This document shows positions 1 through 64,000 of a stretch of 64,000 nucleotides of DNA, piece by piece. The notes under the pieces are model-generated. The model was not told where the DNA came from. It ran no database searches and saw only the letters and a program-made list of their open reading frames with translations. The number at the start of each line of letters is the position of its first letter. Within the stretch, counting starts at the first letter, position 1. The DNA comes from Fimbriimonadia bacterium. GTDB lineage: Bacteria; Armatimonadota; Fimbriimonadia; Fimbriimonadales; JABRVX01. Location: the NCBI GenBank assembly GCA_041483895.1, contig JBGPGO010000009.1, positions 108,880 to 172,879 of the forward strand. Reading direction: 5' to 3'. The position numbers were made by a program, and so were the translations under genes.

Positions 1-786
1 CCTGTCGCGGTTGGGGACCAAGTGAGAGTTCAGGATCTGGATAACGGATCCGGTCTGATCACTGAGGTCCTCCCGCGCCGGTCCAAGCTGTCGCGACGCG
101 CGCCGGGTTCGCGGCACGTCGAGCAGGTGATGGTCGCCAACGCGGACCAGGTTGTCGCCGTGTTCGCCGCCGCCAAGCCCGAGCCCAAATGGGGCCTGCT
201 CGACCGGTACCTGATCGAGGCGGAAGCGGTGGAATTGGAGGCGACAATCTGCATCACAAAGTCAGATCTCGCCGAAGATACGAAGCCGCCGGCCATCTTG
301 GACCTGGAGCGTGTCGGCTATCCAACGATTTTCACCAGCACCATCACGATGGCGGGGATTGCAGCGATGAAGGAAGCCCTCCAAGGAAAGGTCTCGGTGT
401 TTGTCGGCAAGTCGGGGGTGGGAAAAACCTCCCTCCTCAACGCGCTCCAGCCAGGTCTTGGAGCGAAGGTTGGAGAGGTCAGCCCGTCCGTCGGCAAGGG
501 CCGGCACACGACGACCCACCTCGAAATGTTTCCGCTTGACTTTGGAGGCTTTGTCATCGATACACCCGGAATACGTGAGTTTGGATTGTGGGATATCGCA
601 GGTTCCGAGATGGCGGCGCTGTTTCGCGAATTTCAGCCGCATCTGGACTCATGCCGATTCGGAGCGAGCTGCAGCCATGCGCATGAGCCGGGCTGCGCGG
701 TCCGCGAGGCGGTCGCCGGTGGAACGATTAGCGAGCGAAGGTACCGGAGCTATCTTCAGCTCTCCGGCAACAATGCATGCCAATAG
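1..786 (+). CDS. rsgA: Ribosome small subunit-dependent GTPase A, 5'-truncated by the window edge
   Basis: Frame is open from base 1 (PVAVGDQV). Circularly permuted GTPase motifs TKSDL, GKSGVGKTS, GRHTTT and DTPG, plus C-terminal Zn finger CRFGASCSHAHEPGCAV. Confidence 0.95.
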   Translation, partial: PVAVGDQVRVQDLDNGSGLITEVLPRRSKLSRRAPGSRHVEQVMVANADQVVAVFAAAKPEPKWGLLDRYLIEAEAVELEATICITKSDLAEDTKPPAILDLERVGYPTIFTSTITMAGIAAMKEALQGKVSVFVGKSGVGKTSLLNALQPGLGAKVGEVSPSVGKGRHTTTHLEMFPLDFGGFVIDTPGIREFGLWDIAGSEMAALFREFQPHLDSCRFGASCSHAHEPGCAVREAVAGGTISERRYRSYLQLSGNNACQ

Positions 787-791
787 CAAGA

Positions 792-823
792 TTCCGCCCG
801 GCTGAAATACCAACCGGGCGGAA
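792..823. terminator. Hairpin downstream of rsgA, possible terminator
   Basis: TTCCGCCCGG...CCGGGCGGAA 10-bp inverted repeat just after the stop; no clear U tract on +. Confidence 0.45.
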
Positions 824-928
824 CAAACAGGTATATCAACCGACCAAATCGCAGACAGTTATGCGATTTATCCTTTATAATTGATAAGTTGCGGATATTC
901 GCGTTTGCTTTAACACGGAGGGGCTAGG

Positions 929-3019
929 ATGAAACGAGTGGGTTTCCTTATTGTCGCGGCTTTGGCGGGGTTGCCGGTCGTCGGCCAAATTCAAACAAAA
1001 TCGGATCGGTTGATCGCGGAACGTCTTTCTGTGTCGGAGTGGAACCTTCAGGCCTTCGACCTTCCCGACCGGGTCCAGCCAACTGTCTATGTTCCCATAA
1101 AGCTCGGCGGCTTGGACTATCAGCTCAAGCTATGGCCGCATGATAATCGCGCCAAGGATTTCAAAGTGTTGGTTCAAGGCGCCGACGGCCAACTCCGCGA
1201 GGTCGTGCCGCCTGTGCCGCGAACGTATCAAGGGACGGTCCTCACCGCGGACGGAGAACCGGTCGATGGAACAGTGGTTGCCTGCTCGATCGTCAATCGG
1301 CAACTTCGCGGCATGGTCTGGATTAATTTCCGCGAGGACCTTCCCGGACCGCAGATACGATATACGATCACTCCTCTCTCTGATATCGATCGATCTGCCG
1401 CGAAACCTCTGCACGTTGTCACCGACAACTTCGCTCTCAAGTTGCTGCCTTACACATGTGAGGAAGTCCAGATTGAGCACGACGACGGTGGGGACGGCGT
1501 ATCGATGCAAGCCACAGGAAACAAGATCTGTGACATTGCGTTCGATGCCGATTATGAGTTTTATCAGCTCAGTGGCAGCAGTGTGCCGAATGTGGTGTAT
1601 GACATCGAAAACACGCTGCAATCCGTGGAAATGATCTACCAGCGCGATTGCCAGATATCCTATGAAGTGCCGGCAATTATCGTTCGGACGACAGTGAACG
1701 ATCCATATTCAACTACCGTTGGCGCGACGGTTCTGTCCCAGATGAGAACGGAGTGGAACAACAATCAGGCATTGATCCGCCGTGACTTGGCGCAATTGAT
1801 CACTGGGCGCGACCTCGATGGCACTTTGATCGGCATCTCTTATATTGGCGTAGTGTGCACACTCACTGACGCCTACGGTGTGAATGAGCTAGAGTATTCT
1901 CCCTATTTCGAATTGCGAGTCGCCTTGCTGGCGCATGAGATCGGACATGGTTGGAATGCGGTCCATTGTGTAGAAAACACCGATTGCCACATTATGTGCG
2001 CCGTAATCGATTCATGCGACGGCGTCTTAGGCCCCAATCTTCGTTTCGGCGTCGGCGAAAAGGGATTGATCAATCCGTTCAGAGATTCCCGGACCTGCCT
2101 CACGACGGAACCGGATACGCTGTCCCCGCCGTTTACCGAGGCCTGGCCCGCGGCCGCGATCGATCAGACCCGGTGGACCTACTTCAAGAATCCCTTCGTG
2201 GTCTCGAATGCCGTCAACGAACCAAGTCCTCTTCTGTCATTGCGATTGCGGGCCGCATCGTCGTTGGCCTATGCGAATGACGAAATTCGAAGCAATTACA
2301 TCAATATGCTCGGCCAGTCAGGGTCCGTAATCTCGTTTTGGACGGAGCATGTCGGCGTGGAATCCGGCAAGAAGCTGTACGTCGAGTTTTGGAACCAATC
2401 GCAGCTTCGCTGGGATCCGGTTACGACGCTGACTTCGAACGGTACGGATCAATCGGATTTTGTCAAGACTACGGTCAATATGCCGACGGCGGGCTACTCC
2501 AGCAGATTCCGGATTCGCTTCGTCGCCGGTTCGACTGACACGACCGACAATTGGTACGTTGACGACATTTCGATAAGCGGCGTGCCGTTAGCGACGGTTT
2601 CCGGGAACGTAGTGTTGGAGAATCTAGCGATCAGCCCGGCGGGCCTTGTGGCGACCTTGCAATTCCGAACGCCGGGAACAACAAACGTCTTCTATAGCAG
2701 CAATATCACATTAAATGCCAACGGAGACTATTCGTTGGGTACCGTCCCGCCGGGCACATACGATATTGCCCTGAAATTCCCGACTTTCCTTCGCAAAGTC
2801 GTGACCAATAAAACGGTCAGCGGCACGACAACCAACGTCAACTTCGACCTGGTTTGTGGTGATTCGGATGGAAACAATGTCATAGACTTGAAGGATATGA
2901 ATCCGGTATTTCAGAACTTCCTGCTGCCGGGTCAGGGCGACGTTAATCTGTCCGGACTCGTCGACCTGCTTGATCTCAACCTGATGTTTGCCAACTTTGG
3001 AATGTCAGGAACCAACTAA
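929..3019 (+). CDS. Secreted M12/reprolysin-like zinc metallopeptidase with C-terminal beta-sandwich and dockerin-like tail
   Basis: Signal peptide; HEIGHGWNAVH zinc motif followed by Met-turn HIM; tail GDSDGNNVIDLKD...GDVNLSGLVDLLD; RBS GGAGG. Confidence 0.85.
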   Translation: MKRVGFLIVAALAGLPVVGQIQTKSDRLIAERLSVSEWNLQAFDLPDRVQPTVYVPIKLGGLDYQLKLWPHDNRAKDFKVLVQGADGQLREVVPPVPRTYQGTVLTADGEPVDGTVVACSIVNRQLRGMVWINFREDLPGPQIRYTITPLSDIDRSAAKPLHVVTDNFALKLLPYTCEEVQIEHDDGGDGVSMQATGNKICDIAFDADYEFYQLSGSSVPNVVYDIENTLQSVEMIYQRDCQISYEVPAIIVRTTVNDPYSTTVGATVLSQMRTEWNNNQALIRRDLAQLITGRDLDGTLIGISYIGVVCTLTDAYGVNELEYSPYFELRVALLAHEIGHGWNAVHCVENTDCHIMCAVIDSCDGVLGPNLRFGVGEKGLINPFRDSRTCLTTEPDTLSPPFTEAWPAAAIDQTRWTYFKNPFVVSNAVNEPSPLLSLRLRAASSLAYANDEIRSNYINMLGQSGSVISFWTEHVGVESGKKLYVEFWNQSQLRWDPVTTLTSNGTDQSDFVKTTVNMPTAGYSSRFRIRFVAGSTDTTDNWYVDDISISGVPLATVSGNVVLENLAISPAGLVATLQFRTPGTTNVFYSSNITLNANGDYSLGTVPPGTYDIALKFPTFLRKVVTNKTVSGTTTNVNFDLVCGDSDGNNVIDLKDMNPVFQNFLLPGQGDVNLSGLVDLLDLNLMFANFGMSGTN

Positions 3020-3120
3020 CACAACAGGTCGATTATCCACGCTGGAGTTATCGGGCGGGGAACAATATCGAAGGTCAGGATGTCAGATCGGTGGGGTTCA
3101 TACAACCCCGGAGGTCCAAC

Positions 3121-5190
3121 TTGAGATATTTCGCCGCCCTCTGTGCCTTGGCAATCGGCTTGGCATCACTGGGCCAGATAGAAACGAAGGCCGACCGCCT
3201 GATCCATGACAAGATGATGGTTTCAGAGTGGACCGTGCAAGCTCTAACGTTGCCAAGAACCGTCCAGCCCACGGTGTTGGTGCCGATCAACTTGGGAGGG
3301 CAGGCATTCACCCTGAAGCTCTGGCCGCACGCATCTCGATCCAAGGATTTCAAGCTCCTCATCCAAGATCGAACCGGATTGCACGAGGAGCCCGCCGCCG
3401 CCCCAAGCACATGCAGAGGCACGGTACTGGGCGTCGATGGCAGCGCGGTTTCCGGATCGATCGACAACAACCAATTCACCGGCCTCGTCGTCTTCAATTT
3501 CACAGGCAAGGAGCCGGGACCGGAAGTGCGCTATTCCGTGGTACCGCTCAGTCAAATCGACCCGACCGCGGCGAAGCCGCTTCACGTTGTCGCAGACAGT
3601 TCCAACCTCCTGCCAACTCCGTTTCATTGTGGAGTGACGGAAGGTTCCCGCGATAACGACGGTGACGAGGTAATCATCCAAGCGACCGGAGAGAAGATCT
3701 GCGATATCGCGTTCGATAGCGACTACGAGTTCTATCAGAAGAATGGCAGCAGTGTTCCGAACACGATGAAGGATATCGAGAACGTGATGAATACGGTCGA
3801 GTTTGTTTATGAGCGGGATGTGGATATAACGTATGAGGTAACCACGATCGTTGTCCGTACAATTGCGGCGGATCCGTATACCAGCACCGACCCAAACACG
3901 ATCTTGACCGAGTTTCAGAACGCCTGGAACTCGGGAATGGGGCTGATCCGCAGAGACACGGCGCACATGATGACCGGCAAGGCTATCGATGGAAATGTGA
4001 TTGGGATCTCCTTTGTTGGAGTCATATGCAACACATCGTATGGGTATGGACTTGACGAATCGCGATTCTCGAGCAATTTTGATCTACGGGTGGCACTTTC
4101 CGCGCACGAGATCGGACACAACTGGAATGCCAGCCATTGCAGCGGCTCGGATTGCCACATTATGTGTCCCACAATCAATCAGTGCGGCGGTGTCACCGGG
4201 AGCAATCTGAAATTTGGGGCCGCGGAACAGAGCGAGATTGAGACGTTTCGCGCAACTCTATCCTGCCTCACTACAGAACCCGACTTCCTAAGCCCCCCGT
4301 TCTCAGATGCTTTCCCCACCAGCCTCATCGATTCCAACAAATGGGTGTACGTTTACGGGGCGACCGCGCCAACGACCGCTTCCAATGAGCCCAGTCCATC
4401 GAATTCCTTGGACTTGGACGCAACGGTCTCAGCCGATTATGCCGACGACGAGATCCGAACGCACTTCATCAACCTGTCCGGCCTGTCCGGGCATATTGTC
4501 TCCTTCTGGATCGAGCACATCGGCGTCGAATCCGGAGAATCGCTGAGCGTTGAGTATTGGAACAAAGGACAACTTCGATGGGACGTGCTGACAACGGTCG
4601 CGTCGGATGGCGTCGACCAAACGAACTTCACATACACTGTGGTGGGGTTACCGGCGGCGGCCTATACCACCGATTTCCGCCTCCGGTTCGTCGCTGTCGT
4701 CAATGAGCCGAATGACGACTGGTACATCGATAATGTATATGTCGGGGCGCCGCTCACCGCGACGGTGCAAGGGAATGTCGATCTTCAGAGCATCGCAATT
4801 AGCCCATACGGCCAATCGGCAACGATCGAATTCCGATCCCCGAAAACGACGAACCTGGCCTTCAGCGGTCCGGTCTCCTTGGATGGCAACGGAAATTATG
4901 GGATCGCGGGCGTGCCGATCGGCGTGTACGACGTCGCAGTGAAGTTCCCGACATGGCTTCGGCAGGTTTTGCCGAGCCGCACAATCGCCTCACCAAGCAC
5001 TTCGGGTGTGAACTTCAGTCTGGTCTGCGGCGATGCGGTCGAAGACAATTCGGTTGACCTGTTAGACCTGAACAGGGTGCTAACAAACTTTGGAGGGTTT
5101 GGGGAAGGGGATGTCGATCTGTCCGGTCTAGTTGATCTCCTCGACCTCAACACCATCATGGCGAACTTCTTAATGGCGGGACAACCGTAG
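3121..5190 (+). CDS. Tandem paralog of the M12-like metallopeptidase
   Basis: TTG start after GGAGG; HEIGHNWNASH motif; colinear with 929-3019 including the dockerin-like tail. Confidence 0.85.
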   Translation: MRYFAALCALAIGLASLGQIETKADRLIHDKMMVSEWTVQALTLPRTVQPTVLVPINLGGQAFTLKLWPHASRSKDFKLLIQDRTGLHEEPAAAPSTCRGTVLGVDGSAVSGSIDNNQFTGLVVFNFTGKEPGPEVRYSVVPLSQIDPTAAKPLHVVADSSNLLPTPFHCGVTEGSRDNDGDEVIIQATGEKICDIAFDSDYEFYQKNGSSVPNTMKDIENVMNTVEFVYERDVDITYEVTTIVVRTIAADPYTSTDPNTILTEFQNAWNSGMGLIRRDTAHMMTGKAIDGNVIGISFVGVICNTSYGYGLDESRFSSNFDLRVALSAHEIGHNWNASHCSGSDCHIMCPTINQCGGVTGSNLKFGAAEQSEIETFRATLSCLTTEPDFLSPPFSDAFPTSLIDSNKWVYVYGATAPTTASNEPSPSNSLDLDATVSADYADDEIRTHFINLSGLSGHIVSFWIEHIGVESGESLSVEYWNKGQLRWDVLTTVASDGVDQTNFTYTVVGLPAAAYTTDFRLRFVAVVNEPNDDWYIDNVYVGAPLTATVQGNVDLQSIAISPYGQSATIEFRSPKTTNLAFSGPVSLDGNGNYGIAGVPIGVYDVAVKFPTWLRQVLPSRTIASPSTSGVNFSLVCGDAVEDNSVDLLDLNRVLTNFGGFGEGDVDLSGLVDLLDLNTIMANFLMAGQP

Positions 5191-5207
5191 CGCCGGAACA
5201 AAGATAG

Positions 5208-5242
5208 TGCGGCGTGGCGACAGCCGCGCCGCATTTCCTTTT
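5208..5242 (+). terminator. Rho-independent terminator
   Basis: TGCGGCGTGGC-GACA-GCCGCGCCGCA hairpin followed by TTTCCTTTT. Confidence 0.65.
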
Positions 5243-6012
5243 CAACCGATTCGGAAGTCGGGGCTTCGCTTCTCCAAGAAGGCGGCTACCCCTTCGCGCC
5301 CTTCTTCGCTCGCTCGCAAATCGGCAATCAGGGCAGCGGCTTCGTCTTTCCCTGAGACTAAATCGCGCAACAGGTCCTTGCATGCCGCGATGGCTGCGGG
5401 GCCGTTTTGCAGGATGAGTTTGACGACGCCGTCCACATCCACATCCAGGCTTTCAGCGGGGGCGATCCGATGGACCAACCCCAAGGTCTTGGCCGTCTGC
5501 ACATCGAACCGCTCCCCTGTGATGAACAGGCACCGCGCCGCGCCAAGGCCGATCTTCTGCACGACATATTGCGAAATGACTGCCGGAGCCAACCCCAGCT
5601 TCACTTCGCTAAATCCAAGCGTGGCGGCCTCTGACGCGATCACGACATCGCACACGGCAGCCAGCCCGACTCCGCCTCCCATCGCCGCGCCGTGCACGCG
5701 CGCAATCGTTGCTTTCGGGCATCGGTCTATGGCTTCGAACATTTCTTGCAACCGCCGGGCATCGGCCAGGTTCTCTTCGCGCGAAAACCCAGCCATCCGG
5801 CGCATCCACTCCAAATCCCCGCCGGCGCAAAAGGATTTCCCTTCGCCCGAGAGAACGACCACGCGCACCGCATCGTCCTGCCAAAGCTGCCGAAACGCCA
5901 AGGTGATCTCGGCTATCAATTCGTCGTTGAAGGCATTGTGAACCTCGGGCCGATTGAGCCGAACGTCCGCCCTGGGCCCGGCGATTGTGAGGAGGAGGTG
6001 CTTGAAACCCAT
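5242..6012 (-). CDS. Enoyl-CoA hydratase family, methylglutaconyl-CoA hydratase-like
   Basis: LNRPEVHNAF, FCAGGDL, AMGGGVGL, SEVKLGLAPA and EGREGVAAFLEKR. Confidence 0.9.
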   Translation of the reverse strand: MGFKHLLLTIAGPRADVRLNRPEVHNAFNDELIAEITLAFRQLWQDDAVRVVVLSGEGKSFCAGGDLEWMRRMAGFSREENLADARRLQEMFEAIDRCPKATIARVHGAAMGGGVGLAAVCDVVIASEAATLGFSEVKLGLAPAVISQYVVQKIGLGAARCLFITGERFDVQTAKTLGLVHRIAPAESLDVDVDGVVKLILQNGPAAIAACKDLLRDLVSGKDEAAALIADLRASEEGREGVAAFLEKRSPDFRIG

Positions 6013-6080
6013 AGCACGTTGTACCCTCCCAAGAACTCATCGGGCAGTTATTGATACTAAAGGGGTGGAGGTGGTACCCC

Positions 6081-6989
6081 ATGATGTCAAGATTGCTGCT
6101 TATACTCCTCGTTGGATGCGTTGTTGGCGGCTGTAGCACGTCGGACCGGACGATCAACTTGGCCGACGGCAAGATAGCGACCGAAACCTCGGAGCGCCTG
6201 GCCAAAGGGACCGTTATGGCCGGTACGGCCACATCGGACGGACGGCTTGCCGCAATTCTGATTGGCAGGGAAAAGGACGGCGGCCTGATCGTACGAGAGA
6301 TGGACACCGATCGGGTCGTTTACAAGCGAACCGTTACCGAAGGGGATCTTTGGATGCCGGTGCTGTTCAATGCGGCGGGGACTGTGTTGTACTGCGAAAC
6401 GAGCCGCGATAGCGAGTCCGGATTTGGCTCCATTGATCTGGCGACCGGTCAAGAGACATTCGTGCCCGCCGCGACAACCCTGAAAACCGACATAATCTCG
6501 CCGCGCGGACAAAACCAGGACTGCACGCTCGCGATTTGCGGCATCGGGGTCATCACCCAGGACGGCAAGCTCCTGCCTGTTCCCGATAGGAAGTTGAGCC
6601 GGTCGGACGCGTACTTTGATGAATGGGGAAACATCTGGATTCGAATCGGCAGATCGTACACAGAGTATTGCCGCGATGGCTCAGTCCGCTCCGGGCTGCG
6701 GAGGCCGAGGTACCTTGTGCAAGACCCGAGCAAGGCGCGCGGATCGATGACCCTGGAGCGGCAGGAAATACAGTTCCGGTACAAGGATTCCGGCGCGCTT
6801 GTCACCGCTATCTGGCTTGTCCACGCGAAGGCTGTACAGCGGCCGAACGGTGGCGCCTGGCGGGCGGCGTTGGTGGATGCCGCGCCGGATGTGTGGGACT
6901 TCGGCTTCTTCCCCAGCCGCGATGCGATATGGGTTGTGACGCAGATTGATCTGCGGATTGTCCCATTTACAAAGACGTCGGCGCCCTAG
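6081..6989 (+). CDS. Hypothetical lipoprotein, beta-rich
   Basis: Hydrophobic N-terminus with lipobox VVGGC; GGAGG upstream. Confidence 0.65.
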   Translation: MMSRLLLILLVGCVVGGCSTSDRTINLADGKIATETSERLAKGTVMAGTATSDGRLAAILIGREKDGGLIVREMDTDRVVYKRTVTEGDLWMPVLFNAAGTVLYCETSRDSESGFGSIDLATGQETFVPAATTLKTDIISPRGQNQDCTLAICGIGVITQDGKLLPVPDRKLSRSDAYFDEWGNIWIRIGRSYTEYCRDGSVRSGLRRPRYLVQDPSKARGSMTLERQEIQFRYKDSGALVTAIWLVHAKAVQRPNGGAWRAALVDAAPDVWDFGFFPSRDAIWVVTQIDLRIVPFTKTSAP

Positions 6990-6995
6990 CCTGGG

Positions 6996-8342
6996 TTATT
7001 TGCTCCTGGTCCGCCGGGCCACGAGCAGCCCGAGGCCAAATCCTGCCAGAACGATCCCTCCCGGCTCCGGCACTGGCGAGGAGAGGACGTAGGCGAAAGT
7101 GTGGTCGGGATGGACGATCTGCCACAGGACTTGGCCGTTCGGCCCGATGGCCATTCCCGTGCTGGAATCATAGGCTTGGCCCTGCAAATAATCCTGTGTC
7201 AAATTGAATCCATTGACGAACGTGTCCACCCTATGATTCGTGAGCGGCCCGCTGCCGGACCAGAGGGCGTTCCCCAACTCGTCGATCCCATAACAATAGA
7301 GCCGATCGGTGATCGGCGTCTGCGGGCCGAGCAGAGCGCTGGAGATGTCCGTCTGGTTCTTCGCGATGACGTGACTGCTGTCTACCACGTCAGAGGCCAG
7401 CCAAACGACGTTGCCGGATTCGGACAGGAAGGTCAAGCCCTGTGGCGCCTGATACTGGTCCGCATGGCCGTCGATGTGGGAAAGATCCCTGCCGTCCACC
7501 TGAAGGAAGCCAACGCCGCGCGTCAAGGCGAGCCATGCGATGTGGCCGGAGTTGGTGATCTTGACGGCGACCGCCGCGGGCCTGTCGGTGTACTGACTCC
7601 GCGCGTAGACCTGGTCGTTCAAGAATACGGCGCCCTCCCGGCCGGTGTTGTCACCACCGCCATCCCACAACAGATCGTTATGATCGTTGAGGCTGAATTC
7701 GCCGGTATAGCGATTCCCTCCCAAGATGGCCGAAGAGTAGTTGACACCGTCGTGGAACAGATCGTAAACGCCGCCGGTCAGGCCGGAGAACGCTTGGAAC
7801 GCCATGTCTCCAGACCTGGTGACGGCGGCGCGCTGGGAAGAGAAGTCGTACAGTTTCATGCCGACGTAAATCTCCTTGTCGCCAAGGAATAATCGCGCAT
7901 ACTGGCCGGGAGAGCTGGCAACCCAAAAAGGTCTTCCTTGACCGTCGATGCCCAAGACGCCAGCATCGTCCGGCGGCAGGCCCGGTGGCAGGACGTCCGC
8001 ATAATAGTCGTGTCCATCCACCATCGCGTGCAGAGAGGTCGAGTCCAACCCAATCCAGGCCACTTGGCCGTGATCATTGATCGCTCGAGTAAAGCCCTGA
8101 CTCGGACCGGGAAATGCCGCTTGAGTCAAATTGGTCTTGTATCGAAATGCCTGCGGCAGCACATTCGATGCGCCAGGCACGTGCGTGTAAGCGGTGTATA
8201 TTGGAATTCCGTCCCTGTTCACCGCGAAGTACGCGGTGCCTCTCGTCACACCATCAATGAGAACATTATGCTTCCATTCGCTTTGTCCAGACGCGGCGAA
8301 GACCATTAGGACGACGCAGATCAGGATCGTTATCGATTTCAT
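6996..8342 (-). CDS. PEP-CTERM surface protein with IND/N-x-G-type beta repeats
   Basis: Signal peptide MKSITILICVV; C-terminal PVPEPGG + TM + RRTRSK; RBS AGGAG. Confidence 0.85.
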   Translation of the reverse strand: MKSITILICVVLMVFAASGQSEWKHNVLIDGVTRGTAYFAVNRDGIPIYTAYTHVPGASNVLPQAFRYKTNLTQAAFPGPSQGFTRAINDHGQVAWIGLDSTSLHAMVDGHDYYADVLPPGLPPDDAGVLGIDGQGRPFWVASSPGQYARLFLGDKEIYVGMKLYDFSSQRAAVTRSGDMAFQAFSGLTGGVYDLFHDGVNYSSAILGGNRYTGEFSLNDHNDLLWDGGGDNTGREGAVFLNDQVYARSQYTDRPAAVAVKITNSGHIAWLALTRGVGFLQVDGRDLSHIDGHADQYQAPQGLTFLSESGNVVWLASDVVDSSHVIAKNQTDISSALLGPQTPITDRLYCYGIDELGNALWSGSGPLTNHRVDTFVNGFNLTQDYLQGQAYDSSTGMAIGPNGQVLWQIVHPDHTFAYVLSSPVPEPGGIVLAGFGLGLLVARRTRSK

Positions 8343-8361
8343 TTCATTTGACTCCTGAAGG

Positions 8362-8389
8362 GCTCCCCCGCGCTGTCGCGCGGGGGAGC
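8362..8389. repeat. REP-like palindrome (CTCCCCCGC core)
   Basis: GCTCCCCCGCGC-TGTC-GCGCGGGGGAGC; same core as 27686-27709 and 63864-63879. Confidence 0.65.
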
Positions 8390-8407
8390 ATTGCACAGCA
8401 GGTAGGC

Positions 8408-9905
8408 TCAATTCCAATGTGGGCCCCAATAGGCCGCTACTTTGCCGTTGCCAAGCGTTAGCACAACGGCGCCGTCAAGGTCTATGGCGAGGTCCTGAGT
8501 CGGTATGGAACTTGCGGGATGGATGGGAAAGGGATAGTACAGCGGCTGCAAACCTCCACCAAAATCTGAGGGATTTTGGCAGTAGATGTAGCCGGTGTCG
8601 GTGGCCCAATAGATGATGTTGTGGCTGTCCGCATTTGTGAACAGTGGCGTTGAGGACAGGTTGTCGGAAGTGGAACTCATCTTTTTCCCGAATGAACCGC
8701 TGCCGGAGGTGCCTTGATCGTCCACCTTCACGGGGGTCGGTTTGCCGGTCCCAGTTCCCGCGGTTTGAGCCAAGAAGAAGACGTTCATGTCTCCGCTCGG
8801 AATTTCGACGCAAGGGTTGGCATCGATTCTCCCGATGGCGCGTTGGGTGCCGTTGTCGTTTGCAGTCGTCAACCGACTGCTCCATGCGGCGGTTCCCAAG
8901 TCGTCACCCGCGCCAATAATTGAGTAAATGTATCCCTGGTTGCTCGAATCATACGTGGCAATGTAGACGCGATCGTTCGAGCCGTTGTCATTGCCAATGA
9001 TGGGCCAAGTGTGGCATGTTTCGCCGCCGGAATCGGGAGTAAACGTCCACCGGAGCGTGGCGTGATCGCCCTGATCGAGGAGGCACTTGGCATGCCCGTC
9101 GCTGTTGGCGAGGACGATGTTCATGGTGGCCGGCGCTTCTCCCTCAAGCGGCGGGAGCAAGATCGACGACATCGGCCGCACAATTGGGTAGCCGGTGTCG
9201 TAACTCCACTCCTCGGATGCGTCCGAACCGGACGAATATCCTGAAGGATTGAACGCGTAGACCCTGCCGTTTGTGGACGGCACGTAGACGCGATATCCTT
9301 CGCTGTTCGGTTGGGTGACACCCGCTATGAGATACAGTGGGGCGCTCAAAGAGTCCCCGTTCGAACCCAGTTGCGCCGATCGCCATAGCTTCGATCCGTC
9401 GGATGCTTCGAGGCAGTAGAGACGCCGATCCGTATCGACGATGAATACCGCTTTCGTACCGTTGGACAGTCCCAGTACAGGAGAGCCGATCGGCGTTCCT
9501 GCCAACGTGTAAGACCCTTGGTAGTCCTTGGCGACAGAGAAGGTTGGCGGGTTTCCGTTGGTAAAGGTGACTTGGAGCCGGTAGAGCTTCTTGTCGTTCC
9601 CAAAGTAGTAGACCTTGTATTCGAACGTATTCGGATCGCTGGGTTCACCCAGCGCCACCCCATTGATCGGAGTTCCATCGCCTCCGCCCGGCGTGTAGGA
9701 CCATTTCGCCGCTCCCGCCGTATAAGGCGGCCGCAATGTCTGTCCCGCTATCGTCGGATGGCCGCTTCTTTGGACATCAAGCCCACCCATCGGCCACTGC
9801 CCGTACGTCCCGCCCGTTTGAGCGTGAGCAGTAAGTGTAAATACTAAGCCCCTCCCCCATTAGCAACATGGAGAGGCGTCGTGTCGGTCGATTCATTGTC
9901 TCCAT
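8408..9905 (-). CDS. PQQ-like beta-propeller secreted protein, signal peptide out of frame at 9849-9858
   Basis: WPMGGLDVQRSG and LYCLEASDGSKLW-type repeats. The upstream frame MNRPTRRLSMLLMG joins GLVFTLTAHAQ only after removing one base in GGGGGAGGGG. Confidence 0.7.
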
Positions 9906-10003
9906 CCCTCCCGCCGAAGGCCGGTCCAAAGGCGCCCTGGTTTGCAACCATTCGCGGGTCTGTAAATCAAGGGGTCGGATCGACCCCAGCAATATATGCT
10001 GTA

Positions 10004-10032
10004 AACATATCACACTTTTGCTCGGTTGTCAA
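10004..10032 (-). promoter_or_regulatory. sigma-70 promoter for the beta-propeller gene
   Basis: TTGACA-N17-TATGTT on the - strand. Confidence 0.55.
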
Positions 10033-10178
10033 GCAGAATTCGGTGGTTCACCGACCCAATCCCAGATCCGCCGGGGGGTTGACAATCCGGTCGCCACGGA
10101 AATCGTGGGCATTTGCCGCGATTCCTGTGCTGGCGATTGTGGGGCGTGACTCGGGGCGTTCGGGAACACGGTCCGTGT

Positions 10179-11423
10179 CTACGGAGAAAGGTGCTGCATG
10201 ACGTCCTCTTCGCTCGCCTGGATGAGGGCCATGGCGACCGCGCGGTTCGTGTCGCCGTTGGAGCGGAACGTGCCGGTCAATTCTTTCATCTGCGAGGGGG
10301 TGTAGAGCGTCGCCTGCACGGACGCAAACGTTTCCCCATCAGCCGTTGTGCTCAATCGCGAGTCATGCACCATCAGGCTGGTGCCTTTCGGCAATGCGTG
10401 ACTGATCGCATCCGCGACCGTCTGCGCCACCAACCGCTCCAGCATCCCGTCCGTCGCGGGACCATTCAACGAGGCGGTCACCAGCGTGCTCCCGACGGTG
10501 AGCTCCACCGACACGGTCGCGGCATTCCCTTCCGCCGAAACGTTGACGGACCGCAGCCCGACTCCGCCTGTCGTCTCCACCGGTTGGTCCTGGACCACGG
10601 CGCCGCGCTTGCCCTCTTTCATGGCCTGCGCCTGCTTGCTCGCCAGATTGATCAGGTTGTCGAGAGTCGCCGCAAAATGCACGTCGTCTCGCTCTTTCGT
10701 TCGCTTGCCGCCCTTGACCCCCCAGGAAACTTCGATGCGGCCGTCGTCCGCCGGGGGATCCAAAGATTCGATCTCGCGGGCGGCCTCTTCGGCAAACGCC
10801 TCGCTGGCCTCATTGCCACGGATGGTGCCGATTGCAAATTCGTCGCCGCCGTAACGGCACAGCACATCTGAATCCGAATCGATCACCTGCCGCAAAGTGT
10901 CGGCTACCGCCTCCAGCACCCGGTCGCCGACTCGGTGGCCAAATTTCTTGTTGAACAGACCGAACTGGTCGAGATCGAAGAACAGGATGGAGATCTCTTG
11001 GCCGCCCCGGAGCCTGTCCAGCGCCCATTCGCGCAAGGAGTCGGACCAGGAAAGGCCGGTCAGTGGGTCCTTCGATCGACCCAGCTCCGGCATGAGATTG
11101 TGGGGAGATACCCATCCGACCAGGCGCCCTTCGTCAACCACAGCGATGCGATCCGCCTTCGTTTCCATGATAAGCGCGGCCGCATCGGCGATACTGTCCG
11201 TCGGAGCCAAATAGGCGCCGCCCTTCTTCATCACTTTGAGCAGGGGTGTGTCGGGTTCGAGATCGATGAGATCGGACCAATGGACGATCCCCAGGTAGGC
11301 CCCGCCTTCTACCACGGCCAGCGTACCCGTCAAAAAGCCTTTCATTGTGACGAGAGCCATCCGAACCGTGTGGTCCGGACACAGCCACACAGGCGGTTCC
11401 ATAACATCGGAGACCAGTTTCAC
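10179..11423 (-). CDS. Diguanylate cyclase: tandem CBS, GGDEF and C-terminal LeuA-allosteric-like domain
   Basis: CBS pair (KLVSDVM...VVDEGRLVGWVS); DPLTGL, FFDLDQFGLFNKKFGHRVGD and RYGGDEF. GTG start is approximate. Confidence 0.85.
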   Translation of the reverse strand: MKLVSDVMEPPVWLCPDHTVRMALVTMKGFLTGTLAVVEGGAYLGIVHWSDLIDLEPDTPLLKVMKKGGAYLAPTDSIADAAALIMETKADRIAVVDEGRLVGWVSPHNLMPELGRSKDPLTGLSWSDSLREWALDRLRGGQEISILFFDLDQFGLFNKKFGHRVGDRVLEAVADTLRQVIDSDSDVLCRYGGDEFAIGTIRGNEASEAFAEEAAREIESLDPPADDGRIEVSWGVKGGKRTKERDDVHFAATLDNLINLASKQAQAMKEGKRGAVVQDQPVETTGGVGLRSVNVSAEGNAATVSVELTVGSTLVTASLNGPATDGMLERLVAQTVADAISHALPKGTSLMVHDSRLSTTADGETFASVQATLYTPSQMKELTGTFRSNGDTNRAVAMALIQASEEDVMQHLSP

Positions 11424-11536
11424 GTCATAACACCGCGGAGAATCAGAATCGGTGGGCGTTTTTGGAAACACCCACCAATCCAAGGAAAATCTCGGGCGCT
11501 CCGAGCCAAGGTCGCTGGCACGCGCCCTATACTTTA

Positions 11537-12628
11537 TTATGACCTGGTTAGTTCATTCCCGCCACTAATAGCAGCAAATCCGGTAACAGGGACAACAGCC
11601 TGCCCGGTTAGCTCTCTATCCAGTTCTACCGAAATGTGCGTTAGAAAGGCGTCTATGGTCGAATCTTCCTGTGCCCTGGCTTCCACGCGCCGGACCGAGT
11701 AGTGAACTGTGGATCGGCCGATGCGAATCCAATCGGCAGCCATGGCCTCAGTGATGCCGGACCGCCTGCAAAGTAAGTATGCACACAATTCCCTGCCGTC
11801 CCGGCTGTCCAGGCAGTGGTAGCGCCCAACGACGGTCCGGACAGCCTCCAGCAGGTCCGTATGGCCCGCCTTCGCCTCCAACGGGCTGAGCGCGCCGACA
11901 ACTTGGGCGGTTGTCAGCTTGGCGTCGCCAAACTGGTCCCGCAGGAGCAGAAGCCGATTGAGAGCCCCGCGCATTCCGCGCAGCGCGCCGGAGACCCGCT
12001 CCGCGACAATCTGAACGGTCCCTTCCGGCAGCTCCAGCCGCTCGTGCCGGGCCATCTGGTCCAGCAACAGCATGCGGTCTTGTCGGCTTGGACTATGTAG
12101 ATGAGCTATCGGCCAGTCCTGCGTTCCCAGCATGGCGGCGGTACGCAGGCTCGGCGTCTTCGTGGAGCCAAGAACAATTTTTCCACCCGCCGCCTGCACC
12201 TGCCGCATAGCGCCCGCCAACAGGTCGATCGCTCCGTGAGAGGAGGCAAGGATTTGAAGATCGTCTATCAGAAGCGCGTCAAGCCGTTCAATTTTGCGGC
12301 GATTGAGCATCCACTCTTCCGCGCGGAAGAGTCGCACCTTGCCTGACAATGCCAATTCGCTTCGCAGGACCTGCAAAAGATAGGTTTTCCCGGTACCGGA
12401 TCCGCCGACAATAAGAAGCCTGTTTCGGCCGGCCTGAATCACCTCTCGAACGGCGCTGCAAGCCTGCTCATTGCAGGGTGCGATGACGAGGTCGGAGTAT
12501 CGCGGAGCGACGACTTTTGAAAGCAAAAGTTCGGCGCCGTGGATCGCGTTGATAATGTTGTCATCCCGGGTCGTTCCGAGACCGGAAGAGACGCGCGCGG
12601 ACGAATGCGCGCTGCTATAGCTCACCAT
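11537..12628 (-). CDS. Divergent DnaA-like AAA+ protein
   Basis: YSDLVIAPCNEQA resembles FDNFVVGxxN; Walker A GGSGTGKT; Walker B LLIDDLQ; C-terminal RELCAYL...RSTVHYSVRRVE resembles DnaA domain IV. Confidence 0.75.
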   Translation of the reverse strand: MVSYSSAHSSARVSSGLGTTRDDNIINAIHGAELLLSKVVAPRYSDLVIAPCNEQACSAVREVIQAGRNRLLIVGGSGTGKTYLLQVLRSELALSGKVRLFRAEEWMLNRRKIERLDALLIDDLQILASSHGAIDLLAGAMRQVQAAGGKIVLGSTKTPSLRTAAMLGTQDWPIAHLHSPSRQDRMLLLDQMARHERLELPEGTVQIVAERVSGALRGMRGALNRLLLLRDQFGDAKLTTAQVVGALSPLEAKAGHTDLLEAVRTVVGRYHCLDSRDGRELCAYLLCRRSGITEAMAADWIRIGRSTVHYSVRRVEARAQEDSTIDAFLTHISVELDRELTGQAVVPVTGFAAISGGNELTRS

Positions 12629-12735
12629 AGTTCCCCTAATAATTGAATTAATACCTTCCGACTTATCACAATCCCGAAGGAGTTAGACAAATAAAAGCAT
12701 GAACCGAGAATTAATGCCCAATGGCGAATAACAGT

Positions 12736-12764
12736 ATTTTATCCGGTTCCTGTCGGCTTGTCAA
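12736..12764 (-). promoter_or_regulatory. sigma-70 promoter of the dnaA-like gene
   Basis: TTGACA-N17-TAAAAT on the - strand. Confidence 0.7.
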
Positions 12765-13081
12765 GCCCACCACGGGTCAACGGAGGGCATCTGAACCAAG
12801 ATGCTGCCAAATTATCTGACGAATCATGCAATTTTCACGTAATTTCAGCCTTTTTGAACCAGAACCACATATTGTATGCAAATCTTGATTGTTAAGTCGG
12901 CAAGCCGACCGCGACGCCGTTTGTGCATAATTACGTTAAAAGTCACTAGGCAAGATTAGTCTGGCCAGGTTCCTCAGCCGTGGTCCATTGTTGCAGGATT
13001 CTCGCCTTTCTTGTCTGTTTCGCGATCCAAGTTTGCGCACTTCTTTTGAAAGATCCGATAAAGTCCCCCTCCTGCGCGCGG

Positions 13082-13111
13082 TTGACTTATCGCCCTTGAA
13101 CTGTGTAGCAT
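13082..13111 (+). promoter_or_regulatory. Probable ftsZ promoter
   Basis: TTGACT-N18-TAGCAT with TG upstream of the -10 box. Confidence 0.5.
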
Positions 13112-13182
13112 GGAGGAACTGATTGATCTCCACTTTTTTCTTTCTGCAGGAGTGCGCTTCACGCGGCAGAACATACGATTGA

Positions 13183-14274
13183 ATGGCGCAAAGGGGTTTA
13201 TACGACGTGCAAGCGAACATCAAAGTATTCGGAATCGGTGGCGGCGGCTGCAATGCGGTGGACCGAATGGCCGCCCATGGAATCTCCGGTGTGCGATTGG
13301 TCGCCATCAACACCGACGCCCAAGCCCTTCAGCGATCCCAAGCGGATGAGAAGATTCAAGTCGGCTATGACCTGACACGCGGTCTTGGCACCGGCGGAGA
13401 CCCGGAGATCGGCAAAGAGGCGGCGCTCGGGATGGAGAAGGAGATCCGAGGGCAGGCCGAGGGCCTGGACATGGCCTTCATCACGTGCGGCATGGGTGGC
13501 GGGACCGGTACCGGCGCGTCGGCTGTGGTCGCCAAGCTGTGCCGCGACGCGGGCGCGCTGACCGTCGCCGTGGTGACCAAGCCATTCACCTTCGAAGGCC
13601 CCAAGCGCATGCGTACGGCGGACAACGGGGTCGGGGAGCTCCAAGAGGCCGTGGACACCGTGATCGTCGTGCCGAACGATCGGCTGTTGGATATTGTCGA
13701 GCGCGGGACGACCTTGGCGGAGGCGTTCGCCACAGCGGACGATGTTCTTCGGCAGGCCGTGCAGAGCATTACCGACATCGTTTTGGTACCCGGCGTCATC
13801 AATGTGGATTTTGCGGATGTGCGGGCGGTTATGGAGACCGCCGGGCCGGCCCTCATGGGCATCGGGCACGCGAGAGGCCCGAACAAGGCCATCGAAGCCG
13901 CTTCCCGGGCGGTGGCGAGCCCGCTGTTGGAAAGAAGCATTGATGGAGCTTCGCGGCTGTTGGTGAACATGACCGGCGGCCCCGACCTGACGATCGGGGA
14001 GGCGAACGATGCCATGAGTTACATTCAGGAGTTTGTCGAGGCGGACGACGGCAACATCATCATGGGCCATGTGGTCGATCCCCGGATGACCGGGGAGGCG
14101 CGCATCATCGTCCTGGCCTCCGGCCTGCCCGATGCGCCGAAGCGGTTCGATCCGAGACCGGAGACGCAGGCAGCGCCGCCACCGCGGGAGCCTGTCAGGT
14201 CAGAGACCGTCAATCGGCCGGTGGAAGAAGACACGCTCGACATTCCGTCTTTTCTGCGGAAGCATCGGTATTGA
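13183..14274 (+). CDS. ftsZ: Cell division protein FtsZ
   Basis: GIGGGGCNAV, GMGGGTGTG, INVDFADV and C-terminal LDIPSFLRK. Confidence 0.98.
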   Translation: MAQRGLYDVQANIKVFGIGGGGCNAVDRMAAHGISGVRLVAINTDAQALQRSQADEKIQVGYDLTRGLGTGGDPEIGKEAALGMEKEIRGQAEGLDMAFITCGMGGGTGTGASAVVAKLCRDAGALTVAVVTKPFTFEGPKRMRTADNGVGELQEAVDTVIVVPNDRLLDIVERGTTLAEAFATADDVLRQAVQSITDIVLVPGVINVDFADVRAVMETAGPALMGIGHARGPNKAIEAASRAVASPLLERSIDGASRLLVNMTGGPDLTIGEANDAMSYIQEFVEADDGNIIMGHVVDPRMTGEARIIVLASGLPDAPKRFDPRPETQAAPPPREPVRSETVNRPVEEDTLDIPSFLRKHRY

Positions 14275-14277
14275 TCG

Positions 14278-14685
14278 CTAAAGGAGCGTGACAAATCCTT
14301 CTTGGCCGAAGTGCTTGTCGTGGGTGAGAACTTGGTCGATCCCGAGTTCTTTCATAGCTATCATGCTGATACAATCAGTAAGGCTGTATGAACTGTTGAG
14401 GCGGTCTTCGTAGAATTTCAAGCCGCGCAAAAAGGTCTGTCTTGATTGAGGCACAACCAGCGTATTCTTATCGGCCAGAGCGTCGCGGATCATCTTGATC
14501 GCCGCTCTGCGCATGTGAGAACCCTGACCGGCAAAGAATGTCAAGAACTCCGCAAACACCTCGTCCGTCGTCGCGACAATAAATGGGATTAGCTTGATAC
14601 TTGCCGCAGCGGCAGCCTCGTGTAGATTGTCGCTCCTGTCAAGCAGCGCTATCCAATAGGCCGTGTCGGCAAAGACAACATTCAT
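14278..14685 (-). CDS. vapC: PIN-domain toxin (VapC family)
   Basis: VFADTAYWIAL, SLTDCIS and LTHDKHF. Confidence 0.9.
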   Translation of the reverse strand: MNVVFADTAYWIALLDRSDNLHEAAAAASIKLIPFIVATTDEVFAEFLTFFAGQGSHMRRAAIKMIRDALADKNTLVVPQSRQTFLRGLKFYEDRLNSSYSLTDCISMIAMKELGIDQVLTHDKHFGQEGFVTLL

Positions 14686-14906
14686 TCGTCGCGCTTCGGT
14701 AAACCGTAAATGTAGTGATCGTGTTGTTCCGCACCATCGGTGGGCAATTGTGCAACGACATCATCCGGCAACTCGCGCGCAATCTCGAGAATCTTCTCCC
14801 AAATTGGCTTCGCATTGGGATCATATTCGATCCGATAGACTGTGCCGTCCGCGGCTGTCAACTCGACCACGTTCCCTTGCTTCGTCTTCTCCGGTTCCAT
14901 GCTCAT
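14682..14906 (-). CDS. Putative antitoxin paired with the PIN toxin
   Basis: Small ORF overlapping the toxin start (ATGA); ends LPTDGAEQHDHYIYG, typical of such antitoxins. Confidence 0.75.
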   Translation of the reverse strand: MSMEPEKTKQGNVVELTAADGTVYRIEYDPNAKPIWEKILEIARELPDDVVAQLPTDGAEQHDHYIYGLPKRDE

Positions 14907-14966
14907 AGTGTACTATACGTTGCCGCCGCACAATCCAATGCGCTGGAGCGTGCCATACTGGGTTCG

Positions 14967-15872
14967 ATGGCGGCAGAAGTCCCCTGGCATCGGTTCGTTC
15001 TCTGGCTCAACCTGACCCCTAAGCTCGGCAGTCAGGGCATCGAGGGGCTGCTTCGAAAAATCGCACAGGAGGGCCTTTCGCCGGAAGAGTTCCTCGCGAT
15101 TCCGGTCGAGGAAAAATCGCGGCGATATAAGTTGCTTCCCGAGGCCGCCGCGGCCCTCAGTCGCGGAGCCGCCGTCATTCAATCGGAATATGGCCCCGTC
15201 GAGGACCGATTGCGCGGTCATGGCGTGGAATGGGTGACGCACGCCGACGCCAGCTATCCGCAGCGGATCGTTCAAAGGCTGGTCACAACCCCATCCATTC
15301 TGTACTTCTATGGCAATCGCTCGCTGTTGGACAGGGAGACGTTCGCCGCCTTCTCGTCGCGCGGCACGAGTAGGCAAGGGTTCGATCGGATGGAGCGCGT
15401 CGTTGAGAAGTGGGTGCTGAAGCCCTCGGTGCTGGTAGGCGGCCACAGCACGCCGTCGTATCAACGCGCCGCGGTGGTCCCGTTGCGGTGGGGAACTCCC
15501 CGCATCATGGTGCTCGACTGCGGAATGTTTACGGCTCTCAGTGACGATCTGAGCACCGAGCCGTTCAAGACCGCTCGACTTTGGCGTTACAACTTCGACC
15601 CGAAGACCGACCTCGTCATCTCGTTTTGCCGGCCCAAAGATCTGCCGCTTGGAATCCATAACAAGCCACGCGATTGGCTCATCTCCGCGATTGCCGACGA
15701 CCTGCTGTTTATCGAGGTCCGAACCGGCGGGGTGATGGAGTCGATCGGCCTTGCCGCCCTGTCGCAGGGACGGGATGTATGGGTGATGGAATGGCCACAG
15801 TATACGGATCGATTGCAGGGCAATGTGCGATTGTTGACTTCGGGAGCGATCCCGCTCAACGAAAAGGAATGA
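14967..15872 (+). CDS. DprA/Smf-like DNA-processing protein (divergent)
   Basis: WLNLTPKLG, DASYPQRI...PSILYFYGN and RDWLISAIAD echo DprA blocks; the GSR and SGLAxGID motifs are degenerate. Confidence 0.7.
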   Translation: MAAEVPWHRFVLWLNLTPKLGSQGIEGLLRKIAQEGLSPEEFLAIPVEEKSRRYKLLPEAAAALSRGAAVIQSEYGPVEDRLRGHGVEWVTHADASYPQRIVQRLVTTPSILYFYGNRSLLDRETFAAFSSRGTSRQGFDRMERVVEKWVLKPSVLVGGHSTPSYQRAAVVPLRWGTPRIMVLDCGMFTALSDDLSTEPFKTARLWRYNFDPKTDLVISFCRPKDLPLGIHNKPRDWLISAIADDLLFIEVRTGGVMESIGLAALSQGRDVWVMEWPQYTDRLQGNVRLLTSGAIPLNEKE

Positions 15873-15935
15873 GAAACGGGTTCCCCTTCCGTGCCGATAA
15901 GGGGAACCCGAATTCGGTTGTCAGCGAACGGACTA

Positions 15936-16505
15936 CTACTTCGCTTGGGCCTTGCCGTGAATGGGCGCAGGAGCGGTTACGTTTTTTTGGGCGTTCGGAA
16001 CGTATTTCGCGGGGTCTTTGGTGAATGGCGCTTGGCAGCCTGGGCAACAGTAGTAGTAGCGTGTGCCTTCATAATCGGTATAGCTGTTAGCGCTGACATA
16101 GTTGGCGATCTTCGAACCCATTACGGGGCAAACAAGAGACTGCTTTGCCGGCATCGCGGCAAACTTGATCGGCGAAGCATCAAAGCTGGTCTTGTCGGCC
16201 TCCGTTTCAAAATAGTATCGAATGCCTTTGTAGTCAGCGCTGGCCTTCGCCTTGGAGGCTAGTACGCGCTGACCGGACACCGGATCGAAGAGCGAGTAGC
16301 CGATTGTCTTTCCAGACTTCGCGGCTTCCGCGATGTACTTGGCCGGTTCCTTCTCAAACTTTGCGTCGCATCCGTCGCAACAATATTGAAATCGGATGCC
16401 GTTGTAGTCCGTATACGGGCCATTCGCTTTTGACGCCCCGCCCATCACCGGGCAGGACAGCGCGTTCGATGCGGCCCAAAGAGTAGCGAGTGTAAGTGTT
16501 ATCAA
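15936..16505 (-). CDS. Exported triple-YHS-domain metal-binding protein
   Basis: Three repeats: CPVMG...YCCDGC, DPVSG...YYFET and CPVMG...YCCPGC; signal peptide; TTG start after AGGAGG. Confidence 0.8.
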   Translation of the reverse strand: MITLTLATLWAASNALSCPVMGGASKANGPYTDYNGIRFQYCCDGCDAKFEKEPAKYIAEAAKSGKTIGYSLFDPVSGQRVLASKAKASADYKGIRYYFETEADKTSFDASPIKFAAMPAKQSLVCPVMGSKIANYVSANSYTDYEGTRYYYCCPGCQAPFTKDPAKYVPNAQKNVTAPAPIHGKAQAK

Positions 16506-16643
16506 ATCTTGGTTCCTCCTGATATGTCCCTGCGCAGGGATATCTAAATTGATGTATTGCGTTGCGCCTTCCCTACAGGATACGACTCCAGCGCCGCGAT
16601 GCGTTCCAGGGGGAAGATCTTACCTGGGCCGCACGCCGGATTC

Positions 16644-16687
16644 AAAAAAAGAACCGGGCGGGCAGATGTAACTGCCGCCCGGTCCTT
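16644..16687 (-). terminator. Terminator of the pil/secretin operon
   Basis: ACCGGGCG...CGCCCGGT hairpin followed by a T7 tract on the - strand. Confidence 0.75.
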
Positions 16688-16700
16688 GTTGTCATCTTAC

Positions 16701-19463
16701 CTATTCGGCAATCCGAACCGTAATGAAGATCACGACCTCCGAAGACACCTTGCTCTTCGAGCGATGCCTGAAGAACTGGCCGAGGACCGGCAGATCGGCA
16801 AGGATTGGAGTGTGCGTGATCGTTTCGATGTCCTCTTCCCGTATCAATCCGCCGATCACTAGCGTGGCGCCGTCGCGGAGGCGGACGGTGGTGTCCATGT
16901 AGCGCGTGGAGATCTGCGGCAGCTTTCCTCCGCCAGGTACGTCGTTGAATGCGGAGATCAGGCTGACCTCCGGATGGATCGCCAGGGTGATCCAACCGTC
17001 GGAGGAGACGCGGGGCACAGCGGCAAGTTGGATACCGGCATTTACGGTACCGATTTGGAAGGTGGTGCCCTGCGGCGTCTGGGACTGGCTCTCGATGTAC
17101 TTCACCAGGTCGCCGATGAAGATCTCGGTCTTTTCGCCATCGATGACCGACACCTTGGGACTGGCCAGCAGCCGAGAGCGCTTGTTGGTCACCAGCGCGT
17201 CCAGGAACCCGTTAATCGAGCCAAGGAACGAGCGTGGATTGAGCGACAGGTTGAACGCCTGCACGATCGGATCGCCGATGGGACCAAAGGTCTTGTTCCA
17301 GGAATTGCCGTTGGTTTGGTCGTTTCCGTTCGTGTTCGTCGAATTGCCGTTCTTGTCCGTGTTCGTCGTGTTGTTGTTCGTGCCGTTCGTTTGCGACTGG
17401 GTTGTCGTGACCTTTTCTACGGTCTGCAGGTTGAGGACGCCGTTGTTGAACACGTCCCACTGAATGCCGAGTTTATCGAGGTCGTCCCGGAGGACATCCA
17501 TCACTTTCGCTTCGATCACGACCTGCGGCGGGGCCTTGTCCAACCTCGTCATCATCTCGATGGCCTCATCCACGCGATCTTCGGTGCCCCGGACGATCAA
17601 GGTTCGCGGCCCGTGCGTGTTGCGCTTCTCGCCGGTCTTCTGAGCATTTGCAATATTGCCGAGCTGCTCGCTCTCATTGCCGCCCTGATTCCCGCCCTGA
17701 TTGCCGGTCGGGCCGTTGGATTGATTGCCGGCATTGCTGTTGCCGGCGCTCGGGGCCTTACCTGTGGTGCCGCCTGTGCCGGCGCCCGCCTGCGCGGCAA
17801 CATCCAGCTTGGTGCCCGGGAGGTTCACTGCCGGCATGATTCCCGCCGCACCCAATCGGACCTGAACGCCGTTCACAAGCGATCCCGGTCCGGTGAAATA
17901 GGCCGCCAGGTCGCGGGAGTCGACATACTTCACTGTGTAGGTTTTCATCACAATCTGCTGTGCGGCGGTCGTAGGCTCCATTTCGGCGAGCATCCGGATC
18001 GCATCGTTCACCGCGTTCTTCGGACCCGCAAGGGAGATCTGTCCGGAGCCCATCGGCGTGGCCCGGACGCCCATCGCGTTGCCGCCGTTGTTGGTTAGCA
18101 TGGCTTGAAGCTCCGTCGCAGTGAAGCTTCTCGAAACATAGAGCTGCGTCACGATCGGATCCGGAACATCAACCCGATCGAGAATCGCCATCGCTTGATT
18201 CACCAAGCCGCGAGGTCCCGTCACGATGATCTGACGCGTGCCTTGACCGGCGACCTCTTTGCTGGACGAGGTCTTGGAACCGACGCCATTCACGTCTTCC
18301 TTGGTCTCGTTTACGATCGAGGAGGAAAGCGAAGGCATGATGTCTTTGCCGCCAACCATCACGCTTATGCCGGGCACCAGGCTCTTCGACTTCGTCTTAT
18401 CGTCGTCCACAAAGAGGCGCGCCAGGTCCGCGGCGTCCCGATACTTCGCGAAATAGATTTCGGTAACGACCCGCTGCTCTTCGCCCGGCTGCGGCGTGTC
18501 CGAACCCGTCCACCGGGTCAGGTATTCCGGCTTGCCCACGATGTAGGTGTTGCCTTCTTTCACATACTTGTAGCCGGAAAGCGTGGTGACCAAGTCGAGG
18601 GCATTCGTCAGCGATTCGCCTTTGAGGGAGATAGTGAGGTTGCCCGTCACGTCGGGCGCAGTCACGATATTGGAGCCGGTCTGGGCCGCGAGGGCTTTGA
18701 GTATCTGCACGATGCTTGTGTTCGTGAAATCCAATGAAACGCCAGGACCCTGCTCGCCGAAATTGGCGCGTTCCGTCCGATCGCCCTCTTCCGTCCGTTC
18801 CGCGACGAACTCGCCCTTCACTTTTGGCTTGGGTTTGGCGGCGATGATGTTGGTCTTCTTTGTCTTTTTCTTGGGAAGCGCGCCGACGCCGTCCTGCATC
18901 TTGCCCATGCCATCGACCAGGTTTTCCTTGCCAGTGGCAACGATGACGGTCGGTTCAGCCGGTTTGCTCAGCCGCGCCGAGGCGGAGTCTCCCACTGGTG
19001 TTTGGATAGCCCCACTTGTCAGAGTCGGCTGTGCTGCCGTCTTCACTTTCGCGGCATGCCGATCCGGTGAGGTCGCTGGAACTTCGACGCCAATACCGAT
19101 TACCCAGTCGCCGTTGGGCTCCTGCGTTACGGTCGGGGTCATGTTCGGGTCGATCCAGGCGAGAACGTTGACGACCGGAGGCTTGGAGGTGTACCAGCCG
19201 TACTGAACGTATCGAACCATTTTGTTCTTGATCGATACGAACTTCGAGCCGGTCTTCAGCGTTGCGGGAAAGGAGGCGATCCAGGCCCGGTTGCCGTTCT
19301 TTCTTGCCACCTTGGGTTCGGGTAGGTCATTGCCCGAGACGCGAACAATTGCTCCGTCTCCCTGCTTTGTCACGACCACCTTTGTGATCGTCGATTGGGT
19401 CCATCCAAATGTTGCCAGAACCAGGCTGGCAGCGCATGCAACAAAAATCAAATATCGTCTCAC
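16701..19463 (-). CDS. Secretin (PilQ/GspD family)
   Basis: VSLDFTNTSI N-domain; PPQVVIEAKV, LASPKVSVIDG, TTVRLRDGATLVIGGL and PILADLPVLGQFF. Confidence 0.92.
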   Translation of the reverse strand: MRRYLIFVACAASLVLATFGWTQSTITKVVVTKQGDGAIVRVSGNDLPEPKVARKNGNRAWIASFPATLKTGSKFVSIKNKMVRYVQYGWYTSKPPVVNVLAWIDPNMTPTVTQEPNGDWVIGIGVEVPATSPDRHAAKVKTAAQPTLTSGAIQTPVGDSASARLSKPAEPTVIVATGKENLVDGMGKMQDGVGALPKKKTKKTNIIAAKPKPKVKGEFVAERTEEGDRTERANFGEQGPGVSLDFTNTSIVQILKALAAQTGSNIVTAPDVTGNLTISLKGESLTNALDLVTTLSGYKYVKEGNTYIVGKPEYLTRWTGSDTPQPGEEQRVVTEIYFAKYRDAADLARLFVDDDKTKSKSLVPGISVMVGGKDIMPSLSSSIVNETKEDVNGVGSKTSSSKEVAGQGTRQIIVTGPRGLVNQAMAILDRVDVPDPIVTQLYVSRSFTATELQAMLTNNGGNAMGVRATPMGSGQISLAGPKNAVNDAIRMLAEMEPTTAAQQIVMKTYTVKYVDSRDLAAYFTGPGSLVNGVQVRLGAAGIMPAVNLPGTKLDVAAQAGAGTGGTTGKAPSAGNSNAGNQSNGPTGNQGGNQGGNESEQLGNIANAQKTGEKRNTHGPRTLIVRGTEDRVDEAIEMMTRLDKAPPQVVIEAKVMDVLRDDLDKLGIQWDVFNNGVLNLQTVEKVTTTQSQTNGTNNNTTNTDKNGNSTNTNGNDQTNGNSWNKTFGPIGDPIVQAFNLSLNPRSFLGSINGFLDALVTNKRSRLLASPKVSVIDGEKTEIFIGDLVKYIESQSQTPQGTTFQIGTVNAGIQLAAVPRVSSDGWITLAIHPEVSLISAFNDVPGGGKLPQISTRYMDTTVRLRDGATLVIGGLIREEDIETITHTPILADLPVLGQFFRHRSKSKVSSEVVIFITVRIAE

Positions 19464-20089
19464 TTCGTTACGCCCCCTCCGATTGCGAGTCGTATTTCCT
19501 TCCCCATGTGTTTCACAGATACAAATCGATCGCTGATTGCGACAATCTTCGTATTCCCATCCACCTGCTGGCCTTGACGCGCCAGGACCTGCTGGCCGGA
19601 TTCGTCTTTGAGCACGACCATCGGCCGTGGTCCCAAAACGATGCCCGCGACATCCCATCCGCATCCGTTGAGGACCGGCTTTTCTTCGATCTTTGGCTGC
19701 CCCGGCGTGCCCTTGTTGGGCTCCGGGTCATGGAGCTGCGTGCCGATCGGCTTCAGGCCGCCGCCCGATTTGACGTGCGGAACGACCGGAGCCGAACCGT
19801 CCGACTTCGCAATCTTCTTCATGTTCTCCATGATCGCCCTACGGCTGGCGTCCGTGTCATTGTTCGCACCGCTAACCGGAGCGAACGGATCATGCTTCTG
19901 GCCGCTCACCGCAACGACAATGGGTTCTCCCTGACCGGCGGATTTCTCGTCGGTCCGATGTATGGCTTTGGTCCTTGCGTCATGGTTTGGGCGAGGCGTG
20001 TTCTTCGGGCCTTTCGTGAATTGAAAGACCCCGACGCCGCCCAGCACAACAACAAGCGCCACCAATATGATCGCTTTCTTATCCCCCAC
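19460..20089 (-). CDS. PilP/GspC-position assembly protein
   Basis: N-terminal TM, DPF motif, C-terminal GIVLG...G.....VVAI beta domain; lies between pilO and the secretin. Confidence 0.65.
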   Translation of the reverse strand: MGDKKAIILVALVVVLGGVGVFQFTKGPKNTPRPNHDARTKAIHRTDEKSAGQGEPIVVAVSGQKHDPFAPVSGANNDTDASRRAIMENMKKIAKSDGSAPVVPHVKSGGGLKPIGTQLHDPEPNKGTPGQPKIEEKPVLNGCGWDVAGIVLGPRPMVVLKDESGQQVLARQGQQVDGNTKIVAISDRFVSVKHMGKEIRLAIGGGVTK

Positions 20090-20783
20090 CTTTGGCCTCC
20101 CCGCTACCGAAACTGGTGGTCGATGCGACCTCCGCGGGCTTCTGCTTGAAGATATATGCCCGCACGCTAAAGGTGACATCGAGCGAAGGCGGACCGGTCT
20201 CTCCGGGCAGCCTGTTCTTTGTCGTCACGGCCACAGATCGCACGGCGATTACCTTTGGAAAACTGCCGAGCCGTTTGAGAAAGTCGACTATCTCCGGGAA
20301 TCGGCCGGAAGCCTGGATTTCGATATCCAACTCTTCGTATGGCTTCTTTTGCTCCTTGAGCTTATCGGCCTCTTCCTTTTTCTTGTCCTCATCCCCCTCT
20401 TTGGGGGCGCCGGCCTTTGCGTCCGTCGGCTTTGGCTTGGCCTTCTTGGCGATCGGCCGCACTCCGACGATCTTCAATCCCGATTCCGTGCAGAATCGCT
20501 CCATCTCACCAAGCATTGTCGGAACGTAGTCCCTTGTGGACACGTTCATTTCCAAATGCTGGAGCTTCATTCTGTTGTCAACGATTTGCGTGCGCAGACT
20601 GGTCATCTCGGCGCGGATTTCCGCGGGACCGCCAACCTCTTTGGCCATAGCGTCCGCCTCGTGCTTGGCATCGGACATCAGGCCCCCCTCAAAGTACATA
20701 CCTGCTGCGGTCGCCAGAGCGGTAACGACCATGAGCAACACGAAAATCCGTTGGATCCGATTGAGGGTTTCAGCTTTTTGCAC
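20079..20783 (-). CDS. pilO: Type IV pilus assembly protein PilO
   Basis: TM + coiled coil; YEELDIEIQASGRFPEIVDFLKRLGSFPKVI. Confidence 0.85.
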   Translation of the reverse strand: MQKAETLNRIQRIFVLLMVVTALATAAGMYFEGGLMSDAKHEADAMAKEVGGPAEIRAEMTSLRTQIVDNRMKLQHLEMNVSTRDYVPTMLGEMERFCTESGLKIVGVRPIAKKAKPKPTDAKAGAPKEGDEDKKKEEADKLKEQKKPYEELDIEIQASGRFPEIVDFLKRLGSFPKVIAVRSVAVTTKNRLPGETGPPSLDVTFSVRAYIFKQKPAEVASTTSFGSGEAKGGG

Positions 20784-21378
20784 CGGCGGCCTCCTTTTGA
20801 TTGGGGTCGGGCTTGGCATCACCGAAACTTATCTTTGTGTACACTTCGAACTCCACTCCCTGGGAAGCCACGTTCTGCTTTTCGCGCGTAAACTTCAACT
20901 CCATGTCGCCAAGGTCGGGGCTGTTGTTGAGGCGCATCATCGTTTCGCCCACCAACTCCTGATTGACAGCGATGCCGGTGAAAGTGACATCAACGTCTTC
21001 CGAATCCTGTTTGGACTGGCCAATTCGAATGCCTGTGAGCCAAGCCCCCTGCGGCATCTCCATGCTCAAGTGCTCCAGAATCCGGATCCACCGATCGGTG
21101 AATTTGCCCGCGTTTTGAAGGGTCGTAAGACGCGGCACCAGCATGGACAGTTCCTTCTTGCCTACGTCGAGAACATCAAGCTGCGGCTGTAGCGCGGCGT
21201 TCTTCGCCTCCAATTCGGCGAGCCGCTCGTTCTGCTTGTCCACCTGCCACAAGATGAAACCGAACGCGCCAACACAGACGAGCAGCTCCACTCCCCAAAC
21301 CATCATGGTGAATCGCGTGCGCCGAATCCCGGCTCGCCGGGCAGACCTCTGTTCGGCAATTAGGTTGATTAACGGCAT
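20770..21378 (-). CDS. pilN: Type IV pilus assembly protein PilN
   Basis: N-terminal INLI motif, TM, W..IL..L...MPQGAWLT. Confidence 0.88.
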   Translation of the reverse strand: MPLINLIAEQRSARRAGIRRTRFTMMVWGVELLVCVGAFGFILWQVDKQNERLAELEAKNAALQPQLDVLDVGKKELSMLVPRLTTLQNAGKFTDRWIRILEHLSMEMPQGAWLTGIRIGQSKQDSEDVDVTFTGIAVNQELVGETMMRLNNSPDLGDMELKFTREKQNVASQGVEFEVYTKISFGDAKPDPNQKEAAGAKS

Positions 21379-21391
21379 CGATCTCCTCCTG

Positions 21392-22492
21392 TCACGCGGC
21401 CACCGCCTGTCGCCCGGGCCGTCTCATCGCCAATCCCGCGGCTACTCCGTAATCTTCGCCTCCAACATCCATGTCGTCGCTCGCAAATTGGAAGCGGCCT
21501 GTGTCCCAAACACCGAGGGCAACGCAGGGAATTCCGAGCTTGTAGCCGATGTACTGGCCGATGCCGGGAACGCGGGAGCAGCCGCCCGTTGCGATCACCG
21601 TACTGACGGGCGCGCCGCTTCCACCTTCTGTATGCTGTGTCTGGTAATAGTTGATCGACCGGCGAATCTCTCGGACCAGCTCATCGACAATCGGCTGCAA
21701 CAGTCGGAGTTCGGCGCTGTCTTGGATGTTGGCGTTCTCTTCGCACAGTTGGGCGAAATCCAATCTCCGCTTCGTCTCTTCCGCTTCCCCCGGGTTCGTC
21801 CGGAAATAGGTGGAAATGGCGTCCGTGAACGTCGCGCCGGCGATTGGTATCGAGCGGGTCAACGAGAACTGACCGTAGGCGATCATGCTGATGTGCGTGT
21901 GCCAGCCACCCATGTCAACGAGCGCGATCACCTCGTCTTTGTAGTTGTTGTCGGCCTGGTACTCGATGAGGGCGCGGTAGAGCGCGAAACCTTCGATGTC
22001 CACAAGCTCCGTGTCCAACCCCGCCAAACGGCAGGCGGTCACCCGGCTTTCGACCATCTCTTTCGGCGCGGCCACCACCAAGACGTCCATCTTGTTATCT
22101 TCGCAATCCCCGATGATCTCGAATTCAATGTAGCTGTCCTCAATGGACGATGGAACATATTTCCCGGCCTCGAACTTGATCGACTTCCGCAAAGAAGCCT
22201 CGTTCATCTTGGGCAGCTTCACCGTTCGAACGATGACGGAAGAACCGGCCACGGCGATATTGGCGGTCGAGGCCGTGATGTCGTGGGCGCGGACCAGATC
22301 TCGGATTGCATGCCCCACGCCTTCGGTATCCACGACGACGCCGTCACGAACCGACTCGGTTGGCGACGGGAACGAGCCCGCAGCCAGAATTCTCCAGCCC
22401 CCGGGGCACGGCTCCAATTGGACGGCCTTTAGGGTGTGGGTCCCGATATCGACGCCGACGTATGACTCTTTCGCAAAAGGGTTAAGGCCCAT
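21392..22492 (-). CDS. pilM: Type IV pilus assembly protein PilM
   Basis: Actin-like VGVDIGTHTLK, EAGKYVP, LVDMGG and TGGCS; ends AAGLAMR. Confidence 0.92.
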   Translation of the reverse strand: MGLNPFAKESYVGVDIGTHTLKAVQLEPCPGGWRILAAGSFPSPTESVRDGVVVDTEGVGHAIRDLVRAHDITASTANIAVAGSSVIVRTVKLPKMNEASLRKSIKFEAGKYVPSSIEDSYIEFEIIGDCEDNKMDVLVVAAPKEMVESRVTACRLAGLDTELVDIEGFALYRALIEYQADNNYKDEVIALVDMGGWHTHISMIAYGQFSLTRSIPIAGATFTDAISTYFRTNPGEAEETKRRLDFAQLCEENANIQDSAELRLLQPIVDELVREIRRSINYYQTQHTEGGSGAPVSTVIATGGCSRVPGIGQYIGYKLGIPCVALGVWDTGRFQFASDDMDVGGEDYGVAAGLAMRRPGRQAVAA

Positions 22493-22943
22493 CGGGACCC
22501 TCCTCGTATTCCTGTTCGTTTGTGAGGTCCGCCATGGACCGCGCGGCCAGCCAGTCGTCGAGCGCCGCCTTCGGGAAGCGCCATTTACCTTCCAGCTTGA
22601 ACGCAGGCACCTGATGCGATTCGCACAATTGTTCAAGATCGCCGGCTGTGATGCGAACATATTTGGCCGCCTCGCGCAATGTCAAAACAGAGTGGGCGCC
22701 CCGGACGATTCCGCTCAACAGAATGCTTAGCTGCTCCGGGTCCAAAAACAGTTCCAAGCGAACGATGCTGCCGCCGAACACCTCTTTGTTTGGCGCGGCC
22801 GGCGGCGCAACGTGCAGAGCCGCGGAGCCGGCGGTTGCAGCCGATGTCGGCGGCTGTGGGATCACGGCCGCTGAGGTCAAGGAAGGATCCGTGACCGGCG
22901 TCGGATTCTTTGCAGCTTGTCTGATTGCGTCTACGAGTTGCAT
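22482..22943 (-). CDS. Excisionase-family HTH DNA-binding protein
   Basis: VLTLREAAKYVRI...VPAFKLEGKWRF...LDDWL. Confidence 0.8.
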   Translation of the reverse strand: MQLVDAIRQAAKNPTPVTDPSLTSAAVIPQPPTSAATAGSAALHVAPPAAPNKEVFGGSIVRLELFLDPEQLSILLSGIVRGAHSVLTLREAAKYVRITAGDLEQLCESHQVPAFKLEGKWRFPKAALDDWLAARSMADLTNEQEYEEGPDGP

Positions 22944-22946
22944 CTC

Positions 22947-23762
22947 CTACCAGTCCTTCCCGTCAAAGTCTTGAATAATTCCGTGCATGGTCACGCCATC
23001 GATGCGCTGCGACTTTTGCGACATCGCAACCAAAAGGGCGTTGTCGGCGAGCTGACTGATGATCCGGGGAGTACCTTCCGTGTACTTGTGTATCTCGTAA
23101 ACGGCATCGGGCAAAAACGGGGACATCTCGCCGAGGTACCCGGCTATGCGCAATCTGTGCATGATCATCTCGCCCGTCTCGTTCTGATCCAGCCCCTTGA
23201 GCTCGTATCGAATGGAAAGGCGCTGTTTGAGGGCAGGCACCTTCTCGATCTTGCGTTTGATCTCTAGCTGGCCCATAAGGAGCAGGCTGAGAAGAAACTG
23301 ATCGTTCATCTGGCAGTTGAGCAGCAGGCGCAATTCCTCAAAGGTGCTCGTCTGCTTGATCAGGTGCGCCTCGTCCACGATCAGAACAATCTGCTGACCA
23401 CGCTCGTAAGCGCAGAGCAGATGATTGTGCAGCGTGTTCACGAGTGTCTGCCGGTTTTTTGAATTCGTCGTGACCCCAAGCTGCGACAGGATTTCCTGGT
23501 GCATTTGCGAGGGGCTAAGAACAGGGTCGACGATCAGGACCACCTTATAGGCGACCGGATCGAGCAGCTCCAGCAGCTTGCGGCTGACGGTTGTCTTTCC
23601 ATATCCGATATCTCCGCACAGCATGGCCGCACCCTTGTTTCGCGTGATGGCATAGTGCAACATCATCAGCGCATCCTCGTGCTTGCGACTCAAGTACAAG
23701 AAGCGGGGGTCTGGTGTTAGGCTGAACGGTGGCTCATTGAGGCCCCAGTACTGTTCGTACAT
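22947..23762 (-). CDS. ExeA/GspA-family AAA ATPase
   Basis: MYEQYWGLNEPPFSLTPDPRF, GDIGYGKT, LIVDEAH and GTPRII. Confidence 0.92.
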   Translation of the reverse strand: MYEQYWGLNEPPFSLTPDPRFLYLSRKHEDALMMLHYAITRNKGAAMLCGDIGYGKTTVSRKLLELLDPVAYKVVLIVDPVLSPSQMHQEILSQLGVTTNSKNRQTLVNTLHNHLLCAYERGQQIVLIVDEAHLIKQTSTFEELRLLLNCQMNDQFLLSLLLMGQLEIKRKIEKVPALKQRLSIRYELKGLDQNETGEMIMHRLRIAGYLGEMSPFLPDAVYEIHKYTEGTPRIISQLADNALLVAMSQKSQRIDGVTMHGIIQDFDGKDW

Positions 23763-23917
23763 TCACATCCTCCCGGCAGGACTCACAGCAGGATTATCGT
23801 CACGGGGCGGAGGAAGCTATAGGCGGTTTTTAGCTTTGGGGACCGGTTCCTACGGGGGTGCGGTTTTCAACCAAGTGGTCTTAACAGGTTCCTGATTTCG
23901 GTTCTTGTAAGGCTGGG

Positions 23918-23965
23918 ATCGGATAAATAGGACATATAGGTCCCATACGACCGATATGTCCTATT
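23918..23965. repeat. 9-bp-period ATAGGACNT-type repeat forming a hairpin
   Basis: ATCGGATAA ATAGGACAT ATAGGTCCC ATACGACCG ATATGTCCT AT. Confidence 0.75.
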
Positions 23966-24002
23966 CTGCAGGCCATGCCAGGCTATCGGGTACCGTTGGG
24001 GT

Positions 24003-24812
24003 GTGTCGGAGTTTTGGCTGTTCGTCGTCGGGTTGGGTGTTGGATTGGTGGGGACGCTCGTTGGGGCTGGGGGAGGGTTTTTGCTCGTTCCGCTCCTCCT
24101 GTTCGTCTATCCTCATGACTCGCCGGAAAGAATCACCGCGATTTCGCTGGCCGTCGTGTTTTTCAATGCCGCGTCGGGCTCGGTTGCCTACCACCGAATG
24201 GGGCGGATCGATTACCGATCCGGGCTTCTCTTCAGCTTGGCGACGATTCCAGGGGCGATTGGGGGAGCTTTGGTGACCAGCTTCATCCCGCGACGCACCT
24301 TCGACGGGATATTTGGCGTTGTACTGGTCTGCATTGCCGCCGCCCTGTTCCTCCGGCCGGAGAAGGCTGACCGTAAACCCACCGCGCCGACGGCGGGTCA
24401 TACCCACCGAGAGATCGTGGATCGCGACGGCACTGTCCATCGTTACTCGTACGACCTCAAGCTTGGGATGGCAATCAGCGTTGGAGTGGGTTTCTTGTCC
24501 AGCCTTCTTGGGATTGGCGGTGGCATCATCCACGTCCCCGCGCTCGTCCACATTCTCGGTTTTCCCGTCCATCTGGCGACGGCAACCTCCCACTTCATCC
24601 TGGCGATCACGGCGCTGACCGGAACATTGACGCATTTGTCCCAAGGCTCGCTTGCCGGGACGTTCGGGAGAATTTTGCCCCTCGCCATCGGAGTTCTCAT
24701 CGGCGCGCAGGCCGGAGCGCCGCTATCCAACCGGATCCATGGACGCAACATCGTTCGGGTACTGGCTGTGGCGTTGGCGTTCGTCGGAGTGCGCTTACTG
24801 GCCGGTCGCTAA
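24003..24812 (+). CDS. TauE/SafE sulfite-exporter family membrane protein
   Basis: GTLVGAGGGFLLVP and SSLLGIGGGIIHVP...ATATS internal repeat. Confidence 0.9.
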   Translation: MSEFWLFVVGLGVGLVGTLVGAGGGFLLVPLLLFVYPHDSPERITAISLAVVFFNAASGSVAYHRMGRIDYRSGLLFSLATIPGAIGGALVTSFIPRRTFDGIFGVVLVCIAAALFLRPEKADRKPTAPTAGHTHREIVDRDGTVHRYSYDLKLGMAISVGVGFLSSLLGIGGGIIHVPALVHILGFPVHLATATSHFILAITALTGTLTHLSQGSLAGTFGRILPLAIGVLIGAQAGAPLSNRIHGRNIVRVLAVALAFVGVRLLAGR

Positions 24813-25118
24813 CGCCACTTGGAACGGCCAGACCTCGACGGTAAACACGCCCCTGACGATCGCCGGATCGTTCGCGGCGATCTCCTGAGCGGCGGCCAGG
24901 TCGTCGGCCTTGAAGACGGCAATTCCGAACTCCGCATCCTCTCGGCGGCCTGCGAGGTAGAGCGTGCCGGCTTCCAGCATCTGCTTTAAGTACTGGAAGT
25001 GCTCGCCGACGGCTTCCAACTCTTCCGGCGTGCCGTCTGCCGGGAAGGTGGGTCGGGGCGGACGGACCATATAAAGAAAGTCGGGCGTATGATTCCGTTC
25101 CAGGGGGAGCGCCGGCAT
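24795..25118 (-). CDS. YciI-family protein (start uncertain)
   Basis: EHFQYLKQ...GTLYLAGR...NDPAI...EVWPF. Confidence 0.8.
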   Translation of the reverse strand: MPALPLERNHTPDFLYMVRPPRPTFPADGTPEELEAVGEHFQYLKQMLEAGTLYLAGRREDAEFGIAVFKADDLAAAQEIAANDPAIVRGVFTVEVWPFQVALATGQ

Positions 25119-25203
25119 CCTGCCGGCGTCGCATCGGAAATATCGGACTTACAGGACGTATGGGTCGCATAGGTCGTATGCCGGCTGGAAGCCAGCGCTC
25201 CCC
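25104..25203. repeat. Composite REP-like element: inverted arms enclosing five 9-mers
   Basis: GGGGAGCGCCGGCATCCTGCCGGCGT ... ATGCCGGCTGGAAGCCAGCGCTCCCC around ATCGGAAAT ATCGGACTT ACAGGACGT ATGGGTCGC ATAGGTCGT. Confidence 0.75.
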
Positions 25204-26582
25204 TATTTGGCGGCGAAGCTCAGCAATAGCAGCAGGCTGTTGTAGGTCCCGTGCATGACGATGCAGGCGAGCAGGCTGCGCCGTTCCCGGAGCAGGAGGC
25301 AGGACACCAGTCCGACCCCGGCGATGGAGAGATAGCCGGCAAAAAGCTGGGGATGAACGATGGCGAACGCGACGGATGACAAGATGGCCGCCGGCCAGAA
25401 ACGGCCGAGCCGTCGCCACAATCCCATGAACAGCGCCCCGCGAAACAGCAGCTCTTCCGTTACCGGCGCTACGACGCTGGCTTCGAAGAAGATAACAATC
25501 CACTTGAGCCACGACCCGTTCTGCGCGATCTCTTGCGAAATCGGGTGGGGCGCTTGCGGCAGTCCGTAGAATAGCGGGATGGAGATGAAATAGCCGACCA
25601 CCGCGGCAAATACGGCAACAGCGGCTCCGCAGATGCCCCAAACGACATTTGCCTTCCAATCGCGAAGATGCCAGCCGATGGTTTCAAGATTAAGACCGAC
25701 GCGGTGGGCCACTCGTCTGAGATAGTACAGCGTTACCGCAAATGCGGCAATGGCGATCAGCAATTGGTAGTCCAGCGCGGCTTCGATCCCGGATTTGCCG
25801 CCCAGTTGAGACACGATGGAGACGAACGCTCCGGCGATGCCGATCGAAGCAAGGAGATAGAGGATGAACACCTCGCCGAGCCCGTCGGCAGCGCCCTTGT
25901 CCGGGATGTCGGGTGGGTAGAAGGAGAACCCCAATCGGTATATGGCATAGCCCAGCGCCAATGCCAATCCAGCGGCCATCGCGAGTAAATACAAGCCGAC
26001 GGTCGTCGCCTCCCAGGGTTTGTTCGACTGATCCTTCGCCGTCGCCGCTTTCCGTTCTTTCGCAGCCAGTTTGCCGCGGCCGGTGCGTTCGAGCAATGCC
26101 CAGCGGGCAATCTTTCGCACGGAGGGCAGGTCGTACTTGTCGAGCAGCTTTTCGGCCTCTGGGATTTCTCCGGGCAAAAACCGCTTGGCGCCATAGATCT
26201 TTTCCCACAGTTGCGTGAGTTGCCTTCCGGTCTCCCCTCCCGCCATTTCATCCTGCAGCGCGACCGTCTTTCGCGCATTGCCGAGACTGAATTCAAATTG
26301 GATCGAGGCGGCGACGCGAAGTGCCGGATTTCTTGTTGGGCCCTTGGTTTTCAGAAGCTCGTCCACGATGGGCCGCAATTTCGGGCCGTATGTATCTGAA
26401 GGAGACCCGATTGAATCCGCGACGGCGCTATCAGCTCCCTGAAGGGCGGGATCCTCGCGGCCGAAAAGCTCTCCAGCGAATTGCAAAAGAATCAGGAAGG
26501 CGACGACCACCCAAATCCAAGGTCGCTCGGGGCTTGCCTGCCTGCTTTCCGGCGGGGGCGCATCGATCGGATCGAATTCCAC
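25203..26582 (-). CDS. CPBP (Abi/CAAX) intramembrane metalloprotease
   Basis: APVTEELLFRG, FAIVH and HGTYN motifs. Confidence 0.9.
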   Translation of the reverse strand: MEFDPIDAPPPESRQASPERPWIWVVVAFLILLQFAGELFGREDPALQGADSAVADSIGSPSDTYGPKLRPIVDELLKTKGPTRNPALRVAASIQFEFSLGNARKTVALQDEMAGGETGRQLTQLWEKIYGAKRFLPGEIPEAEKLLDKYDLPSVRKIARWALLERTGRGKLAAKERKAATAKDQSNKPWEATTVGLYLLAMAAGLALALGYAIYRLGFSFYPPDIPDKGAADGLGEVFILYLLASIGIAGAFVSIVSQLGGKSGIEAALDYQLLIAIAAFAVTLYYLRRVAHRVGLNLETIGWHLRDWKANVVWGICGAAVAVFAAVVGYFISIPLFYGLPQAPHPISQEIAQNGSWLKWIVIFFEASVVAPVTEELLFRGALFMGLWRRLGRFWPAAILSSVAFAIVHPQLFAGYLSIAGVGLVSCLLLRERRSLLACIVMHGTYNSLLLLLSFAAK

Positions 26583-26642
26583 GGGAGGCTAATACCTGAT
26601 TTCGGCAGGTTCTCCTTTGTTGCGCGTTGAAATGGGGCCCTC

Positions 26643-28292
26643 GTGGATATCTTCTCCAACCTCACGTACTTTGACGGCCGTCGCTTTGTTCCGGGCGAGA
26701 TCGCGGTTTCTGACGGTCAGATTGTGGAGGTTTCCGAGCACGTTTCCCGTGCGGGAAAGCGGCTGGATTTGGGCGCCGCTTACCTCAGTCCGGCGTATAA
26801 CGACTGCCATTGCCACACCACAATGCTGGCCGAAAGCTTTACTCAAATCGATGTCGGCGCGCGCGCATGTCCCTCGATTGCTGATGTCTTGGCGGCGCTG
26901 CGAAATGTCGATCCGGCTCGGCCCTGGGTGATCGGCAACGGGTTTAGCCAGGGATTGGTGGCGGAGCGGCGGTACCCGACGTTGGCGGAGCTGGATTCGG
27001 TTGCGCCCGAGCGCCCTCTGTACATTTGGGACGCCAGCAGGCATGGCATGACAGCCAACAGCAAAGCGCTGCAGATTGCGGAGATTGGAGAGAAAACGAA
27101 CGACCCAACTGCCGGCAAAATTGGTCGAGACGAATCCGGCAAACCAAATGGGCAGCTCTTTGAAAGTGCCATGGGGTTGGTTCGTCGGAAGGCGCCAAAA
27201 ATCACTCAAACCGAGCTGGCCGATGCTCTGCCGGAAGCGGCGCGGCATTTGCACCGGATGGGGATTACGGCGGCAACCGACCTATCTTCATTCCGATTTG
27301 GGGTCGAGGTCGAGATGGGGGCCTACGAGAAGGCAGTGGAGCGAGGAATGAAGCTGCGGGTCCGGTTGACGCCGCTTTTCGAGCTGCTAACGGCGATTCC
27401 GGACTGGGAAACGTGGGACCCGTGGCGCGGGCATCCGCTCTTGTCATTGGGCGGCGTGAAGCTGTTTGCCGATGGGGCGATCGGGACACGAACCGCGTTC
27501 ATTTCCGGGGAGTACTCCAGCGGCGGATCGGGCTTTCCGATCTACAGTCAGGACGAGCTGAATGAGAAGGTGATGACGATCCATCGGTCGGGCAGGCAGT
27601 GCATCATCCATGCGATCGGAGATCAGGCCGCCCGCATGGCGCTGGATGCGTATGAAAGCGCGTTGCAAGAAGACCCCCACCCTAACCCTCCCCCGCAAGC
27701 GGGGGAGGGGGTCTTAGCTGGCCCGCAAGCGGGGGAGGGGGAAAAGAATGATGCGACCGGTCTCCCGACCGAGTCGCAACCGAGGAGCCCTCGTCATCGC
27801 ATCGAACATTCCATGCTGCTCGACCCGGCGCTCATATTGCGATATTCGGAATTGGGGATCTGCGCGGGGGTGCAGCCGGAGTTCCTTCTTCGGTTCGGGG
27901 ATGACTATTTTGCGGCGTTAGGAGACAGAGCGGCGACGATCAAGCCGTTGCGCTCCCTCCTGCGGGCCGGGGTTCCGTTGGGGTTCAGCTCGGACCTTCC
28001 CATCGTGCCCGGCGACCCAGGGGACGGGATGGTGGCGGCGGTCCAACGAGAATCCGGCAGCGGGCGGCAGTTCGATTTGGCGGAGCGGATCACGGCGGGA
28101 GAGGCGTTGGCAGCCTACACATCCGGTTCGGCCTATCTCAATTTTCAGGAAAATCTGTTGGGTTCGATTCGGCCTGGATGCCGGGCGGATTTTATCGTCT
28201 TTCGCGACGATCCGTTGGAACAGATTTCAGAAGGCCAGCATCCCGACATCTTTGCGACCTTTTTTGAAGGGGAATCGGTTTGGGAGAAGTGA
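26643..28292 (+). CDS. Amidohydrolase 3 (YtcJ-like) with an in-frame repeat insertion
   Basis: DCHCH, KLFADG, HAIGD, HRIEH, SSDLP and GSIRPGCRADF. Confidence 0.9.
   Translation: MDIFSNLTYFDGRRFVPGEIAVSDGQIVEVSEHVSRAGKRLDLGAAYLSPAYNDCHCHTTMLAESFTQIDVGARACPSIADVLAALRNVDPARPWVIGNGFSQGLVAERRYPTLAELDSVAPERPLYIWDASRHGMTANSKALQIAEIGEKTNDPTAGKIGRDESGKPNGQLFESAMGLVRRKAPKITQTELADALPEAARHLHRMGITAATDLSSFRFGVEVEMGAYEKAVERGMKLRVRLTPLFELLTAIPDWETWDPWRGHPLLSLGGVKLFADGAIGTRTAFISGEYSSGGSGFPIYSQDELNEKVMTIHRSGRQCIIHAIGDQAARMALDAYESALQEDPHPNPPPQAGEGVLAGPQAGEGEKNDATGLPTESQPRSPRHRIEHSMLLDPALILRYSELGICAGVQPEFLLRFGDDYFAALGDRAATIKPLRSLLRAGVPLGFSSDLPIVPGDPGDGMVAAVQRESGSGRQFDLAERITAGEALAAYTSGSAYLNFQENLLGSIRPGCRADFIVFRDDPLEQISEGQHPDIFATFFEGESVWEK
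27674..27778. repeat. Palindromic repeat inserted in frame in the amidohydrolase
   Basis: CCCCCACCCTAACCCTCCCCCGCAAGCGGGGGAGGGG, a partial second copy at 27722-27741 and a hairpin at 27752-27778. Confidence 0.8.
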
Positions 28293-28446
28293 TTTCGCGG
28301 AAGTGCAAGACCTACTTTTTCTTCCCGGCCTTCTTCTCCTTATCCTGCTTAATGTATTCTTTTGCCTTCTCGCCGAGCCGCTGACGCTTGACGCGAAGTT
28401 CCTTGTTTCGTACTCGCATGGTTTGTCCGACCTCCTGGAGCGGTCA

Positions 28447-29427
28447 TTATACCGAGAAATGATGGGACCGGGCCAGGTCCACCAATTCTTGCGGTGTGGG
28501 CACGGCGACGCCGACGTGGCGAACCACGCAGCCGGCCGCCAAATTGGCAATGCGCGCGGCGACGGTCATGTCGATGCCCGCTCCCAACGCCAGCGCGATC
28601 GTGGCTATGACCGTGTCGCCCGCGCCGGCGGTGTCGTACACCTCGACCCGCAATGCCCGGATTGGGGTCATCCGCTCTCCCAACAGGACCATGCCGTCTT
28701 CGCCCAGCGTGACGAGACCGTTTTCGATGCCGCACTCCCAAAGTTTGGACTGGGTGGCGTGGGACAGCTCTTCGTTCGTTGGCTCTTCGAGGCCGACAAA
28801 CCCCTCGGCTTCATGGCGATTGATGGACACGAGATCCGTCCCCGCATACCAAGAAATCGTCGCCGGTTTTGGATTGGCCACGCACGGCTTACGCATCTCT
28901 TTTGCAACGGCTATCAGTGTGCGCACCCGTTCTTCGTTGAGACATCCCTTGCGATAATCCGAAAGCACCAATGCGTCTGAATTCTTCAAAGCTGCGATGG
29001 CGGATTCAGTTACGTGATTCGAGGTTTCCGCCGATAACGGTCCTCGCTCTTCCCGATCCAATCGCAGCACCTGCTGGTGCTGCGCTATGATTCTTGTCTT
29101 GCGAGTAGTCTGCCGTGTGGCGTCGCGCACGATGTGATCTGTTTCGACGCATAGATCTTGCAGACATTGCTGAAGGGCCGCGCCGGCATCATCTTCTCCG
29201 ATCACGCCGACAAGGTTGGCCTTGCCGCCGATCGAGACAATGTTGTGCGCGACGTTGGCGGCTCCGCCAGGGACGCGGGAGTCGCGCTGGGCATCTAGCA
29301 CCATCACGGGGGCTTCCGGGCTGATCCGTGCGGCTTTTCCCCACACATAGTCATCCAGCATCAGATCGCCCACGACGGTGACGACCTTATTCTTGAACGA
29401 AGACAGGTATTGCTCGAGTTGGCTCAT
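28447..29427 (-). CDS. HldE/RfaE kinase domain (PfkB family heptose-7-phosphate kinase)
   Basis: VGDLMLDDY...RISPEAPV, PGGAANVA, LSDYRKG and DTAGAGDT. Confidence 0.9.
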   Translation of the reverse strand: MSQLEQYLSSFKNKVVTVVGDLMLDDYVWGKAARISPEAPVMVLDAQRDSRVPGGAANVAHNIVSIGGKANLVGVIGEDDAGAALQQCLQDLCVETDHIVRDATRQTTRKTRIIAQHQQVLRLDREERGPLSAETSNHVTESAIAALKNSDALVLSDYRKGCLNEERVRTLIAVAKEMRKPCVANPKPATISWYAGTDLVSINRHEAEGFVGLEEPTNEELSHATQSKLWECGIENGLVTLGEDGMVLLGERMTPIRALRVEVYDTAGAGDTVIATIALALGAGIDMTVAARIANLAAGCVVRHVGVAVPTPQELVDLARSHHFSV

Positions 29428-29442
29428 GGGACCGAAGAGGGA

Positions 29443-29982
29443 TTATACACGCAGGTCGGCAAATGAGATCGGCGGGAGCGGGTCGCGAGAGTGCTCCCCC
29501 AGGGTGAGGCGCCAAAATCCAACGTCGTGCCAGGCGCCGAATTTGTAGCCGATCTTCTGAAAAACGCCGATCGGTTGGAAGCCCATGGATTCGTGGAGTC
29601 GGACGCTCGCGTCGTTGGGCAGCGTGATTCCGGCAATGACGTTGATGAATCTTTGGCGCTGAAGGATCTCAAAGAGCGCAACGTAGAGCGCGCGGCCAAC
29701 TCCCTTTCCGCGTGCTTCGGCGGCGACGTAAACGGAGACTTCGACGGACCATTGATAGGCGGGACGATCTCGGAATTGGCGCGCATAGGCATAGCCGACG
29801 ACAATGCCATCCAATTCGCAAACCAGCCAGGGGAACATCGGAAAAGATTTGGTGATGCGCGCGAGCATCTCTTGTTCGTTTGGCGGTTCCAACTCGAATG
29901 ATATGGCCGTTTCGCGGACAATGGGGGAATAGATCGCGGCGCAGGTTGCCGCATCTTTCTGACAAGCGGTTCGGATGATCAT
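29443..29982 (-). CDS. GNAT acetyltransferase, phosphinothricin-acetyltransferase-like
   Basis: TAISFELEPP, RPAYQWSVEVSVY, PNDASVRLHESMGF and GYKFGAWHDV. Confidence 0.9.
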   Translation of the reverse strand: MIIRTACQKDAATCAAIYSPIVRETAISFELEPPNEQEMLARITKSFPMFPWLVCELDGIVVGYAYARQFRDRPAYQWSVEVSVYVAAEARGKGVGRALYVALFEILQRQRFINVIAGITLPNDASVRLHESMGFQPIGVFQKIGYKFGAWHDVGFWRLTLGEHSRDPLPPISFADLRV

Positions 29983-29983
29983 A

Positions 29984-31225
29984 TCAGTGTCCAGGAACGA
30001 TATCTCCCGTTGCGTTGGGTGAGATGAATGCGTACCGATAGTGGACCGGTTGGCCTCCTTGGTCAATGGCATCGGGTCCGATGCTGTATAGAACGTAGGA
30101 ACGGCCCTTGCGCGAATAGGAATATGGTTTGTGGTCAGTAAATGGATCGTTGAGAACTGATTTGATACCGACGGCTTGCAACTGTGACAGGCTTGCAGGG
30201 TATTTGCCTTCGCGTTCATGATAGGCGCGCAAGGCAACCGATAGCAGCAACAAATCATTGTTTGCCTGGCGCGCACAATATTGAAGTCGTTCTAAACGAT
30301 TCATATTTACGACATTATCCGGCGACCACCAATCCGGGTCTCGCTTCGTTAGCGAGGTTTGCTTGTGCTACGGCCCGTTCGCTTCCGCAATGGAGCGATC
30401 GTAGCCCTCCGTGCACTCCGCGAAAATGCGGCGTTTGCCGGCGATAATTGTCTTGAATTTCCGAATGCGAAAGTCGAGGTCGACTCGACCGATTTTTGAC
30501 ATGACATCTTCGATCATCAGTTTCCCCGCCCAGTCGCGATCTCTGAACATTTCCAGCAGTTCCCATTGACGAGACGCCTTGTCTTCCTGAAGAAGATCCG
30601 CGAAGGTTGCATGCTTTGCCAATATGTCTTGCAACCTCTCAACTACTGATATCGCGCTGTTTGCGGTCATCTTCGCGATTAATCCGGCAATCAGCTTCCG
30701 ATAATCTTGTTGCATGATCTCGGCGGCCATATAACTTCCGAAGTCGGCGCCCCGCGTACTCATAACCGCAATCTCGAACGCATCCAAGTAACAGTTTGCG
30801 GCCACCTGCGTGTCTCCCTTTCGCAGGAACAGGTTTGCCTCGATTCGGAATAGATAGCCGATACTTTGGTAGTAGTATGCGCTCCAGTTCCGTTGGTCTG
30901 CTTTGCGAATTGGAGGTTCACGGTATTCGTACGACAATCCTTCCCGCGCCCACTGGATTGCGCGCGCATGGTCATCTAGTATCTGCCTAGACCTGGCCGC
31001 CGGATAGCGGTTGCCTGCTGTCACCGCAGTCCGGATTTGTTCGTCAGATTCCGTATCGTGCCCGGCCCAGGCAAAATAGTCGTACGCGTTCGGTTCCGGC
31101 ATGGATGGGGTGGGGAGAACAAAGTCCGGATTGCTGTTTCCGGAGAGCCAGAGGATCGCGCTCGACGCGATGGTTAGGAAGGCGATGACGGCAAACCCGA
31201 TCACGATCTTTTTCCAACGTTTCAT
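29984..31225 (-). pseudogene. Membrane-anchored hypothetical protein interrupted by one in-frame TAG at 30368-30370
   Basis: ORFs 30368-31225 and 29984-30304 are in the same frame and the 21 codons between them are open. C-terminus ALRAY...YPASL...DPF...LYSIGPD resembles a GspG-type tail. Confidence 0.75.
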
Positions 31226-32685
31226 GGCCCTTTTGCGACCCGAAAAACGAATCGAACCTCTTTGACATACGGTTTTGGACTCTGGTCCTTTACTTCCATT
31301 GTGATTGGAAAATCGCCCAGTTCTGTTGGCGATCCGGTGATCGCTCCTGTAATGGATGAAATTCCGACGCCTTTTGGCAATGCGCCTTCTTTGATGCGCC
31401 AAAAATAGGCTGGTATTCCTCCGTATGCTTGCGGAACGATCTGCACCGGCGCACCCAGTTTCGCAGCTACCGATTCGGGCAACGCCGCGACCAACGGATC
31501 GAAGCATGAGACGCTGCGTATCTTGTACCCATTGGCTTTGAGGCAGAGAAGATGCAACTTTGTGATCAGCCATCTCCGGGTCTTCATTTCACCGTGATAT
31601 TCCAATCCAAAGCCGCCCATCTTGCTGGCTGGATCGGTCGCGCCAATCAGGTGGTCGCTGGCATCGTAGCCCGGGTCGAAGCCGAGATAGTCGCGCACTT
31701 CCACGGCGGAATATTTCTTCGTGGTTTTTGCCGTGCGGCTGATCGGATAGGCCTCGAAAAAGCAGAGGGCATGTCCCATTTCGTGAACAGCGATGGAATA
31801 GAAATCTGCCGGTTCGTTGCGCTGGCTGCCGCTCACCCACCAGTCGTCGTCGCCGCGCGAATAGAACCAGCCGAGCTCGTGGTAGTTCCCGGCCGTATCA
31901 AAGTGCACGACCCCGGACCGCTTGAGTGGCAGTTCTTTGCCGCCGGAATGCTGCTGGCCACCGGACCAGGACGATGCACCGCCCGATCGGAGCTCGGTTC
32001 CATGAATTCCGACGATGTACATCAGATAACCCGTGTATGAAGTCTTGTTCTTTACGAGGCGGCTTGCGACAAATCCATCCTTGTTCCACACTTCCGTTTG
32101 CTCTGAAGCCGCTTTAACTTCGTCCAGATTCATATCATCAATAAAGTAGCTCCAATCGGCTGCCGCCTGCCCCACCACTCGCCGCACGTCATCGGATAGT
32201 GTGAAGTCTGTGGTGTCTTGTGAATAATCTAACTTAATATATGATACACGCGATTCGTCCTTGTCTTGGTCGATGACATGTATGGGAACATAGCTGCGCA
32301 CCTTTTCCGCATTCGACGCATCGAATACTTGCAGTACCAGCTTGTGATCTTCGTCCTTGCCATCCCGATCAGGAAAGATGGCGATCCAGACCGGTGTGGT
32401 GGATTTTGGCTCACTCGCAAGGTATATGTCTTTGCCGACGCCATATCGATCCGATCCGTCCGATCGATTAAAGTAGATGCGCGAACAGGTTGAATGGAGG
32501 TAAATGTGAACCGGATAGGTGACCGTTTTTGGCGGCTCGATCTTGATCTGGATCGCCGGATTTCCGATCTCCCCTTCCCAATCCAGCAGGGTGATGCCGG
32601 ATTCGTTGATGGGGCGGTCGAACGCATCCCGCACCGTGAGCGGTAAGCCGATTTGCGCGAAGGCGATTGCGATCAGGACTAGCAT
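31222..32685 (-). CDS. Secreted HExxH zinc-peptidase-like protein with a C-terminal Ig-like domain
   Basis: VHEMGHAL; GGIPAYFW..EGALPKGVGISSITGAITGSPT. Confidence 0.7.
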   Translation of the reverse strand: MLVLIAIAFAQIGLPLTVRDAFDRPINESGITLLDWEGEIGNPAIQIKIEPPKTVTYPVHIYLHSTCSRIYFNRSDGSDRYGVGKDIYLASEPKSTTPVWIAIFPDRDGKDEDHKLVLQVFDASNAEKVRSYVPIHVIDQDKDESRVSYIKLDYSQDTTDFTLSDDVRRVVGQAAADWSYFIDDMNLDEVKAASEQTEVWNKDGFVASRLVKNKTSYTGYLMYIVGIHGTELRSGGASSWSGGQQHSGGKELPLKRSGVVHFDTAGNYHELGWFYSRGDDDWWVSGSQRNEPADFYSIAVHEMGHALCFFEAYPISRTAKTTKKYSAVEVRDYLGFDPGYDASDHLIGATDPASKMGGFGLEYHGEMKTRRWLITKLHLLCLKANGYKIRSVSCFDPLVAALPESVAAKLGAPVQIVPQAYGGIPAYFWRIKEGALPKGVGISSITGAITGSPTELGDFPITMEVKDQSPKPYVKEVRFVFRVAKGP

Positions 32686-32704
32686 GGCAAGAGATTACCC
32701 GCAG

Positions 32705-33391
32705 TCATTGATTTGGTTTCCATGTCCGCACGTTTAGGTCCGCAGGCAGGGTCCAATGAACATGGCCGTCTGCGCGCGCGATGACAAGTCCCTCCTTGTG
32801 CCGCGCAACTGCCAGGCTGTCATTGCCAAACAGATTCCAGCCGGGGATGGAGTCAAACAAGAGAACGACTTCACCGGGTGATTCGAGGCGATTCAACGGC
32901 ATCGAACTGAGATATCCATTCATCGCATAGCTGCTTTCATGGGCCCCCAAGTGGATGCAATGGAGAGAGTCGAGACTCATTAAATATGGCCCCGCGGCGT
33001 CGCACCAGGCGGCCCCCGGCGGCAAAGTTCCTTCATTGTCGGACGAATACATCAGGAACGCGCGTGCCACCTGCCTTTGATTGGTGATGCACGTTTCCAG
33101 CAAAGTTTCTTCCTGGTTCGACACGAAAAGCGATCGCGTCAGATAGAAGAGATAGGGTCCGGTCAGGATCGCCCCGCTGGAGGCGATAATCGCGCTGATC
33201 GCCACCCCCTCCCCGCGCAGATCGCCCCAACTTGTTTGGATCAACCGAAGGGCCCGGATTCCAAGGACCAACCCTACGATCCCCGAGACACCATATGACA
33301 AATAACCCGCAAATCCAAACGCCAGCGCCACCACCGCCAGGCGGCACAATCGCGAGGGCCGAAACGCGATGAGGGGCGGGATCTCCGGCAT
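32705..33391 (-). CDS. DUF4190-like membrane protein with an H-X9-DG C-terminal domain
   Basis: GLVLGIRALRLI...GEGVAISAII; CITNQRQVARAFLMYSSDN; RHKEGLVIARADGHV. Confidence 0.7.
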   Translation of the reverse strand: MPEIPPLIAFRPSRLCRLAVVALAFGFAGYLSYGVSGIVGLVLGIRALRLIQTSWGDLRGEGVAISAIIASSGAILTGPYLFYLTRSLFVSNQEETLLETCITNQRQVARAFLMYSSDNEGTLPPGAAWCDAAGPYLMSLDSLHCIHLGAHESSYAMNGYLSSMPLNRLESPGEVVLLFDSIPGWNLFGNDSLAVARHKEGLVIARADGHVHWTLPADLNVRTWKPNQ

Positions 33392-33477
33392 GTCCCATAT
33401 TCTGACACCTTCGCCCGAAGGAATCTGCTTGCCACGGTCGAACCCAGCCACATGTCGAAGCAGGCATTGTTGCTCGA

Positions 33478-33704
33478 ATGTCACACGGTTCTGTCTTCCG
33501 CTCGTGCTGCGTCGTCCTTCAAGTTGTGGTGGCGCTCGCGCTGTATCCGGATCGACAGGAGTTCCGCCGCCAGTACCCTGATATCGACGATGAGGACGTC
33601 CGTCAGGCCCTAGCGTACGCTGCGGCGAATCTTTACGATGCGTCGTTCGACCAGCCGGCTGTAAATTGAGGCTGCTCCTCGATCAAGGCTTGCCGTTGCC
33701 ATAA
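33478..33704 (+). pseudogene. Relic DUF433 antitoxin plus DUF5615-type PIN toxin stub
   Basis: YPDIDDEDVRQALAYAA ends in TGA at 33667-33669, overlapped by a TTG-started MRLLLDQGLPLP* (33666-33704). Confidence 0.7.
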
Positions 33705-33738
33705 TCAGCAGGTCTGATCGCTTCGGAACGCGAACTCT

Positions 33739-35343
33739 TTGACTGTGGAAATACTCGAGTCTCGATTGGATGTCGGCGCGGCCCAGTTCGAAGCGAATCG
33801 CGGGGCGTATGAGGCAGTTCTGAGAGAATTCCGCGCCAAGTTGGAACAGGCGAAGCAGGGCGGGGGGGCGGAGTTGCAAGCCAAGCACAGGTCGCGCGGA
33901 AAAATGCTCGCCCGCGAAAGGATTGATGCACTCATCGACCCCGGCGCGCCATTCCTCGAATTCAGCTCCCTCGCCGCGAACGGCATGTATGATGACGAGG
34001 CCCCCTGCGCCGGCATCGTGACCGGAATCGGGCCGATCCACAGCAAGGAGTGCCTGATCGTCGCCAATGATGCCACCGTAAAGGGCGGCACCTACTTCCC
34101 GATTACAGTCAAGAAGCACCTGCGCGCCCAGGAAATCGCCTTGGAAAATCGTCTGCCGTGCATCTATTTGGTGGACAGCGGCGGTGCGTTCCTGCCACTG
34201 CAGGCCGAGGTGTTTCCGGATCGGGACCATTTCGGCCGGATATTCTACAACCAGGCACGTATGTCGGCGGAGCGCATTCCACAGATCGCCGCGGTCATGG
34301 GCTCTTGCACGGCCGGCGGCGCCTACGTCCCCGCAATGTCCGACCACGCTGTTATCGTCAAAGGGACTGGCACCATCTTCCTCGGCGGCCCGCCTTTGGT
34401 AAAGGCGGCGACCGGTGAGGTGGTCAGCATCGAGGACCTTGGCGGGGCGGACGTTCACACGCGGCTGTCCGGCGTGGCCGACTATATGGCGGATAACGAT
34501 GGTCACGCTTTGGAATTGTGCAGGTCTATCGTTGAAAACTTAAACATAACTAAGACGATCTCGGCTGATGTTCGCTCGCCGGAAGACTCGATTTACGACC
34601 CGCGAGAACTGTACGGAATCGTCCCCGCCGACCCGAAGCAGCCGTTCGACATCCGGGAGATCATCTCGCGAATCGTTGACGGCAGCCGATTCCACGAATT
34701 CAAACCGAGATATGGCCAGACGCTCGTTACCGGCTTCGCCCGCATCCATGGCTACCCGGTGGGCATTCTCGCCAACAACGGCATTCTTTTTTCCGAGAGC
34801 GCGCTGAAAGGGACCCACTTCATTGAGCTATGTTGCCAGCGGCGCATCCCCATCATATTTCTGCAAAACATCACGGGCTTCATGGTGGGGCGCAAGTACG
34901 AGAACGAGGGGATCGCAAAGGACGGGGCCAAGATGGTGATGGCGGTCGCCTGCGCCAATGTCCCGAAGTTCACCGTCGTGGTTGGCGGCTCGTTCGGGGC
35001 GGGGAACTATGCGATGTGTGGCCGCGCATACGGTCCGCGGCAGCTATGGATGTGGCCGAACGCCCGAATTTCCGTTATGGGTGGGGAGCAGGCGGCAAAT
35101 GTGCTCCTCACCGTCAAACTCGATCAAAAGGGTGAACCGATGAGCGCTGAGGAGCAAGAGCAGTTTAAACGGCCCACACTCGAGAAGTATCAGGAGGAGG
35201 GCAGCGCATACTATTCCACGGCCCGGCTCTGGGACGACGGCATCATCGATCCGGTGGATACGCGCATGGTGTTGGCGCTTGGAATCTCCGCTGCCTACAA
35301 CGCAACCATTTGTGAAACCGATTTTGGAGTGTTTCGGATGTGA
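33739..35343 (+). CDS. Methylcrotonyl-CoA carboxylase beta (carboxyltransferase) subunit
   Basis: [42 protein letters not shown] and STARLWDDG. Confidence 0.93.
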
Positions 35344-35837
35344 AGAACCTGTATCTGATCGTGGTAGTGACCGCGGTTTTGTTCGGTTGTCATACGCCAA
35401 AGAAGGCCAGCACAGTCACCTTTCATGGCTATTCTCTAAACATTCCAGGGGGTGTACAGCACGAATACGATGGGAAAGATACACTCATGATCTTCCCTGA
35501 AGACGATCGTTGGAGAATTGACTTTTCCCCCATCGCCGAAGACGTTCTCAGGACGGAGGCGGAGCGCCACCGGTCGGCCGAAGTGGCCATGAGACTCGAT
35601 AAAGGGGCCGTCTCTATGACGGTCCCGCCGGAGGTCCGAAAGCAAGGCCAGTATTATGAGGTTTACTATCAGTGCAAAACCGTCGAACAAGGAATTCCTG
35701 TAACTATGGAGGAGCATATTTTCGCCCACGAAACTAGTGGCGTGATTTCGGTGTCATTGAGAAGCCGAGCCACGGACGATGATAGGCGGATCATCGATTC
35801 AATTCTCGCAAGCATGCGATATCAGCCCAGCCAGTGA
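35340..35837 (+). CDS. Hypothetical lipoprotein
   Basis: Lipobox VLFGC; start overlaps the upstream stop. Confidence 0.65.
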
Positions 35838-35861
35838 GTCCGGTTTCTGTATAATTGCCGC

Positions 35862-36539
35862 ATGTGCGCGCGCTACTCGTTATTCCAAGAACGCTTGGCC
35901 TTCCCCGGCCTCTTTGAAGGCGATGGGCCGGACTGGACGCCGAACTACAACATCACTCCCTCAACCTATGTCCCCGTCGTGTTCGAACAGGACGAGGAGA
36001 GGACGCTGCATTTAATGGAGTGGGGCCTTGTGCCGGCGTGGGTAAAGGACTACCAGGGCGTCAAGGCTCGGCCCGTCAATGCCCGATCCGAAACGGCGAG
36101 TGAAAAGCCATACTTCCGCACCAGTTTCAAAAAGCGCCGTTGTATCCTGCCGATGTCCGGCTTCTTCGAATGGAAGGCCGAATCGGACGGCACCAAGGTA
36201 TTCAAGCAGCCCTACTATGTTTCCCGCACCGATGGCGGCATCCTGGCGGCGGCGGGACTATGGGACATTTGGGATCGCGGCGAACCGATTCATGAGACAT
36301 GCACGATCCTGACGACGGATGCAAATCCGTTCATGGCCAGGCTGCACGATCGCATGCCCTGCTTTTTGGAGCCGGATGATTATGATTCCTGGCTGGACGC
36401 GGACCTCCAAGAACCGGCAGCAATACAGTCGATGCTGAGTCCTCTGCCGGAAGGGGTTCTGCGGGCTTGGCCGGTTACTCGGTCCATGAGCAATCCGCGC
36501 TACAAATCTCCCGAATCGATCGTACCGATTTCTGCGTAG
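35862..36539 (+). CDS. SOS response-associated peptidase (SRAP/YedK family)
   Basis: Cys2 in MCARY; NARSET, FFEW and HDRMP. Confidence 0.92.
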   Translation: MCARYSLFQERLAFPGLFEGDGPDWTPNYNITPSTYVPVVFEQDEERTLHLMEWGLVPAWVKDYQGVKARPVNARSETASEKPYFRTSFKKRRCILPMSGFFEWKAESDGTKVFKQPYYVSRTDGGILAAAGLWDIWDRGEPIHETCTILTTDANPFMARLHDRMPCFLEPDDYDSWLDADLQEPAAIQSMLSPLPEGVLRAWPVTRSMSNPRYKSPESIVPISA

Positions 36540-36625
36540 CCTCCCTCCCAGGCTGCATGAGCAGCGACGGGCCAGCAATCCTATCATCCCCATTTCCCGG
36601 TAATTACGGATCGGCCGTCTCCTGT

Positions 36626-36640
36626 TGGCACGCAAATTGC
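36626..36640 (+). promoter_or_regulatory. sigma-54 -24/-12 promoter
   Basis: TGGCAC-GCAAA-TTGC. Confidence 0.85.
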
Positions 36641-36719
36641 CGCCCTGCAACCAAGACGCCGTGACGGCCGGCTAGAGCGCGCGGCGATTCAGCACACTCA
36701 CCAACTGGAGAACAACCAA

Positions 36720-37304
36720 ATGAACCGCAGCATTCGATTCGCCCTTTTGGCGGCTGCCCTCGCTTGCGTAGGGGCCGTCAACGCTGATGATTTCAACCCG
36801 CCGCCGTGGCGCGGCGCGCCCATGAGCGACTTCCAGCAGTGGGAGTTCAAAACCGATGGCCCGCTTCCGGAACTGTCCAACAACCCGTTCGGTCAACCGG
36901 CGATCACGCAGATCGGTGATTCTCGCTGGCTCGAGACCTTTGAGGGCCGCGACGGCGTCTGGTGCATTCCCGACGGCAGCGCCATGGTTTTCTTCATCCC
37001 GGATGCCGATGACCCGACCGAGCAGAAGATCATCCGAATGCAGGTCACCTACTTCGGTGGCCCGGACGGTTTCACCTGGAACGGCGGTCAATTTGACCAG
37101 GGCTATCAAGACCTTGGCAACGGTTGGACCGGTACCTGGGCGGACTATCTGCTTCCCTGCCAGCCATTCAACGCCTACATCTCCGGTGGCCCAATCTATG
37201 TCGACGAAGTCGTCATTGACGCGGTCTGCGTTCCGGAACCGGGCACGATTGCGGCCTTCGCCGCCGCCGGTCTTGGACTGATCCTTCGCCGACGCAAGAG
37301 ATAG
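36720..37304 (+). CDS. PEP-CTERM protein, paralog 1
   Basis: Signal peptide; VPEPGT + TM + RRRKR. Confidence 0.9.
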   Translation: MNRSIRFALLAAALACVGAVNADDFNPPPWRGAPMSDFQQWEFKTDGPLPELSNNPFGQPAITQIGDSRWLETFEGRDGVWCIPDGSAMVFFIPDADDPTEQKIIRMQVTYFGGPDGFTWNGGQFDQGYQDLGNGWTGTWADYLLPCQPFNAYISGGPIYVDEVVIDAVCVPEPGTIAAFAAAGLGLILRRRKR

Positions 37305-37331
37305 GCGAACCCGAGTCCTCGAGCTCTCAAG

Positions 37332-37360
37332 GCTTCCCGCTAACAAGCGGGAAGCCTTTC
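37332..37360 (+). terminator. Terminator after paralog 1
   Basis: GCTTCCCGCT-AACA-AGCGGGAAGC followed by CTTTC. Confidence 0.65.
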
Positions 37361-37439
37361 TGCTTGCATCAAATCACAAGAACGCCTAGCAATTCTGTCA
37401 TCCCCATTTGCCGGTAATTTCGGCGCGAGCGCATCCGGT

Positions 37440-37454
37440 TGGCATGCAAATTGC
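37440..37454 (+). promoter_or_regulatory. sigma-54 -24/-12 promoter
   Basis: TGGCAT-GCAAA-TTGC. Confidence 0.8.
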
Positions 37455-37533
37455 CGCCTTGAAGGAAGTACGCCGTGACGGCCGGATTGAGCGCGCGGCG
37501 AACACGCATACTCACCAACTGGAGAACAACAAT

Positions 37534-38118
37534 ATGAACCGCAGCATACGATACGCCATCTTGGCGGCTGCCCTCGCATGCGTAGGGGCCGTCAACGCTG
37601 ATGATTTCAACCCGCCGCCGTGGCGCGGTGCTCCCATGAGCGACTTCCAGCAGTGGGAGTTCAAGACCGACGGCCCGCTTCCGGAACTGTCCAACAACCC
37701 GTTCGGCCAACCGGCTATCACGCAGATCGGTGATTCTCGCTGGCTCGAGACCTTTGAGGGTCGAGACGGCGTTTGGTGCATCCCTCAAGGCGGCACCATG
37801 GTTTTCCACATTCCGGATGCCGATGAGCCAACCGAGAAGAAGATCGTTCGCATCCAGGTCACCTTCTTTGGTGGCGCCGCCGGCTTCCATTGGCTGGGCG
37901 ATCCCTTTGACGGTGGCTATGAAGATCGCGGCAATGGTTGGACCGGCGCTTGGGCCGACTACACGTTGCCCTGTCAGCCGTTTGACGTGGTCCTGATCGG
38001 CGGCCCGCTGTATGTGGACGAGATGGTTGTTGATGCCGTATGCGTTCCCGAGCCGGGCACGATTGCGGCCTTCGCCGCCGCCGGCCTTGGATTGGTTCTT
38101 CGACGCCGAAAGCGATAA
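37534..38118 (+). CDS. PEP-CTERM protein, paralog 2
   Basis: N- and C-termini nearly identical to paralog 1. Confidence 0.9.
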   Translation: MNRSIRYAILAAALACVGAVNADDFNPPPWRGAPMSDFQQWEFKTDGPLPELSNNPFGQPAITQIGDSRWLETFEGRDGVWCIPQGGTMVFHIPDADEPTEKKIVRIQVTFFGGAAGFHWLGDPFDGGYEDRGNGWTGAWADYTLPCQPFDVVLIGGPLYVDEMVVDAVCVPEPGTIAAFAAAGLGLVLRRRKR

Positions 38119-38255
38119 CTCCGAGAACAACAAGATGATAGACCCCCCTCGGTTCTCCGCGGGGGGCTTTCCGTTGCGTTCTCGATCAAGGTCTCCGAAA
38201 GCAGGCATTCCAGCCGTCCCAATTTCCCGTTAAGCAACGCAAAACCGCCTGGATT

Positions 38256-38270
38256 TGGCATGGTCCTTGC
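38256..38270 (+). promoter_or_regulatory. sigma-54 -24/-12 promoter
   Basis: TGGCAT-GGTCC-TTGC at the equivalent position. Confidence 0.8.
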
Positions 38271-38349
38271 CTCAACTTATTGAACGCGTGGTCCCGGTGC
38301 GCCGGCACGCTCGATGGCCCAGCACACTCACCAACTGGAGAACAATAAA

Positions 38350-38958
38350 ATGAACCGCAGCATCCGATTCGCCTTATTGGCGACTGCCCTCGCATGCGTC
38401 GGGGTAGCCACCGCAGATGACTTCAACCCGCCACCGTGGCGCGGCGCTCCCATGAGCGACTTTCAGCAGTGGGAGTTCAAGACCGACGGACCGTTCCCGG
38501 AGATTTCCAATAACCCGTTCGGCCAGCCGGCGATGACGGACGTTGACGAAGCGCAATGGCTGGAGACCAAAGAGGGACGCGATGGCGTCTGGTGCATTGG
38601 CGAAGAAGGCAAGCTTGTCTTCCACATTCCGGATGCCGAAGAGCGCGAGATGAAGAAGCTCATCCGCATTCAGATCACTTTCTTCGGTGACGACTTCCAC
38701 TTCATCGGCGATCCGTTCCATCATGGTTTCGTCGATCTAGGCAACGGTTGGCATGGTGGCTGGGCGGACTATGTACGCCAATGCAAACCGTTTGACGTGT
38801 ATATCTTCGGCCCGAATGACGACGACGGCTTGACCCATCAGGACAAGCTCTATGTTGACGAGCTGGTTGTCGACGCCGTCTGCGTTCCGGAGCCGGGCAT
38901 GTTCGCCGGCCTCTCCACCACGGGCCTCGGTCTGGTTCTTCGACGCCGAAAGAGATAA
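38350..38958 (+). CDS. PEP-CTERM protein, paralog 3
   Basis: Same DDFNPPPWRG...VPEPG architecture. Confidence 0.9.
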   Translation: MNRSIRFALLATALACVGVATADDFNPPPWRGAPMSDFQQWEFKTDGPFPEISNNPFGQPAMTDVDEAQWLETKEGRDGVWCIGEEGKLVFHIPDAEEREMKKLIRIQITFFGDDFHFIGDPFHHGFVDLGNGWHGGWADYVRQCKPFDVYIFGPNDDDGLTHQDKLYVDELVVDAVCVPEPGMFAGLSTTGLGLVLRRRKR

Positions 38959-38981
38959 CGGTCCGACGAACCCTCGGAAGT

Positions 38982-39012
38982 AATCCCTTCACAGTCTGAC
39001 TGTGAAGGGATT
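38982..39012. terminator. Hairpin between convergent genes, likely bidirectional terminator
   Basis: AATCCCTTCACAGTC-T-GACTGTGAAGGGATT. Confidence 0.7.
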
Positions 39013-39043
39013 TCCATTTGTTTGCACTTATCGATTCGATCCG

Positions 39044-40540
39044 CTATTGCAGCCGTACGCAGACTGCCTTTGTCTCCGTGTACAGGTCCAACGCGTCGTG
39101 GCCCATTTCGCGGCCCCAGCCCGACTGCTTGTATCCTCCGAACGGCAGCGCCGCATCGAAGATGTTGTAGCAGTTGATCCACACGGTTCCGGCCCGCAGC
39201 CTGTTGGCGATGCTATGCGCCTTGGAAATGTCGCGCGTCCAAATCCCGGCGGCAAGACCATACACGCTGTTGTTGGATGCGTCCACAACTTCGTCCAGGT
39301 TCTTGAACGGCACGGCCGCGACGACCGGTCCGAAGATCTCCTCCTCGATCACCTTCATTCCTGGCTTCGTGTCCACGAGAACCGTGGGCTCGACGAAATA
39401 GCCGGGCAGGTTCATCTTGTGGCCGCCGACAACCGCCTTCGCGCCTTGGGTCTTACCCGATTCTAGATATCCGCACACGCGGCCGAGCTGCTCTTCCGAC
39501 ACCAGGGGTCCCATTTCGCAGGCGGATTCCATGCCGGGACCGACATGAATCTTCTTCGCCTGATCAGCAACGCCGCTCACGACCTTGTCGAAGATGCGCT
39601 CCTGAACATATAGCCGAGAGCCCGCGCAACAGCACTGGCCATGGTTGAAGAAGATCGCGCTGGCAGCGCCGGCGATAGCCATGTCGAGATCGGCGTCGTC
39701 CATCACGATGTTCGGGGATTTGCCGCCCAATTCCAGGGTCACCTTCTTCAGGTTTCCCGTCGCGGCTTGGGCGATCAGCCTGCCGACTTCGGTGGAACCC
39801 GTGAATGCCACTTTGTCTACATCCGGATGGGCGGAAAGGGCCGCTCCGGCTGTCTCGCCATATCCTGGGACGATGTTGACCACGCCGGGCGGGAAGCCCG
39901 CCTCACAGATCAGCTCGCCGAGCCGGAGCGCGGAGAGCGGGGTCTGCTCGGCAGGTTTGATAACGACCGTGCAACCTGCCGCGAGCGCCGGACCAAGCTT
40001 CCACGCCGCCATGAGCAGCGGGAAGTTCCACGGGATGATCTGCGCAACCACGCCGACCGGTTCGCGCCGGGTGTAGGCATGGTACTCGGCGCCGGGAGTG
40101 TAGTGGACGCTGATCGGGATCGTGTGCCCCTCGATCTTGGTCGCCCACCCCGCCATGTATCGGAACAGGTCGGCGGCCAATGGAACGTCGGCGGCTCGGG
40201 CGATGGTCAGCGGCTTTCCGTTGTCCAAGGTCTCCAGCTGCGCGAGCTCCTCCGTATGGGCTTCTATCAGATCGGCGAGCTTCCACATCAGCCGGCCACG
40301 CTCGCTTGGGGTCATCTTCGGCCACGGGCCGGATTCGAAAGCTTTGCGAGCCGCGCGAACCGCGGTCTCTACATCTTGTCTGTCGCCTTCGGCTATGTGC
40401 GCGAGCACCTCGCCGGTGGCGGGATTGTAGGTCGGAAAGGTTCGACCGGACGCGGCTTCCACCCATCGTCCGTCGATCAGCATCTTTTTTTGCGATGCGA
40501 CAAATGAGCTGACTTGTGGCTCAATTTGAGCGATTGCCAT
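39044..40540 (-). CDS. NAD(P)-dependent aldehyde dehydrogenase
   Basis: IIPWNFP, FTGST, LELGGKSP, GQCCCAG, EEIFGPV and PFGGYKQSG. Confidence 0.97.
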   Translation of the reverse strand: MAIAQIEPQVSSFVASQKKMLIDGRWVEAASGRTFPTYNPATGEVLAHIAEGDRQDVETAVRAARKAFESGPWPKMTPSERGRLMWKLADLIEAHTEELAQLETLDNGKPLTIARAADVPLAADLFRYMAGWATKIEGHTIPISVHYTPGAEYHAYTRREPVGVVAQIIPWNFPLLMAAWKLGPALAAGCTVVIKPAEQTPLSALRLGELICEAGFPPGVVNIVPGYGETAGAALSAHPDVDKVAFTGSTEVGRLIAQAATGNLKKVTLELGGKSPNIVMDDADLDMAIAGAASAIFFNHGQCCCAGSRLYVQERIFDKVVSGVADQAKKIHVGPGMESACEMGPLVSEEQLGRVCGYLESGKTQGAKAVVGGHKMNLPGYFVEPTVLVDTKPGMKVIEEEIFGPVVAAVPFKNLDEVVDASNNSVYGLAAGIWTRDISKAHSIANRLRAGTVWINCYNIFDAALPFGGYKQSGWGREMGHDALDLYTETKAVCVRLQ

Positions 40541-40788
40541 TGTCAGAAATTCCTCCAGTACTAGTATGCGCCGGCGGCGCGGGGACCCTTCGCGTTGCCC
40601 GCAATCTTACTATACACGCTGCGGTAGAAAAGCGCAAGCGATTCTGCAGAGTATGCCGGACTTCACAGAGAGACCTCCTGTTGAGGGTCCCATTATTGCC
40701 TCCTGCCGCTGTGACGGTCTCACGCGGCATCCAGAGGTTTGGGAACGTTACGGTCAGATGGCCGTCTACATCCGTGGGGAGGTGCGGC

Positions 40789-42132
40789 ATGCATCTGCGG
40801 AAATGGCTATCCTTCATTTTTTTTGCGTCCGCCATCGCGCCGTTGGCGGCAATGTCTGCATTCAAACTGTCGCCAGGCGAGGGCGGCCTCACGAATGAGC
40901 AGCTGATTGATTCCCTCGCCAACATCTCATCCGAAGGTACAGGTTTCAACTCTTTCTCCATGTCCTCGACGTTCATGGCAATCAACGAGGAACCGCAATT
41001 TCATGGGGGCATCATCGGCTCGCCGAAGCCGACGGTTCCGCCGGCTATGCGCGAGCTAGTTCGTCGCGGGGTGAAGGCCCTGCCGGACCTCTTGAAACAC
41101 TTGTCGGATCCGCGATCCACGAAACTCCTAGTCGCTGGCGGCGGGATTATTGTGGACGGCTGGTTCTCGGATGAATACCATCCGCGTTGGGCGGAGCCGG
41201 AAAAGCAACCAAAGAACGTCAACCGGCTAGACGACGACGGCGGCCAAATCAACCTGAAGGCCGGCTATGTCCCGCGGGTGGGAGACCTGTGCTATGTGTT
41301 GGTGGGTCAAATCGTGAATCGCGGCCTCAATGCCGTGCGATACCAGCCATCGTCTTGCGTCGTTGTGAACTCTCCGGTTCAAATCGAAGCGCTGGCAACG
41401 GCTACGCGAAAAGATTGGGGTGATCTCACAGCCGAAGCGCATAAGAGGTCACTGATCGAAGACGCAGACAATCCGTACTCATACGCCGCCCTCAATGCGC
41501 TCAAACGCCTTCTTTATTACTATCCGGAAGTGGGAGAAAAATTTGCTCTGCGATTCCTTGGGCGCCCCTATTATGATCCACTTGTCATTTGGCAATTCAT
41601 CGAAAAGACACTTATGAAGCACGCGAAGCCGGGCGAATGGAAAGAGGATGTCGCCACGTTCGTCCGAAGGTATGGCAAAGTCTACGCCGAAGCGCTTCCA
41701 TCAAAGGTTTGGTCCGATGCGAGACACGCCTTTGATAGAAAGAGACCAAAGCCGAATCGCGCTTTGGAAATCCTCCTTGCCGTCTATCCGAACTACGGGC
41801 TCTACCATCACAAATTCCTCAATGCCACCACGATCAGAGATCAAGCAGACCTGGTCGAAGGCCTTCAGATATTCCGATCGGCGGCCCTCGATGATGCCGT
41901 TCAGCGCGCCTTCTCGGCTGCAAAGGCATTCGCGAAAAACGTCTCGGTCCGATTCGAGGTTGACATGCTGGCGCTGGCTGCTGTGGCAAGGCTGGAAAAG
42001 AGCAAGTATGCCCCGACCTACCTGCACTATTTCCAACAGCGCATCGCCTACATGAATAAGCTGGACGTAAAGTCTCCCGATCGATACCGATTGGACGATA
42101 TGAAGAAATGGGCCACCAAGCTGCGCAAATAG
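40789..42132 (+). CDS. Exported hypothetical protein
   Basis: GGAGG RBS, signal peptide MHLRKWLSFIFFASAIAPLAA, long ORF. Confidence 0.7.
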   Translation: MHLRKWLSFIFFASAIAPLAAMSAFKLSPGEGGLTNEQLIDSLANISSEGTGFNSFSMSSTFMAINEEPQFHGGIIGSPKPTVPPAMRELVRRGVKALPDLLKHLSDPRSTKLLVAGGGIIVDGWFSDEYHPRWAEPEKQPKNVNRLDDDGGQINLKAGYVPRVGDLCYVLVGQIVNRGLNAVRYQPSSCVVVNSPVQIEALATATRKDWGDLTAEAHKRSLIEDADNPYSYAALNALKRLLYYYPEVGEKFALRFLGRPYYDPLVIWQFIEKTLMKHAKPGEWKEDVATFVRRYGKVYAEALPSKVWSDARHAFDRKRPKPNRALEILLAVYPNYGLYHHKFLNATTIRDQADLVEGLQIFRSAALDDAVQRAFSAAKAFAKNVSVRFEVDMLALAAVARLEKSKYAPTYLHYFQQRIAYMNKLDVKSPDRYRLDDMKKWATKLRK

Positions 42133-42217
42133 CAGTTATGAATCTGTATAATGTGTTCATAGGCTTGCCGATGGAGATGCTGGTTCTTCGGCGGATTTCT
42201 TGATCGGGGGTGTCATT

Positions 42218-43300
42218 ATGAGTCGGTTGATCGGTTTCTGCTTCGTGATTGTTTTCATTGCGTTCGCGGCCGTCAGCTTAGCGGTCACGCGCGATATCGT
42301 CATTGTCCATAAGTCGAAGCCGATCGCCTACTTCGGTTTTTATCGCGCCAATCAAATGACCGGAGATGGGTGGACGTTATTCGACCGAACCGTGGATTGG
42401 GCAAGGCCGGCGGGCGCGCCCAACACTCAGGACGTCTTTCTCGCGACCTACAACGGTACGCTGAACCCAAACTCCCACAGCGCGGAGCTTGGGGGAATTG
42501 CCGTCTACAACAATCTGGTCGCCCGTGGTTTCAACGTGACGGTCGGCGCACAGGCGACGATCGAGACCGGCAACTTCGCGGCATACGATCTGGTCGTGTA
42601 TGCCTGGAGCTATCCGCGAGACGCCACGAACGTGGTCAATCAAGGAAAGCCGTTTGTTACGTTTTCTGCCGGCGAAACCGACGAATTGGGAATTGGAACC
42701 GGCGCCGAAATGATGCATGAGTACAGGGACAACTCCTGGGTAATAGACAACGCCCATTCGATCACCTCCCCGTATGCTCTCGGAGTGCTCACGTTTCCTA
42801 ACAGCATGTTTATGGATGCCACGAGCGCGTCCGGGTTCGGGCGTCCGCTGATTCGCGCGGAGGCCGTGACCATCACCGGATTCGTGAATTTGGACAGCTA
42901 TGTCGCATCCCCGGAAAACATCGAATTCAATGTGAAAGCGAAATCCGGCGCCCTCGTTCTCGACAAGATGACGGCTTTGCTTGCGAGTGACAGCAGCTAT
43001 GTTGTGTACACAAACGAGGTCGGACCCTATCATCTATGGGGCAAGTGCACCCATTGGCTCTCGGAAACGTTGCCCGAGGAGGACTACGAGATCGGTGGCG
43101 TCTACAGGAGAAACTTCGATCTTTTGCGGAACGGGGACGTGGATGAAAGCAACGCCGTAAACCTCCCGGATATGAATTCCATTTTCATTGCCTTCGCATC
43201 GGCCGGCCCAGCGCCGGAAGACCTGGACGGCGACGGGATCGTGGCACTTCCCGACCTCAACCTAACGTTCCTCAATTTCGGCCAGGTGGGGGCGGAGTAG
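42218..43300 (+). CDS. Exported protein with the same dockerin-like tail as the M12 peptidases
   Basis: Signal peptide; GDVDESNAVNLPDMN...DLDGDGIVALPDLNLTFLNFG. Confidence 0.75.
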   Translation: MSRLIGFCFVIVFIAFAAVSLAVTRDIVIVHKSKPIAYFGFYRANQMTGDGWTLFDRTVDWARPAGAPNTQDVFLATYNGTLNPNSHSAELGGIAVYNNLVARGFNVTVGAQATIETGNFAAYDLVVYAWSYPRDATNVVNQGKPFVTFSAGETDELGIGTGAEMMHEYRDNSWVIDNAHSITSPYALGVLTFPNSMFMDATSASGFGRPLIRAEAVTITGFVNLDSYVASPENIEFNVKAKSGALVLDKMTALLASDSSYVVYTNEVGPYHLWGKCTHWLSETLPEEDYEIGGVYRRNFDLLRNGDVDESNAVNLPDMNSIFIAFASAGPAPEDLDGDGIVALPDLNLTFLNFGQVGAE

Positions 43301-43304
43301 GGAT

Positions 43305-44300
43305 CTAACTCTGGCCCATCTTCGCCGCGCTCACGTGTCCCGTGCGCATGAGAATCCACCGCACGATGACAAACAGCACCAGCATCATCCCGAAGGAGCT
43401 GACGAGAGATGGGCCGGTCGGATAGTCGCGGGCGGCTGAGATATAGAGACCCATGACGCTGGCGGCGATGGCGATTCCCCATGCCAAGACGAGTTGCTTC
43501 ATGAACCCCTTCATCACCATCGAGGCCGCCGCCGCGGGGATGATTAGGAAGCTAAACACGACCAGCACACCGGCCATGCGAACCGACTCCGTGACCATCA
43601 ACGCGAACGTGAGATAGAACAAGAAATCCCACCCGATCACTTTCAGCCCGGTCGCCTCGGGATTGTGCGCGCTTTCCGAAATCTGCAGGAACTGACGACG
43701 GAACAGAAAGTGAATCACGCCAATGCCGAAATAGAGGAAAAATGTCCGAATGACATCCGATTGGTTCTGAAACAGAATATTCCCAACCAGCATCGCCTCG
43801 ATCTCGTCTTTGCCATGCACGGATTTGCTCAGCACCATCACCGCAAGCGCCGCCGATACCACATAGAAGATACCGATGATGGCCTCATGTGGCACGCTGT
43901 CGTCGCGGAAACGGCTGACCCCGATGAGCGCCGCCCCGATCACCGCGAAGCCCAATGAGAAAATGTATACAAGTCGGTCCTGTTCCCGGTCATGTTCCGC
44001 CTGCTGCTGTTGCTCAACCTGCTCCGGAGTCATGCCTTTGGCCTGTGCGTGTTCCAGCGCCTCAACCTGCTGTGCGAAGTCGTCGCTAGTCACTGACGAG
44101 TGCACGTCGTGGATGAAATAGGGTGATGCCAGCAGCGCCACCGTCGCACCCAGCGCGGCCATCTGTGCCAGCGCCAGGTCCACAAAAATTACTCCGCGCC
44201 GCAAAACATGCATACCCATATAGACATGCAACCCCGTCATCAAGAGACAGATAAAAAAGGGCCACATCAGCAAATGCCAGAGCTCTATCCAATCATGCAT
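43305..44300 (-). CDS. Zn/Mn-type ABC transporter permease (ZnuB-like)
   Basis: HVLRRGVIFVDLALAQ, HEAIIG, GVLVVFSFLIIPA and DYPTGP. Confidence 0.88.
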   Translation of the reverse strand: MHDWIELWHLLMWPFFICLLMTGLHVYMGMHVLRRGVIFVDLALAQMAALGATVALLASPYFIHDVHSSVTSDDFAQQVEALEHAQAKGMTPEQVEQQQQAEHDREQDRLVYIFSLGFAVIGAALIGVSRFRDDSVPHEAIIGIFYVVSAALAVMVLSKSVHGKDEIEAMLVGNILFQNQSDVIRTFFLYFGIGVIHFLFRRQFLQISESAHNPEATGLKVIGWDFLFYLTFALMVTESVRMAGVLVVFSFLIIPAAAASMVMKGFMKQLVLAWGIAIAASVMGLYISAARDYPTGPSLVSSFGMMLVLFVIVRWILMRTGHVSAAKMGQS

Positions 44301-44327
44301 CTCTAAACCTCCGTGGCCCTTCGCATA

Positions 44328-45329
44328 TTATTTCGCCGCCTCGACCAGTTTGGTCACGACGTTGTCGATCATGGCAATGTAGTCCTTGGCGGCCGGCTGC
44401 CCGCCGACGGAGTTGGCCGCGAGCACGACGGTGCCATTCACTTTGCCCGCCACCAGATCGGCGGGTTTGCGGGAATAGAACGGTTCCATCAGGATGATCT
44501 TCGCGCCATCCTGTTTCATGATTTTGATCACATCGAGCACATGGCCGGGACTTGGCTGGATTCCCGGCTTGGGCTCCAGCTCTTCGACGACATCGAATCC
44601 AAATCGCCGCGCGAAGTAGCTCCAGCTTCGGTGATAGGTGACGATTTTCGTGCCCTTCACCTTCTTCACCATCCCCAGCCATCCGCCGTACCGATGGTCG
44701 CCCTTTGCCAGCCACGCATCCAGATCGCCCGCGAAATAGTGGGACCACAGCTTGTCCCCACCTACTGCCGCCGCGCACACTTTGCCGAACATCGCTCCAT
44801 CGAGGTCTTCGACAAACTTGCCATAGTTGGCTTCGTATGTGGACTTTCCGGCCGAGTCCAATCGGATCAGCCGGTCGCGGATCGCCTTCGCGATAATGCG
44901 GCCGTTGTACGGATCGGTCCAATAGTGGGGATTGCCATACGGATGGATGTCTCCCATCGACCGGTCAACGGTCCCTGTCGGCACTTCAAGCTTCGATATG
45001 CCGATGGAGGCATCGAGGAATCCCGGACCGCCCGGCAAGATGGCGGAATTTCGGGCCCCCTGCATCAGGGGCTGGGACCAGGCCTTCTCCAGCTCCATCC
45101 CAACCTCGATGAACAGGTCGGCATTGCGCATCTTGAGCATGTAGCTGGGTTTGGCCTCGATGAAATGGGGGTCCTCCAGGCCCGACGCGATGTTCGTGAC
45201 GCTCACTCGGTTTCCGCCGACCTGCCGCGCGATGTCGGCAAGATCGGGGATAGTTGTTACGACTTTTAGGCTGGCGAGCGCCGGGAGGCAAAGCGCTCCC
45301 AGCGCGGCTAGTACAAACATTTTTTTCAT
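44328..45329 (-). CDS. Zn/Mn-type ABC substrate-binding protein (ZnuA/TroA-like)
   Basis: DPHFIE, GDIHPYGNPHYWTDP, YHRSWSYF and EPKPGIQPSPGH. Confidence 0.92.
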   Translation of the reverse strand: MKKMFVLAALGALCLPALASLKVVTTIPDLADIARQVGGNRVSVTNIASGLEDPHFIEAKPSYMLKMRNADLFIEVGMELEKAWSQPLMQGARNSAILPGGPGFLDASIGISKLEVPTGTVDRSMGDIHPYGNPHYWTDPYNGRIIAKAIRDRLIRLDSAGKSTYEANYGKFVEDLDGAMFGKVCAAAVGGDKLWSHYFAGDLDAWLAKGDHRYGGWLGMVKKVKGTKIVTYHRSWSYFARRFGFDVVEELEPKPGIQPSPGHVLDVIKIMKQDGAKIILMEPFYSRKPADLVAGKVNGTVVLAANSVGGQPAAKDYIAMIDNVVTKLVEAAK

Positions 45330-45341
45330 AAGTATCCTCCC

Positions 45342-46742
45342 TTAGAATTTGTGCGCCGGATGGGCGCCGAAGCCGACTTCATATTGCAGCCAGATAGAAT
45401 GCTGTGGCATGCCAAGGAAATCGGACTGGTCGTAGTTGTATTGGAGCCGGATGCGGCTGAACTCGGATGGGTACCAGGTCAGCGCCGGCGACACCCGCCA
45501 GCGGCGCGCGCGAAGCGGGTCGGCGCTGTTGTCTCCGTTGGCATCGGCGTAGTCGAAGCGCAACCCGGCCACCCAGTTCCTTTGATAGCCGTAGTTGAAT
45601 TCCGAGTACCAACCCCAGTCCTTTAGGTCCTGGCGTGACGTCGTGACGCCCCCTGCTTGGAAGGTGCGCGACATCGCCTCCGCTTGGATCGCCAGGAATG
45701 GGAAGCCGTGGTCGTTCACGCGGGGCTTCCACTTGTAGTAGAGGTCCGTCCCATACAGCTGCGTCCGGTTCGTTGGGCCGGTATTGTTGGGTCCAAAGGC
45801 GCTGGAGAACCCAAGGTTCACCGTCTTTTCGTCGGAAAGCTCCCAGGAGTTGAACCAACGAGCGGTGTACAGCATGTCTCCGAGGGACCGGACCTGGCGA
45901 TCGATGGTTGGGGTTCCCGCAGGTCCGTCCGATCCGAGGAAGCTGGCCGCCGTCCCTCCGCCGGCGTTTTGCGTTCCCAGAATAAACTCCGAATACCAAT
46001 GGAACGGCGTGAGGTATGACAGTTGAACGCCGGGATTGCGCAGGCCGTCGCCGCCGAGCAGCCGACTGGTTATGACCGGCGCATCCACAAAGTTCCACGC
46101 ATGGGGATGCCGAGCGTTGAGACGCCCGAATTGGGTGAAGTATTGCCCGCTCTTGATCTCCATCGAGTTGGGCAGGCTGGTGGTGGTGAGGAAGGCCTCC
46201 TCCACCTCCGTCTCCGTCCCGCCATCGGGACCGAGTTTGAACACCGTGTGCATCTCGGCATTGAAGTAGGGATCGACGGCGCCGTTGAGCGAGAACTCCA
46301 GATTGCGGATGTTGAAGCCGCGATCTTTCGGATCGTGGTCGCCGCCCTGAAGCTGGCCCAGCAGTGTCTGGTCGGCAGTGGACCATCCCGCCGTAGTCAG
46401 GATGTCATAGGAGACATCGATCAGCTTGAGCTGGCCCGGCGCGCCGGTCGCGGGAGCGCTGGGCTGCCCCTGCCCGCCGCCGAGCGCCTTCTCTAGTTCG
46501 GCCTTTAGGGCTTCGTCCTCCGGCGTCTCTTTCTTGCCGGCGGACAACTCGGCGATCGTGGCCTTCAGCGTGGCGATCTCTTCGGCGTGCTGCTTATTGG
46601 CGTCTTCAAGGTCGTTGATGCGCTTGATCAGCGCATCGATTTGATCCTGCTGTTTGTGATTGGGCTGGTTGTCTTGTCCCTGGGCGGTTGCACTCAGGCA
46701 GCCGAGACAGACGATAACAAACCCGATAAGATACCTTTGCAA
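45342..46742 (-). CDS. Outer-membrane beta-barrel of the metal-uptake operon
   Basis: Signal peptide, coiled coil, GAVDPYF, EEAF, FGRLNARHPHAW, PSEFSRIRLQY and C-terminal GAHPAHKF. Confidence 0.8.
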   Translation of the reverse strand: MQRYLIGFVIVCLGCLSATAQGQDNQPNHKQQDQIDALIKRINDLEDANKQHAEEIATLKATIAELSAGKKETPEDEALKAELEKALGGGQGQPSAPATGAPGQLKLIDVSYDILTTAGWSTADQTLLGQLQGGDHDPKDRGFNIRNLEFSLNGAVDPYFNAEMHTVFKLGPDGGTETEVEEAFLTTTSLPNSMEIKSGQYFTQFGRLNARHPHAWNFVDAPVITSRLLGGDGLRNPGVQLSYLTPFHWYSEFILGTQNAGGGTAASFLGSDGPAGTPTIDRQVRSLGDMLYTARWFNSWELSDEKTVNLGFSSAFGPNNTGPTNRTQLYGTDLYYKWKPRVNDHGFPFLAIQAEAMSRTFQAGGVTTSRQDLKDWGWYSEFNYGYQRNWVAGLRFDYADANGDNSADPLRARRWRVSPALTWYPSEFSRIRLQYNYDQSDFLGMPQHSIWLQYEVGFGAHPAHKF

Positions 46743-46749
46743 GTTATTT

Positions 46750-46791
46750 CCTCCTGTATCGTTGAATGTTTACGCGTCAACGAACAGGAGG
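46750..46791 (-). promoter_or_regulatory. RBS-sequestering mRNA hairpin
   Basis: mRNA CCUCCUGU-UCGUUGA...UCAACGA-U-ACAGGAGG pairs over the AGGAGG RBS of the 46742 gene. Confidence 0.8.
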
Positions 46792-47147
46792 GAAGGAGGG
46801 CCGCGAGCGCCGGTGACTGCAACGGCGCAATTCGTAGGAGGGACCGACGCGTACGTCTCATGCCATGCGACCTTGGTTTCGGAGTGGCCCATGGCGGTAT
46901 ACGCGACAGTTGCGACGAAGCCGCTTAGCGAATGGCAGATCGGGCAGTTCGAGGAATCATGGGACTGCGTCGGGTGGTGATGGGTTGGCAGCTTGCAATC
47001 CGCGGCACACATACCGGCGATCGGCGCATGCGCGCCGCTTGCCGGTTCTTCCGACAGGAGATGGAACGTCGGGGCAAAAAAGTAGATCCCGACGAACCAA
47101 ACTGCCAATTTGGCGAAAATCGCCCGGTTGCGTAGCCTTCGCATCAT
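46770..47147 (-). CDS. DUF2946-like leader protein with CxxC, His cluster and RGPP motif
   Basis: Basic/hydrophobic N-terminus, CAADC, HHH, CPICH and C-terminal ARGPP. Confidence 0.8.
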   Translation of the reverse strand: MMRRLRNRAIFAKLAVWFVGIYFFAPTFHLLSEEPASGAHAPIAGMCAADCKLPTHHHPTQSHDSSNCPICHSLSGFVATVAYTAMGHSETKVAWHETYASVPPTNCAVAVTGARGPPSLLFVDA

Positions 47148-47377
47148 GGCTGTATGGGGCCATTGTACCTAATATTCCGTGAGGAGATTGCCGGATGCAG
47201 CAAATGTGAATAGCTAACACATTTACCGCATTTTGAGATGGCAAGTCATCAGAACCTATTACGTATTTCGTACTCTATGTCGTGCAAAATGACGACAGAT
47301 TCGTACCTTGACGGCGAGGAATAATGAGCTAACAATATAGGTATGGTTCGAGTAGAACCGTTGAAGGAGAATCAGAC

Positions 47378-47725
47378 ATGAAAATCAAAGTAATGATCGT
47401 CGCGGGATTGGTCGCCATGGCGGTCGGGGGCACGGCCCTCACCGGTTTTATGAAGACGTTTCAGTCAACCTACGCGATCGCCAAGGACTCTCATCTTAGC
47501 AAGGAAAAGTGCATGACTTGCCACGACACGAAGCTTCCGACGAAGGCGAAGCATGTGCTGAATGCGTACGGTCTTGCCCTACAGAAGGAAATGAAGGCCG
47601 AAGGCACGAAGAAACTAAATGAGGACGTCTTGGAGAAGGTCGGCAAGCTGGATTCCGATGGCGATGGAATGAGAAACGCTGACGAAATTAAGAAGGACCG
47701 GTTGCCGGGCGACCCGAAGGGGTAG
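47378..47725 (+). CDS. Small exported monoheme cytochrome c
   Basis: Signal peptide, CMTCH, LNAYG and DSDGDG..NADEI...LPGDP. Confidence 0.8.
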   Translation: MKIKVMIVAGLVAMAVGGTALTGFMKTFQSTYAIAKDSHLSKEKCMTCHDTKLPTKAKHVLNAYGLALQKEMKAEGTKKLNEDVLEKVGKLDSDGDGMRNADEIKKDRLPGDPKG

Positions 47726-48039
47726 TTGGCTCCGGATTTCGATTTGCAAAGGAATGCAGGACATGTTGATGTGGGTGTTGGCAGTCGTACAATTGTGGTT
47801 TGTCGAACGTTATGTGTCGACCAAGAGGCTTTTGGGAAGTTTGAAGCCGGGCCGGCAGTCCAGTGGACTGGCGCCGGCTCCCAAGACCGATTCCAGACAG
47901 GGCCCATGCGACGCACGTAGAGCGCATGGGCTTCTTGTTGTCTGCCCCAAAACATTGGCCGGCAGCGTCCTCGGTCCGAGGAGAGTGATTTGCTATGGAG
48001 AGTAGCGGCAGCAGATCGGCTGCAAGGAGGCTAGGAAGG

Positions 48040-49110
48040 ATGTACCGAATGCAACGATCACGCGGAGCAGCATCGCAATTGGTCCTTTTCACAATCCCCT
48101 TGGTGGCATTGGTCGCGGTCGCATTGGCCCCGAGCATCCCGAACCAGGATCAGAAGAAGGACAAGCAAGGCGAGACAACCGTGGCAAAGGCGGCCCCGGT
48201 CGACAAGAAATTCTTGGAGCAGGACCACCCGGGTCCCGAGGCCACCAAGGTGGGAATGGAAGCCTGCGGAGACTGCCACGGCAAGCAGGTCGCAAAATTC
48301 TCCGCCTCGAAGCACGCCGTTTATCTGCGAAAAGTGGTGGCCGAAAAGGGTGAGGTATGCGAGTACTGCCACGGGCCCGCAAGCGAGCACGTCGATGAAC
48401 GGGCTAATGTGAAGATCCTCCACTTCCCGCAGCGATCCGCCTATACAGTCAAGCGAACAACAGAATTGTGCGTGAGTTGCCATACGGCCGTTTTGGACAA
48501 GCCCCATTGGCAAGGCAACACGCACGCGATGGCCGACGTAAGCTGCGTCGACTGCCACAGCTTCCATCAGGACGACACGCAGCCCTATCTGTTGCGCAAG
48601 CCGGATATCAAGGTTACGAACAACGTGGCCTTTCGCTACGACGAGAAGCATCCGACCACCAATCAGGCCATCAACGGCGCGTGCCTCAACTGCCACAGGG
48701 AGCAGCAATCGCAGCTGCGAATGCGTTCCCACCATCCGCTGTTCGAAGATCGCGTCAATTGTGCCGATTGCCACGAGCCGCACAAGTCGACCGATCCAAT
48801 GCTGCTTGCCGAGAACCGGGATCTCTCGGAGACCTGTCTCAAGTGCCACACGAACAAGCGAGGCCCGTTTGTGTTCGAGCATGAGCCGGCTCGTGTCGGC
48901 GGGTTGGGTGATAGCTGCCTGACCTGCCATCGCCCCCATGGCTCACCGAACCCAAAATTGACCGTTGCGTTCGGTCGCGGCCTGTGCATTCAGTGTCACA
49001 CCGACATCAACCAAGATGCAGCACACCTCAATCGGCCAGGAAGCTGCTGGCGGTCGGGTTGCCACAGCGACATTCACGGCTCCAACACGAGCCCACTATT
49101 TTTCCACTGA
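48040..49110 (+). CDS. Decaheme c-type cytochrome, MtrA/DmsE family
   Basis: Nine CxxCH plus terminal CWRSGCH; KRGPFVFEHEP, CHRPHGS and IHGSN. Confidence 0.9.
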   Translation: MYRMQRSRGAASQLVLFTIPLVALVAVALAPSIPNQDQKKDKQGETTVAKAAPVDKKFLEQDHPGPEATKVGMEACGDCHGKQVAKFSASKHAVYLRKVVAEKGEVCEYCHGPASEHVDERANVKILHFPQRSAYTVKRTTELCVSCHTAVLDKPHWQGNTHAMADVSCVDCHSFHQDDTQPYLLRKPDIKVTNNVAFRYDEKHPTTNQAINGACLNCHREQQSQLRMRSHHPLFEDRVNCADCHEPHKSTDPMLLAENRDLSETCLKCHTNKRGPFVFEHEPARVGGLGDSCLTCHRPHGSPNPKLTVAFGRGLCIQCHTDINQDAAHLNRPGSCWRSGCHSDIHGSNTSPLFFH

Positions 49111-49117
49111 AAGGAGG

Positions 49118-50839
49118 ATGAAATTGCGAACAATTGGAACCAGCTTCGCGATCCTTCTCGCCTTCGGCATTCTGTCGGCCGGCGCCCAGGACGAGGCTCC
49201 GGTGATCAACCAGTTTGAATTCGATGCCGTGCCCGGTTGGAACAACCTCACCTTCCACGGCAATGAGAGCTTCCTTTTCCAGTACGGAACGATTCCGGAT
49301 GACTTCTTTGGCGACATGGTTGCCGGAACTTTCCGAACCTTTGATACAAAGGAGTTGCTATTCACAGGGATGCTGCGAGATATCGGAGAACGATCCCAAG
49401 CGGGATACGGCAAGCTTGCGTTCGGTGGATCGGAGAGCTACATCCGGTTCTGGTCGGAACGATTTCAGTACTATTCGGATCCGACTCTAGGCGAAGTAAT
49501 CGGCGCGGAGCAGAACTACCGGAAGGCAAAAGGGCATTTCTCGCTTGGAGAGCGCCTTCCCACCGTCGACCTGACGGCATCGGATCGGACAGTCTTCGAA
49601 CCGGACATCGTGCGATTGCGCCCCGGCCCGCCGCAGGATTTTCGGAATTTCCAATATTCCGGCGAAGCAAACTACGCGGTATTCGGCGGGAAATTCCAAT
49701 TTGGCCTCGGCAATTCTCGGTTCGAGGACAACACGGGGTATCAGCCGTCCGGAAATAGCCACAACGTGTCGTTCGGCACGACCCAATCCATCGGCGATCG
49801 GTTTAGCGCCAGCCTGAATATGGCAAACGTATACACAGATCAGGACGGTCTGGGCGGGTCGACTTTGCGAAGCTGGGCCGGATCGGCCACCTGGCTTGTA
49901 TTGCCGAAAGTTGTTTGGCGGGCAAGCGGCCAGATCAATCGAATCCATATCCCGTTCACGGTTTCGCGGTTCGCCAGCCATCGGGATGTGTTCAATACCG
50001 ATGTCAACTGGCGTCCCATCCGGGAATTTGGGCTGCAGGCAGGCTACACACGGAGAAACCTGGAGCGGATTAAAGAGGGTAGCCAAGTCACCCAACGGCC
50101 GGCGATCAATGAAACCTTCGTCACGGCTCGGTATCGGCCTGGCGCCCTTGGTGACCTGATGGCGAGATATCGTACGACCCGTATCATCGACGCGCCGGAG
50201 GCCGATATCAGCGCTTTCGCAAATACCGCGACGCTCTACTATGACCAGGTGGATCGGTTCGACGCGCGATGGAGCAAGATGTTCTGGTACACGACGGATC
50301 TCCATGCGGGCTATCAGTGGTCCAAGAGGAGACACACCGAGAGGGATAGCGAGCTTCGGCTCCAGTCCTTCAATGCGGGCGTGTCATCGGAGTTGAGCCC
50401 GAACCTGAGCTTCCTCATCGACTTTCTGTGGGAAGACTGGAGCGGCAACGGACCGGATTTTGACTCGACCGGCCTCAACACGGGTGACGACGGCAGCGTG
50501 ACATCCGGCGCCGAAAACAGGTTGCTGTTCTCTCAAGGACAATCGGTTACCTTCGGCCTCAACTATCTGCTCAACAATCGAACATGGATCGACGGAACCG
50601 CGGTCGTGTACACCGGCCACGGTGGGGAGCGCGCCCGCAATACATTTGCCGCTATCGACCTGCGGCAAGAGTTCCTGAATGGATTGATCTTTGGAATCGG
50701 CTTCCAGAGACAGGTTTTTACAGACGACTTTGTGGGAGGCAACGACTACGACAGCAATGTCTTCCGCATTACCCTTACTGCCAAGTTCAGTGTTCGAGAA
50801 GCCGGCAAAGGGGAAGGAGAAAATCATGGCGGCAAATAA
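49118..50839 (+). CDS. MtrB/PioB-like outer-membrane beta-barrel
   Basis: Signal peptide; alternating beta-strand pattern; directly follows the decaheme gene. Confidence 0.75.
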   Translation: MKLRTIGTSFAILLAFGILSAGAQDEAPVINQFEFDAVPGWNNLTFHGNESFLFQYGTIPDDFFGDMVAGTFRTFDTKELLFTGMLRDIGERSQAGYGKLAFGGSESYIRFWSERFQYYSDPTLGEVIGAEQNYRKAKGHFSLGERLPTVDLTASDRTVFEPDIVRLRPGPPQDFRNFQYSGEANYAVFGGKFQFGLGNSRFEDNTGYQPSGNSHNVSFGTTQSIGDRFSASLNMANVYTDQDGLGGSTLRSWAGSATWLVLPKVVWRASGQINRIHIPFTVSRFASHRDVFNTDVNWRPIREFGLQAGYTRRNLERIKEGSQVTQRPAINETFVTARYRPGALGDLMARYRTTRIIDAPEADISAFANTATLYYDQVDRFDARWSKMFWYTTDLHAGYQWSKRRHTERDSELRLQSFNAGVSSELSPNLSFLIDFLWEDWSGNGPDFDSTGLNTGDDGSVTSGAENRLLFSQGQSVTFGLNYLLNNRTWIDGTAVVYTGHGGERARNTFAAIDLRQEFLNGLIFGIGFQRQVFTDDFVGGNDYDSNVFRITLTAKFSVREAGKGEGENHGGK

Positions 50840-52025
50840 ATCACTTTGCTCAAAGAGGCTCACCATCGGGTACGGCGCCAGCGTCGCGGTCCTTGCCGCT
50901 GCACTTGTGGTGGGATGCAAGACGGGAGATCTTGTGTCGGGCGGTGGCGACTTCGCACCGCCGGGCACGATTATCTTCAATGACCCATCGCCCATCCCCT
51001 CGGATAACACGCCTCCGACCGCGACAATGCTCGGCAGGGAAATCTGCCAGTCCTGCCACGGTCGATCGACCTCTGCGCATCCGAATGGGATCATCGCGGA
51101 ATGGCTGACGACGCCACACGGAAACGATCCCTCGACACTAGCCGGAAACCTGTTTACGCGTACCGTGGCGGATGGAGACTTTCCGGGCTCACCGTGTTCG
51201 GCGTGCCATACAACTGGGTCGCCGAATTCCGGCGATCCGCTTGGGTCGGTGAACGGCGGCTTCGATACGAGTCAGGCGTATGATTCTGCCCATAATCAAA
51301 AGTTCTGGGGAATCCAATGCGAGGCGTGCCACGGTCCCGGTTCCGCACACGTTGCGGCCGGTGGCGCTCCGAACCTGATCAATCGCGTGCCAAACGCGAA
51401 GAAGACCTGTTGGGGTTGCCATGCGAACGCACCGAATACGAAGGGCGCTACCATCACAGGGCCGGCGACAGATGCCTACATCGCTAAGTACTCCACCTCC
51501 CTGGCGCGTTCCCACGCCGCCGGGGCACTGGCGACCGGTACTGGCGGTTATGAGTATGCTGGAGTTGTGTACAAACACGCTCCACACCCGCAGATTGCGA
51601 ACACATGCCAGACCTGCCATGCGTACCGGATGCGTAATCGCCCAAGCATGGACCACACGACCGTCGCCGTTGCGCCGCAGAAGGAGACCTGCGCTTTCTG
51701 CCACGGCGGAGCGGCCAACGCTTCCGATCTGGGCCATGTCGTTGTCAATCCCCAAGGCGAAACGCTCGAAGAGATCATGGCGGAGATCACCGGATTGATC
51801 ATCCAACTCGGCGGCGTAACGGGGACCGGTGCAATCGATCGGAATGCGGCCGGCGGCGCACTTAAAGCCTATCTCGATGCCGGCGGTTCTAAGAGCGACG
51901 ATAAATACAAGCGCGCCCGCTGGAACCATTCCTATGTCCTGAACGACGCCAGTTTCGGCGCGCACGACTATGACTATGCGAAGCAGCTTCTGGAGACATC
52001 CATCGCGAACCTCCAGGCTCCTTAA
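50826..52025 (+). CDS. Hexaheme c-type cytochrome lipoprotein
   Basis: Lipobox LVVGC; CQSCH, CSACH, CEACH, CWGCH, CQTCH and CAFCH. Confidence 0.85.
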   Translation: MAANKSLCSKRLTIGYGASVAVLAAALVVGCKTGDLVSGGGDFAPPGTIIFNDPSPIPSDNTPPTATMLGREICQSCHGRSTSAHPNGIIAEWLTTPHGNDPSTLAGNLFTRTVADGDFPGSPCSACHTTGSPNSGDPLGSVNGGFDTSQAYDSAHNQKFWGIQCEACHGPGSAHVAAGGAPNLINRVPNAKKTCWGCHANAPNTKGATITGPATDAYIAKYSTSLARSHAAGALATGTGGYEYAGVVYKHAPHPQIANTCQTCHAYRMRNRPSMDHTTVAVAPQKETCAFCHGGAANASDLGHVVVNPQGETLEEIMAEITGLIIQLGGVTGTGAIDRNAAGGALKAYLDAGGSKSDDKYKRARWNHSYVLNDASFGAHDYDYAKQLLETSIANLQAP

Positions 52026-52075
52026 TTGCGATCCTCGGGCGGCGGGGCTTGTCGGAAGGCGAGCCCCGTTCGCTT

Positions 52076-55000
52076 TTAAGTCGGGGCGCCGGCGTCCGAT
52101 GACGGCTTCGGTCGAACTCGAACCATGCTGGCGAATAATAGCGGTCCTACGACCAAGGTCAGGATCGTCGAAAAAGCCAGGCCGCCCATCACCGCGATAG
52201 CGAGCGGCTTCTGCATCTCCGAACCGGCGCCGAGACCAAGGGCGAGAGGCATAAGGCCCAGAATCGCAGTGAGAGAGGTCATCAGGATCGGTCGAATGCG
52301 GGCCTCCCCCGCGTCCATCAGCGCCTGCTCCATATCGGCGCCCTCCTCGAGCGAGCGCTGTGCTCGGTCCAGCAATAGGATGCCGTTCTTGACGACGATG
52401 CCTGCCAACATGATGACGCCCATGAAGGCGGAGACGTTGAGCGCGGTGCCCGTCAGCCAAAGACCGATGACAGCGCCGAACAGTGACAGCGGCATGAGAA
52501 TCAGAATTACACCTGGTGCGACAAACGAACGGAACTGGATAACCATGACCATGAAAACGAGGAGAACCGCTGCTCCCAGCACGAAGGCCAGGTTTGCGAA
52601 CGATTCCTTTTGGCTTTCGAACTGCCCGGCGATAACCGCATTGACGCCGGGTGGAAACTGGGTTTGGCCCAGTACTTTGCGAACGCCGCGTATCGCTGTT
52701 CCCAAATCAATATTTTCCAGGTGAGCGCTGACAGGTACCAGCCGTCTTTGGTCCTCCCGATTGGATTGGGTGGTGCCCGCAATCAGATCGACCTTTGCGA
52801 GGTCCTGCAGCCGGACGCGGCCCGACGGGGTCTGGATCAGGGTGTGCACGATCGCGGGAATATTCGTTCGGAGGGATTCCGGTAGCCGAACCCGTACCGG
52901 GATCTGGCGGTCCTCTTGCAGAACTTCTGTCGCCACAGTGCCGATTAGGGAGGCGTTGGCCTGATCGGCGATCGTCTGTACGGTGGCTCCGCGCCTGCCG
53001 GCCTCCCCTTGGTCCACAGTGAACCGAACCTCCGGCCCATCTTCAATCAGTCCGGACTTAACGTCAACCAACCCCTTGATCTGGCCTAGACGATCGCTGA
53101 TGTCCTGCGCAAGCCGCTCCACTTCTTCCTTGTTTTCCCCGAACAGCTTGATTTCCACCGGGTTCGGATTTCCCGCCAAGTCGCCAATCAGGTCTTGCAG
53201 AACCTGGATAAATTCCACGTCCAGCCCGGGAATCTGCGCCTGGATTTTGGCGCGCACTTCTGACATGATCTCTTCGATATCCCGATGCCGATTTGGCTTG
53301 ACCATAACCGCATAATCGCCGCTATTGCTTGCGGTGATGGCGAACCCGAGCTCTGTCCCAGTTCTGCGTGAGAAGGTCGATATCTCGGGCGTCGCCAAGA
53401 GAATCGCGTCAACCTTGCGGAGCAGCCGATCGCTTTCCTCCAACGACGTGCCAGGAGGGGTCCAATAATCCACGACGAATGCGCCCTCATCCATTGCGGG
53501 CATGAAACCGGTCTCTAGCCGGCCAGTGATAAACCAAGAACCCGCTGCCGTTAGACCGATGATCGGAACGACGAGCCAGCGCCGGGCAAGCAAGAAGCTC
53601 AAATGGTTCTGATAGCCGCCCAGTATCACCATCATTAGCCTGCCCTGCCCATGGTCGCTGGACCGCTTCAAGAACGCGGCGCAGAGGCTGGGGCTTACGC
53701 AGAGGGCAAAAACCAGCGAGACCATGAGGGAGATCGTTAGCGTCAGGGCCAGCGCGCTGAAGAATGCTCCCGCGACTCCGGTGAGAAAGGCGAGGGGAAG
53801 AAACACGACGACCGCCGTGATCGTGGAAGAAACCAAAGGCGCCGTAATCTGGCGGGAGGCGGACTTCACTGCGTCCGCCACCGTGTCAGTGGATGCGAAA
53901 TTCTTGCACACCGCCTCCACCACGACAATCCCCGTGTCGATCACGAGACCAATGCCAATCGCCAAAGCCCCAAGCGTCATCAGGTTCAAAGTTAGCCCGG
54001 CAAGTCGCATGAGTACGAACGAGATGAGCAGCGTTGTCGGAATGATGATTGCTGTGGCAACGGTCGCGCGTACATCCCGAAGGAACATCAGGAGAACCAA
54101 AACAGACAGGCCCGCGCCGATGAGGACGGCATCGCGCACACTCGCCACCGCCTCTTTGATCAGCACCGACTGGTCGTAGAACGTTCTGATCCGTACGTCG
54201 TTCGGAAGGTCCTTTTGAAGCCGTCCAAGCTCCTCGTTAACGTCGCTCACCATGGAGACCGAGTTCGCGCTCGGTTGCCGAATCACATTGAGCAGGACAG
54301 ACTCCGCGCCGTTGGCGGATACGACGGTCGTTTTGTCCTCTTCCGAAGGGACAACATCCGCCACTTGCCCCACGCGGACCGGCCCGCTGTCCTTCTCGAT
54401 CACGACAACATTCTTGATGTCATCCAGCGTTCGCAGCTCACCGTTGACCGTCACCTGAAATCGTTTGAACTCCCGATCCAGCCTTCCGACGGAACGGATC
54501 TCGTTTGCGGACGAAAGGGCATTGACGACATCCGTTGGGGAGAGTGCAAAGGTCTCTAATGCATCGGTTCGGAGATTGACCGCGATCTCGGGCGCCCGCC
54601 CGCCCTGTACAACCACGCGCGCAACGCCGGGCACGCGCGCAAGACGGGGTTTTAGCGTGTACGTGGCGAGATTCCACAGTTCGGTGGGCGTCAGCGACTT
54701 GGAGTTGACCGTAAGCCCAAGGACAGGGAAAACGGTCGGGTTCATACGTTCGACTTCCGTGTGAGTTCCCACCGGAAAGTCCACGCGGACCTCGTTGACT
54801 TTCGCGCTGACGAGCTGTTCGGCGATGATGATGTCCGTATCCGCCGTGAAGTCGACGGAGACTTCCGTCGAGCCGCGCTTGGTCTTGGATCGGATTCGGT
54901 GCACGTTGGGGATAGTTGCGATTGCTTCTTCCATTGGACGAGTGATCGATGCCTCGACCATTTTCACAGGAAGGTCTTCCGTCTCGCCAATCACCACCAC

Positions 55001-55132
55001 GCGGGGAAAGGTCACGTCGGGAAGAATAGAAACGGGGAATGTTGCGTACAGAATCGCGCCGACAACGCAGAGGACGACGGTGATAAAAAGAATCGGCTTG
55101 ATGTAGCCAATTGCCCACTGGGCGATGTTCAA
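52076..55132 (-). CDS. RND efflux permease (AcrB/CzcA family)
   Basis: 1018 aa; LNLMTLGALAIGIGLVID, GIVVKNGILL and RIRPILMTSLT. Confidence 0.95.
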   Translation of the reverse strand: MNIAQWAIGYIKPILFITVVLCVVGAILYATFPVSILPDVTFPRVVVIGETEDLPVKMVEASITRPMEEAIATIPNVHRIRSKTKRGSTEVSVDFTADTDIIIAEQLVSAKVNEVRVDFPVGTHTEVERMNPTVFPVLGLTVNSKSLTPTELWNLATYTLKPRLARVPGVARVVVQGGRAPEIAVNLRTDALETFALSPTDVVNALSSANEIRSVGRLDREFKRFQVTVNGELRTLDDIKNVVVIEKDSGPVRVGQVADVVPSEEDKTTVVSANGAESVLLNVIRQPSANSVSMVSDVNEELGRLQKDLPNDVRIRTFYDQSVLIKEAVASVRDAVLIGAGLSVLVLLMFLRDVRATVATAIIIPTTLLISFVLMRLAGLTLNLMTLGALAIGIGLVIDTGIVVVEAVCKNFASTDTVADAVKSASRQITAPLVSSTITAVVVFLPLAFLTGVAGAFFSALALTLTISLMVSLVFALCVSPSLCAAFLKRSSDHGQGRLMMVILGGYQNHLSFLLARRWLVVPIIGLTAAGSWFITGRLETGFMPAMDEGAFVVDYWTPPGTSLEESDRLLRKVDAILLATPEISTFSRRTGTELGFAITASNSGDYAVMVKPNRHRDIEEIMSEVRAKIQAQIPGLDVEFIQVLQDLIGDLAGNPNPVEIKLFGENKEEVERLAQDISDRLGQIKGLVDVKSGLIEDGPEVRFTVDQGEAGRRGATVQTIADQANASLIGTVATEVLQEDRQIPVRVRLPESLRTNIPAIVHTLIQTPSGRVRLQDLAKVDLIAGTTQSNREDQRRLVPVSAHLENIDLGTAIRGVRKVLGQTQFPPGVNAVIAGQFESQKESFANLAFVLGAAVLLVFMVMVIQFRSFVAPGVILILMPLSLFGAVIGLWLTGTALNVSAFMGVIMLAGIVVKNGILLLDRAQRSLEEGADMEQALMDAGEARIRPILMTSLTAILGLMPLALGLGAGSEMQKPLAIAVMGGLAFSTILTLVVGPLLFASMVRVRPKPSSDAGAPT

Positions 55133-56682
55133 GAACCGGCTCGGCTCTTCGTAGTAACCGGAGCGCCGTCCGACAACTCATGCTGGCCGACCAGAATGAC
55201 CGTATCCCCACGAGCGACTCCGGAAAGAATCGCAACTCGCTCCCCCTCGACAGGACCAAGGCGGACCGATGTCATTTTCGCAACGCCACCCTTGTCAACA
55301 AACACAACGCCGCCCGTGTCCCGAGTGACCACGCAGGCCCGCGGAATAACGACCGCGTCAGGCAGCACTCGCAGGATGATTCGAGCGGTTGCGAATTTGC
55401 CGGTCTCGATCTTCGCCCCCACCACACGAAGCCGCACGGCGGTCATGCCGCTTTGCATGTTGGCGATGCCGACCGCGACAACACGGCCGGAAAGATTTGG
55501 CGAATTGGGGAATTCCGCCGGCATCCCCTCCTTGATCCGCGCCGCCTCTTCCGGCGCGACCTGGCCGACAAAGTCGGTGGTAGAGCCGGAGGAGGCAATC
55601 TCGTAGATCGGCAGGGTCGGATCCGCCATGTCGCCGACGTTCATGAATCGATGTGTCACGGTGCCGGCCATTGGAGATCGAACTTCGCCGTTCTGGACTG
55701 CGGCCTTCGCCGCGACAGCGTCTGCCGCTTTTTCCGCCGCAGTCAACCGCGCCGCCAGCGCTTCCGACCTCTTCGCCTGCACTGTAAGCTTCGCCTCATC
55801 CGCCTGCCGGAGGGCGACGCGGGCCTCGCTGATCTTCTTTGCTCCTAGATCCTTGGCAGAGCGCAGCCGCTCTTCTGCCGCGTGAAGATCCTCCTGCCGC
55901 GCGCCCTCCTTCAGCAGGTCGAGCTGAGATTGGGCCTGTTCGAAGGCGGACTTCGCCAGTTCGTACGCGGCCATGCTGTCATTTGCCTGTCGCGCCGCGA
56001 TGAAACCCTTGCCAAGCAGGTACTGGTCCCGGTCGGCTTCGATCTTCGTTCTGTCGCGCGTGACACGAGCCTGCAGCAAGGCCTGCTCCGCCGTCCGTAT
56101 CTCTTGCGGCCGGGCGCCCGCGCGTGTCCTCTGCAAATCCAGCTCCGCTAGCTTCACGTTCGTATCGCGCTCGGCAATCGCTGTTTCCAGGGCCAGCGTG
56201 GCGGCTTCCAACTGCGATTTCTGATCCGCCTCTGCAGCGCGCAGGCTGCTTTCGATTTGGCGGGCGGACGCCGTGGCGGAGGCAAGCGCCTGGGATGCGC
56301 TTTGCGCCTGCGCGTCCTGGACTCGCGTGTCCACCGAAGCCACAAGCTGGCCGGGGCTTACATTATCGCCTTCGCGCACGAAAACCTTGGTAAGGCGCCC
56401 CGCCACCATCGGCGCCAGCTTAGCGGTGTTGCCTTCGGACAGGACGAATTGCCCATCCAAAGCCAGTGTGTCGTGCACGCTTGTGGTCTCAGCCGTCGCC
56501 ACTTCTACCAGCACGGCCTTGGGATTCGGATCATTGCTTGGGGCAGAATCGCCCTTGGAGCAGCCTGCAGCAGCGAAAATGCCGAACAGCATCGTGGCAA
56601 TCGTAAACGCCCCGACGCTGTATGATGATAGTGCATTGCGCGCTGTGTTTTTAGGCAATTGTCCTGCCTCTGATACGGACAT
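55129..56682 (-). CDS. RND periplasmic adaptor (membrane fusion protein); start uncertain
   Basis: AAGC lipobox, VREGDNVSPGQL lipoyl half-motif, long coiled coil and VRSPMAG. Confidence 0.88.
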   Translation of the reverse strand: MSVSEAGQLPKNTARNALSSYSVGAFTIATMLFGIFAAAGCSKGDSAPSNDPNPKAVLVEVATAETTSVHDTLALDGQFVLSEGNTAKLAPMVAGRLTKVFVREGDNVSPGQLVASVDTRVQDAQAQSASQALASATASARQIESSLRAAEADQKSQLEAATLALETAIAERDTNVKLAELDLQRTRAGARPQEIRTAEQALLQARVTRDRTKIEADRDQYLLGKGFIAARQANDSMAAYELAKSAFEQAQSQLDLLKEGARQEDLHAAEERLRSAKDLGAKKISEARVALRQADEAKLTVQAKRSEALAARLTAAEKAADAVAAKAAVQNGEVRSPMAGTVTHRFMNVGDMADPTLPIYEIASSGSTTDFVGQVAPEEAARIKEGMPAEFPNSPNLSGRVVAVGIANMQSGMTAVRLRVVGAKIETGKFATARIILRVLPDAVVIPRACVVTRDTGGVVFVDKGGVAKMTSVRLGPVEGERVAILSGVARGDTVILVGQHELSDGAPVTTKSRAGS

Positions 56683-56689
56683 TCGGATT

Positions 56690-57241
56690 TTAATGTTCCT
56701 CCGGCAGCCAATCGCGGATCGATTTGGCTGCCAGGAATTCGTCGAGTCGCTTACCTTCTGTCTTCTCAAGCACTCCAGCCACTCGAGCCAGCTCTTCCTG
56801 ATTCTCCAGCCGCCGCTGTTTTCGGTATCTGCCGAGGAGCAGGCGTCGTTTGTCCTCGTCCGTCTCGCAACGCAACGGAGGGACGGGAGCGGGTTTCCCT
56901 TCCGTCAGCGCCACCATCGTCACGTACGAGCTGTTGGTATGCCGCACTTCGCCCGTCTGAACATTCTCCGAATGAACTTCGACTCCGATACCCATCGAAG
57001 TGGACCCGACATAGTCCAGATGAGCCGTTAGATGAAGCAGGTCGCCGACGTCGATAGGCGAAAGGAAATCAACGCGATCGAAGGAGGCGGTGACGCAAAT
57101 CTTGCCGCTGTGCCGGGCGGCGCACACATACGCGGCCTTGTCGATCAGCCCCATCACGTACCCGCCGAACACCTTGCCAATCAGATTCGCATGTTCCGGC
57201 GTCATCAGCTCGGAGATGCGGACAACGCCCTCGCTATTCAT
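56690..57241 (-). CDS. Hotdog-fold acyl-CoA thioesterase
   Basis: PEHANLIGKVFGG...DKAAYVCA...VTAS.D.VDF..PI.VG. Confidence 0.9.
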   Translation of the reverse strand: MNSEGVVRISELMTPEHANLIGKVFGGYVMGLIDKAAYVCAARHSGKICVTASFDRVDFLSPIDVGDLLHLTAHLDYVGSTSMGIGVEVHSENVQTGEVRHTNSSYVTMVALTEGKPAPVPPLRCETDEDKRRLLLGRYRKQRRLENQEELARVAGVLEKTEGKRLDEFLAAKSIRDWLPEEH

Positions 57242-58037
57242 GCTGTGCGCTGAAAACGATCTGCACGAATTCGTCGGCCTCCAGGCTCGCTCCGCCCACC
57301 AGTAACCCGTCAATCTCCGGCTCCCGCATCAAGCCGCCGGAACTGGTTGCCTTCACGCTCCCTCCGTAGAGAATCCGCACATTGTCCGCGGCTTCCGGGT
57401 TCGTGCACTCCGCCAACGTTTCGCGGATCGTCCCGCAGACGCGATTTGCCTCTTTTTCATCGCACACATCCCCGGTCCCAATAGCCCAAACCGGTTCGTA
57501 GGCAAATACAACGCCATACGCCTCGTCCTCGGACACGCTGCCGAGCGCGTTGGTCACCTGGGTCCGAACCACCTCGTCGGTCTTGCCGGCGGCCCGCTCC
57601 GTCGCCGTCTCGCCCACACAGATGATCGGCAGGATCGAATGAAAGAGCGCGGATTGGATCTTTTTGTTGACGGTGTGGTCGGACTCCGAAAAGTAAGCAA
57701 GATATTGAGTTAGGTCCGCATCCGGCGAGCCGAATCTGCCCCTTGCCTCGGAATGTCCGACGATACAGTACGAGACATGAAGGTCGAGCAGCATCGAGGG
57801 AGATATCTGGCCCGTGAAGGCGCCGCTGTCCTCCCAAAACATATTCTGAGCGCCCAATTTTATGTGCGAATCACGGATCTCGTCGTGAACGCGGCTCAGG
57901 GCGGTAAACGGAGGGCAAACGACGACATCGACGTCCGGCCGGTTGTCAACGCGAAGCGCGATCCCCCGAACCAGCGCCACACCCTGGGCGCTGGTCATGA
58001 ACATCTTCCAATTGCCTACGATCAGCGGTACGCGCAT
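57234..58037 (-). CDS. tpiA: Triosephosphate isomerase
   Basis: GNWKM, GHSE, YEPVWAIGTG, LYGGSV and LVGGASL. Confidence 0.97.
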   Translation of the reverse strand: MRVPLIVGNWKMFMTSAQGVALVRGIALRVDNRPDVDVVVCPPFTALSRVHDEIRDSHIKLGAQNMFWEDSGAFTGQISPSMLLDLHVSYCIVGHSEARGRFGSPDADLTQYLAYFSESDHTVNKKIQSALFHSILPIICVGETATERAAGKTDEVVRTQVTNALGSVSEDEAYGVVFAYEPVWAIGTGDVCDEKEANRVCGTIRETLAECTNPEAADNVRILYGGSVKATSSGGLMREPEIDGLLVGGASLEADEFVQIVFSAQHE

Positions 58038-58039
58038 GG

Positions 58040-58498
58040 CTACACCTCCACAAACGTTGGCTCGACTCGAATCTCCACCTTGTCTCGCAGCGTATTCGTG
58101 ACGATGCAATACAGATCCGCCTTGTGGGCCATATCTCGGATCACGTCCATCTGGGCCTCATCCGCGCCCGCAACGGAGATTGTGGGCTTGATCGCGATGG
58201 AAGTGTACTTGGGCAGCGGCCCCGAAGCGTCGACATGGCCGGTTACCTGGCATTGGATGTCTGTAACCGGCAGTTTGCGGTTCTCGCAGATAATGCCGAA
58301 TGTGATCGCGTAGCAGGACGCAATCGCGCAGGTTAGGAGCTGTTCGGGATTGGCCGCCCCGCCGGGGCCCTGAAACTCTTCCGGAACCGCGAGGTTGCAT
58401 CGCACGTGGCCATCTACCGTGGCCACGGAACCGCTGCCGCCTCTCCCCCCATTCCAACTCACTGAAACCGGGTAATCATGATTCTTGGACATGACCAA
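58040..58498 (-). CDS. OsmC/Ohr family protein
   Basis: NPEQLL..AIASCY...YCIVTNTL. Confidence 0.88.
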   Translation of the reverse strand: MVMSKNHDYPVSVSWNGGRGGSGSVATVDGHVRCNLAVPEEFQGPGGAANPEQLLTCAIASCYAITFGIICENRKLPVTDIQCQVTGHVDASGPLPKYTSIAIKPTISVAGADEAQMDVIRDMAHKADLYCIVTNTLRDKVEIRVEPTFVEV

Positions 58499-58557
58499 AT
58501 GGTACCCAACAGGATAGGCCGGGGAGGGGAAACGCCTCCCTTTGCTTCGTTCGTTGG

Positions 58558-59280
58558 TTAGACTTCGTCTTCCGGCGCGGCCTGCTGCATGAACAGGAAT
58601 TTATACAGGACCGCCGCCAACGCCGCCCCGATGAACGGCATTGTGAGATAGATGCCAGCCTGGGTAAGGTTTCCCGCTGCGATCGCCGGTCCCAAGTATC
58701 GGGCGGGGTTCAAGGACGCCCCGGTAATGTTGCCGCCAACCAAAATCGTCGCCATGATGATGCCGCCGATGGCAAAGCCAAAGAACTGCTTGCCCTGGCG
58801 CCTCGAATCCACCGCGCAGGAAAGCACGACCCACGCCAAGACAAACGTAAGGATGGCTTCGGTCATTCCGGCCCGCATAGGGCTGACATCGCCTTCGGAT
58901 CCGCCCACGAAGTTCGGCGTGCCGAAATAAAATGGTTCGAGCCCAGCCATCCGCGGGAACATGACCCGCAGCGCAAAGCCGGCCAAGATGGCGCCGACAC
59001 ATTGGAACGCCATATAAACGAACGCGTACGCAAGGCTGATCTGGCCGGAGATCCACATCGCGATATTTATGGCTGGATTGATGGAAGCGCCGGAAACATG
59101 TGCGGTCCCATACTGTGCGGCCATCATGCCAAGACCGCTCGCTAAAGCGATGATCACGAGGTGGCCCGGCTCCGCGGTGCCGGAAACCGCCAATCCGCAA
59201 ATCGAGCCGGCGCCCATCAAGACAAATATGAATACACCGAACATTTCGGCCAAGCCGGCCTTCAACAGTCCTTGTTGCAT
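58558..59280 (-). CDS. MIP family channel (aquaporin)
   Basis: SGASINPA and GASLNPAR. Confidence 0.93.
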   Translation of the reverse strand: MQQGLLKAGLAEMFGVFIFVLMGAGSICGLAVSGTAEPGHLVIIALASGLGMMAAQYGTAHVSGASINPAINIAMWISGQISLAYAFVYMAFQCVGAILAGFALRVMFPRMAGLEPFYFGTPNFVGGSEGDVSPMRAGMTEAILTFVLAWVVLSCAVDSRRQGKQFFGFAIGGIIMATILVGGNITGASLNPARYLGPAIAAGNLTQAGIYLTMPFIGAALAAVLYKFLFMQQAAPEDEV

Positions 59281-59342
59281 GCGCAGACCTCCTTAAGTGA
59301 ACCTGCTCTCGGTTCGACGAAAACGCAATCGATCCTACCCGC

Positions 59343-59401
59343 AAAAATTCTTAAGTTTTTTTCAAAAACCGCTTGACAAACTGTTTGCTTTCTGCTAAGA
59401 T
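59343..59401 (+). promoter_or_regulatory. Strong sigma-70 promoter with AT-rich UP-like element
   Basis: A/T tracts at 59343-59368, TTGACA 59373-59378, 17-nt spacer ending TGC, TAAGAT 59396-59401. No + strand CDS follows. Confidence 0.85.
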
Positions 59402-59408
59402 AGTCCTT

Positions 59409-59765
59409 GCCGCCGGGGGAAACCTCTGCGGTGCTGGAGAGGGGAAACTCTCGAAGGCGGCCTGAGACGGCGAACGGTTCACTCGTTCTTTCAAGTGTTC
59501 CAACTCCTGTCCTGGCTTTGAGTTCTTCGAAAGAGGGGCTTGGAGTAGACGGAGCGTCTCTCCTAACATCGGGTCGGCGAAAGCTGGTCTGTGGGAGAGA
59601 GATAGCTTGATAGGGATGCAGAACGCAGCCACCGGGCCTTCGGAGAAGGTTCTTTTGCTCGTGACCGGCGGCAACGTTGGTTAGACGAAAGGACTGGAAC
59701 CGGGGACCACCTGATGGTGTGCACTCGCAAACTGACAAGGGACGAGTAACGTCACCTCTCAGGCC
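59409..59765 (+). ncRNA. Unassigned large structured RNA (~360 nt)
   Basis: Five GNRA-capped G-U-rich helices; long closing rod GGCCUGAGA/UCUCAGGCC; dedicated promoter. Confidence 0.8.
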
Positions 59766-59774
59766 AAAACCTTT

Positions 59775-59816
59775 AAAAGAATAGAAGCCTGCCGGCAGCC
59801 ACATCCGACAGGCTTC
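59775..59816 (-). terminator. Hairpin with a T-rich tail on the - strand, probably ending the redoxin transcript
   Basis: GAAGCCTGTCGG...CCGGCAGGCTTC then TATTCTTTT on -. Confidence 0.6.
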
Positions 59817-59823
59817 GTTCGCA

Positions 59824-59900
59824 TGGATGGCTCCGTTCCATTTGCATGCTCCGTTCCATCGGAGCCGAGCTGTACGGCTCCGATGGAACGGAGCCCTCCA
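59824..59900. repeat. REP-like 20-bp perfect inverted repeat with a partially duplicated arm
   Basis: GCTCCGTTCCATCGGAGCCG-AGCTGTA-CGGCTCCGATGGAACGGAGC (59848-59894), plus TGGATGGCTCCGTTCCAT at 59824. Confidence 0.75.
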
Positions 59901-59906
59901 ACTGAA

Positions 59907-60410
59907 CTATTCCTCTTTCGGTTTGCAACCCGTGCTTTCGATTGCCTGACGCAACAGCTCGTCGTCAATCTTCTCGAATCGATGCGTGATCATGCCCTTC
60001 TTGTTGATCACGAACAACGCCGGAAACTTCTTGACGTTGAACAGCAAAGCGATCTGACGCTGGGCCGAACCGTCAACCACGAAATCGAACGAGCAGCCGG
60101 TCTCTTTCTTCCACTGCTTCGCCATCGTGTCCGTGCCGTTGACGCATAGGGCGATCACGCCAAGGTCCTTGTATTCGGACCCGTAATACTGCTGTAGGAA
60201 GGCAAAATCACTGGGATCCGCCCCGCTCTCAAACGAGTAGAAGTACAAAATCGTCGCGGGCTTCTTGCCAATCGTTGCCTTGAGATTGAGCCTGCCGCCG
60301 GTCGCCTTGACGATCGAAACGTTCGGTACAGTCGAGCCGATCCCGACGGGATCAGCGGTGGCAGCCACCATTCCAAGGATCAGGGCTGCAGCAGTCAATA
60401 GTCGCGTCAT
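59907..60410 (-). CDS. Exported thioredoxin-fold (redoxin/TlpA-like) protein lacking CxxC
   Basis: IGSTVPNVSI, ILYFY and FNVKKFPALFVINKKGMI. Confidence 0.7.
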   Translation of the reverse strand: MTRLLTAAALILGMVAATADPVGIGSTVPNVSIVKATGGRLNLKATIGKKPATILYFYSFESGADPSDFAFLQQYYGSEYKDLGVIALCVNGTDTMAKQWKKETGCSFDFVVDGSAQRQIALLFNVKKFPALFVINKKGMITHRFEKIDDELLRQAIESTGCKPKEE

Positions 60411-60492
60411 TCGGCCGCCTCCTAAGGGGTTAAAGGGATGCACCAAGCTTGATTTTCGGCAGAAGCCAGGCCCCCATGTAGCCGTGAGACAA

Positions 60493-60539
60493 ATAGGACA
60501 TATAGGACTTATAGGTCGTATAGGTCCTATACGTCCGAT
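60493..60539. repeat. 9-bp tandem repeat
   Basis: ATAGGACAT ATAGGACTT ATAGGTCGT ATAGGTCCT ATACGTCCG AT. Confidence 0.8.
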
Positions 60540-60583
60540 GGCCCACGCCGGTCGGGTTCGGCCACTTTGAGCATAGGTATACT

Positions 60584-62041
60584 TTGAACGTGCCGAACCT
60601 GCATGTCCCTATTGAAGACCTAACCCCGAAACAGATCGTCTCGGAGTTGGAAAATTACATTATTGGCCAGCAGAGAGCCAAGCGCGCGGTCGCGATCGCC
60701 ATGCGGAATCGGTACCGCCGATCCCTGCTGCCGGTAGAGGAGCGGGACGAAATTCTGCCCAAGAACATCCTCATGATGGGACCGACAGGCGTTGGCAAGA
60801 CCGAAATTGCCCGCCGGCTCGCCAAGCTGGCCCGCGCGCCCTTTATCAAGGTCGAGGCCACCAAGTTCACCGAAGTCGGCTATGTGGGCCGGGATGTGGA
60901 TTCTATCGTAAGGGACCTCACGAACATCGCCGTCCGGATGGTGGAATCGGAAAAGGCCGAGGAGGTCAAAGAAACCGCCCGAGAGCGAGCGATCGATCGG
61001 ATCGTGGACATATTGACCCAGACCGAACCCAGCCACAAGAGGCCGCGGGCGACACATCCAATCCTCCGCCAGGCGATGGAGATGTTCGGCGGCGGCCATG
61101 TCGCTGAGGAAGACGAAGAAGAAGAGGAACATGAAGAGGAGGATGGCGAGCATCGGCAGAGGATGGATCGGGTGCGATCCACAATCGCCGACCAGATCCG
61201 CGACGGCTCGCGCGACACCGAGGAGGTGGAGATCGAAATCGAAGAGGCCTCCACACCCTTCATCCAGGTGTTCTCTCCACAGGGCATGGAAGAGATGGGA
61301 ATGGACATGGCCAATCCGTTTTCGACCGGCGGCGCGCGGCACACAAACCAGCGGACGACCGTAAAAGAGGCTCTCTATATCCTGACCGACGAAGAGGCCC
61401 GGAAGATGATCGACCAGTCCAGCGTAGCCAAAGAGGCGGTAGCGCGGGTTGAGCAGACCGGCATTGTTTTCCTGGATGAATTGGACAAGGTGTCTGGCGG
61501 ATCGGGTGGCGCGGGCCCGGATGTTTCGCGCGAGGGGGTCCAGCGCGACCTCTTGCCGCTGATAGAAGGCACTACGGTCGTCACCAAATACGGTCCTGTC
61601 AAAACCGATTTCATTCTGTTCATCGCGGCCGGCGCCTTTCACGTCTCAAAGCCGTCGGACCTGATCCCTGAGCTGCAGGGCCGGTTGCCGATCCGCGTCG
61701 AGCTGGATCCGCTCACCGAAGAGGACTTCAATCGCATCCTCCGAGAGCCGCGAAATTCACTCCCCGGCCAATACCAGCAGCTCCTGGCGACGGAGGGAGT
61801 CACCCTGACATTTTCCGACGACGCCATCAGCGAAATCGCGCATGTCGCGTCTGAAATCAACGACAAGACCGAGAATATCGGCGCGCGGCGGCTGCACACC
61901 GTTATGGAGCGGTTGTTGGAAGAGTTCCTGTTTGAAGCGCCCGGCATCGATCCGCCGACCGTCTCGATCACCGGCGAATTTGTCCGCGAGCGCCTGAAGG
62001 ACGTGGTGGCCGACATGGACCTGGCTCGGTATATCCTGTAG
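60584..62041 (+). CDS. hslU: ATP-dependent protease ATPase subunit HslU
   Basis: PKNILMMGPTGVGKTEIARRLA, EATKFTEVGYVG, SREGVQRDLLP and ENIGARRL. Confidence 0.97.
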   Translation: MNVPNLHVPIEDLTPKQIVSELENYIIGQQRAKRAVAIAMRNRYRRSLLPVEERDEILPKNILMMGPTGVGKTEIARRLAKLARAPFIKVEATKFTEVGYVGRDVDSIVRDLTNIAVRMVESEKAEEVKETARERAIDRIVDILTQTEPSHKRPRATHPILRQAMEMFGGGHVAEEDEEEEEHEEEDGEHRQRMDRVRSTIADQIRDGSRDTEEVEIEIEEASTPFIQVFSPQGMEEMGMDMANPFSTGGARHTNQRTTVKEALYILTDEEARKMIDQSSVAKEAVARVEQTGIVFLDELDKVSGGSGGAGPDVSREGVQRDLLPLIEGTTVVTKYGPVKTDFILFIAAGAFHVSKPSDLIPELQGRLPIRVELDPLTEEDFNRILREPRNSLPGQYQQLLATEGVTLTFSDDAISEIAHVASEINDKTENIGARRLHTVMERLLEEFLFEAPGIDPPTVSITGEFVRERLKDVVADMDLARYIL

Positions 62042-62042
62042 C

Positions 62043-63575
62043 GTGTTCGACCCCGCGCAGGTCATCATCTTCAATGAGCTGCTTTCCGCGATCGCGGAGG
62101 AGATGGGCATCCGGCTGGAACGCAGCGCGCATTCTCCCAACATCAAGGAACGACGGGACTACTCGTGCGCGGTGTTCGACTCTCAGGGCCGGTTGGCGGC
62201 TCAAGCGGCGCATATCCCTGTGCATTTGGGCGCGATGGCTGCGCTGGTCCGGGCGCTGATTCCTGTGATCGAATGGGAGGCTGGGGACGCCGTGATATGT
62301 AACGATCCCTATCTGGCCGGGACCCATCTGCCCGACATTTCCATCGTCTCGCCCGTGTTCATTGGCTCCCGATTGGCCGGCTTTGTCGCCAGCCGCGCGC
62401 ACCATGCGGACATCGGCGGCGCTTCGCCGGGATCGATGCCGTTGGTTGGGGATGTTTTTGCGGAGGGGCTTCGTATTCCACCCATAAAACTGAATCGACA
62501 TCCGGATGTTCTGGAATTGCTGTGCGCGAATTCCCGGGCGCCCGCCGAGAGGCGGGGAGATATACACGCGCAATTGGCGGCAAATCGTGCCGGCGTCTCG
62601 GGACTGCAGCAGCTTGCGTCGCGACCGGATTTTGACGATCGGGTTTCTCAAGCGATTGCCTACACGGCGGCCCTGACCGAACAGGCGATTGCCTCGATCC
62701 CGGACGGCGCCTATGTTTTCGAGGACCGGCTGGATTCGGATGGATTGAGCGCCGATCCGGTCCCGATCCAGGTGACTGTACGAGTGAAGGGCGCTCGGAT
62801 TGAGTTCGACTTTACCGGCTCGGCCCCGCAGCGACCGGCGGGCATCAACGCGACGCTGGCGGTCACCGAATCGGCCTGCCTCTTCATCGTTCGCTGCCTG
62901 CTGGACGCCGACGCGCCGACAAACGACGGCTGCCGTACCTGCCTCACTGTTATCGCACCGGAAGGGACCGTCGTGAATGCGCGATTCCCAGCTCCGGTCG
63001 CGGGCGGCAACGTGGAGACCAGCCAGCGGATTACGGATGTGCTGCTCGGGGCGTTGGCGCAGGCGATCCCGAATCGAATCCCCGCCGCATCCCAAGGGAC
63101 GATGAACAACCTGACCTTCGGCGGCTGGGACTCCGCGCTGGACCGGCCCTTCGCGTATTACGAAACAATTGGCGGTGGGGGCGGGGCGAGCGCAAACGGC
63201 CACGGCACGAGCGGCGTCCATTCGCACATGACCAACACCCGGAACACGCCAATAGAGGCGTTGGAATATGCCATGCCCTTGCGCGTTTTGGAATGCCGGT
63301 CGGCATCCCCCGGCGGTCGAGGTCGGATGCGGGGCGGGGCGGGGATTCGGAAATCCATCCAGTTTCTCGTTCCGGTTTCGGGAACCCTGTTGGCGGAGCG
63401 GCGTGTTTTCCGGCCTTTTGGTGTGGCGGGGGGCGAGCCGGGCCGGCCCGGGCGGGACACGGTGACGGTGTACGGCAAGACCCGGCGGCTGCGGGCGAAA
63501 GGGCGGTTCGAAATCCCGGCGGATGGTATTCTCACGATCCAAACCCCTTCCGGTGGAGGTTGGGGGAGGCAGTAG
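62043..63575 (+). CDS. Hydantoinase B/oxoprolinase family protein
   Basis: SPNIKERRDYSCA, HIPVHLG, NDPY..GTHLPD, HHADIGG and MTNTRNTPIE. Confidence 0.93.
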   Translation: MFDPAQVIIFNELLSAIAEEMGIRLERSAHSPNIKERRDYSCAVFDSQGRLAAQAAHIPVHLGAMAALVRALIPVIEWEAGDAVICNDPYLAGTHLPDISIVSPVFIGSRLAGFVASRAHHADIGGASPGSMPLVGDVFAEGLRIPPIKLNRHPDVLELLCANSRAPAERRGDIHAQLAANRAGVSGLQQLASRPDFDDRVSQAIAYTAALTEQAIASIPDGAYVFEDRLDSDGLSADPVPIQVTVRVKGARIEFDFTGSAPQRPAGINATLAVTESACLFIVRCLLDADAPTNDGCRTCLTVIAPEGTVVNARFPAPVAGGNVETSQRITDVLLGALAQAIPNRIPAASQGTMNNLTFGGWDSALDRPFAYYETIGGGGGASANGHGTSGVHSHMTNTRNTPIEALEYAMPLRVLECRSASPGGRGRMRGGAGIRKSIQFLVPVSGTLLAERRVFRPFGVAGGEPGRPGRDTVTVYGKTRRLRAKGRFEIPADGILTIQTPSGGGWGRQ

Positions 63576-63578
63576 CCG

Positions 63579-63821
63579 ATGGATCATATCGAAGCCACCA
63601 TCTTCTTCATCAGCGCGTTTGCTCTTATTTCCCTGGTCTACTTTGTCGGCCCCAAGCGCAAGAAGCCGGAAGCCAAATGGTTTGGCGTCAGCTGCCTGCT
63701 TTTTGGCGGCTATGCGGCGGCGGCCGAGTTCCTGGATCCTCCCTGGTCCGTCGTCTCCGCCTCCCTTGCCTTTCTCTGCGCGGGCATCGGGACGGTGGTC
63801 TGGATTCGGACGCATAAGTGA
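63579..63821 (+). CDS. Small membrane protein
   Basis: 80 aa, three hydrophobic segments, starts 3 nt after the upstream stop. Confidence 0.6.
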   Translation: MDHIEATIFFISAFALISLVYFVGPKRKKPEAKWFGVSCLLFGGYAAAAEFLDPPWSVVSASLAFLCAGIGTVVWIRTHK

Positions 63822-63879
63822 ATGCGTCCCAAATCCCATCGCCCGCTGGCGCGCCGCAAAAATCCCCTCCCCCGCTTGC

Positions 63880-64000
63880 TGTTCAGACTGGATAGATCGT
63901 TGACACATGTTCGGAGACATCGTTGACACAATGGAGGTATGCCATGGAGGAAATCGACGGTGGAACTGCAACGAGAAGAATTGGTTAGGTTGATGCGGCA
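63880..64000 (+). mobile_element. Left end of an IS481-family element; transposase starts at 63939 and runs off the window
   Basis: TGT terminus; ATCGTTGACACA repeated at 63896 and 63919; GGAGG then MPWRKSTVELQREELVRLMR, resembling IS481 MPWxxxxVxxQRxEFV starts. Confidence 0.75.

Follow-up and report, generated by a model that had tools for sequence, protein, structure and literature searches.

A candidate ribosome-arrest leader, with zinc as the probable signal, before a porin-ZnuA-ZnuB operon of a Fimbriimonadia bacterium

In the SecM/secA system of Escherichia coli, arrest near the C-terminus of the leader peptide exposes the sequestered Shine-Dalgarno (SD) sequence of the next gene, and the arrest is released by export force without a metal cluster. 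As far as the available text of the papers goes, CruR (Bp2923) of Bordetella pertussis is a copper sensor associated with a TonB-dependent transporter and acts on Rho termination over a 162-nt spacer (PMC9426467); it works without its signal peptide (PMC9426467), and its arrest was demonstrated in PMC12992588. CutF of Rhodobacter capsulatus is an exported nascent sensor; when it stalls at a proline motif near its C-terminus, an SD-hiding stem-loop is melted (10.1101/2025.02.05.636593). It needs its own signal peptide (bioRxiv 10.1101/2025.02.05.636593, 10.1101/2022.11.11.516240), stalls at a PPP motif, is EF-P dependent and copper-induced, and controls a detoxifying oxidase.

Fujiwara et al. 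2025 (PMC12992588) carried out a survey of RAPP/RGPP arrest peptides, in which RGPP stood out as the motif whose arrest was most stable in different contexts, all seven Streptomyces leaders assayed stalled, and RAPP-like motifs needed upstream context for arrest. Arrest of this class depends on the Arg, resists EF-P and holds the two Pro codons in the P and A sites. The mechanism class is known, and the leader-barrel pairing treated here is already contained in the source data of that survey, in which at least nine rows have a RAPP leader before this barrel family, unremarked in the available text. The words 'zinc', 'hairpin', 'stem-loop' and 'Shine' never appear in the main text of PMC12992588, nor do zinc and ZnuA in that of PMC9973294. 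No publication on a zinc-sensing arrest leader was found; figure panels (for instance the neighbour classes in PMC9973294 Fig. 6 and PMC9426467 Fig. 7) may show the association. The demonstrated cases of nascent-chain metal sensing that were found concern copper only, and no riboswitch is known for zinc according to the available text of PMC9426467.

The window, i.e., the whole stretch of 64,000 nucleotides that was analysed, carries a 125-aa ORF which a sequence-only reading had described as having an export-like N-terminus, CAADC, HHH, CPICH and RGPP, 27 nt before a barrel gene. The sequence confirmed each of these features (Table 1) and placed CAADC at residues 47-51, HHH at 56-58, CPICH at 68-72 and RGPP at 115-118. 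Seven residues separate RGPP from the stop codon, 43 residues lie between CPIC and the Arg of RGPP, and the 27-nt spacer leads from the stop codon to the TTG start of the 466-aa barrel gene. An N-terminal export or membrane segment was indicated by hydropathy and by a helix (residues 3-31) in a structure model of low confidence (pLDDT 67.5, pTM 0.33), from which the metal site was not drawn. An artefact reading of leader and hairpin was ruled out by the motif controls across loci (see below) and by contigs from four of four DNA runs (one run may be the source sample), which span the hairpin and the RGPP codons with zero differing letters. A sigma-70 scan displayed no promoter on the strand of the leader.

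Table 1. Features of the leader, the hairpin and the operon, with positions in the window
Feature	Position	Strand	Basis
Leader ORF, 125 aa, CruR/CutF-like (DUF2946-like) candidate arrest peptide	46770..47147	-	Sequence, family profile; DUF2946 E 0.079 (below cut-off)
Predicted signal or membrane anchor: hydrophobic stretch at the N-terminus (around residues 9-31), including His29	47055..47123	-	Model helix 3-31, family hydropathy
His/Cys cluster (HHH 56-58, H63, CPICH 68-72); predicted metal site	46932..46982	-	Family conservation
RGPP codons; a stalled ribosome is predicted to hold Pro117 (46799-46797) in its P site	46794..46805	-	Sequence; stall register from the CruR toeprint (PMC12992588, available text)
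Predicted 15-bp anti-RBS hairpin	46750..46791	-	Folding; first 7 nt of the 5' arm at most 15 nt from the predicted P site, pairing with CAGGAGG
AGGAGG, the SD sequence for the barrel gene, 7 nt before its TTG	46750..46755	-	Sequence
Barrel gene, 466 aa	45342..46742	-	Structure model pLDDT 85.8; best folds OmpT and OprP/OprO porins
ZnuA-family solute-binding protein, three invariant His	44328..45329	-	PF01297; sole such gene found in the genome
ZnuB/ABC-3 family permease	43305..44300	-	Family matches

The ORF is interpreted, with the balance of probability in favour, as a ribosome-arrest leader acting in cis, through which a transition metal, zinc being the leading candidate, would control translation of porin, ZnuA and ZnuB. 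That it is a regulatory arrest leader is very likely given its sequence and family; that unmasking of the ribosome-binding site (RBS) would be its main output is likely from the modelled folds; that zinc would be the signal is somewhat favoured by the comparisons below. Under metal scarcity a ribosome would stall at RGPP and cover the anti-SD arm, the RBS of the barrel gene would stay open, and the barrel would be made together with ZnuA and ZnuB by coupling. Once metal is bound by the His/Cys cluster, which lies some 45-60 residues away from the stall site, folding or pulling would free the ribosome, upon which the stem would re-form and the uptake genes would fall quiet. Sensing may take place outside the cytoplasm, on an exported nascent chain as the sequence-only reading proposed, but CruR works without its signal peptide; that reading as a whole is supported in part. 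These steps are modelled on CruR, CutF and RAPP/RGPP biochemistry; the layout, the conservation and the operon type were observed, and the pairing is predicted.

Downstream genes were of a zinc-uptake type. The barrel model showed 16 long strands and no plug, and does not correspond to a TonB-dependent receptor, defined as a 22-strand barrel with a plug domain. In the ZnuA-family protein, His55, His135 and His233 were invariant in 152 of 152 aligned homologues, while the usual fourth Asp was not kept; its best solved-structure match was a zinc-uptake protein, and by E-value manganese and iron proteins matched nearly as well as zinc ones. A zinc-type operon, proposed from the sequence as Zn/Mn-type, is supported by the ZnuA and ZnuB family matches, by this three-His binding protein and by the Zur-type boxes at leaderless orthologues. 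Composed of porin, ZnuA and ZnuB, the operon is not the copper-homeostasis operon of DUF2946/CruR. No ATPase gene lies within it, and among the 103 loci (of L018-L177) whose flank was 2900 nt or longer, only 17 showed an ABC Walker A motif downstream. Barrel identity was at most 35% to order relatives and up to about 50% to other phyla, and the barrel was not found in two same-family genomes, which suggests that the porin-ZnuA-ZnuB cassette was acquired.

Two other features of the window were recorded. A palindrome, AAATGTG-N9-CACATTT (47202-47224, single copy in the genome), lies between the leader and divergent cytochrome genes. The latter, on the forward strand (47995-52025), include a decaheme cytochrome of DmsE/MtrA type (TIGR03508, score over the cut-off), another multiheme protein and an ORF resembling a barrel, which together may form a conduit for extracellular electron transfer. 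Three tandem paralogues (36720-38958, forward strand) share a C-terminal tail of the form VPEP-hydrophobic-RRRKR, presumably PEP-CTERM-like.

A homolog search using the leader sequence returned only itself among five candidates, and the leader family was therefore reached via barrel-gene neighbourhoods. Scans with the barrel gave at least 585 loci in genomes and at least 583 in metagenomes, and the best 80 of each were fetched, a set leaning to close barrels; 137 of these loci had at least 450 nt upstream. A RAPP, RGPP or RSPP leader was found in 111 of these 137 loci, and in 131 once HAPP, HGPP, RPPP, QSPP and LAPP were admitted, lending support to the earlier description of an arrest-type leader of CruR/CutF build. 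The motif R[AG]PP near the end of an ORF at most 300 nt before the barrel occurred in 108/137 loci, compared with 1/121 further upstream, 0/137 on the opposite strand and 1/137 for A[AG]PP. ZnuA came next in 131/132 loci and ZnuB in 91/103 of the same set. Record titles placed the hosts in Proteobacteria, Verrucomicrobiota, Planctomycetota, Gemmatimonadota, Acidobacteriota, Nitrospirota and others. Judged by gene neighbourhoods, the leader-barrel system is widespread rather than special to the Fimbriimonadia lineage; with its presence in many phyla and the RAPP leaders before the barrel in the published source data (PMC12992588, as available), the new context that had been suggested for this lineage is not what distinguishes it. 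Variants at the arrest position comprised HAPP (14 loci), RPPP (3), HGPP, QSPP and LAPP (1 each), carried by L114, L136-L139, L142, L146, L149, L156, L157, L159, L160, L164, L174, L175 and others; HAPP is absent among the arrest motifs named in the available text of PMC12992588.

Across 126 non-redundant leaders with enough sequence to be aligned, mean column identity was 11%, while Cys68 and both Pro were invariant (126/126) and His29 was conserved at 90% or more. A hydrophobic segment was found in 123 leaders, and at least two His near the Cys in 125. CxxC was present in 74 leaders, 70 of which had a spacing of 43-46 residues to the Arg (mode 44); the other 52 were devoid of CxxC at that place, yet kept the His residues and one Cys. 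CAADC, listed earlier among the features of the ORF, was not shared by the family. The suggested HMMER check against DUF2946 (Pfam PF11162) gave 14.2 bits (E 0.079) for the leader, short of the 23.7-bit cut-off. DUF2946 was nevertheless the sole recurrent family match among the 126 leaders, matched by 53 at E <=1 and by only one at E <=1.1e-4 (about the cut-off). A PF11162 search of 50 genomes gave 12 matches, and the 10 listed were mostly these same barrel leaders; no NCBIfam model covered the leaders. Against its family profile the leader, itself included in the alignment, scored 32.9 bits and was the top match of its genome, and the profile, by sequence match alone, found 8304 clusters at E <=0.001. 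Upstream of the starts, TAnnnT was seen 5-10 nt before 36/143 candidate leader ATGs compared to 1/105 barrel ATGs (loci L018-L177), and TTG[AC] 35-38 nt before 36/126 chosen leader starts compared to 6/125, a count partly favoured by the start choice; many leaders look leaderless-mRNA-like.

Zur-type boxes were encountered mainly at leaderless orthologues. The barrel was present in 16 of 60 relatives, 15 of these without the leader, and a palindrome found de novo (ATTGCAA-N5-TTGCAAT) preceded the operon in 13 of the 15 leaderless order relatives, which belong mostly to one family and are not independent. Leave-one-out scores were 13-23 bits in the leaderless relatives and below 4 bits in in-gene controls. 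The palindrome resembles a predicted Desulfovibrio Zur site (PMC545781, available text), and the Zur-type box is here likewise a predicted site. It was absent at the locus (best score 6.1 bits) and at the one leader-bearing relative. A Fur-family gene occurred in 15 of the 16 barrel-bearing relatives' genomes, and Zur was the best match for four of the five such genes tested, all below the curated cut-off. Searches with Pfam and with a profile built from the relatives displayed no Fur/Zur gene in the 95%-complete assembly, and no Fur-family match was found in two same-family genomes either; neither attribute of a Zur regulon, a Zur gene or a box at the promoter, was thus recovered for the operon in this assembly. 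A leaderless gammaproteobacterial locus had a perfect proteobacterial Zur consensus along with a strong Zur match.

Among 23 further Armatimonadota loci, 17 had the leader, and the box was found in 2 of the 14 leader loci scored and in 1 of 6 leaderless ones, bringing the Armatimonadota totals to 14/21 leaderless and 2/16 leader-bearing loci with a Zur-type box. A strong Zur match was kept in 3 of 15 leader-bearing proteobacterial genomes (genome completeness not given). A strict either/or of leader and Zur box was rejected on the two boxed among the 14 further leader loci, the five unboxed of six leaderless ones and the three of 15 proteobacterial genomes with Zur. Rather, the leader tends, across the genomes compared, to stand where Zur control is missing, and both can coexist. 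Two Fimbriimonadales loci, L222 (19.8 bits) and L237 (14.0 bits), carried box and leader together, possibly for double control.

The boxes before leaderless orthologues make it likely that the operon belongs to a zinc regulon. A rival reading is a switch of the same build that responds to another metal (copper, nickel, cobalt or manganese), or to several. Such a switch would fit the tested relatives, all of which sense copper through Cys motifs, and the nickel or cobalt proposed for His-rich CutF-like clusters (PMC9973294, available text). CxxC is a recognised copper motif and the locus leader carries two Cys pairs, CAADC and CPIC, which counts against zinc, as do the near-equal E-values of manganese and iron proteins for the binding protein. 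The box evidence, which includes the two boxed leaders, speaks against this, as do the His third ligand of the binding protein without the fourth Asp and the retention of His and one Cys in the 52 leaders lacking that CxxC. The genome also has, at G000:C5:143127-147437, two DtxR/MntR-family genes in the absence of a Fur-family match, one of them directly before a transporter that we take, from its motif, to be NRAMP-like; these genes likewise weigh against another metal. Another metal is considered unlikely.

The 15-bp stem first read at the junction of leader and barrel gene was found as described, with AGGAGG in its 3' arm. The 5' arm (46791-46777) and the 3' arm (46765-46750, with one bulged U) form 15 Watson-Crick pairs around an 11-nt loop that contains the leader stop codon; folding of 61 nt around the junction gave -22.1 kcal/mol (z -5.93), a stability reached by 0/200 shuffles. 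The hairpin is predicted to hide the RBS of the barrel gene. In the stall register assumed, that of CruR with the first Pro in the P site (PMC12992588, available text), the ribosome covers 46791-46785, the bases pairing with CAGGAGG. With a 30-nt footprint at RGPP, the predicted opening energy of the RBS fell from 17.1 to 7.6-8.7 kcal/mol, at the point where the P site arrives at the RGPP codons; blocking all 45 upstream bases (17.1 to 2.7 kcal/mol) overstates the effect relative to this footprint. By predicted fold and opening energies, the SD-hiding stem-loop thus lies within reach of the stalled ribosome, as in CutF.

Comparable geometry was recovered across loci. With one locus taken per 95% barrel cluster and only RAPP, RGPP and RSPP leaders admitted (115 loci), the predicted partners of the RBS were most frequent between 0 and +17 nt of the assumed P site. 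Cognate footprint-RBS duplexes averaged -14.7 kcal/mol compared to -11.3 for mismatched partners; related loci in these pairing counts are not independent. The stall-induced drop in opening energy was 4.33 kcal/mol compared to 0.57 in shuffles and was larger in 76 of 91 loci, this set covering spacers up to 140 nt. At least three RBS bases were paired into the footprint in only 58/115 loci, and a drop of at least 2 kcal/mol with the 30-nt footprint was obtained in 47/86. Covariation was weak, with one compensatory change in 3 of 11 stem pairs among nine gammaproteobacterial loci. Conservation of motif and hairpin, proposed as a check, accordingly held in part: the motif recurred at homologous loci, and the pairing geometry appears conserved rather than one hairpin sequence. 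Across loci, the Ala, the Gly and the first Pro of the motif showed a roughly three- to four-fold excess of codons ending in U.

Many loci with spacers of about 100 nt, and the half or so with little predicted RBS-footprint pairing, would also suit a leader whose stalling mainly blocks Rho-dependent termination, as in CruR, the hairpin being secondary. Rho is encoded in the genome, and the 100 nt up to the stall were richer in C than in G (mean skew 0.23 compared to 0.01 in the barrel; 0.18 at the locus), a bias for which Pro/Ser-rich coding accounts in part. At the locus, however, the 27-nt spacer is nearly all paired and the anti-SD arm is perfect. Rho as the main output is quite improbable; as both outputs can coexist, its presence and the mildly C-rich stall region mean that termination may add to control by RBS unmasking.

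The claim that a stalled ribosome frees the RBS stood in so far as the anti-RBS arm lies under the predicted footprint, but the opening is not specific to the stall. With the ribosome placed past RGPP, the RBS was predicted to open no less than with the ribosome at the stall, and since the stop codon is inside the loop, any ribosome completing the leader also melts the stem; folding alone therefore fits plain translational coupling too. A leader acting by such coupling, or as a SecM-like export monitor as its hydrophobic N-terminus could suggest (123/126 leaders), would have no metal input. Neither role calls for the invariant Cys and the accompanying His cluster, set at a constant spacing from the motif, and in many proteomes no tetrapeptide is avoided more than RGPP (PMC12992588, available text), so that its retention implies a role; a leader without metal input is very improbable. 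The opposite, CutF-like polarity, in which metal would cause the stall and switch the operon on, has exactly this stem-loop output in copper-induced CutF (as available) and a probable use of the build for induction before two RND efflux-type operons of the genome in its favour, but is given the slightest probability of all, the operon being of uptake type and its orthologues bearing repressor-type boxes over the promoter. The two leaders concerned (G000:C11:107896-108330 and G000:C15:20679-21101, both reverse strand) are Cys-rich RAPP leaders with a predicted stem between the RAPP region and the next SD, before RND-efflux-like operons, where the same build may serve that polarity.

Metal-relieved arrest remains the preferred reading. 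If the leader does read zinc, a second metal would join copper in translational sensing, control of zinc uptake in bacteria without Zur would be explained, and the system would bear on the question posed in PMC12992588 (available text) of how a ligand releases RAPP/RGPP arrest. A broader proposition, held in even balance, is that of a widespread family of zinc-sensing arrest leaders, in which a His/Cys site on the nascent chain controls, through unmasking of the RBS, a self-contained cassette of porin, ZnuA and ZnuB and stands in for Zur, so that the cassette would stay regulated on moving into Zur-less genomes. The locus is a good test case: its spacer has 27 nt, its anti-SD stem is perfect, and there are natural variants that have or lack the second Cys.

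Like CruR, as known from the available text of PMC9426467, the leader is the small first gene of a metal-import operon, with an export-like N-terminus, a C-terminal RAPP-type motif and an expected metal-relieved stall; the spacing of the CxxC motif is 45 in CruR and 43 here, with a family mode of 44. Unlike CruR, it precedes a plug-less porin with ZnuA and ZnuB, has a 27-nt spacer, an anti-SD stem and a His-rich site, and falls below the Pfam cut-off. With CutF (10.1101/2025.02.05.636593, available text) it shares a C-terminal proline motif at which a stall would melt a stem-loop hiding the SD, whereas arrest of RGPP type resists EF-P and this operon serves uptake. The survey of Fujiwara et al. 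(PMC12992588), in its available text, does not analyse the operon treated here, the His/Cys site, the RBS pairing or the relation to Zur. Overall, the predicted output resembles that of SecM and CutF, while the sensor geometry and the expected polarity resemble those of CruR.

Follow-up and report, generated by a model that had tools for sequence, protein, structure and literature searches.

Genomic Context and Promoter

The window, that is, the whole 64,000-nucleotide stretch of the Fimbriimonadia bacterium contig that was analyzed, contains a predicted RNA gene on the + strand, in an intergenic gap whose flanking genes were both confirmed to lie on the − strand. An aquaporin-family (MIP) gene (58558–59280), divergent from the RNA, occupies one side, and an AhpC/TSA-domain gene (59907–60446), convergent with it, occupies the other. 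The aquaporin gene is also the neighbor in two related genomes (G001 and G002) and in a metagenome contig (L027); the AhpC/TSA-domain gene is not a conserved neighbor. The promoter claimed in the original prediction, of the sigma-70 type (TTGACA-17-TAAGAT, + strand), was found at 59373–59401, with the −35 hexamer at 59373–59378 and the −10 hexamer at 59396–59401, and transcription would start at about 59408–59409. A scan for the promoter pattern returned one site, compared with 0.6 expected in shuffles. The A/T tracts described upstream were also present: the 30 bases 5' of the promoter form an A/T-rich, UP-like element (59343–59372, + strand) with an A/T fraction of 0.77, the highest among the 51 TTGACA-N17-TAnnnT sites of the genome.

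Around the window RNA and 21 homologs, the neighbors varied from genus to genus, and no protein family co-occurred beside the RNA. Because the neighboring genes differ between genera, the RNA appears to act alone and not as a leader. It is highly improbable that the locus encodes a protein, serves as a cis-regulatory leader or antisense RNA, or folds by chance. In genus g8, a pilus-ATPase gene often lies 3' of the RNA on the same strand, as would suit a leader; however, the window has no same-strand gene downstream, genera vary in what lies downstream, and in families f3 and f4 the basal stem of the RNA is followed by a U-run. On the − strand, two open frames (107 and 180 codons) run across the RNA, and in G001 and G002 the MIP frame extends back over it, which would fit a coding or antisense role. 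Against this, all three + frames contain stops, a 1-nt indel separates G001 from G002, and the − frames of the window are out of phase with MIP.

Several other elements were observed near the RNA or its homologs. At 59784–59816 of the window, a hairpin is followed by a U-rich run on the − strand; by reading, this is probably the terminator of the convergent gene, although the terminator scan did not list it. Between the RNA and that gene, a long, near-perfect, REP-like hairpin of repeated units spans 59826–59897, for which Rfam gave only sub-threshold microRNA matches. In genus g13 (L053:1912–3114, L052, and L056), the gene 3' of the RNA carries a bacterial archaeo-eukaryotic release factor family 10 domain. 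The promoter of the G062 copy (L061:1479–1776) is followed by a CRISPR-like array with repeats of about 30 nt, and several palindromic repeats lie 5' of the RNA promoter in G029 (L097:1950–2200).

Predicted Fold of the RNA

The + strand folded at −166.7 kcal/mol with a z-score of −4.70, and 0 of 100 shuffles were as good, compared with a z-score of −1.51 and 7 of 100 shuffles for the − strand; the claim of a highly structured + strand RNA was thus borne out. Eight of the eleven helices originally proposed are complementary and have pair probabilities of 0.70–1.0. These are the GNRA-capped helices at 59415–59426, 59439–59452, 59515–59546 (14 bp), 59571–59590, and 59664–59681, the helix 59557–59564/59593–59600, and the long-range pairs 59459–59467/59757–59765 and 59481–59490/59738–59747. 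The other three are complementary, yet their pair probabilities do not exceed 0.08: 0.06–0.08 for the GUUCCA/UGGAAC pairing, 0.0 for GUCCU/AGGAC, and at most 0.05 for the hairpin at 59634–59652. They lose because an arm at 59613–59733 and a helix at 59491–59496/59605–59610 win. The latter helix, with a pair probability of 0.44–0.65, carries an A-U to G-C compensatory change in G001, G002, and L027. The CCUAAC/UGUGG segment, which had been likened to a tetraloop receptor, differs at two positions from the consensus of the 11-nt receptor and is missing in the homologs. A terminator-like site at 59634–59652 was rejected, because its pair probability does not exceed 0.05 and because it is crossed by each of the four RNA contigs described below.

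All parts of the predicted RNA lie on the + strand. Its 5' end is formed by hairpin 1 (59409–59432), with a G-rich stem and a GAAA loop, in which 4 of 10 pairs are changed on both sides among homologs. Hairpin 2 (59433–59458; inner stem 59439–59452, GAAA loop) is a tandem copy of hairpin 1 that is present in the window, G002, and L027 and is not in G001 or the other families. The 5' strand of the basal stem P1 (59459–59490) pairs with 59738–59765; in the P1 counterpart of family f4, 10 pairs are 100% paired, and 3 of them are changed on both sides. The P2 domain follows (59491–59614), and the compensated helix 59491–59496/59605–59610 closes its three-way junction, the second of the RNA. From this domain extend arm A (59504–59554), which is variable and forms a 14-bp GAAA hairpin in the window RNA, and arm B (59557–59600), which is GAAA-capped there. 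Arm A is replaced by branched hairpins of about 130–155 nt in G001, G002, and L027 and measures about 65 nt in f4; arm B ends in an invariant loop, GCCCCAG, in 23 sequences of f4. The domain contains a conserved UAGG at 59611–59614, also found in 29 of 30 homologs, the match in G014 being another UAGG. Arm C (59613–59733) is long, irregular, and nearly fixed in length, and its apex helix (59662–59683) has a GCAA loop with an asymmetric internal loop beneath. The purine-rich junction strand, which bears a CYRAMA-type motif found in 28 of 30 homologs, and the 3' strand of the basal stem complete the RNA (59732–59765).

Homologs and Their Distribution

Using BLAST and a second model, the RNA was found in 31 of 151 genomes of the order Fimbriimonadales: 3 of 3 in family f1, 1 of 1 in f3, 27 of 29 in f4, 0 of 98 in f2, and 0 of 20 in f5, genome G036 being counted only in the f5 tallies. 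The second model contained 20 of the 31 carriers; the other 11, the f3 member among them, were found from outside the model. The order was placed as Fimbriimonadales, Armatimonadota, from the source names of the relatives' neighboring proteins. The homologs are 265–450 nt long, with a single match in 30 of the 31 carrier genomes. BLAST with the window RNA recovered only G002 among 60 relatives, and the wider homologs required models. G002, G001, and L027 carry a 425–450-nt form at the same position beside the aquaporin gene.

A first model built from three sequences gave one weak f4 match (E 0.0036) and missed all other f4 genomes; the bridging matches between families had E-values of 0.0036 and 2.6e-4. 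On inspection, the first f4 match had a TTGACA-18-TATAAT promoter, the same 5' hairpin, the basal stem, the U-run, and a z-score of −5.57. The f3 homolog has the promoter, hairpin, and motifs, with a z-score of −7.6, and seven homologs folded on the sense strand ranged from −2.5 to −7.6. The junction sequences and the loop of arm B are unlike among f1, f3, and f4, and a sequence-only profile of 23 full-length f4 RNAs fails, at E 5, to detect the window RNA in the genome that carries it; the case for a link between families is therefore made by the promoter, the hairpin, the topology, and the order and spacing of the motifs. On these grounds, the RNAs of f1, f3, and f4 are very likely homologous.

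No perfect 18-nt match to the RNA was found elsewhere in the genome, and sequence profiles returned no second copy or paralog there. In samples of the phylum, the RNA was found in 1 of 151 genomes, the window's own, where scoring covered 19 candidates per genome out of a maximum of about 2,800. When 39 chosen genomes were searched more leniently, no real match appeared in 15 f5, 18 f2, and 4 other-family genomes, nor in the f4 genome G041. A class sample gave 0 of 120 in f2 and 0 of 12 in f5. At the limited sensitivity of these searches, all such results mean "not found" rather than "absent".

The pattern of the arm C apex matched in 34 of 401 genomes, and 30 loci were examined; the 26 outside known carriers, which had no promoter-hairpin-UAGG combination and scored at most 18.8 bits, were rejected. 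Two weak matches of the first model were likewise discarded: the one in G110 is a low-complexity repeat, and the one in G180 extends into a coding region. A pattern scan over genome contigs that included the aquaporin gene returned two loci from another phylum. The shortest homolog (L060:1456–1720 in G014, 265 nt) has no TTGACA and a reduced arm C, and archease was not detected in its genome. A second, partial copy (L101, G081:C93) lies at the end of a 1.6-kb contig; since it matches the G077 copy by eye, the contig is probably a stray.

Shared Anatomy and Covariation

The anatomy was counted over 30 near-complete copies, from 29 of the 31 genomes and L027; the copies of G056 and G062, cut by contig ends, were left out. 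A TTGACA-N17/18-TAnnnT promoter is present in 28 of 30. A GG(G)-GNRA-YY hairpin opens every homolog (29 of 30 by pattern; the pattern match for G026 was spurious, and its hairpin was read from the sequence). In the common plan, a basal stem unites both ends and leads to a first three-way junction, from which the P2 domain and arm C emerge; the second three-way junction, within P2, gives rise to arm A, which varies greatly, and to arm B. The arm C apex helix with a GCAA-type loop occurs in 30 of 30 homologs; in 29 of 30 the UAGG precedes the apex by 47–55 nt, and in 28 of 30 the junction motif follows it at 41–50 nt. These spacings hold while the interior of arm C is rebuilt between families, from a long helix in f1 to a four-way junction in f4.

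Compensatory changes were found in the homologs. In 23 f4 sequences, 37 of 83 pairs were changed on both sides and 95.2% of cells were paired. This and the following counts are not tree-corrected; they lean on related sequences, from which the structure was also drawn. None of 500 shuffles reached so high a count, and slid controls gave at most 14 pairs. RNAalifold alone gave 29 of 65 pairs changed on both sides in f4. The 3' part, compared across two families (21 sequences), had changes on both sides in 20 of 30 pairs; in the apex of arm C, 8 of 8 pairs were 100% paired in these sequences, 2 of them with changes on both sides.

Comparison with Known RNA Families

The search against Rfam 15 proposed with the original prediction gave no significant match: no family reached its gathering score on the window, the best match inside 59330–59800 had an E-value of 1.3, and 12 homolog loci had no match near threshold. 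The literature searched on Armatimonadota RNAs, a scope that excludes the supplementary lists of two motif surveys (PMC5737381, PMC11109978), held no description of it. With good confidence, the RNA lies outside every catalogued family, and our best reading is that it represents a new class of large structured bacterial RNA.

The housekeeping RNAs were found on other contigs of the genome, namely RNase P RNA, tmRNA (C5:54630–54984), 6S RNA (C7:194702–194875, 46.9 bits), and the large SRP RNA. RNase P RNA is present elsewhere in 6 of 6 carriers, and the large SRP RNA proper in 6 of 6 carriers tested. In the window RNA, neither the P4 pseudoknot with conserved regions I and V, nor any score for RNase P RNA, nor the tRNA-like ends and tag frame of tmRNA were found. 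The large bacterial SRP RNA resembles it in its 5' hairpins, its end-joining long stem, its three-way junction, and a GNRA-capped arm with an asymmetric loop; in contrast, domain IV, with its GNRA loop and symmetric loop, was not found in the window RNA, and there was no profile match between the RNA and the SRP locus of the genome. As an observation on RNase P itself, the RNase P RNA at G000:C17:36170–36590 (L004) is 421 nt long with one long extra helix, whereas the RNase P RNAs of five f3 and f4 genomes measure 337–348 nt.

6S and Ms1 RNAs are long duplexes with a single-stranded, open central bubble. The window RNA, which had also been read as an expanded 6S/Ms1-like RNA, resembles them in being standalone and abundant, with paired ends and a long irregular arm of fixed length. 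It could thus be a polymerase decoy working like 6S or Ms1, in which the basal stem stands for downstream DNA and arm C for the upstream promoter arm; in f4, invariant CC and GG runs near the central junction permit two exclusive pairings, as might a switchable bubble. However, the RNA has no open central bubble: in its place are a three-way junction and a large extra domain of 120–240 nt, the entire P2 domain, on the 5' side of the junction. Moreover, a separate 6S RNA is present in 3 of 3 f1 and 3 of 12 f4 genomes, and neither the 6S nor the Ms1 model of Rfam scores. The 6S/Ms1-like reading of the original prediction was therefore not upheld, and a decoy of this kind is improbable.

Two other classes offer partial likenesses. 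raiA RNA is an abundant, standalone class of 200–300 nt with a conserved core and variable arms, and the window RNA shares these traits; unlike raiA, it belongs to another phylum, gives no Rfam score, and showed no covarying pseudoknot. Y RNAs have Ro60/TROVE as partner, which is usually encoded adjacent to them; TROVE was found in 1 of 5 carriers and not in the window genome. ROOL and GOLLD RNAs form cages through kissing loops and are linked to phages or plasmids. The phage collections gave no match to the RNA and the plasmid collections only pieces under 40 nt; the viral pattern matches (4 + 1) proved to be matches of the apex alone and not of the RNA.

OLE RNA (RF01071) is about 600 nt long, has the oapA gene directly downstream, and contains a kink-turn to which OapC, of the L7Ae family, binds. 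Many carriers of the window RNA presumably belong to a hot-spring lineage, judging from source names, a point of likeness to OLE. No oapA-like gene was seen among the listed frames neighboring the window RNA and 21 homologs; CNNM-domain matches in 5 carriers lie away from the RNA, in open frames of 456–754 codons. None of 5 carriers yielded an L7Ae-family protein, and by reading, the loop beneath the arm C apex does not match a standard kink-turn register. OLE is described as a large, ornate, multi-junction RNA with parallel helices, protein sites, and a five-way junction, P3–P9 (PMC12286853). Being likewise a large, ornate, multi-junction bacterial RNA, the window RNA nevertheless differs from OLE: its class spans about 300–450 nt, has two nested three-way junctions instead of a five-way one, and receives no Rfam score.

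Kissing loops and A-minor contacts build the ROOL, GOLLD, and OLE-dimer complexes (PMC12286853). That the window RNA likewise forms an RNA-only multimer through such contacts is quite unlikely. All its apical loops are GNRA loops, and f4 combines an invariant C-rich loop with invariant G runs; however, the loops show no covarying pair between them, f1 and f3 do not have the C-rich loop, and OLE is at least about twice as long as the RNA.

Expression in Metatranscriptomes

Among 24 sequencing runs with 6–12% of the query words, 21 are recorded as RNA, and the evidence of expression comes from four of these runs, from four studies. Each gave one contig at least 99% alike to the window and ending inside the predicted RNA: 59438–59764 in X1 (soil, depth 843; 842.7 before rounding), 59454–59762 in X3 (sediment, depth 689), 59416–59744 in X7 (freshwater sediment, depth 34), and 59453–59735 in X10 (river, depth 5.4). 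The sole listed difference in the X7 contig, C to T at 59452, preserves the pair as G-U in hairpin 2. In the same runs, no contig of at least 99% likeness covered the other 3.5 kb, including the flanking genes, so stray DNA does not explain the RNA contigs; the missing coverage of the flanking genes cannot rank expression, and contig depth is not a true level. The contigs reveal neither strand nor start, and both are therefore inferred here. We further infer high abundance or high stability of the RNA.

With compensatory change in the homologs, contigs confined to the RNA, and housekeeping RNAs located elsewhere, the main proposal of the original prediction stands: the RNA is abundant, structured, and standalone, and it belongs to a large class that Rfam does not contain. 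That the RNA is real, expressed, and conserved is almost certain.

Circular Contig and the RtcB-Archease Pair

The X1 record is 357 nt long and consists of 327 nt plus a 30-nt self-overlap. It thus describes a circular unit (59438–59764) that joins 59764 to 59438 and does not include hairpin 1. The joint, present in one run of the four, was not seen in the X3, X7, and X10 contigs. The X1 circle may be real or a library artifact; it is a lead and not a result.

The circle admits a reading in which the working form of this conserved RNA class is a chromosomally encoded, covalently closed circle. The archaeal-type RtcB-archease ligase would close it after trimming at about +30, and it would serve as a stable scaffold whose arm acts as a ruler. 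Its stability would account for persistence in environmental RNA, and each end of 59438–59764 lies at the foot of a helix. An assembler that clips dead ends can make a circular contig from a rare joint. Such clipping could yield the X1 contig, and end-to-end joining in library making requires no homology. X1 also has one unplaced difference in the piece next to the joint, and the X7 contig extends to 59416, past the joint on the upstream side, which means that linear RNA exists. In Danan et al. (PMC3326292), template-switch artifacts are betrayed by repeated bases at the joint, and Sulfolobus has minority circles of RNase P RNA as well as such artifacts. The X1 joint has no letters common to both sides and no flanking repeat, which favors a true circle.

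Precedent exists in Bacillus, where DucS and SRP RNA form circles (PMC10504365); these are, like the window RNA, chromosomal non-coding RNAs, they have linear and circular forms, and one DucS joint lies 26–35 nt after the start. In contrast, DucS acts on an mRNA, and the circle of the window RNA was seen once, in contigs, the two RNAs having been compared via Rfam only. The same study reports that read-based candidates were confirmed in 0 of 5 cases in B. subtilis and 0 of 8 in E. coli (PMC10504365).

An archease-rtcB gene pair lies on the RNA's own contig, and archease was found in 20 of 22 RNA carriers versus 4 of 39 non-carriers. This pattern is not independent evidence because it follows the three families, that is, kinship; furthermore, G014 and G017 have the RNA with archease undetected. 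Taking the two sides together, we regard a mature RNA closed by RtcB-archease as unlikely. With respect to the ligase genes themselves, at G000:C9:29141–31069 (L132) the archease gene is immediately 5' of an RtcB gene with a very high Pfam score. RtcB is present in 37 of 41 genomes, and the f2 genomes have only a lower-scoring RtcB without archease. In G005, G020, G026, G032, G035, and G038, the RtcB match is split near model position 50 within open frames of 777–1060 codons, suggestive of an intein.

The end at 59438 could also be produced by the RNA itself if it were a new class of ribozyme. Its large size, its invariant core nucleotides, and the defined end in X1 would suit this; however, no ribozyme model scores, and the 59437/59438 site lies within the duplicated hairpin that is missing from G001, f3, and f4, which makes self-cleavage very unlikely.

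Proposed Role and Significance

The reading that we prefer, and to which our analysis assigns a probability of about one half, is that the RNA represents a new standalone, very abundant, and stable structural class that would act as a scaffold or bind a partner, as OLE and raiA do. A transcript of about 360 nt would be made from the housekeeping-sigma promoter, and the basal stem and 5' hairpin would protect its ends. The GNRA loops may dock on helices to give a rigid helical bundle, in which the near-invariant apex of arm C, held at a fixed distance from the central junction, would be offered to a protein or a larger machine as a putative binding site. Fixed G-U pairs are typical of recognition sites, and the apex helix contains them. 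Arm A would tolerate insertions. Cleavage at about +30 may remove hairpin 1 in this species, and a fraction of the molecules might be circularized, with the RtcB-archease ligase as a plausible agent.

Few classes of large structured RNA are known in bacteria, and the ones with a known function are ribozymes or core machines. If the candidate already stands in published motif lists, the novelty of the class would be reduced. The RNA described here unites covariation, lineage-wide retention, and evidence of expression, and it is small enough for immediate transcription, probing, and imaging. The circle, if true, would define a conserved bacterial circular-RNA gene family and provide a candidate substrate for the bacterial RtcB-archease pair.
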